Positions 1 to 64,000 of a DNA stretch of 64,000 nucleotides are shown one piece after another. Source of the DNA: Yuukianura sp. NJ FZ-2021 (Eukaryota); contig CM102287.1 of the NCBI GenBank assembly GCA_046563655.1, forward strand, positions 5,394,001 to 5,458,000, written 5' to 3'. The stretch's first letter is position 1. The number at the start of each line of letters is the position of its first letter. The notes under the pieces are model-generated. The model did no database searches. It worked only from the letters and a program-made list of their open reading frames with translations, and was not told the origin of the DNA. The position numbers and the translations under genes were made by a program.

Positions 1-79
1 AGGAATTTGCAAATTGTGAGCCATTGCAAATCCTAGCAATTCTAGACATTAATTAAGATCTTCTTAGATCACTCATTAC

Positions 80-588
80 CACAATGTCTGTAACATTTCC
101 CAAAACCGGGAACTTCTGCACGGACTCGAGTTCGGGCATTGGTTCCTCTTCATTTGTCCTTGACGAGTCATTAACAGTCAACTTCCAAATGGAGGCTTCA
201 TTTTCCTGCCATCGGATTTAAGAATGCCATAATTTTCAGAAAGTAGAATTTATATTTTAAGTGGGCATTGGCAATGCACTGACAATGAACTTACCAGTTC
301 TCCCCATGATCCAACGACGAAATATTCAGGCATTGAGGCGTCAGGAACGATTCCAATGTGACCTAGCTTGAGCCATCTGACCTTGTTGACTTTCTTACCA
401 GCTTGAGTAGAAAATCGGAACTTTGAGGATGGTTTCGAGCGCTTTCGGGAATGAGCCGTGACGGAGGGTTCGGATCCAGGCGGCGTTAAATCCACTCGGT
501 TTCCAGTTAAACTCAATCTAGATTTATTAGTTGAGGTCATTGAATTGCGTGACTTCGGAAGTCCACTTAAGACTGCTGGAAACGACAT
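80..588 (-). CDS. Nup43-like WD40 nucleoporin, 5' exons only (588-295, 205-80); gene continues off the left edge
   Basis: Spliced translation ...KKVNKVRWLK...EYFVVGSWGEL|ENEASIWKL...QKFPVLGNVTDIV resembles the recalled Nup43 N-terminus (KISKTRW...FATGSWDNEENYISLW...HGDVMDL). GTAAG donor at 294, CAG acceptor at 206, GTAAT donor at 79. Confidence 0.55.
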
Positions 589-1251
589 CTTGTCACGTCC
601 AGATCCGACCGATTTCAAGTTTACTTTTCTTGGATTCCCGCAGCACCACCAGTACCAGTTATAGAATACAGGAGAGGTTTACTAGAACAGTAAGAAAAGA
701 AATTAAGAAAAAAGACAAGGCGGTGAGGGCGAAGGCCACGGAAATCGTTTTTATTATCTTACGAAATAGCGAATTTCAATTTAGAATTAAAAAATTAGTC
801 CGTTTACCCGTACCTGCGAATCTACCGATGAAAAACCCAACTGTTATCGACGATGATTATGTAAGTGGTTCAATCACTACTCAAAAAAACGCTAAACAAC
901 GCCAAATTAATTAACGTTTTACTTTTAAATTTTAATTGAGTTCATTTAATTTTTCAATTCAGTTTGTTTTTCTTCTTTTTGCCGACAGAGAAATTTCCCG
1001 CCAAAACCGATTTGAAACCGGCGTCTCTTCCCTGCTTATGAAAACGGAAATATTTTTGTGCAAAATCATCGAAAATGTCAGGTTTACTTTTCGAAAACTG
1101 CAAAAATTTCAATCACTAATCTGATTAATTTCTTCCAGAAAAACCGGTAGTCATTTTCAATTTTTACAGGATCTTGCCAAAACTAACACTATCCATTGGA
1201 CTCAATTGTTGAAAAAATGCTGGAAAGTTTCCTTTAACCTTCGCATCAATT

Positions 1252-1860
1252 TGATAAACTAGTTTTTTTATGGTTTCCAATTTCAACTCTTCAAAACCAG
1301 AATTTCGAATCTTGCCAAAACTAGAAACTTTGATTCCGTGACTTGACTTTGGAAATTTTCCTCAAGTATTTTTTTGAATTCGAACTTGATAAGGGGAACA
1401 AGAGGCATAAAAATTGAGTTTTGACAAATCCCGGTCTGATAAATGTTTCTTTCTAGAACTTTTGTCCAGAACTTGACTCTTCGAGGAGGTCAAAATCTTC
1501 TCCAAGGTTGTTGTTGGGATGATTCTGGGTTAACAACAGATCGGGAAGTGCGGGGTCACGACATTGAGTGGTTGATGCTAAGAGGCTTTTTGGCAAAAGT
1601 ATAATTGCACAAGGTGTTATCTACCAGAACAAAGATACTTGGATCCTCTTCCTCTGCATCTGTCTATGTCTCCTTGTGTTAAATTTAAACAATTTTATGA
1701 CCTCTGAACTGAATCTGGAGACGATTAAAGTGGTGGCCACCCGATGGGAACCTGATGGATTAGTCTTCAGCCCTAGAAACAGCACTGAGCTTTGGTCACT
1801 CCAGACAGATGGATTTTGGTATAAAAAGGAGCCCAATTGACAGACCAAAGCACAGTCCGA
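1252..1860 (+). promoter_or_regulatory. Vitellogenin promoter: GATA-site cluster, TATA box and Inr-like motif
   Basis: TGATAA at 1252, 1387 and 1437, TTATCT at 1617, TATAAAA at 1820-1826, and CAGT about 30 nt downstream. GATA elements are established features of fat-body Vg promoters. Confidence 0.6.
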
Positions 1861-1986
1861 TTTCAGACAGATCTTGAAAAAGATTTTCTGAAATTAGATT
1901 TCCTTTCAGACTTTTTGGGTGTCCAGAAAGTTTTTTCTTGAAAAAAATCTTCTGAACTTGTCCGTTCTTCCTAAACTGTGATCAAC

Positions 1987-4900
1987 ATGAAGGCATTCTA
2001 CTGCCTTTTGGCCCTGAGCCTCATTGGTAAATTTCAAAATTTCAAAATTTTCAAAAAAAAAAGAAGTCAAAATTCAAAATTTGAAAACGTTTGAAAGAAG
2101 GTAGAAAAATTTTGCCGAAATTTTTAACGGTTTTTTGAAAAAAATTTTAGGCTGGGCTTCTTCTGATCATGCTTTCAAAACCGGAAAGTCTTACCGCTAC
2201 CAAGTACGCGGAAGACTGGTAAGTGAAAATACGACACAAATTCAATTAAAGTAACAACTAAAAATGTATCATGACGTTATAAATAATCCTGTTTCATATT
2301 TTTTGATAGATGAATGGCCTTACTGAAATCTCTACCCAATACGCTGGATTGGAAATGGACTACAAGCTGATTCTGACTGTCACCGGCCCAAACACTGTTA
2401 ACTTCAAGGTAAGCTTGTGATTTTGTACAAGCTTTTGAGTTTATAGCTGGTAAGCGATCGCTAGCTGATTTTTCAGCTGGTTAGCGATCGCTAGCTGACT
2501 TTTCAGCTGGTTAGCGATCGCTAGCTGACTTTTCAGCTGGTTAGCGATCGCTAGCTGACTTTTCAGCTGGTTAGCGAACGCTAGCTGACTTTTCAGCTGG
2601 TTAGCGATCGCTAGTTGACCAGTCAGCTGGACGCCGACTTCTAAGCATAACAGAGTTGATTCGGTTGACCATAACTAATTTCTATGTTTGTGATTTCCAG
2701 CCTGTCGACATGAAATTCTTCGAGGTCAACGATGTGATCAAGGGTGGCTGGAGAGATGGTGAATTCCGTCAACCAACCCCAGTTGAGCTGACCCAGGAAA
2801 TCCGCATGTGGCTCGAATCTCCAATGGATGTTGTCTTCAACAAGGGAATTGTTGAGTCCATCAAAGTCCAAGGTGACCTCCCCAACTGGTGCATCAACAT
2901 GAAGAAGGTCATGGCCTCCCACTTTGTCCTTGACACCACCGGAGTCAACCTCGTCTTGGAAGTAAGTTCAAATTTCCGATTTCTCGAATTTTGAAAAATT
3001 GAATGAATTTTAGAAAATTGAATGAATTTTCTAACAACTCTTGTTTTTTTTTTCTAGGGAAACCTCAACCGCGAAACCGGACACACCCTTCCAGAAGAGA
3101 AGAACATGGAATCTGGATTCCACTACCAAACTTTGGAGAAGACAATCCACGGAGAGTGTGACACCTACTACACCGTGTCTCAAAATGGTGCATTTTCCGA
3201 ACCTATGCCGTTTCACCAACAACACCAACCAGGAGTCCAAGTCCATGAAGACCTTGTCAACTACGAAACTCTCAAGAACGAGGTACACTGAACTCCCTAT
3301 GCTAAAATTATTTCAAAATTCGACCACTTTTCAAAAAATCTCACTTTGATCCGATTTTTTAGGAAATCGTTGGAGAGTTCCCGTGGCACCAGACCTTCCA
3401 CACCTTCTGCCAAGAGAAAGACCAAGTCTACGAAATCATCAAATCCGTAAACTTCACCTCCTGCAGAAACAAGCCCGTTCTGTCCTTCATGGCTCCATCC
3501 ATGTCCTGGAACGCCCACTCCGGTGACAACCACTTCGGTGGCTCAATGGGACTCCGCACCGTCGTCAGCCGATTCTTGGCCTGTGGACTCAACCGTCAAC
3601 AATTCACCATCCTCAAGATCCGTCAAGAAGAGCAAGTCAAGGTCGGTCTCCATGCCACCAAGAAGATCATGTCTGGAACCATCAAGAACTTGACACTCAT
3701 CGAGGTCACTGATGCCGTCGCTCCAGTCCAGGTCACCAACCCCAAGGTCATCAACACCCTTGTCTACCGATTTGCTGAACAACACCGTGAGAAGACCATG
3801 GAAGAGATGTTGGAGATGCCACAAATGGATGCCGCTTTCATGTAAGCTTACCGCAAACCACTTTTTTAAAAAACTTTGAATTCTTTTTTCAAAAATTTTC
3901 AATTTTGATTTCTTTTTCAGGACCAACTTCGAAGACTACGAAGACATCAAGAAGCCAATCATGACCGACGACGAGCCAACTGTTTACCACAAGCCAACCA
4001 TGACCGAGGCTCCAGTCAACCCAATGCTCATCACCCCACTCAAGGTCGAGGGACTGAAGAAGCGCGTTGTAGCCTTGGTTCGAGAAATCGTCCAAGACAT
4101 GTTGAACAAGAACCACGATGTTGAAACCATCGCTGAGAAGGAAACGCTCTCCAAGATCTCCATTGTTGCCAAGATCATGCGATACTGGAACTACGATGAT
4201 GTCCAGGAAGTCTACCGTCTCATTGCCACCAGACAGTAAGCTTAGCGTCAAAAAAAAGTTTGATTTTTTTTGATATTTTGTGACACTAATTTCAAAATTT
4301 TTCTAGACAAACCGAGGAGGACAAGATGATCCGTCAAGTCTTCTTTGACTGCGTTGCCACCGGTGAGTTCTCGTGACAGGAAAAAATCTGTGCTTCCTTT
4401 TTTTTGGATTTTTTTTTTCAAATTTTGGAACAAAATTTTGAAATTTCTATTCTATTACAGCCGGAACCAACCCCAACATCAAATTCTTGTTTGACTTGAT
4501 CCAAAAGCGAGAAATCATCGGAGACGAAGTTTCCCGAATCCTCATGACCCTGCCAATGTACATCCGCACTCCAACTGTTGAACTGTTGAAGGAATACTTC
4601 AACCTCATCCAATCCGAAGTTCTCCGAGGATACAAGCAGGCCAAGACCACCGCCGTCCTCTCCTTCTCCACCGTCTTGTACGAAGCTTGCGTCAACACCA
4701 AGATCCGCAACACACGCTACCCAGTCGCCCTCTACGGCAGATTCTGTGATGCTCAAGTCGTCGAGCAGGAATTCCTTCCATACTTCGTCAAGGAGTTGGA
4801 ACGTATCATCAAGACTGAAGATCAGACTGAAAACACGCACTGGAAATTGGTTTACTTGACTGCTCTTGGCAACATCGGACACCCAGCGATCCTTCCAGTC

Positions 4901-7900
4901 ATCCAGCGATACATGGACAACGTCCAAAACACTGTCGTCAAGACCCGTGTTATTCTGGCTCTCCAACATATGATCATCGCTCGATCTTACGAAGCTAAGG
5001 AAATGAACAACAAGATGGTAGTCGACCGTGAATACAAGTGAGTAGTCAGAAATCCTAAGATTTAGTTTTCAAAAATTTCGGGTTTTTCATTTTCGAAAAA
5101 TTGAAACTCATTTTGTTTGAATTTTTGCAGCGATGTGTTGACCCACAAGATCGTCAAGGGCAAGGTCATGCCAATGCTGTTGGCCGCTGCTTTCGATAAG
5201 GGAGAACACCCCGATGTCCGCATGGCCGCCATTACGCTGATCTTCCACTCCAGCGCCGCTGACAAGACTGTTTACCAACAACTCGCTTACTGTGAGTCCA
5301 AAAGTCAAAATTATTTTAAGTTTCAAAATTTTTCGTTTTTGTTCAACATTTTGAATTTTTTGAATTTTTTGTGTTTCAGTGACATGGTTCCCAGTTTCCC
5401 GCCAAGTGCACTCCTTCATCTACCACTCTCTGAAGAACATGGCTGCCATCGAGTACCCACTCCACCCAGTTCACCACCAAATGCAAACCCTGGCTCGTCA
5501 AGTACTGCCAATCTGCAAGCCAGTTGCCTGGGGATACCAGCACTCCCGCAGCATCTTCAATGGAAACTACATGACCGAATTCCTCTCAGGATACTTCTCA
5601 CACTTTGAGTACTTCGGATCCAAGGACTCCTTCATCCCCAACATGGTCTACTACCGAAACTTCTACCAATTCGGTACGTTGAGGCTCATTTCGAAACCAT
5701 TTTTCATAAAAAGAAACATTTTTCGAAAATTTTCAAAATTTCGTGTCTTCTAGGAGGTGAACACGGACTCGGATCAAACCCAATTGAATTCACGCTCTAC
5801 GGAAACACCCTCCAGAAATTGTTCAACCACCTCGCTGAGCAATTCGTCCAGCCATCCATGGCCGACCGTGAAGTAAGTCAAAATGAAATTTCGAACTTGA
5901 AATTTCGAATTTGAAACTTCAAAATTTGGATTTTTCTAACTTTTTTTTGTTCATAGGCCCATGAGGATTTGACCAAGATCCATGAGCTCTTGAACATCAA
6001 GGACAGGAAACAGCAAGAGAAGGTTGAGGGATACTTCTACTTGAAGATCCGCAACGAAATGGAGCGATTCATCACCGTCAACAAGGAGATGATTGAACAA
6101 TATACAAAGGAAATCATGGGTGATCTTCTGCCTAAACTCCACCAAGGACTCCCAATCAACTTCCAGAAGACGCTTCGTCTGGCTGAATACGCCCAGGAGA
6201 TGCCAACCCTCTTTGGACTTCCGTTGAACTTCAAGCACCGAATGCCAGTCCACTTCAGCGTCCGCGGAAACTTGAAATTGGCCACGGAACAGAACATGAA
6301 CGACTTCCAAATCCAAGCTGAACTTCACCCGGTCTACGCCTGGAAGACGCATGACAAACTCAGCATCAAGGTTCCATTCTTGAACAAGAAGTACGAAACT
6401 GGACTCCAGGTAAAGCGAATAACATTTTGAAATCCAAAATAACCATTTTTTAGAATCATGTTTTCAAAATTTTCAAAATGTTTTTTGAAAATTCCAGAAC
6501 CACATGGTCGCCCAATTTCCATTCCGCGCTCTCATCCGCAAGGCTCCACGAAACCAAATCACGATCGCCATTACGCCAACTCACATCCACGAGCAAATGC
6601 CAAACTCTGAGCTCAACCTCATCACCTTCCACCGTGTTCCATACACCGCCGTTGTCGTCGACGAGTGCTGGCCAATCACCCACACCGAAGCTGGACGCAT
6701 GAAGGTTGTCCGTGTTTTGGAAACGCCATACAAGAACGAGCTCCGATTTGGACAACAAAACTTTGGTTTGAACTTCCACGTTCAAGAAGAGTCTGACTAC
6801 CCAGTTGAAGTTGAAGGACGTGCCCAATGGATGCACTTCTGGACCAAGTTCTACTACTCTCCAATGGACTACTTCAACCTTGGATGGTTGGGAGCCCCAT
6901 CAACCCGGTATGTCAAGCGTGTCTTCAAGTTGGACATGGCCCAATCACAGACCAAGACTTTCGCTGTTGTCCTTGGAGGAAACTGGAACATGTGGTGGAA
7001 CAAGAAGAACGTCAACACCGTCAACATCGTTGAGAACGTTGAGGAGCACCAGGACGGACAAGGAGTCGGTAAGATTTTAAAAAATCCGAAATTTTCTGAA
7101 AAAGTCAAACTTATTTCCCATTTTAGCCGAAAATTTTTATGACTTTTTTCATTTTTGCAGAGAAACACATCTTTGCCGTCGCTTTCATTGGAAAGAAGAC
7201 TCCAATCCGCCCATTGACCACCGTCACTGGAATCCAGAAGATCCTTGTCAAGGGAATGCCATCCACCTTCCACTACTTGATGCACTTCAACTGGAACAAG
7301 GGAATGCACGGAAAGCTCAACCTCCGATTCGCCGCTGGTGAAGCCTGCAAAGAAGTCGTTGCCAAGTTCCCAACTGACATTCTCCCACTCGCTGCCATCC
7401 GTGAGTACATGATCGAATCTCCAGTCGAACTTCAACAGTTCCACCAATGCTTCGAACTTTTGAGCCGCTGGGAACTTCCAACCTACGCCAACCCCCGTGA
7501 CCTCGTTGTCCTTCGCAAGCGACTCCTCGCCCAAGAACTCGTTTTGAACAGGAACACCGAATTCCACTTTGGCCAAACCTGCCAACAAATGAACCACCAA
7601 ATCAAGATCAAGGAAGTGCTCAAGCGTGACGAGAAGATGACACAGTGGGCCCTTACCAAGTCCCCCGAGGCCAAGAAGTGCATTGAAGATGAGCGCAAGG
7701 GATTCGAGATCTCACCAGTCTGTCTCTGGGTTAGCCAACACCAAGCTGCTGCTCTCAACTACGCTGACTTAGAACTGGAGTACACCGAGCTCCCAGTTTG
7801 GTTCAAGAACATCACGTACAAATTCGAAGATTTCTTGAAGGCCACTCTCTACACCTACATGCAACACAACCGATACCCAGAAACGCAACTTCTGAGCGGA

Positions 7901-9199
7901 AACAAGTTCAAGGGTCACTTCGAAATGGCACCAAACAAGGAATTCTTCACATTCCACTTCATCAAGCCAACTGGACACATCGAATGGCGCAACGTCCCAA
8001 CCAACTTCTGGACCAAGAAGGTTTTCCCATTCACCGCCACGCAGACTCCACTCGAGAACATCCGTGACCGCACTTTCCGATTCTACTCTGAACGTAAGCT
8101 TAACATTCCCGAATTTCACGGTTTTCAAAATTTCGAAATTTCAAATTTTGGCTTTTTTAGAATCCTGCACCCTTGAGGGCAAATGGGTCTCCACCTTCGA
8201 CAACGTCACGTACAACTTCGGTGAGAAAGTTGCTCCAGGATGTACCCACCTCTTGACCAAGGATTGTACTGGCAAGTACCCAATGGCCGTTCTCGTCAAG
8301 GACATCCACACCCAGAAGAAAACTGTCACCGTTCTTCTCGGCGGAAAGAACAAGATTGTCATTGCTCCAATTGACACGTTCATGGGACTCCGCAGAGGAA
8401 ACTTCAAGGTCCTCCTTAACAACCAACCAATCACAGAGTTCCCCAAGGTCATCCGTCACCCACAGACACAAGAACTGATTGCCCAGATCGAACTCATGTT
8501 GAACGGTGGAGTTCAAGTTCTCACTCACCGCGTTAAAGTCGCAACTGACGGAGCCAAAGTTGTCGTCTACGGACACAACGACTACAAGAACCGAGTTTGC
8601 GGAATCTGTGGAAACGCTGACTACGAGAGGGTAAATTTCTAACTAATTTTCAAAATTTCTGAAACTTTTCAGAATTCTGAAAAAATTCAAAGAATTTGCA
8701 CTTTGCCTAATATTCAATTTTTTTTGATACTCAGAACGCTGAGATGCGCAGCCCAAAGAACTGCCCATTGAGCACCGGAGAGCTCCTCGTCGCTTCCTAC
8801 TCCTTCGACGGACTCAACACCGATGAGGCCCGAGGCCAATGCCAAATCCGCCCAGAGATCAAGGCTCAAATTGAAAAGGAAAACGCCGACTGTGTTCACC
8901 AATCCACCCACAACAACATCTTCAAGATGACCAACATTGAAGAGCCAATCATGACCTTCTCCGAGGAGTACAACAATGACATCGTTGACGACTGCAACGT
9001 CCGTGAAATCATCGTCAAGAAGTTCCCGGGAGTCGGAATCTGCAAGTCCTTGAAGCCAGTTCACCAGTGCTCCACTGGATGCTTCGCCCGCAACACCGTC
9101 GAGAAGGAAATCATGTTCAACTGTGGACAGACCCTGTACTCCAACACTTTCCGCAAGCAGTTGACCATTGAAGTACCAACGGTCTGTGTCCGAGCATAA
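1987..9199 (+). CDS. Vg: Vitellogenin (signal peptide, LPD_N, DUF1943, VWD), about 17 exons, roughly 1860 aa
   Basis: MKAFYCLLALSLIG signal peptide; FKTGKSYRYQVRGRL N-sheet; EKTIHGECDTYY; LTALGNIGHP; TFDNVTY; C-terminal DGAK...RVCGICGNAD (GL/ICG motif). Approximate exons: 1987-2026, 2151-2218, 2310-2408, 2701-2961, 3058-3282, 3363-3842, 3921-4235, 4307-4362, 4461-5037, 5131-5291, 5379-5673, 5754-5872, 5958-6408, 6498-7068, 7161-8093, 8161-8630, 8735-9199. Strong C-ending codon bias. Confidence 0.95.
2445..2630. repeat. 30-bp tandem minisatellite (~6.2 copies) in Vg intron 3
   Basis: Unit AGCTGGTTAGCGATCGCTAGCTGACTTTTC repeated head-to-tail with few substitutions. Confidence 0.97.
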
Positions 9200-10740
9200 A
9201 CCAACCATACTCAACACCATCAGTACAACAATCACTAAACTTTGTTAAGGTTACGACTGATTTAACGGAATGGAATGGAAACTGAATCGAGGAACTACCT
9301 GAATTTGATTGTTACAGCTCTAGTTCCTCTTTTTGGTTAAAAAACAGTTTAGAATTTAAGCTTTAAAAAAACGACAAAAGAATTTGGTCACCAACCAGTT
9401 CTTAATTTGACTGAAATCAAAAACCTCATCACAAAACGCAAAAAAAAAAATAAGAACAGAAATAAAGAACTATTTTCTCTGCTCAAAATTTCTTTGACTC
9501 TTGATTTTTTCTTGTTCATTTTTTCCTGTTTTGAATTAAAACATGAAGTTTTCAAGCTAACCAATACCGAATTCAATTGGAATTATCAACCTAAAAGCTA
9601 AATTTCAAACTAACAAAATTCAATTTCGGACTCCACATGCTTTTAGCCCATCTGAACTGACGTTAAATTCTCATAAAAGTTCTTGACGCTTTCACAAAAG
9701 TTTCTAACTGGAACATAACCATACAGATCTTTATTTCTGTATTTCTGTTTGTCAATTTTTTTTTACTTCTCGTTACGATTTCCATTTTTACCATTCAAAA
9801 CCTATAACTAAAGGAGCTTCCCAATTGAAGCATTATTGTAAACCGACCCCCGAAGGAAATAGTAACGTTATTCGCACCAGCTCTTAAGTACCTTCCGCAT
9901 TCACATCTCTTTACAATCCACAATGGGAACACACTCACAAATTTAGCCAGTGTTATGTTGGTAGATGCCAACTCATTTTCAGCATGCAGCATGGTAGTTA
10001 AATTCAACAGTTAGAGTTTTAGACAAATAAAGTCTCACGATCAGAAAGGTTTTAGTCTCTCTCGCTAATCCTGCACGTTACGTAACTTAATGTTAAGACA
10101 AACATATAACACTACCTTGTGAAATCGCAAATTGCAATTGTCTTTCCTTCAAAAACTTGATTGTTGTAAGAAGTAAATTAATTCAGACACGAGAAGTTTT
10201 TCATCAAAAACTGGTTGTTTAGTTTCTAGTTTTAAACAAGTTTTTCTTCAAACATTTTAAAAGTGACTCCTCGTTAAGACTTTGACTTTGCAAAAGATTT
10301 TTAAGCATGAAGAAAAACAAGTAAGATTTTGAAGCAGCAGCAAGATTAGTGTCACTTTGGTTAGTTTAGAGATTAAATCCCTAACATTAAACAACTGCCT
10401 TGAATTGTTATCACACCGAACCACTTAGTCATTTTAGCCTCATCACTCAACAACATACAGGAGAGACTCTACATAAGAGATCCATAAGGCTAAAAATAGG
10501 TTATCTCATCTCTGTCGCCGCAGATTTAATTGCAATATTGCAAAAATTGAGGACAACTGAAGGACATTTGATGGCAAGAAAGACGCAAGCGGTCCAGAAA
10601 ACATTCCACCGAGGAGTGACAGCGTGGTGACCTCCTGTGCTGCTTTTGTTTGAACAGTTTTTCAAATTTTTGTTTCAAAATTTTGAAAAAAAAAAGTCGT
10701 GACGTCGGCAACTAAAGTGTCTCGAGTGTTAGTTGACGCA

Positions 10741-13594
10741 ATGGAGGAGCGTGTGCCATTGACGGCCAGGTCACCAGGTCACCGTGTTCCAGCAGCAGAA
10801 AGACGGAGTGGAACGGTTGTTGACGAAGGAAGCTTGGAACTGCTGGAGCACTTGATTGCAATTGTGCTTCAAGGGAATTGGCAGTACTTGGAGACGTTAC
10901 TTCAAAATGAAGAGATTTTGGAAGTCGTTGACATGCACGATAACAAGGGATTTACGGCGCTGCATATTGCCAGTGAACGCGTCGATGTAGAATGCGTAAG
11001 GGCGCTTCTGGAGGCTGACGCCAATCCAAATGTCATGGATCGCTATAGCAGAACGGCCCTCCATTGGGTTGTCAGCGGAGGTAAGAATTTTGAATTTCCT
11101 AAAAAAAATGAAGCATTTTGAAATTTTTTCAAAAACATGAATTCAAATTGTCGAAATTTTAGGATGTCACTGTGATTTCTGCGATTCCAAACGTGCTCGA
11201 TGCACTGAACTGCTTCTGCGTGCCAAAGGAAATTTAGAGATGAAGGATTGCAAGGGAGAGACGCCTTTGTCCTATGCAGCGAAGAATTCATTCAACAAAG
11301 TAGCGACGGTCATGATCGAACATGGAGCTGAAATTCACAGAACGTAAACTTCAAAAATGAAAATTTTGTGAAATTATTTTTTAGGGAAATGCTAAATACC
11401 GTAATTTCGAAATCCGTTTTAGATGTAACGGTGTCAGCACTGTTGAGTTGATCTTGCAAAAAGTTCCAGAGGTAATGACGCAGCTATTGGACCAAAGTGT
11501 GGCCAATGACCATGATGATAATTCCAAACTAAAAGTAGATTTCAAGTAAGTTTTTAGAAATTTTTCAGTCTTTTTTCAAAATACGGAAGTTGTTTTAACC
11601 AATATTTTGCAGAGTCCTGCTCCAGCCGCCTGCCCCACCAAAAAACAAAAGTGCCGAGGATTCAAAAAATTCCAACAACGAAGATATTCCCACCGGAAAA
11701 CGGCCCCACCCGCAGCGGGAACTAGCTTTGATTGAATCATTTGTGTCATCTAGTCCACCGCTAAGACACGCACTTCTGACGCATCCTGTGACCTCAACTT
11801 TTCTGTACTTGAAGTGGAACTACATCTGGAAATGGTTTTGGTTCGTCAGAATTCTATATGTAAGACAAAGTTCCACATTTCAGCAATTGTTTACAAGGAA
11901 GTTACCACATATCACATTTGTTTGACCTTTGACCTACTTATTTTTAGACAGCGCTGGCCATAGGCTACACCTATTTCGTCTTTCGCTTGTATCTGATCAA
12001 GTGTCCATTCGGTGGAGACAAAGGAGCCGCCGTAAACCAAGAAAATCCTGGGCCAGAAAAGTGTGACGCTGGACTGGAGCTTTTGATTGCTGGAATTTGC
12101 ATTGGGGTTTGGGTGATTCTTATGGCGCTGTCAACATACTATTCCCTGATGCACAGTTTCCGTCGCGCATGTACTTCGGGCCTGAATGCCGCCTGGTGGC
12201 TTCTCATTGGTTGTGTGACGCTGACGATTTTGCCAGTTTTTGGCACCTTGAATGAGTACTGGAGGTGGCAGTACTTTGCAGCAGCTGTAAGTCAGGCATA
12301 AAAATATGCAGTGAAGAACAATGCAAAGACTTTGGGGATAAAAGTTTCTGGGTGTTTTTGACCTAATTTAGTTTAGCGTCCTCCTTGTCTGGATCATGAA
12401 CTTTCGTCATTTGAGCCAAATCCCAGTTTTTGGAAACTATGTCAACATGTTTACGATAGTAAGATTTACAAACTGAAATATCGCCAACACTGAAAATCAA
12501 TTGACCTTGACCTTGATTTTTATGTTTCGCTTTACAGGTTTTGCGAAGAACTATTTTCGGTCTTCTGACATTCACGACCATCTTTTTCGGATTTGTCTTC
12601 GGATTTTGCATTTTGTTTCCAAAAGTAAGCTAAAATTAAGAGATTCAACATTAGTTCTGATAACATCACATTTTGATAAAATGAAATTGTCCAATTTTTT
12701 TAGCAGTCACCATATTTCCAAAATATTTCAACTGCATCTCTGCGTCTCTTCTTGTTGATGCTTGGAGAATATGAATACGATGCAATCTTCAAGGGATCTT
12801 CAACAGCGCCGCATGCAGTAAACAGCATCGAGGTTTCCGCAGAATCGCATCCAGTGAACAGCTACGAGTTTTGGATTGGACCAGGATCACATGTTTACTA
12901 CATTGTTTTCATCATCGTCTTTAGCATTGCACTGATGAATCTCCTGATAGCACTTGCAGTCAATGCCGTTCAGGTAATAGTTGGCAGCATTTCGAAAAAT
13001 TTACCTGAAAATATTTTTGAAAATTGAAAATAATCAAAATTGGATGATTTGAAATAGCAAATGGAAAGCAACGCCGAACTTGCCAAAATTTGCAAACAAA
13101 TTGAAGCCATTGCTCACCTCGAGTCGTTGTTAGACGACAACTGGATTTTGAATTGTCTCCAGAAATGTATCCTTGGTCAGATTTCAGTTTCCCGCCGTAA
13201 TGGGTAAGCATAGTAGACAAGGTCAAAGGTCATGGACGTTATAGATTTTGAATTTGAAACATTTCTCAGGCGATACTTCCGGTTGGCTCCGATGGATCCC
13301 AAGGACAAGTCTCTTCCGCCTGAAATCAAAGCAAAGTTCATTCCACTGGTTCACACTAGAGATTGTTTGAACAAAAAGGAGATGTTACCCCAGCACGTTC
13401 GCCTTCCAGGTCACCTAGGTCAAGGTCAAACTTTGAATCGAAATGACCCGTTCCGTGGCAGTGGTCACAGTCAACATTCTGCGGGAAGGCATTTGGCCGA
13501 CATAGATGATATCCTGATTGAATTGAAACAGAAATTAGAGGGACTTCAGAGACGGAGATTAGTTCATGCGCGTCCAAATCCAGTTTTTTGCTAA
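10741..13594 (+). CDS. TRPA-family cation channel (pyrexia/water-witch-like) with ankyrin repeats and a multi-TM channel domain; start codon uncertain
   Basis: Ankyrin motifs GFTALHIA, RTALHWVV, GETPLSYAA. Pre-S1 LLTHPVTSTFLYLKW; S4-S5 IPVFGNYVNMFTI; pore MLGEYEYDAIF; S6 IALMNLLIALAVNAVQ. About 10 GT-AG exons join in frame. Confidence 0.85.
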
Positions 13595-14082
13595 ATTTCT
13601 AAAGAAAGCAAAGACGTTTTTTAAATTCTCACAGATTTTATTTTTGTTGTTTCAAAATCTAATAAATTAGATTTTTCAACTAACTAAACGATTGGACCTC
13701 CACGAATAACACGAAAATCGTAACTCTCAGACTTGTCTGTCAAACTACACTACACAGTTGATAAGATTTAAATATTTGATTAAATTTACAAATTATGGTT
13801 TTAGTTTACTTATGATTATCATTTTGGATAAATATGTTTAAATATCTCTTGATATATAAATTCTGTTTTAAGGCTTCGGGTTTCATTGGACCACTTTAAA
13901 TTAAGAATCAAACGTTATTTCAGTATGTTGTACTTATCGCAGGGAATAAGTTAAGGCAGAATAACGTCGATTGGACAAGGTATGATTAACTAACAACGTA
14001 ATATCCTAGGTGGTGTTAGTTTGCACGCAATAACAGTGTAACAGTCCTTTGTTTTAGTACTGTACTTGTGCTGCCGATACGA

Positions 14083-14763
<681 letters not shown>

Positions 14764-15757
14764 TTCTGATTGATGTTGCTAAACAAACAAAAATAAGGAA
14801 TTTGGAATTTGAAGTGCAAATTTTGCACTATCAAAATTAAGATTTTACTAACAAGTTTGCAACGAGTGAGTTCGAAAACAAAATATGGACAATAAAGAAA
14901 ACGTCATAATCTTAATCGTTTTTCCTCCCTTTCGGAAGATTTATTTAACTATAAGTAACTTACCAAATTACAATAAAAGGAAGCGACGACAGACTATTTG
15001 CACAGTTGCGTGACAATCAGCACTCGGTATCGCAGTAGTAACTAACCAGTACTTTAGCGGGGACAGCTGCCACAAGAATTTCAGGTTTTTGCCAATTATA
15101 AATTTAAACAATCGTTCGTTAATTTACAGTGCAATGTGCAAATGAACTTGAATTAACACTGAAATGAATTGAATGGATTGAGTCACCTGTTGAATTTGAA
15201 TAAAGACAGTGATAGATAAGGTAAAGGGGGAGGGGGAGTGTAATCTTTTCTAACGGGTTTTTATCACACACATGACATGTTCTAGGAAAACATGTTGGTT
15301 GGCGTAATCTGGATTGCAACAAAGTTCATTATTTAATAAAGCTCATTATTTCCTTAGTTTTATTAATGTCATTTTATTAAAATAAAATGAACTTTTCAAT
15401 TAAACGCGTTTTTAATTACAGCTCAATTTACTTATAATATTGAGGGTATTCTTTTGCTGCTCAGCTCAATAAAGAAACGTGTGAATACAAAGAGAGGTTG
15501 CTAATTTACTGCAGCCGAATTGTCAACTAAAATTGAAAAGTTCATAGAAAACACCGCGAAAGAAACCACTACATAATCGGTTTTCGGTTTCTTTTGAGTT
15601 GGATTACTAAATTAAGTAACCTCCGATACGCTATACTAAATCACTTTCAAGTAAATTGGATATCGCTGTAGTACGACTGATTAGATTAATTACCTCATCT
15701 TTCTTTGTGGTTAATTGCAGGAAATATCGTTAGCAGTTGCTTTGTTTTGGACGAGCG

Positions 15758-17638
15758 ATGTCGGTGTCGGATAAAACTGTAAATAAGAACGGAGTCGACG
15801 ATTCAGGTGATGAACTCGTAAGTTAGCTATAAAGTAAAAGTAAAACTGTCTAAATTGAATTCAATTCGTATCAAATTGGCATTGAAAATGTTCGATCATC
15901 TTATTATGTTCCATGTTTTCAGGATAACGTTTCTTCAGTGGGAAGCGTGACATCGTCAGTCACCAATGGGCAGACCAGTCGTTCGAACACTCCGTCGCTG
16001 CTTGGATCAACTTGCGGAAGTGGACGGCGACGTGGTTCGAAGAAATCGGGGAAAAGGAAAAGATCCACGCCTAAAGTAAATGCTGGAAAGTATACGATGG
16101 TGTAAGTTACGAACGCTTAAACACTTCATCGCTCCTTGTCATGAGCGAGCTGTTACGCATTAAGTAATAAACTTACATTATACTAAACAGGTGCATGGCG
16201 AAAGAAGATCACGGAACTCCTATTTTTGGCTGCCAATTTCACAACGGTTTGGCAGAAAGTGATCCTATGATTTTAGCAACGGTCGGGAGCAATCGTGTCT
16301 CAATTTACGAATGTACTCCGGATGGCGAAATAAAAATATTGCTTGTGTTTGCTGATCCAGATGTAAGTCGTTTACCTTTAAAAGCGTGTTTGTGCTGGTT
16401 AAAGTCATCAATATCAGTTTCGGATTGCATTACAATTTATCTCCTTTGGTGCTCTGACAGGTAGAAGAAATATTCTATTGCTGTGCATGGACCGATGACG
16501 GAAAAACTCATCTTCTGGCAGCCGCTGGAGCCAGGGGAATAATTCGGATATTCTCTCCAGCTAAAGCAGCATGTGTGAAGCATTACCTTGGACACGGCAA
16601 TGCTGTCAACGATCTCACTTTCCATCCATCTGATCCAAATCTGCTTCTTTCAGCTTCCAAGGTTAAAAAATTTGCCAAAAAAATATTTTCACAATACAAA
16701 GTGAAATCCATTTTTTATCAGGATCATTCTCTCCGGCTCTGGAACATCAAAACGGACTACTGCATTGCCATTTTTGGCGGTGTGGAAGGGCACCGTGATG
16801 AAGTTTTAGCAGCGGATATAAAAATGACTGGATCTCATATCGTGTCCAGTGGAATGGATCATTCCCTCAAAGTGTGGAAATTGAATAAACCGGAACTGGA
16901 ACAAGCTATTCAGCTTTCATACGTGTTCAATCAACAGCGTTCTACCAAGTAAATTACAAAGCACTTAAAACTCATTCATTTCAATCACCATATTTTTTTT
17001 CAATTCTTAGACCATTTCCTACCGTGAAGGAAAACTTTCCAGAATTCTCCACAAGGGACATCCACCGAAATTACGTCGACTGTGCAAAATGGCTCGGGGA
17101 CTTTGTTTTCTCTAAAGTAAGAATTACTTCATGTCTGACTTTGTAGCTCTTCTTCCACACATTGCTGGATGTTTTTACGTTTTAGTCCTGTGAGAACAGC
17201 ATTGTTTGCTGGAAAGCTGGAAAAACGTTTCAGACCTGGGACGAGGTCAATGCATCAACTACCAAAACAACGTAAGTAAAACCGCGCTAATTTGTTCAAA
17301 ATTGCTCTTCGGCACACGTTTTTACTGATTCGTACGTTTGCAGAGTAATTCGTCGGTTCGACATCACCGACTGTGATATTTGGTTCATGCGCTTTTGTCT
17401 GGACAAAAAGCAAGAAACACTAGCCTTGGGGAACCTAAAGGGGAAGATTTTCGTATACGACCTCTCCAGCAAGAATCCAGCAGAACTGACTCACACTGTA
17501 TTGAGTCACCCCAAATGTACTGCCACTATTCGTCAAACAGCATTTTCCCGTGATGGCAAAATTCTCATTTGTGTTTGTGACGACGGAACGATGTGGCGTT
17601 GGGATGTCACGAACCAAAATGGAGGCGATGCCAAATAA
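15758..17638 (+). CDS. esc: Polycomb PRC2 subunit EED / extra sex combs (WD40)
   Basis: [84 protein letters not shown]. Transcribed divergently from SFT2. Confidence 0.95.
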
Positions 17639-18516
17639 CTGCGAAAGTAACACCAAGTAACAATCCCAGTTTATAATTTTTTTCTAAACTCCTTCTGCTT
17701 TCGTATCTTTACTATTTTTAGAAATCTAGATCATGTACTAGGCTAGGCTGCATCATATTTTCATCGTTTTTGAAAACTTTTAGTACGAAAACTTCACTTT
17801 TGTAATTATTTGTGTATTCAGGATTAAATGATGTTAATTTTCTGAAATTTTGTTAAAAGTTGAATAGGGTTTGACACTCCTAAAATTTTGCAATTTCATT
17901 CAGTTCATCCAATTTTTTTTTCACTTGCTTACACTTTTTTTAAAGTTCATTCATTAATCAAATCCAGTTTATGATTCATTTCACATGGTTTTAATGTTGT
18001 TACTTTTTTCAGTGTTTGTATGGGAGGCGAGATTCCCCTTTCTGGAAGTGCTTTTTACCACCTCCGCATTATAACAAAATCTCGTTTGTTATAACGATTC
18101 CCCAGGCTATGATTCACTTTTTAGACAGTGTAAAGTTCACACTGATATAACTATTCCTGTATACCCACGATTGACGCAAATTCTTTCCTTTTTCAATGCG
18201 GTTTTACAGTTCCCTCATCTTGGGATTTGGGAAGTCAAGACTTCCTTCTTAAAGATCAACAGTCGAATAAGGAGAGACACAGATCACGAGAAGATCTTGT
18301 CTCCATGTGGCTTCAAAAAGTCTTCTAGTCTTTTCTAAAAAGGGCATTCCAAGGAATCCCATTGGATTTTTCACAATTTGCAAAATAAGACAAGTTTTTG
18401 CTAAACTGTGATTTTGGGGATGAAAATTTGCGGAGATTGCGAGAAACAAAGATTTTTGGGAAGATTCAGGAAGCAAATCCAAATTTTCAATTTGTTTTTA
18501 TTGTTTCAATCAAAAG

Positions 18517-21500
18517 ATGCTAAAGATGCCTCAAGTTCAATCAAATGAACTTGAAATTCCAGCAGGTAAATCACTTTTCATTTTCTAAATCAAATTCTTA
18601 TTAGTCAGATTAGTTTTAGTAAATAGAGTGAAGAGCATGTACGTTAATGGGTGTCAAATTCTGGTTAAAAGGGAGCAAACAGTTTGAAGTGGTTGGAGTT
18701 CTTGAATTAGTAATCTAATCAGTCCAGTCTAGTAATTGCCTAAATGATAAATTAAATGTAGATCTTGAAGCTTAAGTGCCAATTTGCAGTAGTATGTTGT
18801 GTAGATTGACCTAAAACGGATTTTAGCCAGAATATTGTCATACGCGGTAGATTAATGTGCCATTTTCCGCGGAATGTCAATAACGCTATCAATTTCCGCA
18901 TGTAAAAGAAAACGCGAAGCGCAGGGACCAGTTGAAACTGAACACTTTTGTAGTGAGGATGAAGTGAAGCGAATGAAATATATTAACGCGCTTGTCAAAG
19001 GTCAAACAGTTTTCAGAACTTTGATTTGTGACTTTAGACTTTTCTGGAACATTTTTGGATTAACCTTTGACCTTTGTTGTTTTTTAGAAACTCGGAGTCA
19101 AACAGATAGCATTGGAAGCCGAAGCGACCATAGTGGACAAACGACCATGGCTCATCCTTCGACTAGGCCGAAGATGGATGTTGCTTTTGTCATTGACCTC
19201 CAAAATACTGTTCACTTGCAGCAACGCAAGCTTGCTTGGGAGGAAGTGCGGAGCGCTTGCGCCATGCTCAATGCCAATTGCCATCATATTCAGGTTTGTC
19301 AGAATATTTTACATAATGGATTAATTTTCAAACATAATTTTATAATATTTTTGCTGTTTTTAGTTTGAGAAGTTGGATTTTGGCGAAACGACTTTTCTGG
19401 ACACAATGTACAACGCTGACGTAGCGCTGATTGATCTCTCAATTGATGTCCAGCGAAACTCACTTTTGTATCATTTGGGCGTTCGAGAGAGTTTTGACAT
19501 GAAACAAAATATTTTGCTGTTCAATGACTACGACACGGCGCTCACAATGCCTCTCAAGGTCAGCGATTTAAATTGCTTAAAGTAAAAATTACTTTGATTT
19601 ATTATGTTTTGCTCAATTTTTCGTGACATGCTCAACTAACTTGTTCTGGTTGTGCCTAATAGTTGTCTTGCACAAATTATCAATTCGTGACATATCGAGT
19701 CCTCGAAGACAATTCCTGTGTAGTGACCATGCCCACTGGACTTTTAGCTGATGACTCACAGGAGTCTCGTACTCCTTTGTCCCAGAAGATCAAGAAATTG
19801 CTTCAAGATGTTGAACTCCAATCCAAGTAATGACTTTGCACTAAATAAGCATAAAGAGATCCGGGATTCAGAATAATTTTGGCTTTTTTGTTTGACAGAG
19901 CTCATATGAAGGACAAATTTTTATCAGACTTGCGCAAAGCTCGTGAAACGCTTACGGACAAGGAGTTGTCCAAAGCCCTCTATGCAATGAAGAAACGCCT
20001 GGATGATCCGAATGTCATTTCGGGTGAAGTCGTGTACAATATGCTTCTATCTTTTAGAGAAATCCAAGATTATGATGCCATGGTCAATCTGGTGGACAAT
20101 TTGGAATTCTTGAATTCAGTTCACAATTACAAGAACTGTATAAGCACTCCGTCTACGATGTTCCTCTATGCTTTTGCGCTAAATCGGTAAAATTGTAAAC
20201 TTTTTTCATTCGTGCAGAATTAGAATGGAATCGCTCAAAAAATGACGGATTTTGTTTTGAATTTCAGTCGGAACAAAGATGGCGACCGTGAGAAAGCACT
20301 GGAAGTGATGACAAAGACGCTGGAGAAGAAGGAAAATCATGTTCCAGATTTAGTTTGTCTCTGCGGACGAATCTACAAAGACAAGTTTGTAGAGTCAAAC
20401 TACATGGACTTGGACAGTTTACAAAATGCTATTATCTGGTACCGCAAAGGATTTGAAGTTCAACCGAACGAGTACGCTGGAATTAACTTAGCTACGCTTC
20501 TTGTCGTAAATGGAATGGAATTTTCGGATTCAGAAGAATTGCAACACATCGGTGAGAATCGCTGAATTCTGCCGAATTTCGGCAATTGGGAGTTTGGAAA
20601 ATAATTTTCTTTGTTTTTGCAGGAATGGTGCTTAACAATTTAATTGGAAAGAAAGGCAGTCTTTCATCGCTTCAAGACTACTGGGACGTCGCAACGTTTT
20701 TCGAAATCAGTGTTTTAGCCAAAAATTTTGGAAAAGCTATTCAAGCAGCCGAGTACATGTTTAAGCTCAAGCCGCCCAATTGGTACCTCAAGTCTACCAT
20801 TGGCAATATCGCACTCATCAATCACTTTAGACGACAAGACACCACAGAGGGTCCAGAAGAAGTCATTTTTAATTTTTGGATTGAATATTTCATGGAAGCA
20901 ACAAAGAGCGAAGTCAAGGACAGTATTAGAGTTCCGGTGAGGTCAATAGTGATTCTGAAGCTTGAAATGAGCAAGATTGCGACTAAAATCAGAGCAGTAT
21001 TTTTGAAGTACTTTGGATTGAACGTATTCCTTTGTTTTAGATTCTCATTTTGGAACCATCCAGAGTCTTTATGCCAAGTACAATCATTCTTAACCTTGGA
21101 GCAGACGAACAGTCTCTGCAAATAACAAATATTTGCCTCAAATGTCTCAAATCCGACTGCAAACAAATGCACAACTGGCTCTTTACGGCAGATATGATCA
21201 AGTCTGTAACGTAAGTTTGACTACAATGGTACGAAATTATACTTTTTTGTACAAGATTTTGAAAAAAATGACTTTGAGATGATTTTGATTTTGAGAAAAG
21301 ATGATTTTGAAAATTTCAGATTGTATAAACGTGACGACCGCTGCATCTTCCTGTACGTCCATGAAAATTCAGATGATTTTCACATGTACTTTCCCAGCAG
21401 CCAGTACAGAGATCACTTTTATAATCTCATCCTCACAATGACAGCGAACCAAGCCATCACCGACTTGGACACGGCACTTTCCGCTGAACAAATTCGTGTA

Positions 21501-24500
21501 AGTTTTGGATTTGGACTTTCAACTTACTTTTTTGAATTTCAATTGAATCCTACTCATTTTGAATTGCAGTTCGAATACGAGTATGATGAGCAAGGGAAGA
21601 AAATTGTCCTTGGAAAGGGAACTTACGGAACAGTTTTTGCTGCTAGAGATTTGAACACACAAGTTCGGATTGCTGTGAAAGAAATTCCGGAAAAGAATTT
21701 ACGTGAAGTACAACCATTGCATGAAGAAATTGGGCTTCACTCTCAGCTCCGGCATAGAAATATTGTCCAGTACCTTGGATCTGTCTCTGAAGATGGATAT
21801 TTTAAAATTTTGATGGAACAAGTCCCTGGAGGCAGTCTTTCAGCTCTTCTTCGATCTAAATGGGGACCTCTTAAGGGCAGTGAATCAACGATTGCTTACT
21901 ACACGAAGCAAATTCTGGAAGGATTGAAGTATCTTCACGATCAGAAAATTGTGCACAGAGATATCAAAGGTATGGCTAATGACACCCCACTGATCTCGTA
22001 TTTTACATACTACAATTCAAAAAAAAATATCTGAATTGTCGAAAAAGTGTGAAAATTTAGCGTAACATTGCAGTATGATTGTTTTTGTTCAAAGGTGACA
22101 ATGTGCTGGTCAACACTTACAGTGGTGTTGTCAAAATTTCTGATTTTGGAACATCGAAGCGTCTCGCTGGAGTTTCACCTCTAACAAAAACATTTGCTGG
22201 AACCTTGTAAGTTCTTTCGAAAGGAGGATTGAACTAAAAATCGTTACAATTTCTTGGCAGATTGAAAAATGTTGTTCAGTCAATGGCGTTAAGACAACTA
22301 AGCTACTGTTTCTATTTGAACAGGCAGTACATGGCTCCGGAAGTGATTGACAAAGGGCAGAGAGGCTACGGTCCTGGAGCAGGTGAAGTGTTTTATTTCA
22401 AAATATTTCTCGTTTCAATTCAAAAACGTTTTGATTTCTAAATTGTGTTATCGTAGATATCTGGTCCTTGGGGTGCACAATTGTGGAAATGGCTACTGGG
22501 AAACCGCCGTTTATTGAACTGGGTTCACCAGAAGCGGCAATGTTCAAGGTCGAGTGTTTAAAATTTTTTCCTGAAATTAAGAAATTACTTGTACTTTTTA
22601 AAGTTAGCTTGATCCTCCTATGCTTCATTGTAGGTCGGATTTTACAAAATGCATCCTCAAATTCCGTCAGAGATGAGCGAACGCGCTAAAAAGTTTATAC
22701 TGAGATGCTTCGAACCTGATCCAGAGAAACGTGCTAGTGCTGCTGAACTTCTAGAGGATCCGTTTTTAACAGAGTAAGATTTTTCTAAAGTGTTTTTTTA
22801 AACAAACTTTGTTGTGTTTTAGTAATTACGGTTTGATTGTCAGGAGCGGTCGTAAGAAAAATATCAGAGCCACGGCCTCTCAGGAATTCGCTCGTAGCAT
22901 CTCCGTCCCTGCGGACAGAGTTGCTCTCGCTGAGAAGACTCGGCGACAGGCTCTGTCAAATGACGACTGGTAAGGAGTTCATACAATCCGTATCTGCGCA
23001 GTATTTTTAGCGTCAGTCCGTAAATGTTGCTTCAAATCACTTGTCCAGTACAAATATGCTTCAAAATTCAAAAAAATTGTTCACTACGCAAATTGTCGTT
23101 GCAAACGCTACTTACTACTCAATTTTGCTTTAAACGTTACTCTTTATCTTCCAGTTTGACTCCCAAGCGCAGCCCAAGCAGCACTATTGGATCCCCAACT
23201 ACACCACGTTTCTTTAGTGCCAGTATTGACTCTCCCGCTCTTTCTTTCGCGAGGTGATGGGCTAAAAATGTCTTCACTACTAAACACTTACTCAATTCTT
23301 TTTGTATTATTTTGCACACTAACTTTTAATTAAGTTAAGCTTAAGCTGCTGAAACGTCAACAGTTTAGTTTTGGGTTTTGGTTTCTCGCATTATACGTTT
23401 CTGCTTTATTGTTTCCAGCACAAATACTGCACTATCAGAATACGACGAATTGAACAGTACTCGCCGCAGTTCCAGTGGAAACGCTCCCGCATCACCAGAA
23501 ACAGACGGCCCCAAATCCAGTCCACTTTTGAACGACGGTGAAAATCCTGAACCTGATTTCTATCTTCTCAAAAAAGAGTCGCAACGTCGGACGACCTTGA
23601 CGCGTGTACTTGTTCAAGACGAGAAACGGATTTGCGAAATTTGGATCAAAAGCTTCGAACGTGATGGAATCGGAGCGTTGCTGAAAAGGGTTAGAATCAA
23701 TTGTGTTTTTTAAAAAGAGTTTCCGTTGAATTTTGAATTAATTAGATGTCTTTTTTGAAAATTTCAGGACCACTTTTACAGACTGATGCATGGACTCCGG
23801 GATTATATTGAAGGAAACGACAAACGAAAAATTGAATCGGTCATCAGCGCTTTCAAGGAGGAATTGAGTACAAGCGATCCTACAGCATTGCAAAACCAAA
23901 TTCAGTCAGCCGTACTTCTGTTTCGAGACGCTGTGAACAGCGTCCTACGCTCTCATAACATCAAACCTCATTGGATGTTTGCACTGGACTCACTGATGAC
24001 TTCAGCGATCCAAGCAGCAATTCATATTCTAATTCCGGAACATACGAGAGAACAGAGAGAGGGTGGCGGATCGGATGGAATCGGATCCACTTCGGGTATC
24101 TCAACGGTCAACTCCATGAAATCTCATAAAGCACTTGACTTTCCGTCGGCATCTAAACTCCAATCAGAATTTCAAGAGCAATTTGATCAAGTCAGAAACG
24201 AAAACTCTAGGTAATTTCTTCATTCGCAACTCGCAATCGGAAGTTCGAAAAGAGCACACGAATTTATAATTATGTTACAATTTTTGAATTTTTGTAGTAT
24301 TTTTTTTTTACTTTCTTTAATTTCAGATTACTGAATGAGCTTCTGGAAAGTCAAAAATCTTACCAGAATTTGTTAAGATCCAGTTTAGATGACCAACGCC
24401 TTCATGTTCAACTTTTATCCCAAACTTCTCAACAAATGCGTGTCATAGGTCAACTCTTGACCCTCACGCCTTCAATTCTGAGATCCTCAGACACTGGATT

Positions 24501-25077
24501 TAGTTCTCACCAAACCCTTAACTCTGAAGATGACGTGAGTTCTCAGGCTGGAGGAGCCATAGTTGACCTTGTACCGGAACAGGAGCATAGTCTACAGATT
24601 CCTACTAATTCGTTGTCACCTTGTTGCCATCATCAACATCATCTGTCACCAGCAAATTCACTTCCAATGAATATCCGGGATCCGAAGCTGGTTGATTTTC
24701 TTACAGAGTTACATCTAGACAGAAATTCAATTGAGAAGGTCAGTAAACGTTAAATAATTCACGAAAACATACAAAAAAAATTCTAAAGATTTTCTGTTTT
24801 CGAAAATCATACTAAAAATCATGCTCTTGTCTGTATTTTTTTTAATTTTTGCTTGTCTAGTTCTTGCAAGAGGAATACACATACGACGATGTAATGCAGT
24901 TCATAAGTAGGGAAGATCTGAAAACACTTAAATTGAAGTAAGTTGTTTTTCAAAATTTAAAATTTCAACCTTCTAAATTGGGGTTTTGAATTTTGATATT
25001 TCAGGGGAGGTGTTGAGCTTCGAGTTTGGAAGGCTGTTATGAAATTGAGAAATCAGAACGAACGTGCCGAGAAGTAA
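18517..25077 (+). CDS. Ask1: Apoptosis signal-regulating kinase (MAP3K5/MAP3K15-like): N-terminal regulatory region, TPR, PH, kinase and C-terminal SAM-like domain
   Basis: [84 protein letters not shown], 14-3-3 site [19 protein letters not shown] at 25075-25077. Confidence 0.96.
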
Positions 25078-25769
25078 GGACGAACTGAATGAGGTCATTC
25101 GGAAAACAACCTCGGAAAAATCGAAATGATGGAAAACGATTCTCAATTTTTGAATATTCCCACCGAAGGGATTGGTGACCAAGTGCAATATTTTATGCAA
25201 CCAAAGATGTTTAGTTAAATTTTTATTGAAAGCGAATCAACTAATCCAAATGGCCATTTGTTATTTAACTTTAACTTTCATGTTTCACTTAACAATTTTA
25301 CCAGTAACCCAAGTGCCATTTCAAACCAACCACTAATCTTATAATTTTAAATTACAGTTAAGCAGTGTAGCAGGATTTATTTTTAGTTTTTTAGCTCCAA
25401 CTTTTAGAAGATGAAAAAAATGCACATTTTGGTATACTCGCATTTAAAAAAAAATACAAATTCGCTATTTAATTTTTCGATTTTTTTTTCTTCTCCGAAG
25501 GCAGCATTCCTGAATTTCGAATGGTTCTGGTCTGGCACACTTAGCTTTCGAATTGAAGTACGAGAAACTGAAGTCACAACTAAGAAAAAACCGATCGGCG
25601 TTAGAATTGTAATCTGCAGTTGAAAATAATTCGTTTTTATTCTTTAGGATCGATTTTTTTTTAGACAGAAAAGTCGATTTTTGAAAATATAAACTCTGTC
25701 ATAGAAATTTTGATCAAGACCAGCTTGATCATTGTGAATAACATGTAGAGGTCAAAGGTCAGTTTGAAT

Positions 25770-26470
25770 TTAGTGGCGGGCGTATCCGTATCCGTGGTTG
25801 TAGGCGACTGGAACAGTTTCGATCACTCGGAATTCCTTGTTGTATTCTGGAATTCGGGGAATGAGCAGAGACTTTCGGATTTCCTCTGGCATTGGTGGGG
25901 CAGTTGGCAAGTGCTCACCGAAGGCTTGGAATCCGTTCTCATCTGACTTCCAGTTGACTGCAAATTTTGAAAAACATAATTTTGAAACTATGTTTGATTT
26001 TGAAAATATTTGTAATTTTGAAATTCTGAATCCTTACCGGTGATGACCTTTCCCTCGGGGCTGGTGTAGGAGTATGATCCTTCCTTGACGACATCCAATT
26101 CCTTGTTTCCGAGGTCCTTCAAGTGTCCAGATTCAGAAAGCGTTTGACCATCTCCAGTGTGGACTTCGGATTTGTATGTTCCCTTGTTGTCATCCAGAAG
26201 TTCCTGTCTCAGGATTGGAATAATTTTGCTGCTCTTGAGCTCAACCAACTTGACCTCGGCGGGAGCGGCGTAGCCGTAGTCCAATTTCAGTGATGGAGCA
26301 GCATAACCGTACTTGTTTGGCATAGCCGCAGCGCAGGCGCAGATAGCGAGGAGAATGGCAACCTAAGACAATTGAAAAGGTTAGTCAAACTTCGATGTTG
26401 AAAAATTTCAGAGCAATTTAAATTTTGGAAATTTGGTTTCAAAATTTACTTGGTGTGCTGTTACCTTCAT
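25770..26470 (-). CDS. RR-1 cuticular protein (Chitin_bind_4), 3 exons
   Basis: MK|VAILLAICACAA signal peptide; YGYAAP repeats; R&R consensus EGSYSYTSPEGKVIT|VNWKSDENGFQAFGEHLP; ends YNHGYGYARH*. Confidence 0.93.
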
Positions 26471-26552
26471 GATTTCTGAAGTTTTTTGAAGTTTGGAGAG
26501 TTGAAGTTTGAAAGTTTGTTGGTTGGTTGGTACTGGAAGTTGAGTGATGATG

Positions 26553-26590
26553 AACTGATGACCACTGGAAATCTGGACGCTGTTTTTATA
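26553..26590 (-). promoter_or_regulatory. TATA box plus TCAGTT initiator of the cuticle gene
   Basis: Minus-strand TATAAAAA at 26590-26583 and TCAGTT at 26558-26553, about 30 nt apart. Confidence 0.7.
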
Positions 26591-27473
26591 GTCAACCGAG
26601 GCCCTTAGAATCTCGAAGCATCCCTTAGCTAACCTTGTTCTAAAAATATTTTGATCATGAGACTTCCTTGTGCTTTCTATGTTTTTCTGTTTTGAAAACA
26701 CGGAAGGTCATTTCAAAATCTCGAAGGTTTTGAGATCTTTTCTAAAATTCTGAAAATATAACTTAAAGGGTTCAGAAATCTCAAGGTCGCTTGACTTGTT
26801 TTCTTCCGCGGGGCAGGTTTTATAGTACAAAACCACAATAATTAACAAAAAAAAAATAGAATTTTAAAGCTAATCAATTTAAATTTACTAATTGTAATTA
26901 CTATTTAGTTTTTAAATTGAATTGCTTCTTCTTTGATATAAGCGTAAACGTTTGTATGGAGTGCGAGTTATCTGCTACACAGTGAAACTCATCCTTGAAT
27001 TTTCTGTCGAATTTGTGTTTGACTGTTAATAATGTTAGTTTTTCAAAATATAAAATTTAAGTATTTAAAAAACATCGGAGAAGGTGATGGCAGCATCATG
27101 TTAGAAGTTTTTTGTTCTGTGCTGTAGGATTTGGCAAAGCTTTTTTGATTAAGGTCGATGCTTCTGACTTTGAAATGATTGACAGGACTAGTTCGATTTT
27201 TGCCTATTCCACGTAGGTTGAAAATAAGTTTTCAAAATTATCATTTTCTAGATTTGGCTTTCTTCCATAAGACAATGAGTTCAAATTCTACAATGTCCTT
27301 AGAACAATCAAGGATCATTGTTCTCAAATTGGCAAAAATGGTTTTACACAAGAGATATAATATGCCAAGGAAAGAAATGACAAGTGATGAGGTCAAACCT
27401 AATTTAAATTCGAAGCTATTTAATCACCGTTAAAAAACGCTGAAATTTCAGTTTCTTCTTCTTTTTCAAAATC

Positions 27474-28354
27474 ATGTATTTACCAGGGTAAGGAATTATT
27501 ACAATTTTTCAAAACTTGGTTTGCTCAATTTTTTTTGCTTTGAAAAGTCAAAAACAAGAAAAATAAAATAGAAATTTTTGAAAATGAAATTCTGTTTTCA
27601 TATTTTCAGACTTTTGTTAGCTTGTCTGCTCATAACTCAAGGCCGAGCAGCTCCGACGGAAATCGACCGCGGGAAAGGCGATGAGGGCCTTTCGCCCGAT
27701 ATCCAGGACACGAACCCCCCGGGGCAGACCGAAACCGACGAAAAATCCGAACCGCTGACGCCACAGCAGAAAGGACGCTTGGCCCGTTTGAACGGCGACT
27801 TCTTCCAGCTCTACGGAGCAACCAATCAGCATGAAGGCAACCTCGACGCAATTGCTGGCAACCAACTAGCATTCCGCGGAGCCTTGATTGAATTCCTAGG
27901 AAATGAACACAACATGCGCGAACTCGCTGCGTACCTAAGCGATGTCCAGGCAGCTCGAGAGGCTGATTCAGCAAAAGCAACTGGACGAGAGAAGGAGCTT
28001 GAAGAAGAAGAAGCCAAGATTCTGGGTGACCTGCGTGACCTGGTCACTCTAGCGGCTGGTAAAGAGCATGAACAGGCTCAACAGAAAGCGAAACAATTCA
28101 ATTTGGAAACGAAATCGTACCGTCTGGAGAAGGAAGAAACGCATTTGAAAGCTGAAGAAGCCGTGACTGCTCTGGAAATTGGAAATTTGGAGGAAGAACA
28201 AATCAAGATGGAAAATAATGCCAAGAGGCACTTGGCCAGGTTGGTGGCTATTGAAGAGGAACGTGAAAAGATGGAAAAAGAAAAGGAGGGTGAGGCTACC
28301 GTGGTGGCTCCAGACTCTGCCCCACCACCGGCCCCACCAGCATCTTCATCTTAA
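27474..28354 (+). CDS. Uncharacterised secreted acidic coiled-coil protein, 2 exons (27474-27487, 27610-28354)
   Basis: ATG TAT TTA CCA GG|GTAAG...TTTCAG|A gives the signal peptide MYLPGLLLACLLITQGRA. The body is E/K/A-rich and helical with a Pro-rich tail; AATAAA lies near 28498. Confidence 0.8.
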
Positions 28355-31300
28355 ACAAAATGGCTACTATATTTATTTCCTAGCTTTACTTTCTACTACT
28401 ATTGGCTCTCACTATTAATTTGTCTTTATCTCTCTACTCTTTGTCTCTCAATTCTCATTTTTTCACTTTTCATTTTCACACGATTCGATTTTCTCTAAAT
28501 AAAATTGAACTCCTTTCGCCTAAATTAAAAAAAAAAACAAGAATGAAATTTCCAGCGTAAATTTTTAAAAATCATGAAAACAAACCCTCCGACCAAAAAA
28601 AAACTGTTCAGTCTCCGCCATATATAGTGACCAAGAGCAGTTGGGTTGGATAGACTTTGAATTTCATTTTGAGTTTTTTCGTTTTTTGAATTTTGAATTT
28701 TTAGAAGAATTTTGTGAAATATTATATGCATGAATGCGATGTTACCACACCTATGGTGTAAACACTATGCTTAATATGCGGCTATTTTGAAGGTGAGAAG
28801 TGTGTCAGGTCGAGTGTCTGAACCTCGTTAATTTTTGAAACATTTTTGAAAAAATGACGGGTAAACTGACTCGCTCCGGGCTAAAATTCTGAGTCCATGA
28901 TTATGGTGGTGTCCATTGGATAACAAGGTGGGAAAATAATGCACCAATTTCCACACATCCTTGTTCCAAATGTAGCATGGTTAGAAGCTTTAAAGCAACT
29001 ATTTTGAGAAACAAAAGGTTTAAAGACTAAGAAAAGCGTTTTAGAGCAATCAAAAGTGAAAATGAGAACCACCCTCATCACTCAAAATCATCTCGTTTTC
29101 AAACCCAAAATTATTTTTCCAGGAAACCACCTTGTTGAGCTCCAGGTCAAAGTGTCAGGCGTCAGGCGATGCTGCGATTGACTTAACTTTAGGTGGCTGC
29201 ATTTGAAACGAACCTAACGTTGTGGGTGTTTAGCATTACACTAGTAAAGAAAGCGAAAAAGTATTTCACATTCCAAAACTTCTAAGTCGTTCAAACAAAC
29301 TATATTTCATATCTACTAAAATAAATCAATTCGGAAGATATTTGTTGGAATTTGATGGAAATTAATAGATTTTGAATTTCACTAACTATAATTTTCTGTA
29401 TTCTGTTATTTTTTTACTTAAACTTGTTACGTTTAAAAGTTTAGCTTTATAAATTCATGCCCAAAATTCAAAAAGTGTAATCAACATCAAAAGTCCGAAT
29501 ACGGACTTGACAGCGTGCTTCAAAAAATTTTCAAGTTTGTATCTTTATTTTACGAAAAAGTCAGATCTGAAAACACTTGCCGCTGAAGTGTGAAATTGAG
29601 ACAAGGATTGGACAGACTGAAAATTATAAAGTCTTTTCGGAAGAAGTCAGAAGCAGTTCCTATTCAATCGCTGTCTGTTATGGTAAAATGGATGCTGAAT
29701 GTTGTTATCCCATAAACGCTAATCAAATCTTCATCTTTTCTTCAGATTTCGTAAGGAATTGCCACAGGAGGCTCCAGGCTCAGCGGGAAATTGATCTCAA
29801 AGTAAAATCATAATCTCACATCTCAACTTTGTAAAATAAAATCATGATCAAATCACATTCTTATTTTGTTCCAATTTTTTTGCTATTTATCCTCAAAATT
29901 TTGCGCAAACCACACATTGGTTTCGACAAAGGTGCTAGAAGAGTTTTTCGATTTGAATTTCCGAATTTCGTAATAAAGACGAAAAGAAAAAGAAAACGCC
30001 AACCGAATTTTTGTTCTTCCTAACATTCGGTTTTTCTATCTCAGCTTTCATATTCAAGTCCAACTTTTGAGAGTTAATCACGTTGTAAAATATAAAACAT
30101 TTATAAAAATTCTTCTGTAGAGAATCAATAACTTAGGTTTTACATCAAAATGCGGGTAGAATCAAAAAGTTGAACATGTATTTAAGTACTTTGGGGTAGT
30201 TTGTGGGGGTTGTTGCTATCATGACTGCTCAACGTTATGATGACTTGTGATTTGAAGTGCAATTACATAAGTTTGATAAGTGCCTTGTTAGATGATGATG
30301 GGGCTGTTTTAAAACTAAAATAGGCTTGAGAAGATGAGGCAAATCACTCACACTTTTTGTTTTCATTTTTCAATTTCATGAAATGAAAATAGAAAATGAA
30401 ACAAAAGGAAAATCATCCCTCTCATATCTATCAGATCATGCATCTCCCTCCTGCTTCCTTAAGAAATTAGTTTGGATCTTCTTCGTAGGAGGCCTTCAAC
30501 CACTTTACCAAACCAACTTACAATTACAATCCAAAGGAAATGGAACTTACAACATTACAACATGCAATCAGACATCACAAAACAATTTTCCACCTAAAAG
30601 AAAAATTCCGAACCATTTTATATCAATTTTACCCGCAAAACATTAGGACTTTTTGAGAATTTGAGGAAACTCAATTTTTAACAGTTTCTAACTTCTTTTC
30701 CATTTTTGAAAAGAAAGCAGAGCGTTTTTGTTTTAGCGTATGCATAGTTGAAGTATAGTTTGCTTTTTATCGTTGGGGATCAAAACAATTTTTATGGAGA
30801 AGCATTTTGAAACAAAAATGAAAAAATTAGGTTTTTGGAAAGACGGTTAAAAATTGGTAGTTGCCAGCAAAATTTATGAGGCAACGACATGTGTTTGATC
30901 TTAACAAATTCAAAACTCAGGATTTTTTGAAACCTCGAGGCACCTTTCATCTCGCTATCATCTTCCAGGATTTATGCTTTTTTTCTAAGACTTAAAAAAC
31001 TCATGAATAATTCCATACTTTTTAAACTTTAGCCCTCTGGAAGTAATTGTTCAAACTAACTATTTAAATAATTAATTACCAAGTAATTTGTTCCCTTCGT
31101 CCGTCGTACTTAGGTTAGTCTGGAACAAAGGAAATTCAGTTTGTCATTTTCAACCTACGAAAAAGTGTCCAGCAGTTTCAACTTTTTGGAGCCAGTTCTT
31201 TTGAAAAGTGCTGGAGGCTGTAGGAATTGTTGCAGTTTAACAATTAAAAGAATCCAGGTGCCCTTGAGGTAATTCCTCATTGAGAATCCTTGTGCTTAAT

Positions 31301-34300
31301 CAAATGTATAAATCTCTAAATTAATTATCTCAGTAGAATTGGTATTTTGACTAAGCTGGAATTGTAATCTGGTCGGAATATTTAAGTGATTTAATTTGGA
31401 AAAGATTCACTTAATTTTCTTTGAGAGATTTCAGTGGTTAGGTAGTTTCTAAGTACTTTTTCTAAGCTGTGGATGTTAAATCCAGTTCCCAGGAGTGGCG
31501 GTCATAAAGAAGCGGAGAGACGTTAACATGATTTTCCTGTTAGTTTAATCGAAATCTGGGAAATTGATGACATAGGCGACACTTTATTCCTATCTTAAAC
31601 CGAGTACCCGACAACTCATCCTGGAGTGCTTTCAAATACTCGTTTCCAAACCACAACTCATTTATTGCTTTCCCTTCGTGGTTTACTTCAACTCCAAAAC
31701 AAAAACTACTAACTTGAATTAAAACAAAAGTTTCGAAAACTTCAAAAAAAAGAAATTCTACAAAAAAATTGTACATGTACCCGATTTGTTTTTGTTTGCT
31801 TTAGTTTTGGTTTTAGTTTTCTGCTGGACTCTCATGTTAGTGACAAATCAAAGAGTTTTTCTTGGGAAAGCTGAAAATTGGAAACTTTTATAAAAGAGGA
31901 TTTAAAATATGTGCATCGACTAACCAAAAAAAGATCTTTTTCAAAATTTTGACCAAAAATGGATATTGTACATGCGCAGATGATGACAAGACATGACATG
32001 TTTACTTGTTCCGGAAGAAAGAAGTTCCAAGTCCTTCTGCCCTGTTTCCCATAAGCCCTCAACCCCATCATCCCTCATCCCTTCAAGGGATGAAGAATTA
32101 CTTAAGGAACATGTACTGTCCATTGTCCTGGATTAAAAAAGGAATTGGATTTGGACTTAAGGGAGCTTTAAGGGCCTCAAAGGTTATGCCAAGCCGTTTC
32201 TTTGCCAAGGGCACCCTGTATTTCTAAATTCTGAAGATGACAGATCCAAAGGGTTCATGAAGTAGAGCGTCTTACCTTGAATTGGATTTATAAAATTGTT
32301 TGTTTGAAACAAGGAAACAATTGAGCCAATTGTCCAATTTCATGTTCAATTCACCTGGAACGATTGTCGAAGCTTCGAACTCTTTCAATCCAATTGAGGA
32401 ACAACAAGCAAACATTGAGATCCCATTTCAAAATTTCAAAAGAAACGATTAGCACTTTTTGTATTCTGAAATTGTTCAAAACAGGATCAAATATTTTGAA
32501 TAGACAACATTTTGTAGTTTTCTTTCAGAACTCTCAGCACATTGTCAAACAACAAAGTTCAAAAGATATCGAAGAAAATGGACTTCCTGGATGGGAGAAA
32601 GCTGGACACTGGAAATTGACATTTGACAAGTTCCGCTTGACTGTGTCCTGTACATGACACACGACATTGTACAACATGTAGAGACATAGAGTTTGACTTT
32701 TGTCAAAGTTTAGAAATTGTAACTATAACATGAAAAGTAAAGTTTCATATTTCAAAACTGAAAACAGATTTCAGTAAAACTTAAAACTTTTCAGAGTTGA
32801 GCATCTCAGTAAACCCCGAGTTTAAGCACGAGCTCGGACTTTAAATTAGATCATACACTCAAAAAGCATGTAGAAAGTTGGCTTTTCCGGATGTTTCAAA
32901 ATTTTGAACTCCGAGATTCGGAGAGTTTAGTTTGGTTCCTGGAGAAAGTTAGGCTAGGTTTCGGTTTTAGTTTGTTTCTTCAACTAAGGAATTTCAAGGG
33001 TGCGTGGTTTTTGACGTTGACAGGAGTTATACACAGAGTTGACTTTTGTTACACAGGGGAAAGTCTGTTACTACATTGGAAGTATTTTTGTGGCTTTTAT
33101 CGTGACTTGTCAAGTTGACATGGGGTACACTCTCCATCAATTCCTCCTCGGTTTGTCTTGTTCTTATAATGGTCACAGCGTCGTCACATTGACTATAGTG
33201 ACAGGTCGGAAATCGGTTTCGTGAGTCAATGACCCCTCCTGTCTCGAAATTGTTTTCTTCAAGGGGTCATCACTGTCGATTTCCTCAACTGAAAGCACAT
33301 TTCAAATTCTGTCAGCTTCACAACAAACTTGAAGTTTGAATCGTAGGATGTAATCTTCTAACTCAAAACTGCATTGAATAAGAAATCTGTGCGAAGATTT
33401 ACAAACATTTTTTTAAAATGGATTTTGATTCGAACAGTTTCGATTTTTACTTTTTAGTATTTTCGTTCGTTTTACTGTTGGGGTGAGTCACTATGTTTCG
33501 TATGCGGGACACACCGAAAAGTAATCCGATTGTTTTCAATTTGGAAATCGTTTGAACGTTACGCAACAAAGGAAATGAAATAACAAATTACTGAAAAGCG
33601 TTTCTGCTATCTGTAAACACAAAGAGCACCAAAATGACACTTTGAATTGGTTTTTGATTGAAATTGGAGATTTGAAAACTAAAGGAAGCTTTTATTCGAA
33701 ATTTCCAAAAACTAAAACACACTTTCCCAACACAAACACTGGAAAAGGAATGCTAATCTGTTTCCCTTTGAAGTTGCCATCTTTTATTTTTGTTTCATTC
33801 TGCTCCCAACAGGATTCGAACCTTCTACCCCCATTTTGAACACACATTTCCAAATTCATGAACTTTTGACAAGATCATCCCTGAGCAGAGATCAAAGGGC
33901 GATGTAGGTTTGATGTGGGCAATTACTTTTTGGTAACAAGATTTAGCACTACAAGAGAAGCCCTAACTATTAGTTTTAATTCCATTCCACTTCTTGAGTT
34001 GAATAACATTAGAAAAGTACCCAACAATGTAAAGTAAATAAGCAATTTGGGGAAGATTTGAAATTCCTGAAAAACAATGGTCCAGCAGTAGGAGATATTT
34101 TATGTGGGAGTTGAAGGTATTTGTCATTTGAAAAGAAGGGGAGAATGGATTGTTTAATTCTCAGTTTTAATTATGAAGGAGAAACACAGTGGGAGAGAAA
34201 TTAAAGAATTCTTTAAACATTTTATTGTTTCTCCATGTACAGATCGTTTTCTTTTGTCTAATGAAGGTTTATGTATATCTACTGGTTGAGGTTTTAAAAG

Positions 34301-35012
34301 ATGTTAAGATTATTTCTTTTGGTTAAGATGAAACATTAGAGTCATGCTGTTCCGCATTAGGCATAAGGTATAACAATTTACAAAGTGTGAATAATTGAAA
34401 TGAAGAGGCTTTTCATTACATTCGTCATGAAACGAAACTTGGAGAATTAATTTTGTCTTATATTTTTGTATTTTACCTTGGGGAAAAATCGGACTTTTTC
34501 TATAACGCGTGAAGGCAGTGAAATAATGGCAATATAATGAAATCCGTACCCGACGATTTTTTGCAAAAACGCAAAACGTAAGTAATCGTAGTTAAAAATC
34601 CATTTCAATTCACTCCTGCCAGCTTAAAGTCAAACATTTGCACAATTTTTTATAGTTTTCTGTTTCTTTTTTCTATAACTTTCTATTTTAGTTCTAATAT
34701 TTGAAGTTCTGCAGCATGTCAAAATCCCACGACTTTATTTCAAGAAAACAATCTTCAATCTTCTTCATTCGTTTTTGGACAGGAATCGGAATTAGGATAT
34801 GCAAAATGTTTCTAAAACTGTATACTTTTAGTTTGGATTGTTTTTTTAACATCAGAGGAGATTAAAATAATATCTATGTTGCGAAACAGTGGAATCAAAA
34901 GCGTTTAACTCAAGTTACCACCAGTTCTAAATCTATAACTTCCGTTTTGCAATAAACGGCTGCAGTTCCAAAGAAATCACTTCACTTTCCAAGAAATAAG
35001 TTGATATGTTAT

Positions 35013-35496
35013 TAGGGATGCCGCCGTTTCCGTGTAAAAGCGGAAAACGCAACGGACGTTCCGTTTTTGTTTTTTGAATTTTTTGAAACGCTACCTTTCG
35101 TTTCGTTTCCGTTTTCGTCGAAAAACGGAACGAAAACAAAAATCAAAAAACGGAAAAAAGAAAAACCAGGGAAAAGGCCCAATTTTCCCTCTTCCGTACT
35201 GAAATTTTGGGAAATTAAAAATTCCACACGTTAAAATCATAGTCCACTCTAACAATTTTGACCACATTTGGAATGATATCAAGTGGATTTTCGAAGGGCT
35301 GAACATAGATTTCAAGTTTTGCCCTTCGAAAATCCAATTCTTTTATAGTCAACCGTTTTTCCGTTTCTAAACCGTTTTTTTTTGTTCCGTTTTCGTTCAT
35401 CTGTTTTATGACAGTTTCCGTTTTGCGGCTTACCGTTTCGTTTCGTTTCCGTTTTTAGCAAAAAACGGAAACGAAACGCACGCGGCGGTCACCCTA
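35013..35496. mobile_element. Non-autonomous hAT (Ac/Ds-like) MITE, 484 bp
   Basis: Imperfect TIRs TAGGGATGCCGCCG / (rc) TAGGGTGACCGCCG. 8-bp TSD TATGTTAT (35005-35012) / CATGTTAT (35497-35504). About 13 subterminal AAACGG/CCGTTT motifs. Confidence 0.85.
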
Positions 35497-35718
35497 CATG
35501 TTATTCCCGAATTTGAGTGAATTTTGGTTGCAAAATCGCTGCTCGAGCGGAAGTAGGTAGTAAGAGTCAACTTGAAATGCGACTTTTATTAAAGCCAATC
35601 AGACTTTATAAGTGTTGCAAATTTGCACAAGAACGCATCATCGCAGTTTCAAAGAAGATTTCAGTTGTTTGCAGAAAAATTGTTTCAAAAAACCAACCTT
35701 GAAAAAACGAAAATCAGG

Positions 35719-37215
35719 ATGGGAGGTTACTTCGTTCGGGTTTCCATTTTTATTTTAGTTTGTGCCATGATTATTGTTTTGTCAAAAGCGCAAGGCACAA
35801 GAAGCTCATTTGGAGAATACTGCAATGGAACGGTAAAATGTAACCAAACTGCTTGGTTAGTTTGTAAATCTTCTGCATGTTCGTGTTTCATGGAGAATAT
35901 GATTTATGAAAAGGGCAAGGGGAAGTGTGTCGCAAAATCTGGTGAGCGTTGCAAATTTCAAGTTTCGTCGTCACAGAATACCACAGACATATTTGGAGTG
36001 GTGCTATATGAAACGATGGATTGTGTTCCAAATGCCGTCTGCGGTGTCCATGGACTCACGTGTGATTGCAAGGAAGGCTATTACGAAACACAGAACGGAT
36101 TCTGCCAAGAACAAAACGATGTTGACGTGAAATGCAAGTCAACTGCAGAATGCAAAGCATCCAAAGGCCTAGTCTGTGTCAAAGGACAATGCGCCTGTGA
36201 CCCAGCGTTGGACCATATGTATTCCTATTATGGCACAAGTGATCAGAAATGTGTTGGCAAAGCAGGAAAAGTCCTTACAGGAAACACGACATGCGCGAGA
36301 TTTTTGTCTCTTAAGAATGGCGTCTGCATTTGCAACTCTCCAGAAAAAAACTATGCCAGCGCGGATGGTTTTTGCTACGGAAGGAAAAACTTTGGTGAGA
36401 CATGTACCATGGATGATGAGTGTACACATCCAACACATTGTGCGAGCTGTGTTCAGGGAAAATGCGCATGTGACCCAGAGAAACGTACGCTGAGAACAAT
36501 GCCCAATACTTCTCCCGCGGTGACTCGTTGTGTTGGAAAGGCTGGTCAACCTTGTAATACCTTTCGGGAGTGCGCTGAAAATGCAGTTTGTTCTACTAAC
36601 AGTACCTGCGTATGCAACTCTGGCTACTCTGTGACTTCAGAAGGCTTTTGCGGAATAGGTCACGGAAACTCATGTACTGCATCCAAGCCCTGCGCCGACG
36701 AATTCCGCTGCACCAACGGAATCTGTAATTGCCCTCAACTTCAACACCAAACTGCGACTGGAAATCCGATAAAATGTTTAGGACTTGCTTCTTCATTTTG
36801 TTTTAACACGTCAGACTGTTTCACAAATTTGGAATGCAAGTATGTCTCGGCGACTGGGCAAATGCAATGCGTCTGCAAAGATGGACTCGTTGAAAATGAA
36901 GCTGGAACATGTGTTTCTATAGCATGGAATTCCACTTGCATCTACGGTATTACTACACTGTGTGACCCTGTAGCTGGACTTGTCTGTCGAAACGGACTCT
37001 GTTCCTGTCCTGATACTTTGATGACTTACGACTCTCATCGACGCGCATGCGTGGGACTGGTTGGATCTAGATGCGATTTGGTGAAAAATCCTGAAAGCTG
37101 TGGACATGGAGGCAAATGTGTGCAAATGAACAAGAAAGTGGCTGGGAGATGTTTGTGTGAAGAAGGTTATGAGGTCAAAGGTGACGCCACATGTGGAAAA
37201 GAGGTACTTACTTAA
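35719..37215 (+). CDS. Intronless secreted Cys-rich protein with tandem EGF/EB-like modules (~498 aa)
   Basis: MGGYFVRVSIFILVCAMIIVLSKA signal peptide; repeated C-x-C...C.G..G..C modules. TATAA at 35607 and CAGTT near 35644; AATAAA near 37280 and 37362. Confidence 0.88.
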   Translation: MGGYFVRVSIFILVCAMIIVLSKAQGTRSSFGEYCNGTVKCNQTAWLVCKSSACSCFMENMIYEKGKGKCVAKSGERCKFQVSSSQNTTDIFGVVLYETMDCVPNAVCGVHGLTCDCKEGYYETQNGFCQEQNDVDVKCKSTAECKASKGLVCVKGQCACDPALDHMYSYYGTSDQKCVGKAGKVLTGNTTCARFLSLKNGVCICNSPEKNYASADGFCYGRKNFGETCTMDDECTHPTHCASCVQGKCACDPEKRTLRTMPNTSPAVTRCVGKAGQPCNTFRECAENAVCSTNSTCVCNSGYSVTSEGFCGIGHGNSCTASKPCADEFRCTNGICNCPQLQHQTATGNPIKCLGLASSFCFNTSDCFTNLECKYVSATGQMQCVCKDGLVENEAGTCVSIAWNSTCIYGITTLCDPVAGLVCRNGLCSCPDTLMTYDSHRRACVGLVGSRCDLVKNPESCGHGGKCVQMNKKVAGRCLCEEGYEVKGDATCGKEVLT

Positions 37216-40200
37216 AGAGACCCGGGATTCTAAAAAACAGGAAATCAGCAGAGTGCTAATTTTAGAAAGACAAGGTTAAAATAAAATGAATGTAAATTGC
37301 TTTTTAGATTTGAACAAAGAAGTTTAAACTGTCGGTTCTATGTTCCTAATTCCTGTTTTAGAATAAAATGAAGCATATGCTAGCACGCAGATTGAATATT
37401 CGTTGTACGTTTTTGCTACAATTTTCGCATTTTGAAGTTATTTTTTAAATCAGTATTTATTTCCGAGTAACAGGAAAACGTTAAGATTTTAACCCATTCC
37501 CATTATAAAGAGACTGGAAATTTTCATGACAATTCACAGAAGGTCAACGCTTCCTTTCACTTCTGGATTCTTTCATTATAAAACTGGCACTAGGTTCCTA
37601 ATGTCAATATGAACAATTTTCTATTGCACACTTACGAGTCTAATTTCAATTCTCATAAAAAAATATTCTAGAAAGAAGTTTTCTGAAACTTTCAATTTAA
37701 AAAAAAACGTAACATTTTTCTTTCAATACAGTTTAGCACGATCAGTTGTAAATTTCTGGGACGAATTGATATTTCTGGTTTACTGAAGTCGCTTTTATGT
37801 GGTCACATTCTCTTTACTTACTTGTGTGAGAATGGTTCTATTAAATCCTTGTAAAAATTTGTTCACTAAAATCCCAAATTTTTGATTCTGGACATGGAAC
37901 AACTTCGTCAAAATCCTTTTTTTTTCTGGAAAGCTGGGTGTTCTCGAAAAGAAATTTCAATAAAAATATATTTTTCGAAAAACCAAACTCGTCACGGGTC
38001 CATGACAAATTTGGTAACGTGTAAAAGCATAGCTTGAGGAGATCGGTAGAAGCCGAAAAGACGATTGACAATGGAACGAAGGCATTGACGACAAGAGAAG
38101 TAGTAGGTAGCATCGCATCTTCTTTTCAAACTTTGCTTTTCAAAAAACATAGCCCTCCCATTGTCACAAGAATTGGAAGAACCGGGAGACATTTCTTGTA
38201 CAGATTTTGAAAAAATAAGTTCAGAAAGGAATTATTGGAAAGATGAAAAAACAGAAGTGGAACGAACGCAATTAGACACGACACGACTGAAGGTTCCAAA
38301 AGCATTTCCAAGGAACTTTAGAAGTTGGAGCCAAGCGGACTATGACAAAGAATTTAAAAAGAAGTTTCAAAACTGAAATATGACCTGGACATAGGCACTG
38401 GGAGGGAGTTTTCAAATCGGTTCGACATTTCTAACGTCTTTCGGTGTGATTTTTGAGTCACAAATTTTGCACGGTGAAACACTGAATTGAAAATTGAAGC
38501 TGCGGTAGGTTTGGTCTTCCAGCTGCCTTCAATTCATCATATTCGCTTCAACTACCAAAAATTTCTTTTTAAAATTACCAGAACTTGAAATAAACTTTAT
38601 GTGCACCAAATTTTTTAAAAATTCGACTTTGTTCAGTTTCATTTTCAGTTTTTTTCAATGTGTAGGACCATTTAAAGACAGCAGTTGTTCCAGTTATTGG
38701 TAGCAATAATGGAGATATTAGGAGTCATTATCACGTTTACAGCTTTAAAACTTAAAACTTTCGAAATTAGCTTTGCCCAACGTACCTGTCCATATTTTAG
38801 AATCATCAGTGTAGTTGTAGTAATAAATAGCAATTTAGTTGTAAACAATTTAAGTTAAGTAGCCATTTACAACGGATCGGAAGAGGCCGTCAGATCTCGA
38901 TCCAATTTCAAAATTAACCTCCGTTTTATTGCTACTTTTTTAACATTTAGGAATAGATTGAGGTTATCCAGTTTCTCTTGTTGGCACCTTTGATTACTTT
39001 CTCATCATCAACTAAACGCTAAACCAAGGGAGTGTTCCGCTGCCATTAGTGTAGTCGTTCCAAAGTTAAATTTTGTGGAAGTAGTTGATGGAATCTCCGT
39101 TTTAGTTTCACTGGACATGCAATTGAAATGGAGTCATCAATCAAAAGTGGAAGAGGCGTTAAGAACAGCCTGAGAGAGTCTTAAGGGCCTTAGTGACCGG
39201 ACTTGAGCAAGATTTGCATTGATATGGTGGATCCAGTTTCATTAGGAAACGGATTTAAATCCCTTGTGTCCGTTTCACTACTAATGAAAAGAGGGGGCAG
39301 ATCCACTGGCTGTTTCCAGGATAAATCATGTCCAGTTTCATTATCATCGTGAGGAACTTGCTCAACTGGAACTTCTAACATGACTAAAATCCTGGCATAA
39401 ATTAACTTAGACAACTAATTCATTTTTAGTTTAACAGTTTAACTGCAAACAACTGAACAAACTTCAAAGAAACATGGAAAGAACGGATGAGGAAGCTTGT
39501 AAAGATTTTGTTTCAAGATTTCTAAATTCTCAGTTAAGTTATACGCGCTGTGTTAAAAATTTCCCAAAAATTTACGATTACTACGAAAAGTGTTCTGAAT
39601 TTGTAATATTTCAACAATTTTAAAACTTTTTACAACATTTTTGAGAGATGCACAGAAAACTTCGTTTTCTGAGGTGTGAAATTTATACCTGATCACTTTG
39701 GATGTAATTTGATCTTTGGTTGTTTTTAAAAAAAGAAAACACTTAAACACACTTTTTGAATGTTTTTGAACGATTCAAACGACCTATTGAAATAAATGGA
39801 CAGTGTTCAGATGTCTCTGCTCAGTTTGTATTGTCCATTAAAGAGGGGGGAGTGGCTTGTATTAAAAAGGACGTAAGATAATGTTACGTAACATTTGGAA
39901 GATTTTCAGATTTTTTTTTCAAATTTTTTTTTCTCCTATATTTGTATTGTGTCCAGAATTTGAGTCCCTTGAAAGATGATCCTTCTCAATTTCATTTCCT
40001 TTTGGAAAACATGAAAGCCCTTCTTTTTGCTCATATTCTCTGCATCTGTTACCCACTCAATCAGATTAAAGTGGAGTTGAATACAAAAGGTAAAATAAGG
40101 CTCCTCCATTTCAGCGACATTCATTGCCAAAACATTACTTTTATGGCGACATTTCAGCCTTCCAAAGTGTCCATGCTCAGGATATCAAAATAGTGAGTGA

Positions 40201-43200
40201 GAAGAGGGGAGATCGTTACGAAAAAACTGAAAGTGGGCACAGGAAATACCTATGTCCATTTTTTAAATTTTATCTTTTTTAATAAACTCAAAATTTTGAT
40301 TTCTTATCACAGAAGTCTTGTTTGTCAAATAAACAAGGAGAGGAATAATGCATTACTGCTCGTTATTTTCACAAAGTAAGCTCAGAGACAATGAACCCGT
40401 TTAAATAAAGTTGACTGTTTGAAATTGATGTCAAAGTGATTGGATCTCCCTCGTGAAAGTTACATGAGCTGGAGGTAGGCCATTTCGTGTTGTTAGTAAC
40501 AGTTGACAGTCATTTGTGAATGAAATACGGTAGCTCCAGAACTAGTTTAAAATGCTGTCCATGTTCTGCGTTGTTTCTGTCTCAGAAGTTCTATTGTTGT
40601 TGTTAAAGTTGAAGTTTTATCTTGAAAATACGGAAATGATCTGACATCTTTGTCTTGGCTTGAATTGAAAGAAATATCGCTTCTTGGGACAGAACGAATT
40701 TTGTGTCAAACCGTTGGGAAAATTATGAGCTTCGTCCATGGGTTAAAATTTTTTCGTTTTTCTTTAAAAAAAAAACAACAACCGAATTTCAGTTTTGTTT
40801 TTACCAGCGTCTCCAAATGCTATGAGTTTGTCTAAAAAAGTACGATTCCAAAATTTGTCTAATTTAAAAGAAAATTCAAGTTAAAGATTTAAAAAAATTA
40901 AACGCTAGTGTTGGGTTTATTATTAGCGAAGGCACATTTTAGAATTGTTCAAAATTGGTTTTCGAAAATTTTCACTTGAAAGAAAATGTTTTTGTTTTTG
41001 CTGATTCCAATTTTTCCATCGGAATTTCTAATGATAGTTTGATCCGTAAGAAGTACCGTAAGCTAACATTTTGAAAAGTGCAAGGCCTTGCTATTTCCAT
41101 CTGTTAAGCGGTTATCGGTTCCTCAAATCTAAAAAGTCTATAAGTGGACCCTTGAAAAACGAAAATGAAAGTAAACATTGAGCCAGATTTCCATCAATTT
41201 TGAATGAGAGACTTAAGGGCCACCTTGGCTCCTGAAGGTATCTGTGCACATTTTTCTTTCAGCGTCACTGTCACCATAAGTGTCTTCTAAGAATTCCTTG
41301 TTGACATTTCCTACGTCAAGGAAAAACGGAAAGGTCCAGCTTACAGAAACACCCGCCTCCTGCATTTCCTTCTTCACTGTGAGATGTGATATGTCAAATG
41401 TCAATACTTTGCGGAAGAAAGTCAAAAGGCAAAGATTTTCAAGGGATTTGACGATTTCAGCCTCCAAGTCAACACGGCGTCGACTTCTGTCGCCTTGTCC
41501 CTTGAATCCTTTTTGAATCGTTAGAGCCCTTAAGGACCAAAAATCGGTCCATAAGTGCCCACCTCAACAATGAAAGTGGAAGTTCTTGTTGGGACATCAT
41601 CCGTTATTTGCTAAGTCTTTCGGCAGATAGGGATTTTGAGGTTGAGTGGACTTCAAGTACCCTCTGAGCCTTCAAGTACCCATAAGCTCTTAAGAGTCAG
41701 GAAGACATCTTTTGGTCTAAAAAAAATTTGTTTCAAAATAAAACGATGAAAATTTTGAACTCTCAAAAAACGGTGCAATTAGAGCCAAAAGGCTAAGAAG
41801 TAAATCTTAGTTGCCCTTGTCAACCGATCTGGTGACTGAAATCTAGGGGGACCCTTAAAGCTAAGACTCATTGTTGGAGCCCTTAAGGCTTTTCAAGTGG
41901 TCACAAACTGTCATCTCCGGTTCGTGTCCGGGAAGTTGTTGTGACGGTAGAAGGCATGACGGATAAGGTAGGAACTGTCAAAGGACATCTCGATGGACAG
42001 GACCTACCTGGAAGGTACTGCAGGGCCCCTTAACTTTTTGGTTTTTGCCCCATCATGGGAAAATTAGAACAAAAAGTCAAAATAATCTGAGAAGTTGACA
42101 AAAGAAAAGTTAGGACCACCTTCCCGCTTTCTGTTTGAAGCCACCGCTGCTCTTTGTAAAGCGCTGACCTCGACGTTTGAACAAAGCTGCAAAAGCTTAG
42201 TTTCTGGTTACTGTTGGTCAATTGACACAACACGAATTTCTTTGAGCTTGAATGGGTTCCGAATTTTGTAAGTTTTGAAATTTTTTGAACCAAGAAATTT
42301 GAGTTAACGTTTGCCGACATCCGATATAACGCCAACGTTTTAACTTTTCAGCGTTTTGACACTTGGTGTCAAAGGTCACGTCTCCTCCAGCTTGGTTCCT
42401 AAAATTTCCAACTGCAAGCACTTCTAACATGCACTTTGGACCTATGGATGTCCATTTCTTGCTGGATTTGAAGTGGAAATGATATGGGATCGCTTAGCCT
42501 AAGCTTAGGTTTAGCTAAAAGCACTTATTGCTCCATGCCAGAATCCAATTCAAATCCTTGCTGACCCCCACTGGGCCTCAGATCCAAAAATCTCATTGTA
42601 GTTTTGGAAACAAACTCCAGGCCCCTCGCTGCGCCTGTTCTCACACCCCAGTGATCAGTGCTCTCCAAACAGACGCTTCCAGCCTCCACTGAGCGATAAA
42701 TTGGTCTCTGAACTTACAAAGTCAAAGGAAACATTTGAGGAGTGAGCACAGTCAGGGTTAGTAATCATCATTCCCAAAATCATATCCCCTCAAGTACCCA
42801 CACCCTTAACACTAACTTAAGTCGCCTCATGCATTTCCAGGATGAGCTTCTAAGGGCTCTCTGAGAAGTGTACCTGCAACATTCGAGATGATTAATTGGA
42901 CCATTTTGAACTTTTGGATGAACAATCATGAAAGCTTGATAGTTCATGAGCCTTTCTTAAGGGCCCCTCTTACGCAGTGGGGGACTTGAACAATGTTTTT
43001 CTCACTTTGTTTTTTGAAATCAGCAGTTTTGATTTGGAAGTCGCGGTGTAATCCGAACTAATATACATACAGGAATTAGTGAATCTCGTTGGCAAAAATT
43101 TGTCAGATTGGCGTTAAGCATAACCTTCTAGAATTTTGAAACCGATTGAAACTTTCTCCGGTAAAGTTTTTGAAAAAAAGTTCTACTTTTGTCCAATTTC

Positions 43201-46053
43201 TACTTTTTGAATTCAGCAAACACTGGCGATCAATTTCAGTTAGACAACCTACCATAAAGTTATTGCAAACAATCCAGCACACGATTTCTTGTGCACTGAA
43301 CTATTTTGTGAAGTTTTTAGGTTATGTTTTTATGAAAAACAAGACTTTCATAAATTCATTTTGAAAGTGTCAGTTGCAGAAAAAGCGAGAAGGGCGGGTG
43401 TGAGAAAGTTAACGGAAAAGGGCCCCCTCCCCTGCCTTAAAAAGATAACATCATCCCTCTGCCATTAACACTTCACTTTTGTACAATGTCATCTTTTAAA
43501 AAATTCTGCAACTCACTTCCGACTTGATGGAGAAAAGAAGAAAAAAAGAAAGTAATGAAATGAAAGCTTGGGGAGCGTTAAACTTTGTGTCCAATTTCCA
43601 AGAGCCAATTGAAAGATTTTGACGAAAGATGAATTGCAAATTGACAACGAAAAGCAGTATTTCCCTATAGGTTTTCCCTGTCTTTTCACCGAAACTTGAA
43701 ATTTTGTGTTTGTTGAATTGCTAAGCTTCTACTTTTAATAAGCTGATGGGCACATGGTGAGCGTCTGTTGTGATCCAACCGGAGGTAGTGACCGTGGTCC
43801 CATACTGTGAAACAATTAAGGAACTCGTGTTGTGATTTACACGGAATCAACGTCCGTGTTCCAAGAAGAATCCGAACAATAGGAAGCCTTCGAGCGGGAT
43901 TTCACTTGCCGTGGATGATTGATTCGTTAGATAACGCCTCTAAACGAACATATTTCTGTCGAGATTTCGTTGATTTTGTAAACCATTTCAGCACATCATC
44001 TAATATTCAACAGAAAACTAAAGTAACGCCAACTACACCGCAAACCGCACTAATACCGGAGTCCACTTTTTTCATCTTTGACTTCTTAAGTTTCAAAGAA
44101 ACTCACTTTTGTGATGTTTTCTGTATTGTGATTGTAAACAAGTTTCAAGTTTTGATACAGGAACGGGTCCAACCAGCGCCATTTTATTGAACTTGCACAG
44201 CCAAGCAATAAACTTAATAATAATTGTTTCATAATGCTCGGTGCAGGATTTCTTTGACCTTTTGCGGGAAGTGAGTCATAAACGCATCATGTAATAAAGC
44301 AATTTAGAAAAGTTTTGAGCTCGGTAACTAATAAAATCAAAACCATTTTAACCTAAACTTTGGACAACTAATAATTAATCGCTCAAATTGTTACGGTTTG
44401 TGGGTGGTCATATTTAGAAGAACAATGACTCGTAACAGTCCAAATTCATCATTAACAGTAAATTCGCCAAGGCTCGATTTATAGTTCACACAGAGCGTTT
44501 TTTACGTAATGCAAAACTCAATTTGTCTTCATTTTCGAACTTTGAACTTCAAGAAAACTTTCTTGTCAGTTTGTTGATTGTATTTGTTTTGGATATATGG
44601 GAGGCATCAATCAAGCAGAAGCTTTTGACACTTTCATCTTCATGGTCAATCAGTGCATTTGTTTTTCTTATTTTTTTTCTACATTTCAAGTTTTTCATTT
44701 TTCCAAAATGCATTCTTGAAATGAATAAAATCTGTTTGATTGTTGTGGGTTCTGGTTCTTGGACAGATCTTGTAAAAAGTTCTCCAAAACTTTGCATTGT
44801 TTGTGTCTAATTTACCCCCTGCGTCTATCTGCTGAAAAGACCAATGAAAGTAAAGGGGAATGAGGAATTGCATAATCCTTATATTCAAAAGTCAAACAAA
44901 TTAAAAGAAGCTTGTTAGGAAGAAAATTGGAGAAAAGTTTTATAAGTTTTTGAATAATTCTAAATATTTATGACTTGGTTTTATAAATTTTGAAAAGCCA
45001 AAAGCAAACAAATGAATGAATTTAATTGTGCCCCATTGTGTGCAAGATTAAACAATTTCCAAATTAACAAAGAAGATAAATCCATGTTTTAACGAATGAG
45101 GAATTCTCTGTTCAAAACAGGAAAGAATGGAGACAATTTCCAGTGCCGGAGGGCTTTCATAATAAATAATTTTTAATTTGCGAATCTATAAAATTTTGAT
45201 TTCAGTTTTGGAATTTTTGAGGAAAAAATTTGGTGTTGAACGAAGTTGGCTGTCCACGTTTACCAAATTCAGCGTTGAACCAATTATTGTTGAACCAAAA
45301 GTATGGAGCATTATGTATTGGTGAAAACTCGTTTAGAAGAAGTAGCGCTGGATGAAAGTGCTACTGGTTCATTAGCGTCGCAAATGCGTAGCGTATGATT
45401 GCTAAAAATGTTTGCTCGAGTGGCTGCCTGAATTCAAAAGGAAGCGGAGGTTTGTGCGTCTGCCTACATTGGAAACAGTGCTTTCACAAAGAGAATTCCT
45501 TAATAACGTTGTTTGAATTAGGGATGAACCGGGAATTATTGCTAAGGGAGCTTATCCTCGTTTCCCCGAGGGGGATGAACCCTCATCCTCCCTTCTTCCA
45601 GAATCTGAATCAACGCAGAGAAAGGCAGTGGGTGAAATTAATTCTGAAGCGATGGAAAGTGACAACCAATATTCTCTGCATCACCTACTCACAATAATGA
45701 GCTACGCTGGAAAACGTCGCTTTTCTTCAAAGTGTTACGCATTTTGAACATGGGTTTCTGGAATTCCCTTCCAGGAAAAAATCCAGAAGATACGAGTAAT
45801 TTTATTTTTCAATGGAGACGGGGTTTGATTTTCGAAAATCTCCATGGCAACTAGAACATAAACGAAACTCACATGAAAAACTTTGTAGATGTTATGCTGA
45901 TGATACTGCGATTCAAGCCGTGATTCTTCTTGCGTGCTTGCGTTTTGGTTGAATGTTGAAAGTTGTATGGATCGCTGAAAAAAACGTGTGTGTTTGTGTG
46001 TTTGAAACGTTTTGAATTTTGAAATTCAATTTGAGTTGCAAGAATTTCCGAAA

Positions 46054-46786
46054 ATGGATTCCGTTGGTGCATCTGAATCACGCGATGGACATGGCGACGA
46101 TTCTGCTTCTGGTCCTTGGTGTTGTGCGCAGGTCGGTAAACCGCAGAAGAAGATTCTGTTCATTGCTTTGGTTGATTTGGGGGTGAGTAAATTGCTAAAG
46201 TTTTGAAAACAAATTGAAAATTGACAATAATTACCTTTTATATTTTTGTCTTTAGGTAACACTAATCATGGTGACCGTTGGAACGTTTCAACTCGTCACA
46301 TCTAATGTCAAAGGTCAAGCAAGACTTTTGAATTTCTTCAATTTTACAGGAAATTAAAATGATGTTTTCAATTTTGTCTTCAGAACCCAATCTCGTCGCG
46401 ATGCTTTGCTTCGTTTCCAGTTTCTGCATTCTTGTTGACATTTTCCTCCTTGGCAAGGTATTTGACCACGAAAAATTAAAAAGTGTTTTCAAATTACTTT
46501 TTACTTGAAACGAATTTTTTTATTTTAGCAAATTGCGAGGAGCATTGTTATGCTTTGGCTGCTTTCACACTTGTCTTCATACATTTGCTGGTTGTTCGTG
46601 ATTTTTACGCAAGTGAAGAACCTGGACATTGCACATGAAAATGTCCCAAACGTCGTCCATGTCACAGTTCAAGCCTTTTTCAGTCTCATGGCACTCCTGA
46701 GTCTCTATGGCTGGTTCACTTGGGTGCTAGCAGTTAACTGGATGCGCATTAACGGTCTGGATACTTCTCTCCAGGAATCAACATAA
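46054..46786 (+). CDS. Small ~4-TM membrane protein, paralogue A (exons 46054-46182, 46256-46313, 46384-46457, 46529-46786)
   Basis: Spliced: MDSVG...PWCCAQ...KILFIALVDLG|VTLIMVTVG...|EPNLVAMLCF...VDIFLLGK|QIARSIVMLWLLSH...; four hydrophobic segments. Confidence 0.75.
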
Positions 46787-47110
46787 TCCTAAACTTAATT
46801 AAAATCAACTAAAAACTGTAGTAAAATATTACTACAATTAAATATTTCTGAATAAAACCAATTTGATTAACAAGAAAAATCATTGCTTGGCAACGTAGTC
46901 TATTTTTAATTTTGTTTACAACTAAAAGTGAAAGTAGAAATGCCGCAGATCATCACTTATAAATCTCAAGTCCGCAACAAAAATCTCAATCTCCGATTTG
47001 AACTGAAAGTCAAGTAAACTACTGCGTTTTCAACCGAAAGATATCTTTTAGTTGGAGTTTGGGGTACTTTTCAAGATCTGAGGTCAAGGTCAAAGTGAAA
47101 TTGAAGCAAA

Positions 47111-48033
47111 ATGTATGCATTTTCGGAAATGGAGGCTGGGGAGAAGAGCAATCGCTCTTTGACCTATGCCAATCCATGCCTCTGTTGCTGTCCGACGATT
47201 GAAATCTCCACGTTGGTTACATGTGCTTTCGACATCGCGGTAAATGAAAATTAACCGAAAACTTTTACCTATCAAAATTTTAATTAAAAAAAAGTTTTTT
47301 TTTTCTGAAAATTGATCTTTTAAATCTCTTCATTAGATCCATTTATACCTCATTGTCCGAACGATGACCAGAATGTTTGGACTGCGTGCTGAAGGTAATG
47401 TGAATTGTTTTAAGTTAAAAAAATCCATGCCAAGAATTCAAATTTTGAAAAGTTCAAAATTTTCATTTTTAGAAAACGTGCTCTTTTCATTCGTTGCTGC
47501 AATGATCGTACTGGTTATCTGCCTTGACATTCTCCTCATCATGGGCATCACAAACATTGTAAGCTTTTCAATTTATTGCAAATCTTGAGCACAACATGGT
47601 TACTTAACATAAAATTCCAATGCATACTCAAAATCTAACATTTTTGTCTCTCTTTCAGTTTGATTTGAAAGTCCAGAGTTGGTCAAAGTTGAAATTTCGG
47701 ATTGTGGTGAAAATGTGGATTGCAGCCCATATCATCCTACTGTTTGCTTGGTTTGCAGTTACGTACTACACAGTACGACCACTTGCATTTGGCCGTAAAC
47801 CGTTCCGGAAGTTCGTTCCACACACACTGGTTGACCTCATCGATTGGTACGCCTTGCTGGAGCTGTTCGCGATTTTCCTCATCTATCTCTGGTTCATCTA
47901 CATATTGATTGCCTTTGGATTTTTCACGAAACACACTAAAGTGTACATGATCAAAGATCGCTACGATGAAAGTAGCTCATCAAGTTCAAGCAGTAGTTCC
48001 GACGAAGGAGAAAGCAATCGACCACCATGCTAA
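47111..48033 (+). CDS. Small ~4-TM membrane protein, paralogue B (exons 47111-47239, 47337-47394, 47473-47558, 47659-48033)
   Basis: Spliced: MYAFSE...PCLCCCP...TCAFDIA|IHLYLIV...|ENVLF...LDILLIMG...|...VVKMWIAAH...; poly-Ser tail; same intron phases as paralogue A. Confidence 0.75.
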
Positions 48034-51000
48034 ACACATTTTAAAAAATGTTCAACCCAATTTAAAGCAAGAATCATTTCGTTAAAAAAGAAAATGGAAA
48101 CACATAAAACCAAAACTAATTTTTGAAAAATACAAAAAAACTAGCCTAACTTATTCTTAAAGTAATACTTGAGCGTGAACAATGAAGCGTGGGAATTACG
48201 ACTGTTTGTGACTTCAAAAAAGTAGGTTGAGTGAAAAGTCATAAAACTTCGTCATCTCATGATGAGCATCTTGTCATCGACTAGGACCATTCTTGTCACC
48301 GAAATTGTTAGGTTAGGTTTTGGTCCACTTTTGTTGTTCATTTCATTTTACCCAAAGCGTTTTAGATGATTCTTTTCTAATTTTTTGGAAATTGCAGTGC
48401 ACTAAATCAATTCAGAATTTGAAAGATATACTGCTCTTCCAAGAATCTTAAACAACAACTTTGGACAATTTGAAACGGAACTCATAATTTCGTTTTAATG
48501 TTTGCACTGAGAAGACATTTAGGTTTGAACTGTTTGAAATAGTTTAAACAAGGGAAGTTATGCCCAGTCGCTTGTAAACCCATAAGATTTAGTGTACCCT
48601 CAAACTCCGAAATTATTACCCTTGTTGTTACAAGTGTAATAATATCAAAGAAAAAGAGCAGGGTCAAAAAGTTCCAAGAAAAATAACGTTTGTTCAAGGG
48701 GAAAGAGAGAGGCTAAGGAAATGATCATGATTACACCCTCTGAATAACCTTACCATAAATTATTAGTCCAAAAAGACCGAAATTATTTCTGAGCATGCTG
48801 AGAAGCCATATAGTTACTCCCTCCACTACTCTCACCGTGTGACTTCAAAAAGTTAACCTAACTTAAAACTAAACAATGCCACAAAACTCCATTTCCAATT
48901 GAGAAATGTTTGAAGGGCCTTCCAAAAAAGGATCCAAATTTTCATTTTTCCAGAACATTTTTCAAGTTTTGAGGGCAGGAGGGCCCTTAAGGGCCACTTT
49001 CCATTGTTTCCTTGTTCTACACTTGTTTCTCAGCTGCATACCGCTCCTTTAAGTCTAAAAGTGTTCTTCAGAACTAAACCTAAAACTGTTAAGGGGGTGT
49101 TGGAATTGACACCCTTAAGAATAACACCAACACCCTCCACAAAAGTGCCAAAAGGGGCCCTGTCAACGGTTCATTTAAAGCCAAAGGTCACATGTGGGCA
49201 CTTGGGAAGTGTTAAGGACGCGCGTTAAGTCGACGTTTTGTTTACCACTAGAATATTTTAGCGCCTTTTGCATGTCGAAAATGCATCAGGGAAGTTAGAA
49301 TTCTAGAAAATCTAATCTAAATCGAAAATCTTAACAAGGTGAACAGCAATTAAGGAGAATGACTCACTTTTGAAAGAAAACGACCGAATTTTATGAAAGT
49401 GTTGACATGTGGGAGAAAATACATCTGGAGAACTGCTGAAATTTTTCTTAGAAAATTTCTGTTTGAATTTCAAAAAAAAATCCAAATGTATTTAAGATTT
49501 TTCAAATTTTCAACAATGTTTTCACTTTCACCGAGGAATTATGCAGTTGAACTTTCTCTAGTGAAAGTAAACTTCTTACAATAATAAAATAATAATTATG
49601 AATTGTCAGTAAAACGGTAAAAGTTAGGGAAACTTTAGAACAAAAAGTTACCTGAACCCAGAAAAATTTGGCGTGTAAAATTCAAAACTTTTTCATTTTT
49701 TTATAACTTTTCAGATCCCACGTGGGAAAGAATGTTAACGCCACGACTCTGAACAATTTATTATGTCACGTCTTATGCTTCTTCCCTCTCTCAAAGCTTC
49801 CACATAACAATAACAACTTTGAACAACCATTTGCTTTTGTGTAGCTCCAAAAAAGCAACTTTGTGTGTGTCCAGTTTTGAACCTTCGTTCGTTTTTTCTA
49901 AACAACTAAAAAATCCACCAAGGCAGTATTTATGTGAGACCTTCATTAATTTCTAGCCCACAACGAACAGAACCCAAATTCGCCAAGGCAGAAGAACCCC
50001 AGGAATGGTCGACTCTGTTCAAAAGCCAAACGACTCCAAGTCACGGAACGCACAACGGAAATGAAGAGGATCGAGAAACCAAGAGCTCAGCCAATTTTGT
50101 ATGTGAACTTAGCGAAAATCCGCTCTAATGATCTAGGCGTGCCATTTTCTAGCGCTAAAAACCAAAACTACCAGTTTCAACTCAAACTGCCACTTTTCCA
50201 GAAAACTAACAGCGAAGGTTGAGAAATCATGCTGGAAAAGCTTCGCTGAAAATGTTAGTCTAACCCAATTCGAACAACTAAAAGTAAATGGCCAATCCGC
50301 AAATTCGCACTTGAGCTTCAAGAGGTCATTGGGCATGCGCTCCGCTAGAAAGCTCAAAGTAAAGTGCTTTTGAAATGATCATTTTGAGGGTGCTAATGAA
50401 GGGGCGGTGGTCGTTGGACTTAAGTTCCTGTGTGCTCTGAACAATGAAAAGCTAAAAGTTCACACTAAGGAATGTGAGAAGTAATTACAGTGGTGAGATA
50501 AATATTGGAAGTATTACGGTACTTTCGGGGCCTCTATTCCTCCGAAGGATTGTAAACCTTGATGATTGGACATATTGAACGTTAGGGTATTTGGCATTAG
50601 GAAGAAGGAAAAGCGTTGAGAGCTTTTGGTTATTGATGGATTGTTGGGTTGCATTTCAAAGAAAGTCAAATACTAAGCTACTCTGTCTTCAACAATGGCT
50701 ACTGGGAACCATTTGTCAATCTATCGGTGAATTTTAATCCTAAGCTTTGAGATTGATGCTGACATTGAAATTTAAACCTTGCCACAAGGAAGTATTGATT
50801 GGTGAGCTGCAGAATAACTTAAGTTGACTGTTGCTAATATTAGTGACCGAACCAATGTGCCAAATTCCTAATCGGGTGTGGACCTAACAGGATTTGATGT
50901 TCTTAGGCGCTTTGTCACGTTGGTAAAGCTCACGGACCACGCGCCTCAAAGAGCCTACACGGTTTAACTCTTTGATTTTTTCCAAACTCCACTAAATTTG

Positions 51001-54000
51001 GCAAATATTTGCAAGTTGAGTGCAAATGTTTGGTCAGAAAACGGCAAATTTTGGAGTTTACAAAAGTAAAAAAAAAACTTTCGAAATAAAATTTAACACG
51101 CGTGTGAAAATTTATTAATGCTGATTTTAACCGAAACTGAATGTAAAAATAGCAAAAATGCTTTAAACTAAATACTAAAAGTTTAAGAAAAAAAAATAGT
51201 TTACGTGATTAAACTCCAGTTTCACCTACAAATTTTTATGCGTTGGAAAAAACTGTTTTAATTCAGCTAACGTGTGAAGACTGGGAACTGAAAACACATA
51301 AAACCTAAGTTTTTCAGAATTGAAAATTTTCAATTTTAGCTACGCTTTTTCAAATTTGGTCACATTGATATTTCCGGTATCGGTCGTCGACCTTTGGTGC
51401 TAATTTTTTTTTCAAACTCTCCATTTCACAAGCGTATCGGATTTGGACAATTTGGAAAATGACCCGCGGAGAAAATTGTTAATTTTGGCTCATAGTGTAC
51501 ACGAGATCCTCATTCAATCAATAACGCTTTTCCCTCGCCTATGGGAATTGTATAAATTAAGACTTGATTAATTACGAAACAGAACAATACTATTTCTTTC
51601 AAGGGGATGCACAGTTTTAAAAGGCTTTGCATCATCGGATGCTGGAGATGCTGCGGAGGTTAGGTTGCAGTAAGGTGATCACTCTGCCATAACCGGCCTT
51701 TGAGCATGTGCTGATGATGATTGTTTCTATTCTTAGACATTGGAATAACATTCGAGAAGATGAAATCCGAACTTTTAAGGACTGTGAATGTTAATGAGCT
51801 CAATGGCTATTAACTCAGCCGCTCTTCCTTCATCTCCAATTTATTTTTGGTTGTTCATCTCCGGAGTTATTAGCCCATTGGACATGGCATCAGAATATTG
51901 GCCATGTCCAAAGATCTCTGTTCAATTTGAATAGCCTCGGAGGATGATCCCGTCAGATTCAATTTATGGGAAAAGATAATGGAGATGAGGATGATTGCTA
52001 TTTTAAGTGCTTTCTGTCAAGGACTTTCGGCCAATTCCAATTTACACTCCTGCGGTCCTTGCTCCTTCAAAACGGTATTGCAGTTTAGTCCCGCTCTAAG
52101 GAAAGTGCTAAAATGTCGTCCAAAATTGGTAAACCACACATTACGAAAAATAGAAAGCCAAAAAATCGCAACTATTTTGAACATGTTAGATGATGCGCGT
52201 TACCCCTTGTGGTTAGTGATGATCGTTAGGTGAGTTAGGTCATGTGATGAAGATGATCACTTCCGTGATGATGATGCTTACTTCCACTTTGTGATGCTGC
52301 TGCTGTGTGGTGATGATGATTCGATGAATCACGCTACCCAGTATGTCCAGTAAAGGAAATCACTCGTCCGGTAACAGATTTTGAGTCTTTCAAATAATTT
52401 TTTGAGTCAACATGACTCATTTTTTGGAATCTTTTTTTGGTAACAGCAGCAGCGATTTCCAGCGCTGCACTCAAGACTGAAGCTAACAGAGAAATATTTA
52501 AGAACTGTTTTGAAGAAAAACATAAAATTGAACTCCATTTCCCCCTGAAGTGCTCTTTTGGACCCTGGAAGTCAAAATTGCGTAAAAAACTGAAACTTTT
52601 AGTTACGCTGATGCCACCCTAACCTAAACCTAACCTTGGCGTTCATAGATGAAACTAGGGGGTGAAAAAGAAGGAAACAATATTATTTCATTATTAACCC
52701 CAAAAGCTTCAGTTTTTTACGAGTTTTGGAACACCGAAAAAAGTTTAAGGGAAAAGTGATTCCGATGATTCAATGGAACGAGTAAATGAGCAGGGGAGAC
52801 TTTTTAGTGTAAAAAAAATTTTGGTTTGGATAGGGATGGCGAAAGTGATTCATTGACAAGGGCCGCTCAAAAAGAAAAGACTTTCACTTGCACCCTCAAC
52901 CATCAAAATCAAACGTTTTACCCAAACTGCTAAGTAGCAAGGCCGAAACTAACCTAACTTAGGGTCAGATTAGCCTAACTTTAACGCAAAAGCGTAGGAA
53001 ATCCTAAACCTAGAGAGCTAACTGACTTAGGCTTACACAACCTAGGCAGGAGCAGATGTGTCTTTCTAGATAATGGTTGTCAATCAATCGTTATGACACA
53101 TTTTCAGATTGTTACCGTAGGCAATAGTGCTAATCTGGACAAAGGGTCCATTGTTCTGGACAGTATCACAAGATCTATTGACAGAATCCGGGACTGTCTT
53201 GGACGGACACGTACGGACCGGATATGGTCGTTTTCTAACAAAAATGTTCATACGCTACCGCCTATATAAGTGTCAGCAGAGTGGTAACAGTTCAAAAGTA
53301 AAAAATTTATATCCGTAACCATCCATCCGTGCAGAAGTGTTCCATCTATGTGTCGCAATCCAGAAATTTGGTGCATAGTGAAAGTGACCTTCAAGATGTA
53401 AATTCCGTCCGTATTTTGCCGTCCAGAAGTGACTGGATTGTGTTAGTGACATTAGCAGGGGACAATTTCACAAGCGGAGGAGCAGGGGGCCCTTGGTTGG
53501 CCCGAACAACGGCCTGTTTGGACGGAAAGTCCGAATTCGGTTTTTTGAGCGGAACTTGGAACAACAGAGGGAGGATGTTAACAAAAGGCTCTTGGCGAGT
53601 GATAAGGGTCTTCCTGTGTACCCTTAAGTGCCTCCACTGGTTCAGGAAATGTAGTTAGCCTCCAGAGGAGTCCTGGGCTGTTAACAGTTTAGCAAAAGCT
53701 GTTAAGGATGAAAGAATAATAATCAAACTGGTTTCTGGCCAAGTGCGGAAGAATGCCCACATGCAGAGGCAACTTTTTGGCTGGTTCCGAAAAACCTTGG
53801 CTTTAAGGGACAACAAGGGACTTTCATTTCAAAATGGAAGAATGAAAAGTATGCGGGGGGCTTCTGGTTTTTCAAAATTTTGAACCTTTTCAACCCAAAA
53901 TGTTGAGCCCCACCTAATGTCACTGATGATTGAATTTTGGCTTATTCTAAAGTCACTCAACGGAAGCTTCCTTTGACGCTCCCATCAAAACAATTGGTTA

Positions 54001-56400
54001 CGGAGGTCCTCAGCGTCAAAATCAACTGCACAAAGTGTTTTCAAAAGTTCGAAAAATTTAAAAAATCAAAAATTTTCGAAAATCATTTTGAACACAATGT
54101 TCCATTTCTCGAACTAAACCTAGAGCGATATTACCTAGATTCAAACACAAAAATACTCGATCGGCGTTGATCTTAACAAATTCGGAAATTTTGAAGTAAA
54201 TTGAAAATCAAAAATCGAAAATGTGTACATAATTATTTTGATTACAACAAAAAATCGTGGTATGCGTAAGGGCTCTGTAAAAATTTTGAAGGGGTAGCCT
54301 TAGCTTTTGCCTTCCAGAAAAAAACGGGTCTTTGTAAAGGGCCCTTCGTGGACGGGATTCCGAGTCCTGGCGTCTCCTAACTGCTTCAAACCGTGAAACA
54401 AAATTTCAGTTTCAGTTGTTAGCCCTTCATGAATTTGTGAAGGGAACCCTCCCGTTCTGAACGTTGTTTCGAATGAGTCGCCGTCAACTTTGAAAAAAAC
54501 ATTCCGAAGAGCCGTGGGCTGGGAGAAGATGAAAAACCAGAGACGATCGTCATTCTAACTTCAGTCTCGAAACAGAAGTGATCCACGAAGGACCGTTATT
54601 CTCTGGTCCTCAGGGACGTTACAATAGCGTACCGCAAAAGTTTAAAAGTTACAACACTGACTGAAGTGTAACTTTGCGAAGTTACAAAGTTACGACGTTA
54701 CCAATTTGATCCTGCAAGTAAAATACTAAAGGTCCAACATCTAAGCCACGCAACAATTTCAAGAAAAATTCGCTTGGAAAATAAGCATTCAATTCAGTTA
54801 AGGTGAACCTTTCTGAGCGCTTCAAGTGTACTGTTGTACTGCTATTCGAAATTTCAAATTTTTGGGTCGTGGCAGTTCAAACAATTTATTGTCAATTGTT
54901 GCAAGTGAATTGAAAAGTTCGAAATTTTGAAATAGTGAACTCCGTTTCTTTGTCATTTTGAAAAAGGTGAAACAGTAAGGACAAAAGTCAATTGAAGAGG
55001 ATCCGAAAACCCGGCAAAGGTACAATTGGAGTTAACTTCATTCTAAAACTATTTTTGAGCACAGTTGGTTTTCATGTTAACTTTTGAACAAGCTTTTCAG
55101 CAAAAGAATTCAACTGGAAATTTTGAAAAGTTGAGTTTCGAAAAAACGAAAAGAAAAAATGGCTATTCATCGAAGGTTCAAAAACCAAAACTCTGAAGAA
55201 AAGTCAAAATTCTTTCAGTTTTGTAGGAGAAAGGTGAACAAATTGTTTTCAAAATAGACTCAAGAAAACAAAATGTTCAACTTTTTTGAAATCTTGTTGT
55301 CCTAAAAAGTTTCATGCACTTTAGAAAAAAGCTATTTTTCAAAATTCTGCCAGTCAAAGATTTAAAAAAGAAGTCGAAGTTTTTCAAAGTCAAAATTCTC
55401 AGTTGCGCTTTAGTTCGAGTTTCTTATTCAATTCAAAAATCTTCAAAATGCTTGAATTTTTGAAAGCTTTTGGAAATGGAAAAACTGTTGTTGAAATGAA
55501 AACGCTTAAAATTTTCGTGTTTTCGAAAGTTGCGGAACCTGTAAAATGAAAAACAAATATTTTGTTAGGCCTATTTTGGCCTTAAGACTTTCCGTTTAAC
55601 ATCTTGAGCAAATAGAATTAAGTGAAGACTTTAAATAGTACTTAAGTGCTCAAGGCGTGTGATCTCTTGTGCGTAGCGCATAGCATCTTTTTAATCATTC
55701 CAACCACTTAACTTTTTAGTTAAAGCACTTCACTTTTCCTCCTAAATTCTTCTTTCAAACAAAATGTTTTAGAATTCATTAGGACTTGATAAGTGAATGT
55801 TGGAATATATGGAAAGTCTAATGGATAGGAACAGTTTATGGTCCTGTCAGGTCTATTAATTTTTCTGATTCTTTTCTTATTTCAGAACCACTGCTGAGAG
55901 CAACTGGAATTATTATCCAATTTGGGTGCCTTGGACGGCGGGAGCACTTAAGTCATCTAACGAAACCAAACACTTGAAACGACGAAAACAGCATAGTTGT
56001 GCTGGGTACTTGGAAGTACTCAGATTGTACAAGTGTTGAAAGGATTCGAGAAAAAAAGCATTGGCAATGCTTTAGTGGAAGTGTGAAGAGGATTTTTAAA
56101 ACGGAAAAAAAATCTACGGGGAACGCGGTCCGACAAAAACAGAAGAAAACCAAACTAAAAAAAAGCTTTTGAAAAAACGAAAAAAGCTTTTGAAGATGTT
56201 CGTGAGGCGAATTGAAAGGGAAGTCTCGTAAAGAATGAAATGATAATTTGAGGACCGTTCGTCGTTGCTCAATTTTCGGAAAAAGAAGACACGTCGTGGC
56301 TCCACTTAACGCCACCGTGTTCCAAATTTTTCGAAAAGTGAACCACCATTTTCAAAATCTTCGGAAAACTGAAGCACTGAACCATACGCTGAATTTCAAA

Positions 56401-59400
56401 ATGGATTTCACTTGGAAATTGCACAAAATTCCGAAAGGAACGTCACCGCGTCCTTCCAGAAGATCCATTTCACAAAATTTTCTGAAATTTCGAAAACCTT
56501 GTTCGACTAACCTAACCTCCGCAATTTATTGTGTCCTGGTCAGCAGTTTGTTTCTCGTGACAAACTTTGGTTCAGTTCTGAGTGATAGTAGTAACTCCTT
56601 TGAGAGTTGTAAAAAGACTTCCGTCGTTGGGGGTGGATCGGACTTAAACTTGTCCTGTCACCTCCGTACGATCAATGGCTTTGACAAAACCAACTTCAGT
56701 ACAGGGATGGCCGTTGACAACGTCGTGTCACTCGAAGTCTTCTGCTCCGATGTCCATTTCTATCAAAGTTCACTTCAGCCCGGGAGCCTCGCTTCGCTTC
56801 CCCGTCTGGGCAACTTACATATCGAACATTGCAAGTTAAGTCGACTTCCGCCTGGATTGCTGTCAGGTCTGAGCTTTCTAAGAAACTTGACCTTGAGGAC
56901 GCACAACACAGCTTGGCCCGTGCTAAGTTTAGACATTGGTCCAGGACTGCTCAAAGGTCAAACGCAGTTGGAGAGAATCGATCTCTCAGCGAACAATATC
57001 TGGACATTTCCGGACAAATTGTTCTGTCCAGCAGCGTCACTGGAGACGCTAAACGTGAGCTTAAACCGACTTCAGGACATTAGTGACTTGAGCTTCCGGG
57101 ACAAAGAAGGGCTCACAACTGGAGCCAATTCTTGCAAAATGGGCATCCAAGTTCTAGATGTGTCCAGAAATAGGCTCATTCTGCTCCCAGCCAAAGGGCT
57201 CTCCACTTTGACTCAACTAAAGGAATTGTATCTTGAGGGAAACGAAATTTCTGTAGTAGCTGAGCGTGCTCTGAGTGGCCTCAAAGGGCTCAGGATTCTG
57301 TCCTTGGCTAACAACAAAGTCCAGAGTCTCCCTCCAGAACTATTTGTTGACACCCCGGAGATATCCGAGATTTATTTACAAAACAACTCCCTGGCATCCA
57401 TGGCTCCAGGACTTTTTAGTAAATTGGATCAGTTGGTAGTGCTGGACTTATCCTACAATGCACTCACTTCTGCATGGATGAACGGAGAACAAGCAAGAAG
57501 GGACGGAGAAGAAGAGGAAGGGAACGCAGGCGATGGACAAACGAAGGGCTCCGGGACTTTTGCAGGGCTCATTCGCCTGGTCCTGCTAGGACTTGGACAT
57601 AATCGACTAACCCATCTTGTCCCAGAATCTTTTCGTGACCTCTACTCTCTCCAGATTCTGAATCTACAAAACAACCAGATCGAGTCGATTGATGGCAACA
57701 CTTTTTCGGCAATGAATAACCTCCATACCCTCTTGCTCTCTTTCAACCGACTCAGTTTCATTGACTCGACGTCTCTGAATGGACTGTTTGTGCTCAGTGT
57801 GTTGTCTCTGGATAACAACAACATCTCCAAAATCCATCCAGCTGCCTTTCATAACTGCTCTAGCTTGAAAGATTTGAATCTAAATGGAAACGGACTCCAG
57901 GAAATACCAACAGCAGTCCAGAACTTGACGCTACTGAAAACAATTGACCTTGGAGAAAATGGAATTGAAGCGCTGGAGTCTCCGCCGAAACTCATCGGAC
58001 TCCCAAAGTAAGTTTTGTTATTCAAAACAGAATTTTTTGAAATAAGGTTTTCTCTAAAGCTAAAAATTCCCAAGAATTTCTAAAAACCGAACTTTCTCCA
58101 AGAGTAGAAAGTTCGGAAATTGAATGCTTTTCATTTACGGAATTCTGGCATGACTCAAAATGTTTGAGGAAGAAAAATTGTAAATTTCAAAATTTTGATG
58201 TTGTTTTTCGCTTGATCTTAGTTTGTACGGACTGAGACTGACAGGAAATCGGATCGTCAATGTCAGTAAAGACGCTTTGAAGGAACTTCCTTCTTTGAAA
58301 ATCTTAAACGTGGCTAGAAATCAACTTCAGTCTGTGGAGCCTGGTGCCTTTGATTCCAACTTGAACCTCCAAGCTGTTCGTCTCGACTCGAACTACCTCT
58401 CCGACGTGTCAAATCTGTTCGCTCAGTCACCGTCCTTGATCTGGCTCAACATGTCAGACAACCACTTGACCTGGTTTGACTACGCCCTCATCCCACAACA
58501 ACTCCAGTGGATTGACCTCCACAAAAATCAAATCACTGAACTAGGCAACTTCTACGGTCGATCAGATCTGAGACTCCAGACACTCGATGCGTCGTTCAAC
58601 AGAATCACTCGAGTGGGAAGTGAAAACATTCCGGATTCAATTGAAATGGCTTTTCTCAATGACAACCTCATCACACACGTTGAACCACACACTTTCTTCA
58701 AGAAAGCAAATCTATCCAGAGTGGACATTTTTGCAAACCAAATTGAAACGCTGGAGCTCAGCGCTCTCAGACTCGCACCTTTTCCGGAAGACAAACCACT
58801 TCCAGAATTTTACATTGGTAAGTATTTTTCAACAATCATCTACGTTGCTTTTAATGTATCAACTTTTCAAAATTTCAAAAAAATTGTTCTCTTTTTTACA
58901 GGAGGAAACCCTATTACATGTGAGTAATTTTTTTTTATTAGAATAAGTAAGCTTACACGCCTCTCATATAAAGTAAAGATAAAATTTGGTCTCAACTGAG
59001 GTTTGGAATTTAAAGTTTCAGTAAATTTCACGTTGAAAAGTTTTAGTCTGTGTGTGAAATTTTTTCTCAAAATTTGAAAACTTTGAGTTTTACTGGAAAA
59101 TTGATGGAACGGATGTTTTTAGGCGACTGTAACATGGAGTGGTTGCAGAGAATCAATAAGTTGGACCATCTTCGCCAGCATCCTCGCGTGATGGACCTGG
59201 AGAGCGTCTATTGTAAGCTCGTTTACCACCGAGACAAGTACTATGTGCCGCTTGCAGAGGCTGATCCAGCTCAGTTTCTGTGTTCATACGAGACGCATTG
59301 CTTTCACCTCTGCCACTGCTGTGACTTTGACGCCTGTAAGTCCTAACTACACCACTTAATGCTTTCTAACATTTCATACTTTGACCTCCGACCTCCACTT

Positions 59401-61805
59401 TTCCGCTTATTTCATTTTCTGGATTCACCAAAAAACTAACCAATCGGTTGTCTTCTTTTGTCACCTTGGACAACTGAGCGGTCGCTGCGATTCACTAAAC
59501 AAGCCTAGCCTGAGGAAAATCTAACTGAATTAATTTTATATTAATGTATTAATATATTTATTAATTTACTCGTTTTTAGGCGATTGTAGGATGTCATGTC
59601 CAGACAACTGCACTTGCTACCACGACGACACTTGGACAGCCAACATTGCCGACTGTGCCTCAAGAGGTCACACCACAGTCCCCTCACGAATTCCCATGGA
59701 CTCTACGGAAGTGGTAAGTTTTTTTTTCTTCTTTGTCGAGAATTTTTAGTTTGAAATTTTGTAAAAAAAAAATGGCTAAGTCCAATTTCTTGTGAAATGG
59801 TAAAGTACCTCGATGGAAACTTTCTGGAGGAACTTCCGAGTCACGTCTTCATTGCTCGCAAGAATCTTCAAGTTCTGTACCTCAACCACTCTGGAATCTC
59901 GGTCATTGGAAATAATTCATTCAGTGGACTCAAGCGCCTCACCGTACTTCAGCTCGGTAAGAAACAACTTTCTACTTTCACTTTTTCAAACACGGATTTC
60001 ACTTGATGAGCAGCGTTCTAAACAAGACACGTTCTTTTAAAAAAAAAGTTTTCGAAGAATTGCTTTCTTCCGTCTCTCAAATTCCTTTTCTGTTCGTCTG
60101 TTCAATTACTGCAATCACGCGTCCTGGTTTCTAAAAAAAATGTCCGAAGCGGACTGAGGCCAGTAACGTAATGTCCATTTTTTTTTCAAAAATTCGAAAT
60201 TTTGAATTTAGATTTCAAAAGACTCAAAACAGTCCTGTCTCATTTTAGCGCCAATCACTTTCGTTCCTGAATTTCACCCGAATTTGAAAGTCAGAATAAA
60301 GTTTGTTCTTTCAGATTATCCTTTGCTGACTTTCACTTTAAGATGGATCGGTTTCGAGTTGACTGTAGTTGACCTAATGTCATTATTGACGTGAAAAATT
60401 TGCATTATTTTGAATTAGGTGTTGATGTTCTCATGTTATGGTGGTCCTGCGCGTTTTTTGAATGTTTGGACTTATGGGAGATTGATGCGTGATATGTTGC
60501 TCTGCAGGTAACAATTTCCTTACGGAATTGCGTGGTTATGAATTTGAGCCACTGGAAAGCCTGCGTGAACTCTACCTCCAGTCAAACCAAATCCGATTCA
60601 TTGCCAACCACACGTTCCTCACTCTGCGTGGACTCGAAATTTTAGTTCTGGAAGGGAACCAACTCACGCATTTTTCCTTTTGGACACTTTCCCAAAATCC
60701 GTATCTCGTTGAAGTAGCTCTGACTGGAAATCCTTGGTCATGTGACTGTGACTTTGTCTCTTCGGCGGCTCCATGGATCCAGTCCAACTCAGCCAAGCTG
60801 TCGGACTCTTCTGGAGTCTCCTGCACCTTCAATGGAAGGACCCTGTCTCTCCTGGCTATGAATGGAACCAAGTGCTCAGAAATAAGGGCCCTCTCTGGGG
60901 CCGTCGAGGCTCAGGAGACTTCACTTCCGCCGTACTGGCCTCTGATTGGTGGAGTCATGGGCACTTGTCTTCTGCTCGGGATGATCCTGCTCGCTGTCTG
61001 TCGGAAACGGACGTCACTTCGTGTTTGGGCCACGTCAAAGTGTCCACTGAATCAATGTTATCAGACAACGCTTGACTCTGAAGATCGTGAGAAACTGTAT
61101 GATGCATACGTTGCATATAGTGTCAAGGACGAGGCTTGGGTGAGCCAAGTCCTTGCATCAGAATTGACCCAGTGTGACACGCCCCTTCGCCTTCTTCTGC
61201 ACTACAAAGAGTTTGGTGGTACTTCATACATAAGTGACACAATTGTGGAAGCAGTTGAATCTAGTAAAAGAACAGTGATTGTGTTGTCTAAAAATTTTGT
61301 TCAATCGGAATGGTCACGATTTGAATTCAAATCAGCTTTACACGCAGCACTTCGCGGGAAAAAGAATCGACTAATCGCTGTCACCCTTGGAGATCTACCA
61401 ACTCGTGATCTCGATCCTGACCTACGTGTAGCTCTACGTACAGCCACAATTTTATCAGCTAACGACAAACTATTTTGGGCTAAACTAAAATGTGCCCTAC
61501 CAGATCCACGAGTTACGTACACACTAAACAGAAGTAACGCCGGAACGGCCATGCGCAGTCACCAAAATCACGCTTCTGCGCATCCACTCAATGGACTGAA
61601 CTACAGCACTGCGACGCTCGAGAGAGGTCGAAGGTCAGCTACTGGAAGTCTTAGCAACTGCAACAGCATTGCGACTACTCCGAACAGTGGGTCCGTCAAT
61701 GTCCCACTTTTTGTGCCCCCCTTCCCACCCCCAAATCGACCCCCTCCCCCGTTCCCCACCCCCCGAAGACCCCCACCCCCTGCTCCATCAAACATGTGGG
61801 GATGA
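56401..61805 (+). CDS. Toll-6: Long Toll receptor, most like Toll-6 (LRRs, Cys-rich caps, TM, TIR); 7 coding exons: 56401-58007, 58222-58817, 58902-58919, 59123-59335, 59580-59713, 59806-59955, 60508-61805
   Basis: Many LRRs; [55 protein letters not shown]...[13 protein letters not shown] helix [23 protein letters not shown] box [10 protein letters not shown]...[12 protein letters not shown]...LFWAKL. The Toll-6 versus Toll-7/8 call rests on recalled motifs. Confidence 0.88.
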
Positions 61806-61985
61806 CAACTAATGACCCCTCCTGACCTCCCATACCCCCCGGAGGACTTTGACCCCTTGACCTTTGACCCCTACGAAACGTGTTCAACTGTAGTCATGGG
61901 AGGAGGGGATTATCCAAGTCATCATCATCTTCAGTCTTGCTACGACTACAGTCCCATCCACATCCAACAACACTATTACAAGTAA
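61806..61985 (+). CDS. Putative stop-codon readthrough extension of the Toll receptor (59 codons plus TAA)
   Basis: In-frame open reading after TGA-CAA-CTA: QLMTPPDLPYPPEDFDPLTFDPYETCSTVVMGGGDYPSHHHLQSCYDYSPIHIQQHYYK*. Base composition becomes AT-rich only after this second stop. Confidence 0.6.
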   Translation, partial: QLMTPPDLPYPPEDFDPLTFDPYETCSTVVMGGGDYPSHHHLQSCYDYSPIHIQQHYYK

Positions 61986-64000
61986 CTAACAAAACCTTAT
62001 TGGTATTTTTTAAAAATTTCGAGTTTTGAATCAAAAAATATTTTATTTTGTTACTAAAGTTTCATTTTGATTTACACTTAAACTTAACAAATGTCAATTC
62101 TAACTCGAATTCTAACTAGAAAAAAACTCAACTTCGAATTCCGAATCTCACTGTGCACCTCAAGCATTCTCAAAACCTCACGAATTTCACTTTTTGAAAA
62201 ACTTTTTTCGTACTCTCGTGTATCGCAATTTCGGAATCTCAGTTTTAAGTTAAGTTTTAATTAAAACTTAAATATTAAGATCAATCCATAATACGTAAAT
62301 GCACTGGCTAACGATCCCTTTCAACTCTTGACTGATTATTTATATAAAAATAAATTTCAATGAATTAAATTATTATAATTGTGCTCAAAATAATAATGAG
62401 GAAGAACTCATTTCCTCTCCTGTCATAATTTCAGTTTTAATAACACCTTGAGGATTTCAAGAAACGCAGGATTTGTGTGCCTAACTGAACCATACTATTG
62501 TTAATTAACCTTAACCTAACCTTACTGAAGGATATACAGGCATAACCTAACAAAAGCGGGGAAACAGCGTAGCCTAACTTCCTTCTGAGATGAGTTTCCT
62601 GCTCTTATGGCCTCTTTCATGTCTCTCTAATAAGAAAAAAGTAATCATGAGGGGGCATAAAAATCTCGTAACGAAAACATTTTAGAGCAGAAAAAATATA
62701 AAATGAAGAAGAAACAAGGGATTTGGAGATGCGGTTGTGTGGGGGCGATAGGGTTAGGTTATGTTAGGCTAACCTAAAAGGTTATGGTTTGCCCGGGAGA
62801 AAGTACACAAAAAGTTTTTTCGGATTCCTAATAAATTGGAAAAAGTAAAAAAAACGAAACGAGGATTTGTTATTCCTAGTTTCTGTTTTGTTGCTTCTTC
62901 GGTTAGGTTGGCGCACTTTCTCTTTTTAGGAGAAGCTACGACCGGGGGGATGAGGAAAACTGTAACTAATTCCAGGGTCGTATTGCATAAATACCGGGTC
63001 GTAAACTTCGTCCTCCGAAAAAGTTATTGTTCCGTATCGAAATTTTTTCCCGCGTTTTCTCTAAAGACGAACTTTCACCTAAAACGTAACAGGAAACGTT
63101 CATAACCCAAGCATAACCTTATAGTAAAATTTCTCCTATTTCGAGGAAAAAATATTCATTGCGTTTCTGACTTTTATGACATTTGCACAGAGATTAAGTA
63201 CGAAGATTAGATTATTTTTTAAGTGTTCACGTTAGGTTAAGGTTAGGCTAACAATATGTGATTAGTATTCAGGAGAATTTGTGATTATTTTTCCACGAAA
63301 CCATTTTTTGTTTTCTTCCAACATCATTTTTTCGTGAAGATTGTTCAACTTGCATTAACTTGGTTTAGGTTTAGGGTTAAACCTTTTCCTAATGGAAATT
63401 AAGCACTTTTCTAAGTATAATCGAATCTCGTCGGTGCTTCTGGGGAAAGTAGGGGGAGCAGGATTACATTTGCGGTTGTTGCGACAGTAGGAAGTGAAAG
63501 TGCTTCTGGAGATTCAATTTTAGTTTAATATTATCGTATCATGCGTATCTCCGCAACGCATCTCAAATTTCTCCCCTCTCTAGGTTTTATGTTAGGGTTA
63601 AGTTAAGGTTAGTGTAATATGCTCATATTAAACTTTTATGATTAGTGGGACGGAGGGAGTAACTATAATTTCATCCAAGACATTGTTATGTTGTAGTGGT
63701 TACAAGAGGTCCATAATCCAGGATGCACTTAGGAACTCTGCTTTCTCCGAAATCTAAATTATAATTTCAAATTGGAATTGAAGTGGATTTGTTCCTGGAA
63801 TTTGGAGAGGACTAATCTTTCCTATCTTTTCTCATTCCTCCTGTCACCCTCAATTGTTTTGTTTGGATTTCCAAGTTTAAGCTTCAAACGTTAAAGTGGA
63901 AACTAGTTTAGTAGTAACATTAAAGAAAAGAAGAGCCAGAGTGACATGAAAACGGAAAAGGGAATAAGGTTTTGAAGTTCAAGTATCTTTTGAGGTTGTG

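Follow-up and report, generated by a model that had tools for sequence, protein, structure and literature searches.

Toll-6-type receptor gene and its stop codon

The window, i.e., the whole stretch of 64,000 nucleotides analyzed here, harbors a Toll-6-type receptor gene on the forward strand (56554..61802). Its coding region comprises six exons with the approximate bounds 56554-58005, 58223-58885, 59047-59337, 59582-59707, 59806-59956 and 60508-61802, the last of which ends with ...APSNMWG-TGA, and its real start is located slightly upstream of position 56554. In a tblastn comparison, residues 5-1311 of the springtail protein P0005 (1400 aa) match the window in six collinear blocks, and the donor and acceptor sequences flanking the exons were read directly; the five donors are all GTAAGT, GTGAGT or GTAAGA. 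The product of the last exon (P0002) contains a TIR domain at residues 206-310 (61104..61418; Pfam TIR 50.4 bits, cut-off 21.3; TIR_2 51.3 bits) and an LRR_8 match of 58 bits. These LRR and TIR matches, together with the collinearity to full-length P0005, document the architecture of a long Toll receptor, with the same LRR ectodomain and TIR domain as the Drosophila long Tolls (Toll-6, Toll-7, Toll-2/18w, Tollo). The assignment to Toll-6 is one of orthology by similarity, the best named matches outside springtails being designated toll-like receptor 6 by their sources (Lycorma, Schistocerca, Cryptotermes). The coding region also closes with the Toll-6-type C-terminus [LMIV]-W-[AGS], which reads MWG in the window and abuts the stop codon.

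The last 102 nucleotides of the coding region (61701..61802, forward strand) encode a conserved Pro-rich block ending with ...APSNMWG, which corresponds to the ...PLWA and ...PLWG ends of other springtails. All five of the best springtail homologues terminate with ...PLWA, the closest relative (P0131) ends with ...PLWG at the position of the stop, and an exact [LMIV]W[AGS] end is present in 68 of the 120 listed homologues. A comparison of this block with the springtail locus L001 revealed identities at 26, 28 and 7 of 29 first, second and third codon positions, respectively, as is characteristic of a protein under purifying selection. The polymorphisms listed for 61500-61802 are located at third codon positions in 14 of 15 cases, thus indicating that the gene is under selection. 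The TGA at 61803-61805 (forward strand), the candidate readthrough site, is the true, ancestral stop of the springtail Toll-6-type receptor; at the same position L001 has a TGA and the springtail protein P0130 a tryptophan. This tryptophan may stem either from a TGA, if translated with a TGA=W code, or from a genuine TGG.

The layout given in the original prediction, namely, ...SNMWG-TGA followed by CAA CTA at 61806-61811, 59 sense codons and a TAA at 61983, agrees with the sequence in every position. Its concern about a base error at the TGA was met by two spanning contigs (X1 record 4, X2 record 9) without any difference from the window at 61803-61805; the runs behind both contigs stem from one sample, probably the source of the window's own assembly. 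Record 9 of X2 represents a second haplotype with 24 differences from the window in 1601 nt, and the TGA is hence retained in both. Run X5 from a second organism did not cover positions 61479-62165.

Stop context and downstream open frame

The TGA is directly followed by the hexamer CAACTA (61806..61811, forward strand), which fits both CARYYA and CA[A/G]N[U/C/G]A (CARNBA). UGA-C is the leakiest stop context, and the motif UGA-CA[A/G]N[U/C/G]A is described in the accessible part of PMC13278127. The combination of UGA, C at position +4 and a CARYYA hexamer, to which the original prediction had drawn attention, is present in the window as TGA CAA CTA and recurs as the same class in L001 (TGA CAA TTA), with five of six hexamer bases identical and Gln-Leu encoded in both. 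L001 is the only springtail orthologue with readable post-stop DNA; in P0130 the comparison relies on the protein, where QL follows the tryptophan at the stop position. The stop and its context hence agree with L001 and are compatible with P0130, the two possible comparisons. Third codon positions of the window and L001 are identical at only 7 of 29 and 33 of 88 sites, and by this measure synonymous sites between the compared springtails are saturated. As judged from these sequences, the leaky stop context is conserved among springtails. The TMV-type signal (stop plus CARYYA; in yeast CA[A/G]N[U/C/G]A) is fitted by CAA CUA in the window as well as by CAA UUA in L001, but the viral signal follows UAG, whereas the stop is UGA here. 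To our knowledge, the strength of the hexamer has never been measured in a springtail. Folding of the region behind the stop gave no indication of a stimulatory RNA structure (z = -0.27 for 183 nt, -1.57 for 118 nt), which counts against readthrough.

The stretch between the two stops (61806-61982, 177 nt) consists of 59 sense codons including seven for tyrosine and is terminated by an in-frame TAA (61983..61985, forward strand). The other two forward frames contain four and three stops in the same stretch and all three reverse frames are interrupted, which leaves frame 0 as the sole open frame of the six. The second stop is located at a step in GC content and overlaps a donor-like GTAACT (61982-61987), which is weaker than the five real donors of the gene, since these all read GTAAGT, GTGAGT or GTAAGA. 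The GC content of the tail (0.497) resembles that of the coding sequence (0.474; introns 0.336, downstream region 0.345), and 30-nt bins range from 0.43 to 0.63 up to position 61979 and from 0.17 to 0.23 from 61980 onward. A coding-like GC content past the TGA with a subsequent AT-rich drop had been predicted, and the step can now be placed at 61979/61980.

The 3-base periodicity of the tail (chi-square 12.6) is equalled by 24 of 64 coding and 4 of 216 non-coding windows, and that of codons 13-59 (chi-square 15.5) by 2 of 216 non-coding windows. The 177-nt stretch is coding-like in its GC content and periodicity. Dinucleotide shuffling of the stretch itself (5000 replicates) left a frame of 59 codons open in 7.8% of cases, and shuffling of the 300 nt downstream of the stop (likewise 5000 replicates) did so in 4.3%; chance alone may hence have left the frame open (p = 0.04-0.08), which counts against readthrough. 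The same applies to the codon-usage log-likelihood ratio of the tail in frame 0, which amounts to -4.3 compared with +10.5 (sd 8.0) in coding and -10.7 (sd 8.7) in off-frame windows. The codon usage of the tail is ambiguous, and a position-specific composition model did not single out any frame.

Conservation of the extension

Conservation across species is confined to the first 12 codons after the stop (QLMTPPDLPYPP; 61806..61841, forward strand). The window, L001 and P0130 all share four of the 12 residues, namely, Q1, L2, D7 and Y10. The probability of this identity by chance is about 4e-6, and it ranges from 0.001 to 0.004 for the last 10 codons without the QL pair. When 33 nt of this segment are read in frame +1, the window and L001 are likewise identical at 4 of 11 residues, and the conservation of codons 1-12 could therefore reside at the RNA level.

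Codons 13-59 (61842..61982, forward strand) carry six of the seven tyrosines; their product has a high content of Tyr, Pro, His and Asp, and the stretch has a coding-like composition and no known homologue. In L001, codon 12 is followed by a consensus splice donor (CAG/GTATGT) and AT-rich, intron-like sequence with an in-frame TAA after 17 codons. P0130 reads Q/VS at the codon 12 boundary, which is a splice-donor-like site, and is unrelated to the window thereafter. The window itself is devoid of a good donor after codon 12. For the second open reading frame as a whole, the putative coding signature among the three springtails is limited to the four invariant residues of codons 1-12, and codons 13-59 are without orthologous sequence.

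Searches with the extension gave the same picture. Among 1.84 billion representative proteins, the 59 residues had three matches, all of them unrelated repetitive proteins, and no Pfam family was matched. Comparisons of the extension and the downstream regions with L001-L006 by tblastn and tblastx recovered nothing meaningful; these are the six loci among the metagenome matches listed (at least 599 pattern matches), which do not include the contigs of P0005 and P0131. Aligning the three termite-like loci L002-L004 revealed no obvious conserved downstream exon, the extension is not repeated within the window, scans of genome contigs and viral contigs yielded no relative, and cluster look-ups yielded no members of greater length. 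The comparison of orthologous 3' ends suggested in the original prediction thus bears out the stop context and codons 1-12, while codons 13-59 are without a detectable homologue. Only two polymorphisms are listed for the tail, at 61826 and 61828, and both change the encoded residue (D>E, L>P), which argues against readthrough; none is listed for 61830-61982.

Termination, splicing or readthrough

Readthrough is common in insects, where it is known in hundreds of genes. For the TGA at 61803-61805, we regard readthrough with the addition of a 60-residue tail as a plausible candidate explanation, with a probability slightly above even (about 0.55). The context of UGA, C and the hexamer CAA CUA would render the stop leaky, so that a minority of ribosomes would insert a near-cognate residue at the UGA and go on for 59 codons to the TAA at 61983. 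Candidates for this residue are Trp, Arg and Cys. Because the leaky context has been kept in springtails despite saturated neutral sites, readthrough by a minority of ribosomes appears to be the most likely outcome; both the passage over the TGA and its rate are what we infer. The main isoform would end with the conserved ...W[A/G] carboxy-terminus of the family. In the minor isoform this end would be buried under the Tyr/Pro/His/Asp-rich tail, which is probably disordered and might serve to mask the C-terminal end or to provide tyrosine sites for Src-type kinases.

Ordinary termination at the TGA is a possible, albeit doubtful, alternative. In that case the conserved 36 nt would act at the RNA level as part of the first 3'UTR exon, e.g., as a splicing or regulatory signal beside a conserved 3'UTR intron, and the 59-codon open frame a by-product of C-rich composition. 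Consensus donors located 17 nt (termite- and psocodean-like loci) or 36 nt (L001) past the stop are in line with this explanation, as are the termination of conservation at codon 12 and a similarity between the window and L001 that is equal in frames +1 and 0. The chance openness of 4-8%, the ambiguous codon usage and the alteration of the residue by two of two tail polymorphisms point in the same direction. However, C at +4 and the CARYYA hexamer are the reverse of what selection for efficient termination would favor and were nevertheless kept across saturated divergence, and a good donor after codon 12 is missing in the window. Moreover, ordinary termination does not account for the coding-like GC content of codons 13-59 or for their periodicity, which only 2 of 216 non-coding windows equal.

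The remaining explanations dispense with a leaky stop altogether. An alternative splice form is the standard rival to readthrough in the accessible part of PMC5100048, and the 177 nt could belong to a coding exon with an acceptor after the TGA, or to a gene on the opposite strand. The measures that render the stretch coding-like are independent of frame, and a pyrimidine-rich run with a terminal AG is present at 61843-61844, but this candidate acceptor is poor (GAG/G), only frame 0 of the six is open throughout, the conservation starts right at the stop without an internal acceptor, and the peptide was not found as a protein end among the 1.84 billion representatives. We therefore consider this origin of the stretch very unlikely. 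Still less credible is a TGA that is an artefact or no stop at all, whether through an error in sequencing, through a nonsense mutation recently acquired by a dying gene or through a role as selenocysteine codon. Abundant C homopolymers in the C-terminal coding region and the deviation of ...SNMWG from ...PLWA might suggest such a defect, but they are outweighed by the occurrence of the TGA in two haplotype contigs, its ancestral position and the 14 of 15 upstream polymorphisms at third positions. With regard to a selenoprotein, an Rfam scan of 61500-64000 (E up to 1) did not reveal a SECIS element and returned only MIR1862 (E = 0.47), which falls well short of its cut-off. Excision of the TGA as part of a 49-nt intron (donor GTGGGG at 61796, acceptor at 61843-61844) was likewise rejected, as the splice sites are poor and a new stop follows after five codons.

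The readthrough proposed here would be a case of a well-known kind and implies no new principle. The conserved readthrough genes of Drosophila and Anopheles, candidates identified by PhyloCSF and ribosome profiling, are comparable to the gene in the window with respect to UGA, C at +4 and A at +5, an in-frame second open reading frame of tens of codons, a cell-surface receptor of neuronal type and a disordered-looking extension whose codon usage is weaker than that of the main frame (accessible parts of PMC13278127 and PMC5100048). In contrast to these insect genes, the comparison for the window comprises three springtails and 12 codons, and two of these species have an extension that is broken by a splice-donor-like site. 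Cell-surface receptors are enriched in the top tiers of the Drosophila candidates, according to the accessible part of PMC13278127. Two long Tolls of flies are already known among readthrough candidates, namely, Toll-7 (tier 3) and FBgn0004364 (tier 2), whose extensions measure 75 and 72 nt, respectively (2026 Drosophila table, PMC13278127). Their stops are TAA, whereas the window has UGA-C and an extension of 177 nt without sequence relation to anything found. FBgn0004364, which is unnamed in the table, is presumably 18 wheeler/Toll-2. Toll-6 is not contained in the candidate table of PMC13278127, Toll-6, Toll-7, Tollo and 18w are all absent by name from two of the three supplementary files that accompany PMC5100048, and our literature search retrieved no paper joining readthrough with Toll-6. 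The idea that the tyrosines serve as phospho-Tyr docking or sorting sites, put forward in the original prediction, is speculation by analogy and is entertained only because Src42 phosphorylates Toll-2 and Toll-6 of Drosophila (accessible part of PMC9116419).

If the readthrough proposal is correct, programmed readthrough of the insect style reaches the springtails and affects a Toll-6-type receptor, a class that is active in neuronal wiring, tissue morphogenesis and immunity. Springtails represent an early-branching group of hexapods. With the extension in place, the carboxy-terminal W-A/G end, which is kept across pancrustaceans, would be concealed, and the isoform ratio could therefore tune binding by the receptor tail.

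In a broader version, which seems unlikely, readthrough at the Toll-6 stop would be ancient among hexapods, and a 3'UTR intron would normally have to be spliced out to complete the extension. The species of the window would have lost this intron, so that its extension forms a single, fully open frame of 59 codons. The extension would disable the ...W-A carboxy-terminus conserved in the family and supply tyrosines to Src-type signaling. A stop other than TAA with a subsequent C is present in five of the six lineages whose sequence is known past the stop (the window, L001, P0130, the termite-like loci L002-L004 and the psocodean-like locus L005), and the sixth, L006, is ambiguous. Four of these five lineages have a consensus splice donor 17-36 nt past the stop, which is located at 17 nt in the three termite-like loci and the psocodean-like locus and at 36 nt in L001.

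The Toll-6-type gene and its stop codon

On its plus strand, the window contains a full Toll-6-type receptor gene (approximately 56554-61805) with six coding exons, which is collinear with a springtail protein of 1400 residues (P0005) and whose last-exon product matches the Pfam families LRR_8 and TIR. A homologue search at E ≤ 0.001 retrieved 199 proteins, of which the best 120 were taken; the top matches are springtail proteins, including those of Allacma fusca and Orchesella dallaii, followed by proteins of insects and crustaceans that carry the name toll-like receptor 6; the window therefore comes from a springtail. Its coding region (56554-61805) is interrupted by five introns whose donors are strong and of the GTAAGT type. 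The orthologue in the springtail locus L001 is a single unbroken frame of 1393 codons (L001:662-4840), and full-length ORF calls on metagenome contigs suggest the same for other species.

Reading of the sequence bore out that the frame ends in ...APSNMWG followed by TGA (61803-61805), and this stop codon is genuine and correctly positioned. Each of the five top springtail homologues has the end ...PPPPxPLWA, and P0131, the closest relative among the matches listed, ends in ...APLWG and has an 11-residue variant in common with the window. An exact [LMIV]W[AGS] end is found in 68 of the best 120 of the 199 homologues, the others of this set mostly ending in YWA, LWT or the Tollo-type ...HI; in the homologue P0081, a motif of the [LMIV]W[AGS] type lies 116 residues upstream of the C-terminus. 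The [LMIV]-W-[AGS] carboxy-terminus, a free hydrophobic-x-hydrophobic end, may be a ligand for a PDZ-like domain. The final residue in the window (61794-61802) and in P0131 is G instead of A; the YWA end belongs to crustaceans, LWT to some beetles and bugs, and ...HI to Tollo-type proteins.

The stop is crossed by DNA contigs of three sequencing runs of one sample. A base error at the TGA finds no trace in two of them (X1 record 4 and X2 record 9), for which all differences were listed and none falls on 61803-61805. X2 record 9 represents a second haplotype with 24 differences from the window in 1601 nt, and several haplotypes appear to be present in the sample. Among the differences listed, 14 of the 15 polymorphic sites in 61500-61802 are at third codon positions, and purifying selection has therefore acted on this tail-coding region up to the stop. 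The listed polymorphic sites number 15 in these approximately 300 nt versus two in the following 177 nt.

Sequence behind the stop codon in springtails

A metagenome scan yielded at least six loci with related Toll-6 genes from 599 pattern matches. The springtail locus L001, which encodes P0003 and shows 74% identity over the matched part, reads ...PLWA TGA CAA TTA, ten further codons and CAG/GTATGT before the sequence becomes AT-rich (L001:4841-4885). If unspliced, it has an in-frame TAA after 17 codons; the contig reaches 182 nt past the stop. A protein of 258 residues from a third springtail (P0130) runs ...PLWA-W-QLQLIPDYHYFQ-VS..., with W at the stop position and 149 more residues beyond it, a T/C-rich translation without resemblance to anything. 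The W stands either for a TGA that the gene caller translated as Trp or for a TGG codon in this species. P0130 is probably a gene call made with a TGA=Trp code on a eukaryotic contig; calls of this kind can yield sequence from behind a stop by accident.

The stop is identical in the window and L001, and the following hexamer agrees in five of six bases, CTA and TTA both encoding Leu and both fitting CARYYA, the TMV-type readthrough hexamer; over 36 nt behind the stop, 17 are identical. The background to these agreements is saturation at neutral sites: third positions match in 7 of 29 codons of the terminal block and in 33 of the 88 codons for identical residues of the TIR region. The window, L001 and P0130 share four of the 12 residues behind the stop (Q1, L2, D7 and Y10), with a chance probability of ~4e-6 and, without the QL pair, of 0.004 (random composition) or 0.0012 (permutation). 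Codons 12-13 are Q/V in L001 and P0130, which fits CAG/GT; the window has CCG GAG and no good donor. The orthologue comparison upheld the original prediction in part: the TGA-C context and the opening 12 codons are kept in the springtails compared, and codons 13-59 have no counterpart there. At the sequence level, conservation is shown only for this stop context and these 12 codons. The other 47 codons look coding and may be either lineage-specific or located beyond an intron in other species.

Candidate readthrough versus ordinary termination

The TGA is best read as a candidate leaky stop, with a probability of about 0.55: the sequence comparison suggests that the ancestral UGA of springtail Toll-6 is kept in the context UGA-CAA-YUA and that a minority of ribosomes would read through it, adding 60 residues in the window species. 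As originally described, CAA CTA and a frame open for 59 codons (61806-61982) with seven Tyr lead to TAA (61983-61985), and GC content drops behind the stretch, from 0.43-0.63 in 30-nt bins to 61979 to 0.17-0.23 from 61980. The other two plus frames contain four and three stops, and every minus frame is interrupted. The main, less probable alternative is ordinary termination, with the conserved element as an RNA-level part of the first 3'UTR exon and a frame that is open by chance. Shuffled sequence stayed open over 59 codons in 7.8% of 5000 trials with the stretch and in 4.3% of 5000 trials with the 300 nt that follow the stop; by itself such openness is weak evidence.

The stretch is partly coding-like. 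In favor of coding are its GC content of 0.497 (coding sequence 0.474, introns 0.336, 2 kb downstream 0.345) and a chi-square of 12.6 in a frame-independent test of 3-base periodicity, a value that 24 of 64 coding windows reach but just 4 of 216 non-coding ones of equal length; codons 13-59 alone give 15.5, reached in 2 of 216 non-coding windows. Against coding are the frame-0 codon-usage log-likelihood of -4.3 (coding windows +10.5, sd 8.0; off-frame -10.7, sd 8.7) and the two polymorphisms listed in the extension, both of which change residues, namely, 61826 C>A (D to E) and 61828 T>C (L to P). No polymorphism or indel lies in 61830-61982 among the differences listed (13 more exist); this speaks neither for nor against coding, as the remaining 3'UTR, too, varies less than the synonymous sites. 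The extension has no related protein among 1.84 billion representatives (three matches, all unrelated repeat proteins), no Pfam family match and no second copy within the window. A convincing RNA structure after the stop was not found (folding z = -0.27 and -1.57). Selenocysteine at the TGA was rejected, no SECIS element being found in an Rfam scan of 61500-64000.

In Toll-6 orthologues, donor sites shortly past the stop point to an ancient 3'UTR intron immediately downstream of it. Three termite-like loci, 84% identical to Cryptotermes TLR6 (L002:4682-4705, L003:1000-1023, L004:4679-4702), and a psocodean-like locus (L005:4634-4657) read ...PLWA TAG CGG YTG ... CGC AG/GTAAGA or AG/GTACGT, with the consensus donor 17 nt past the stop, versus 36 nt for CAG/GTATGT in the springtail L001. 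A non-TAA stop followed by C is present in five of the six lineages with information, four of these five with a donor close behind. Downstream of the stops of L001-L006, neither a counterpart of the extension nor a conserved coding exon was found. The thrips-like L006 (2600-2700) is ambiguous, ending in ...QRWS TAG AG/GTATGT; its Thrips palmi relative continues for ~45 residues to ...PLWA, and L006 has either an intron ahead of the true end or is a truncated copy.

Readthrough candidates among other Toll receptors

FBgn0004364 is presumably 18 wheeler/Toll-2. In the Drosophila candidate table of a 2026 preprint (PMC13278127), which appears complete, it stands without a name in tier 2 with a TAA stop, an extension of 72 nt and an ORF of 4158 nt; Toll-7 is placed in tier 3 with a TAA stop, an extension of 75 nt and a single model. 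The estimated precisions of these tiers are 0.609 and 0.428, respectively, and Toll-6 is absent from the table. The preprint agrees with the initial claim that UGA-C is the leakiest stop context, assigns A at +5 to the motif UGA-CA[A/G]N[U/C/G]A and reports cell-surface receptors as enriched among top-tier readthrough genes. PMC5100048 names alternative 3' splice sites and starts further downstream as the standard rivals to readthrough, and two of its three supplement files contain no Toll names. Our literature search found no paper joining readthrough and Toll-6; the springtail candidate is new, and readthrough as a kind is already well known. The phospho-tyrosine role first proposed for the extension might be envisaged by analogy with fly precedent and nothing more: according to a review (PMC9116419, citing Tamada et al. 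2021), Src42 promotes the phosphorylation of both Toll-2 and Toll-6, and Toll-2 in its phosphorylated form recruits PI3K.
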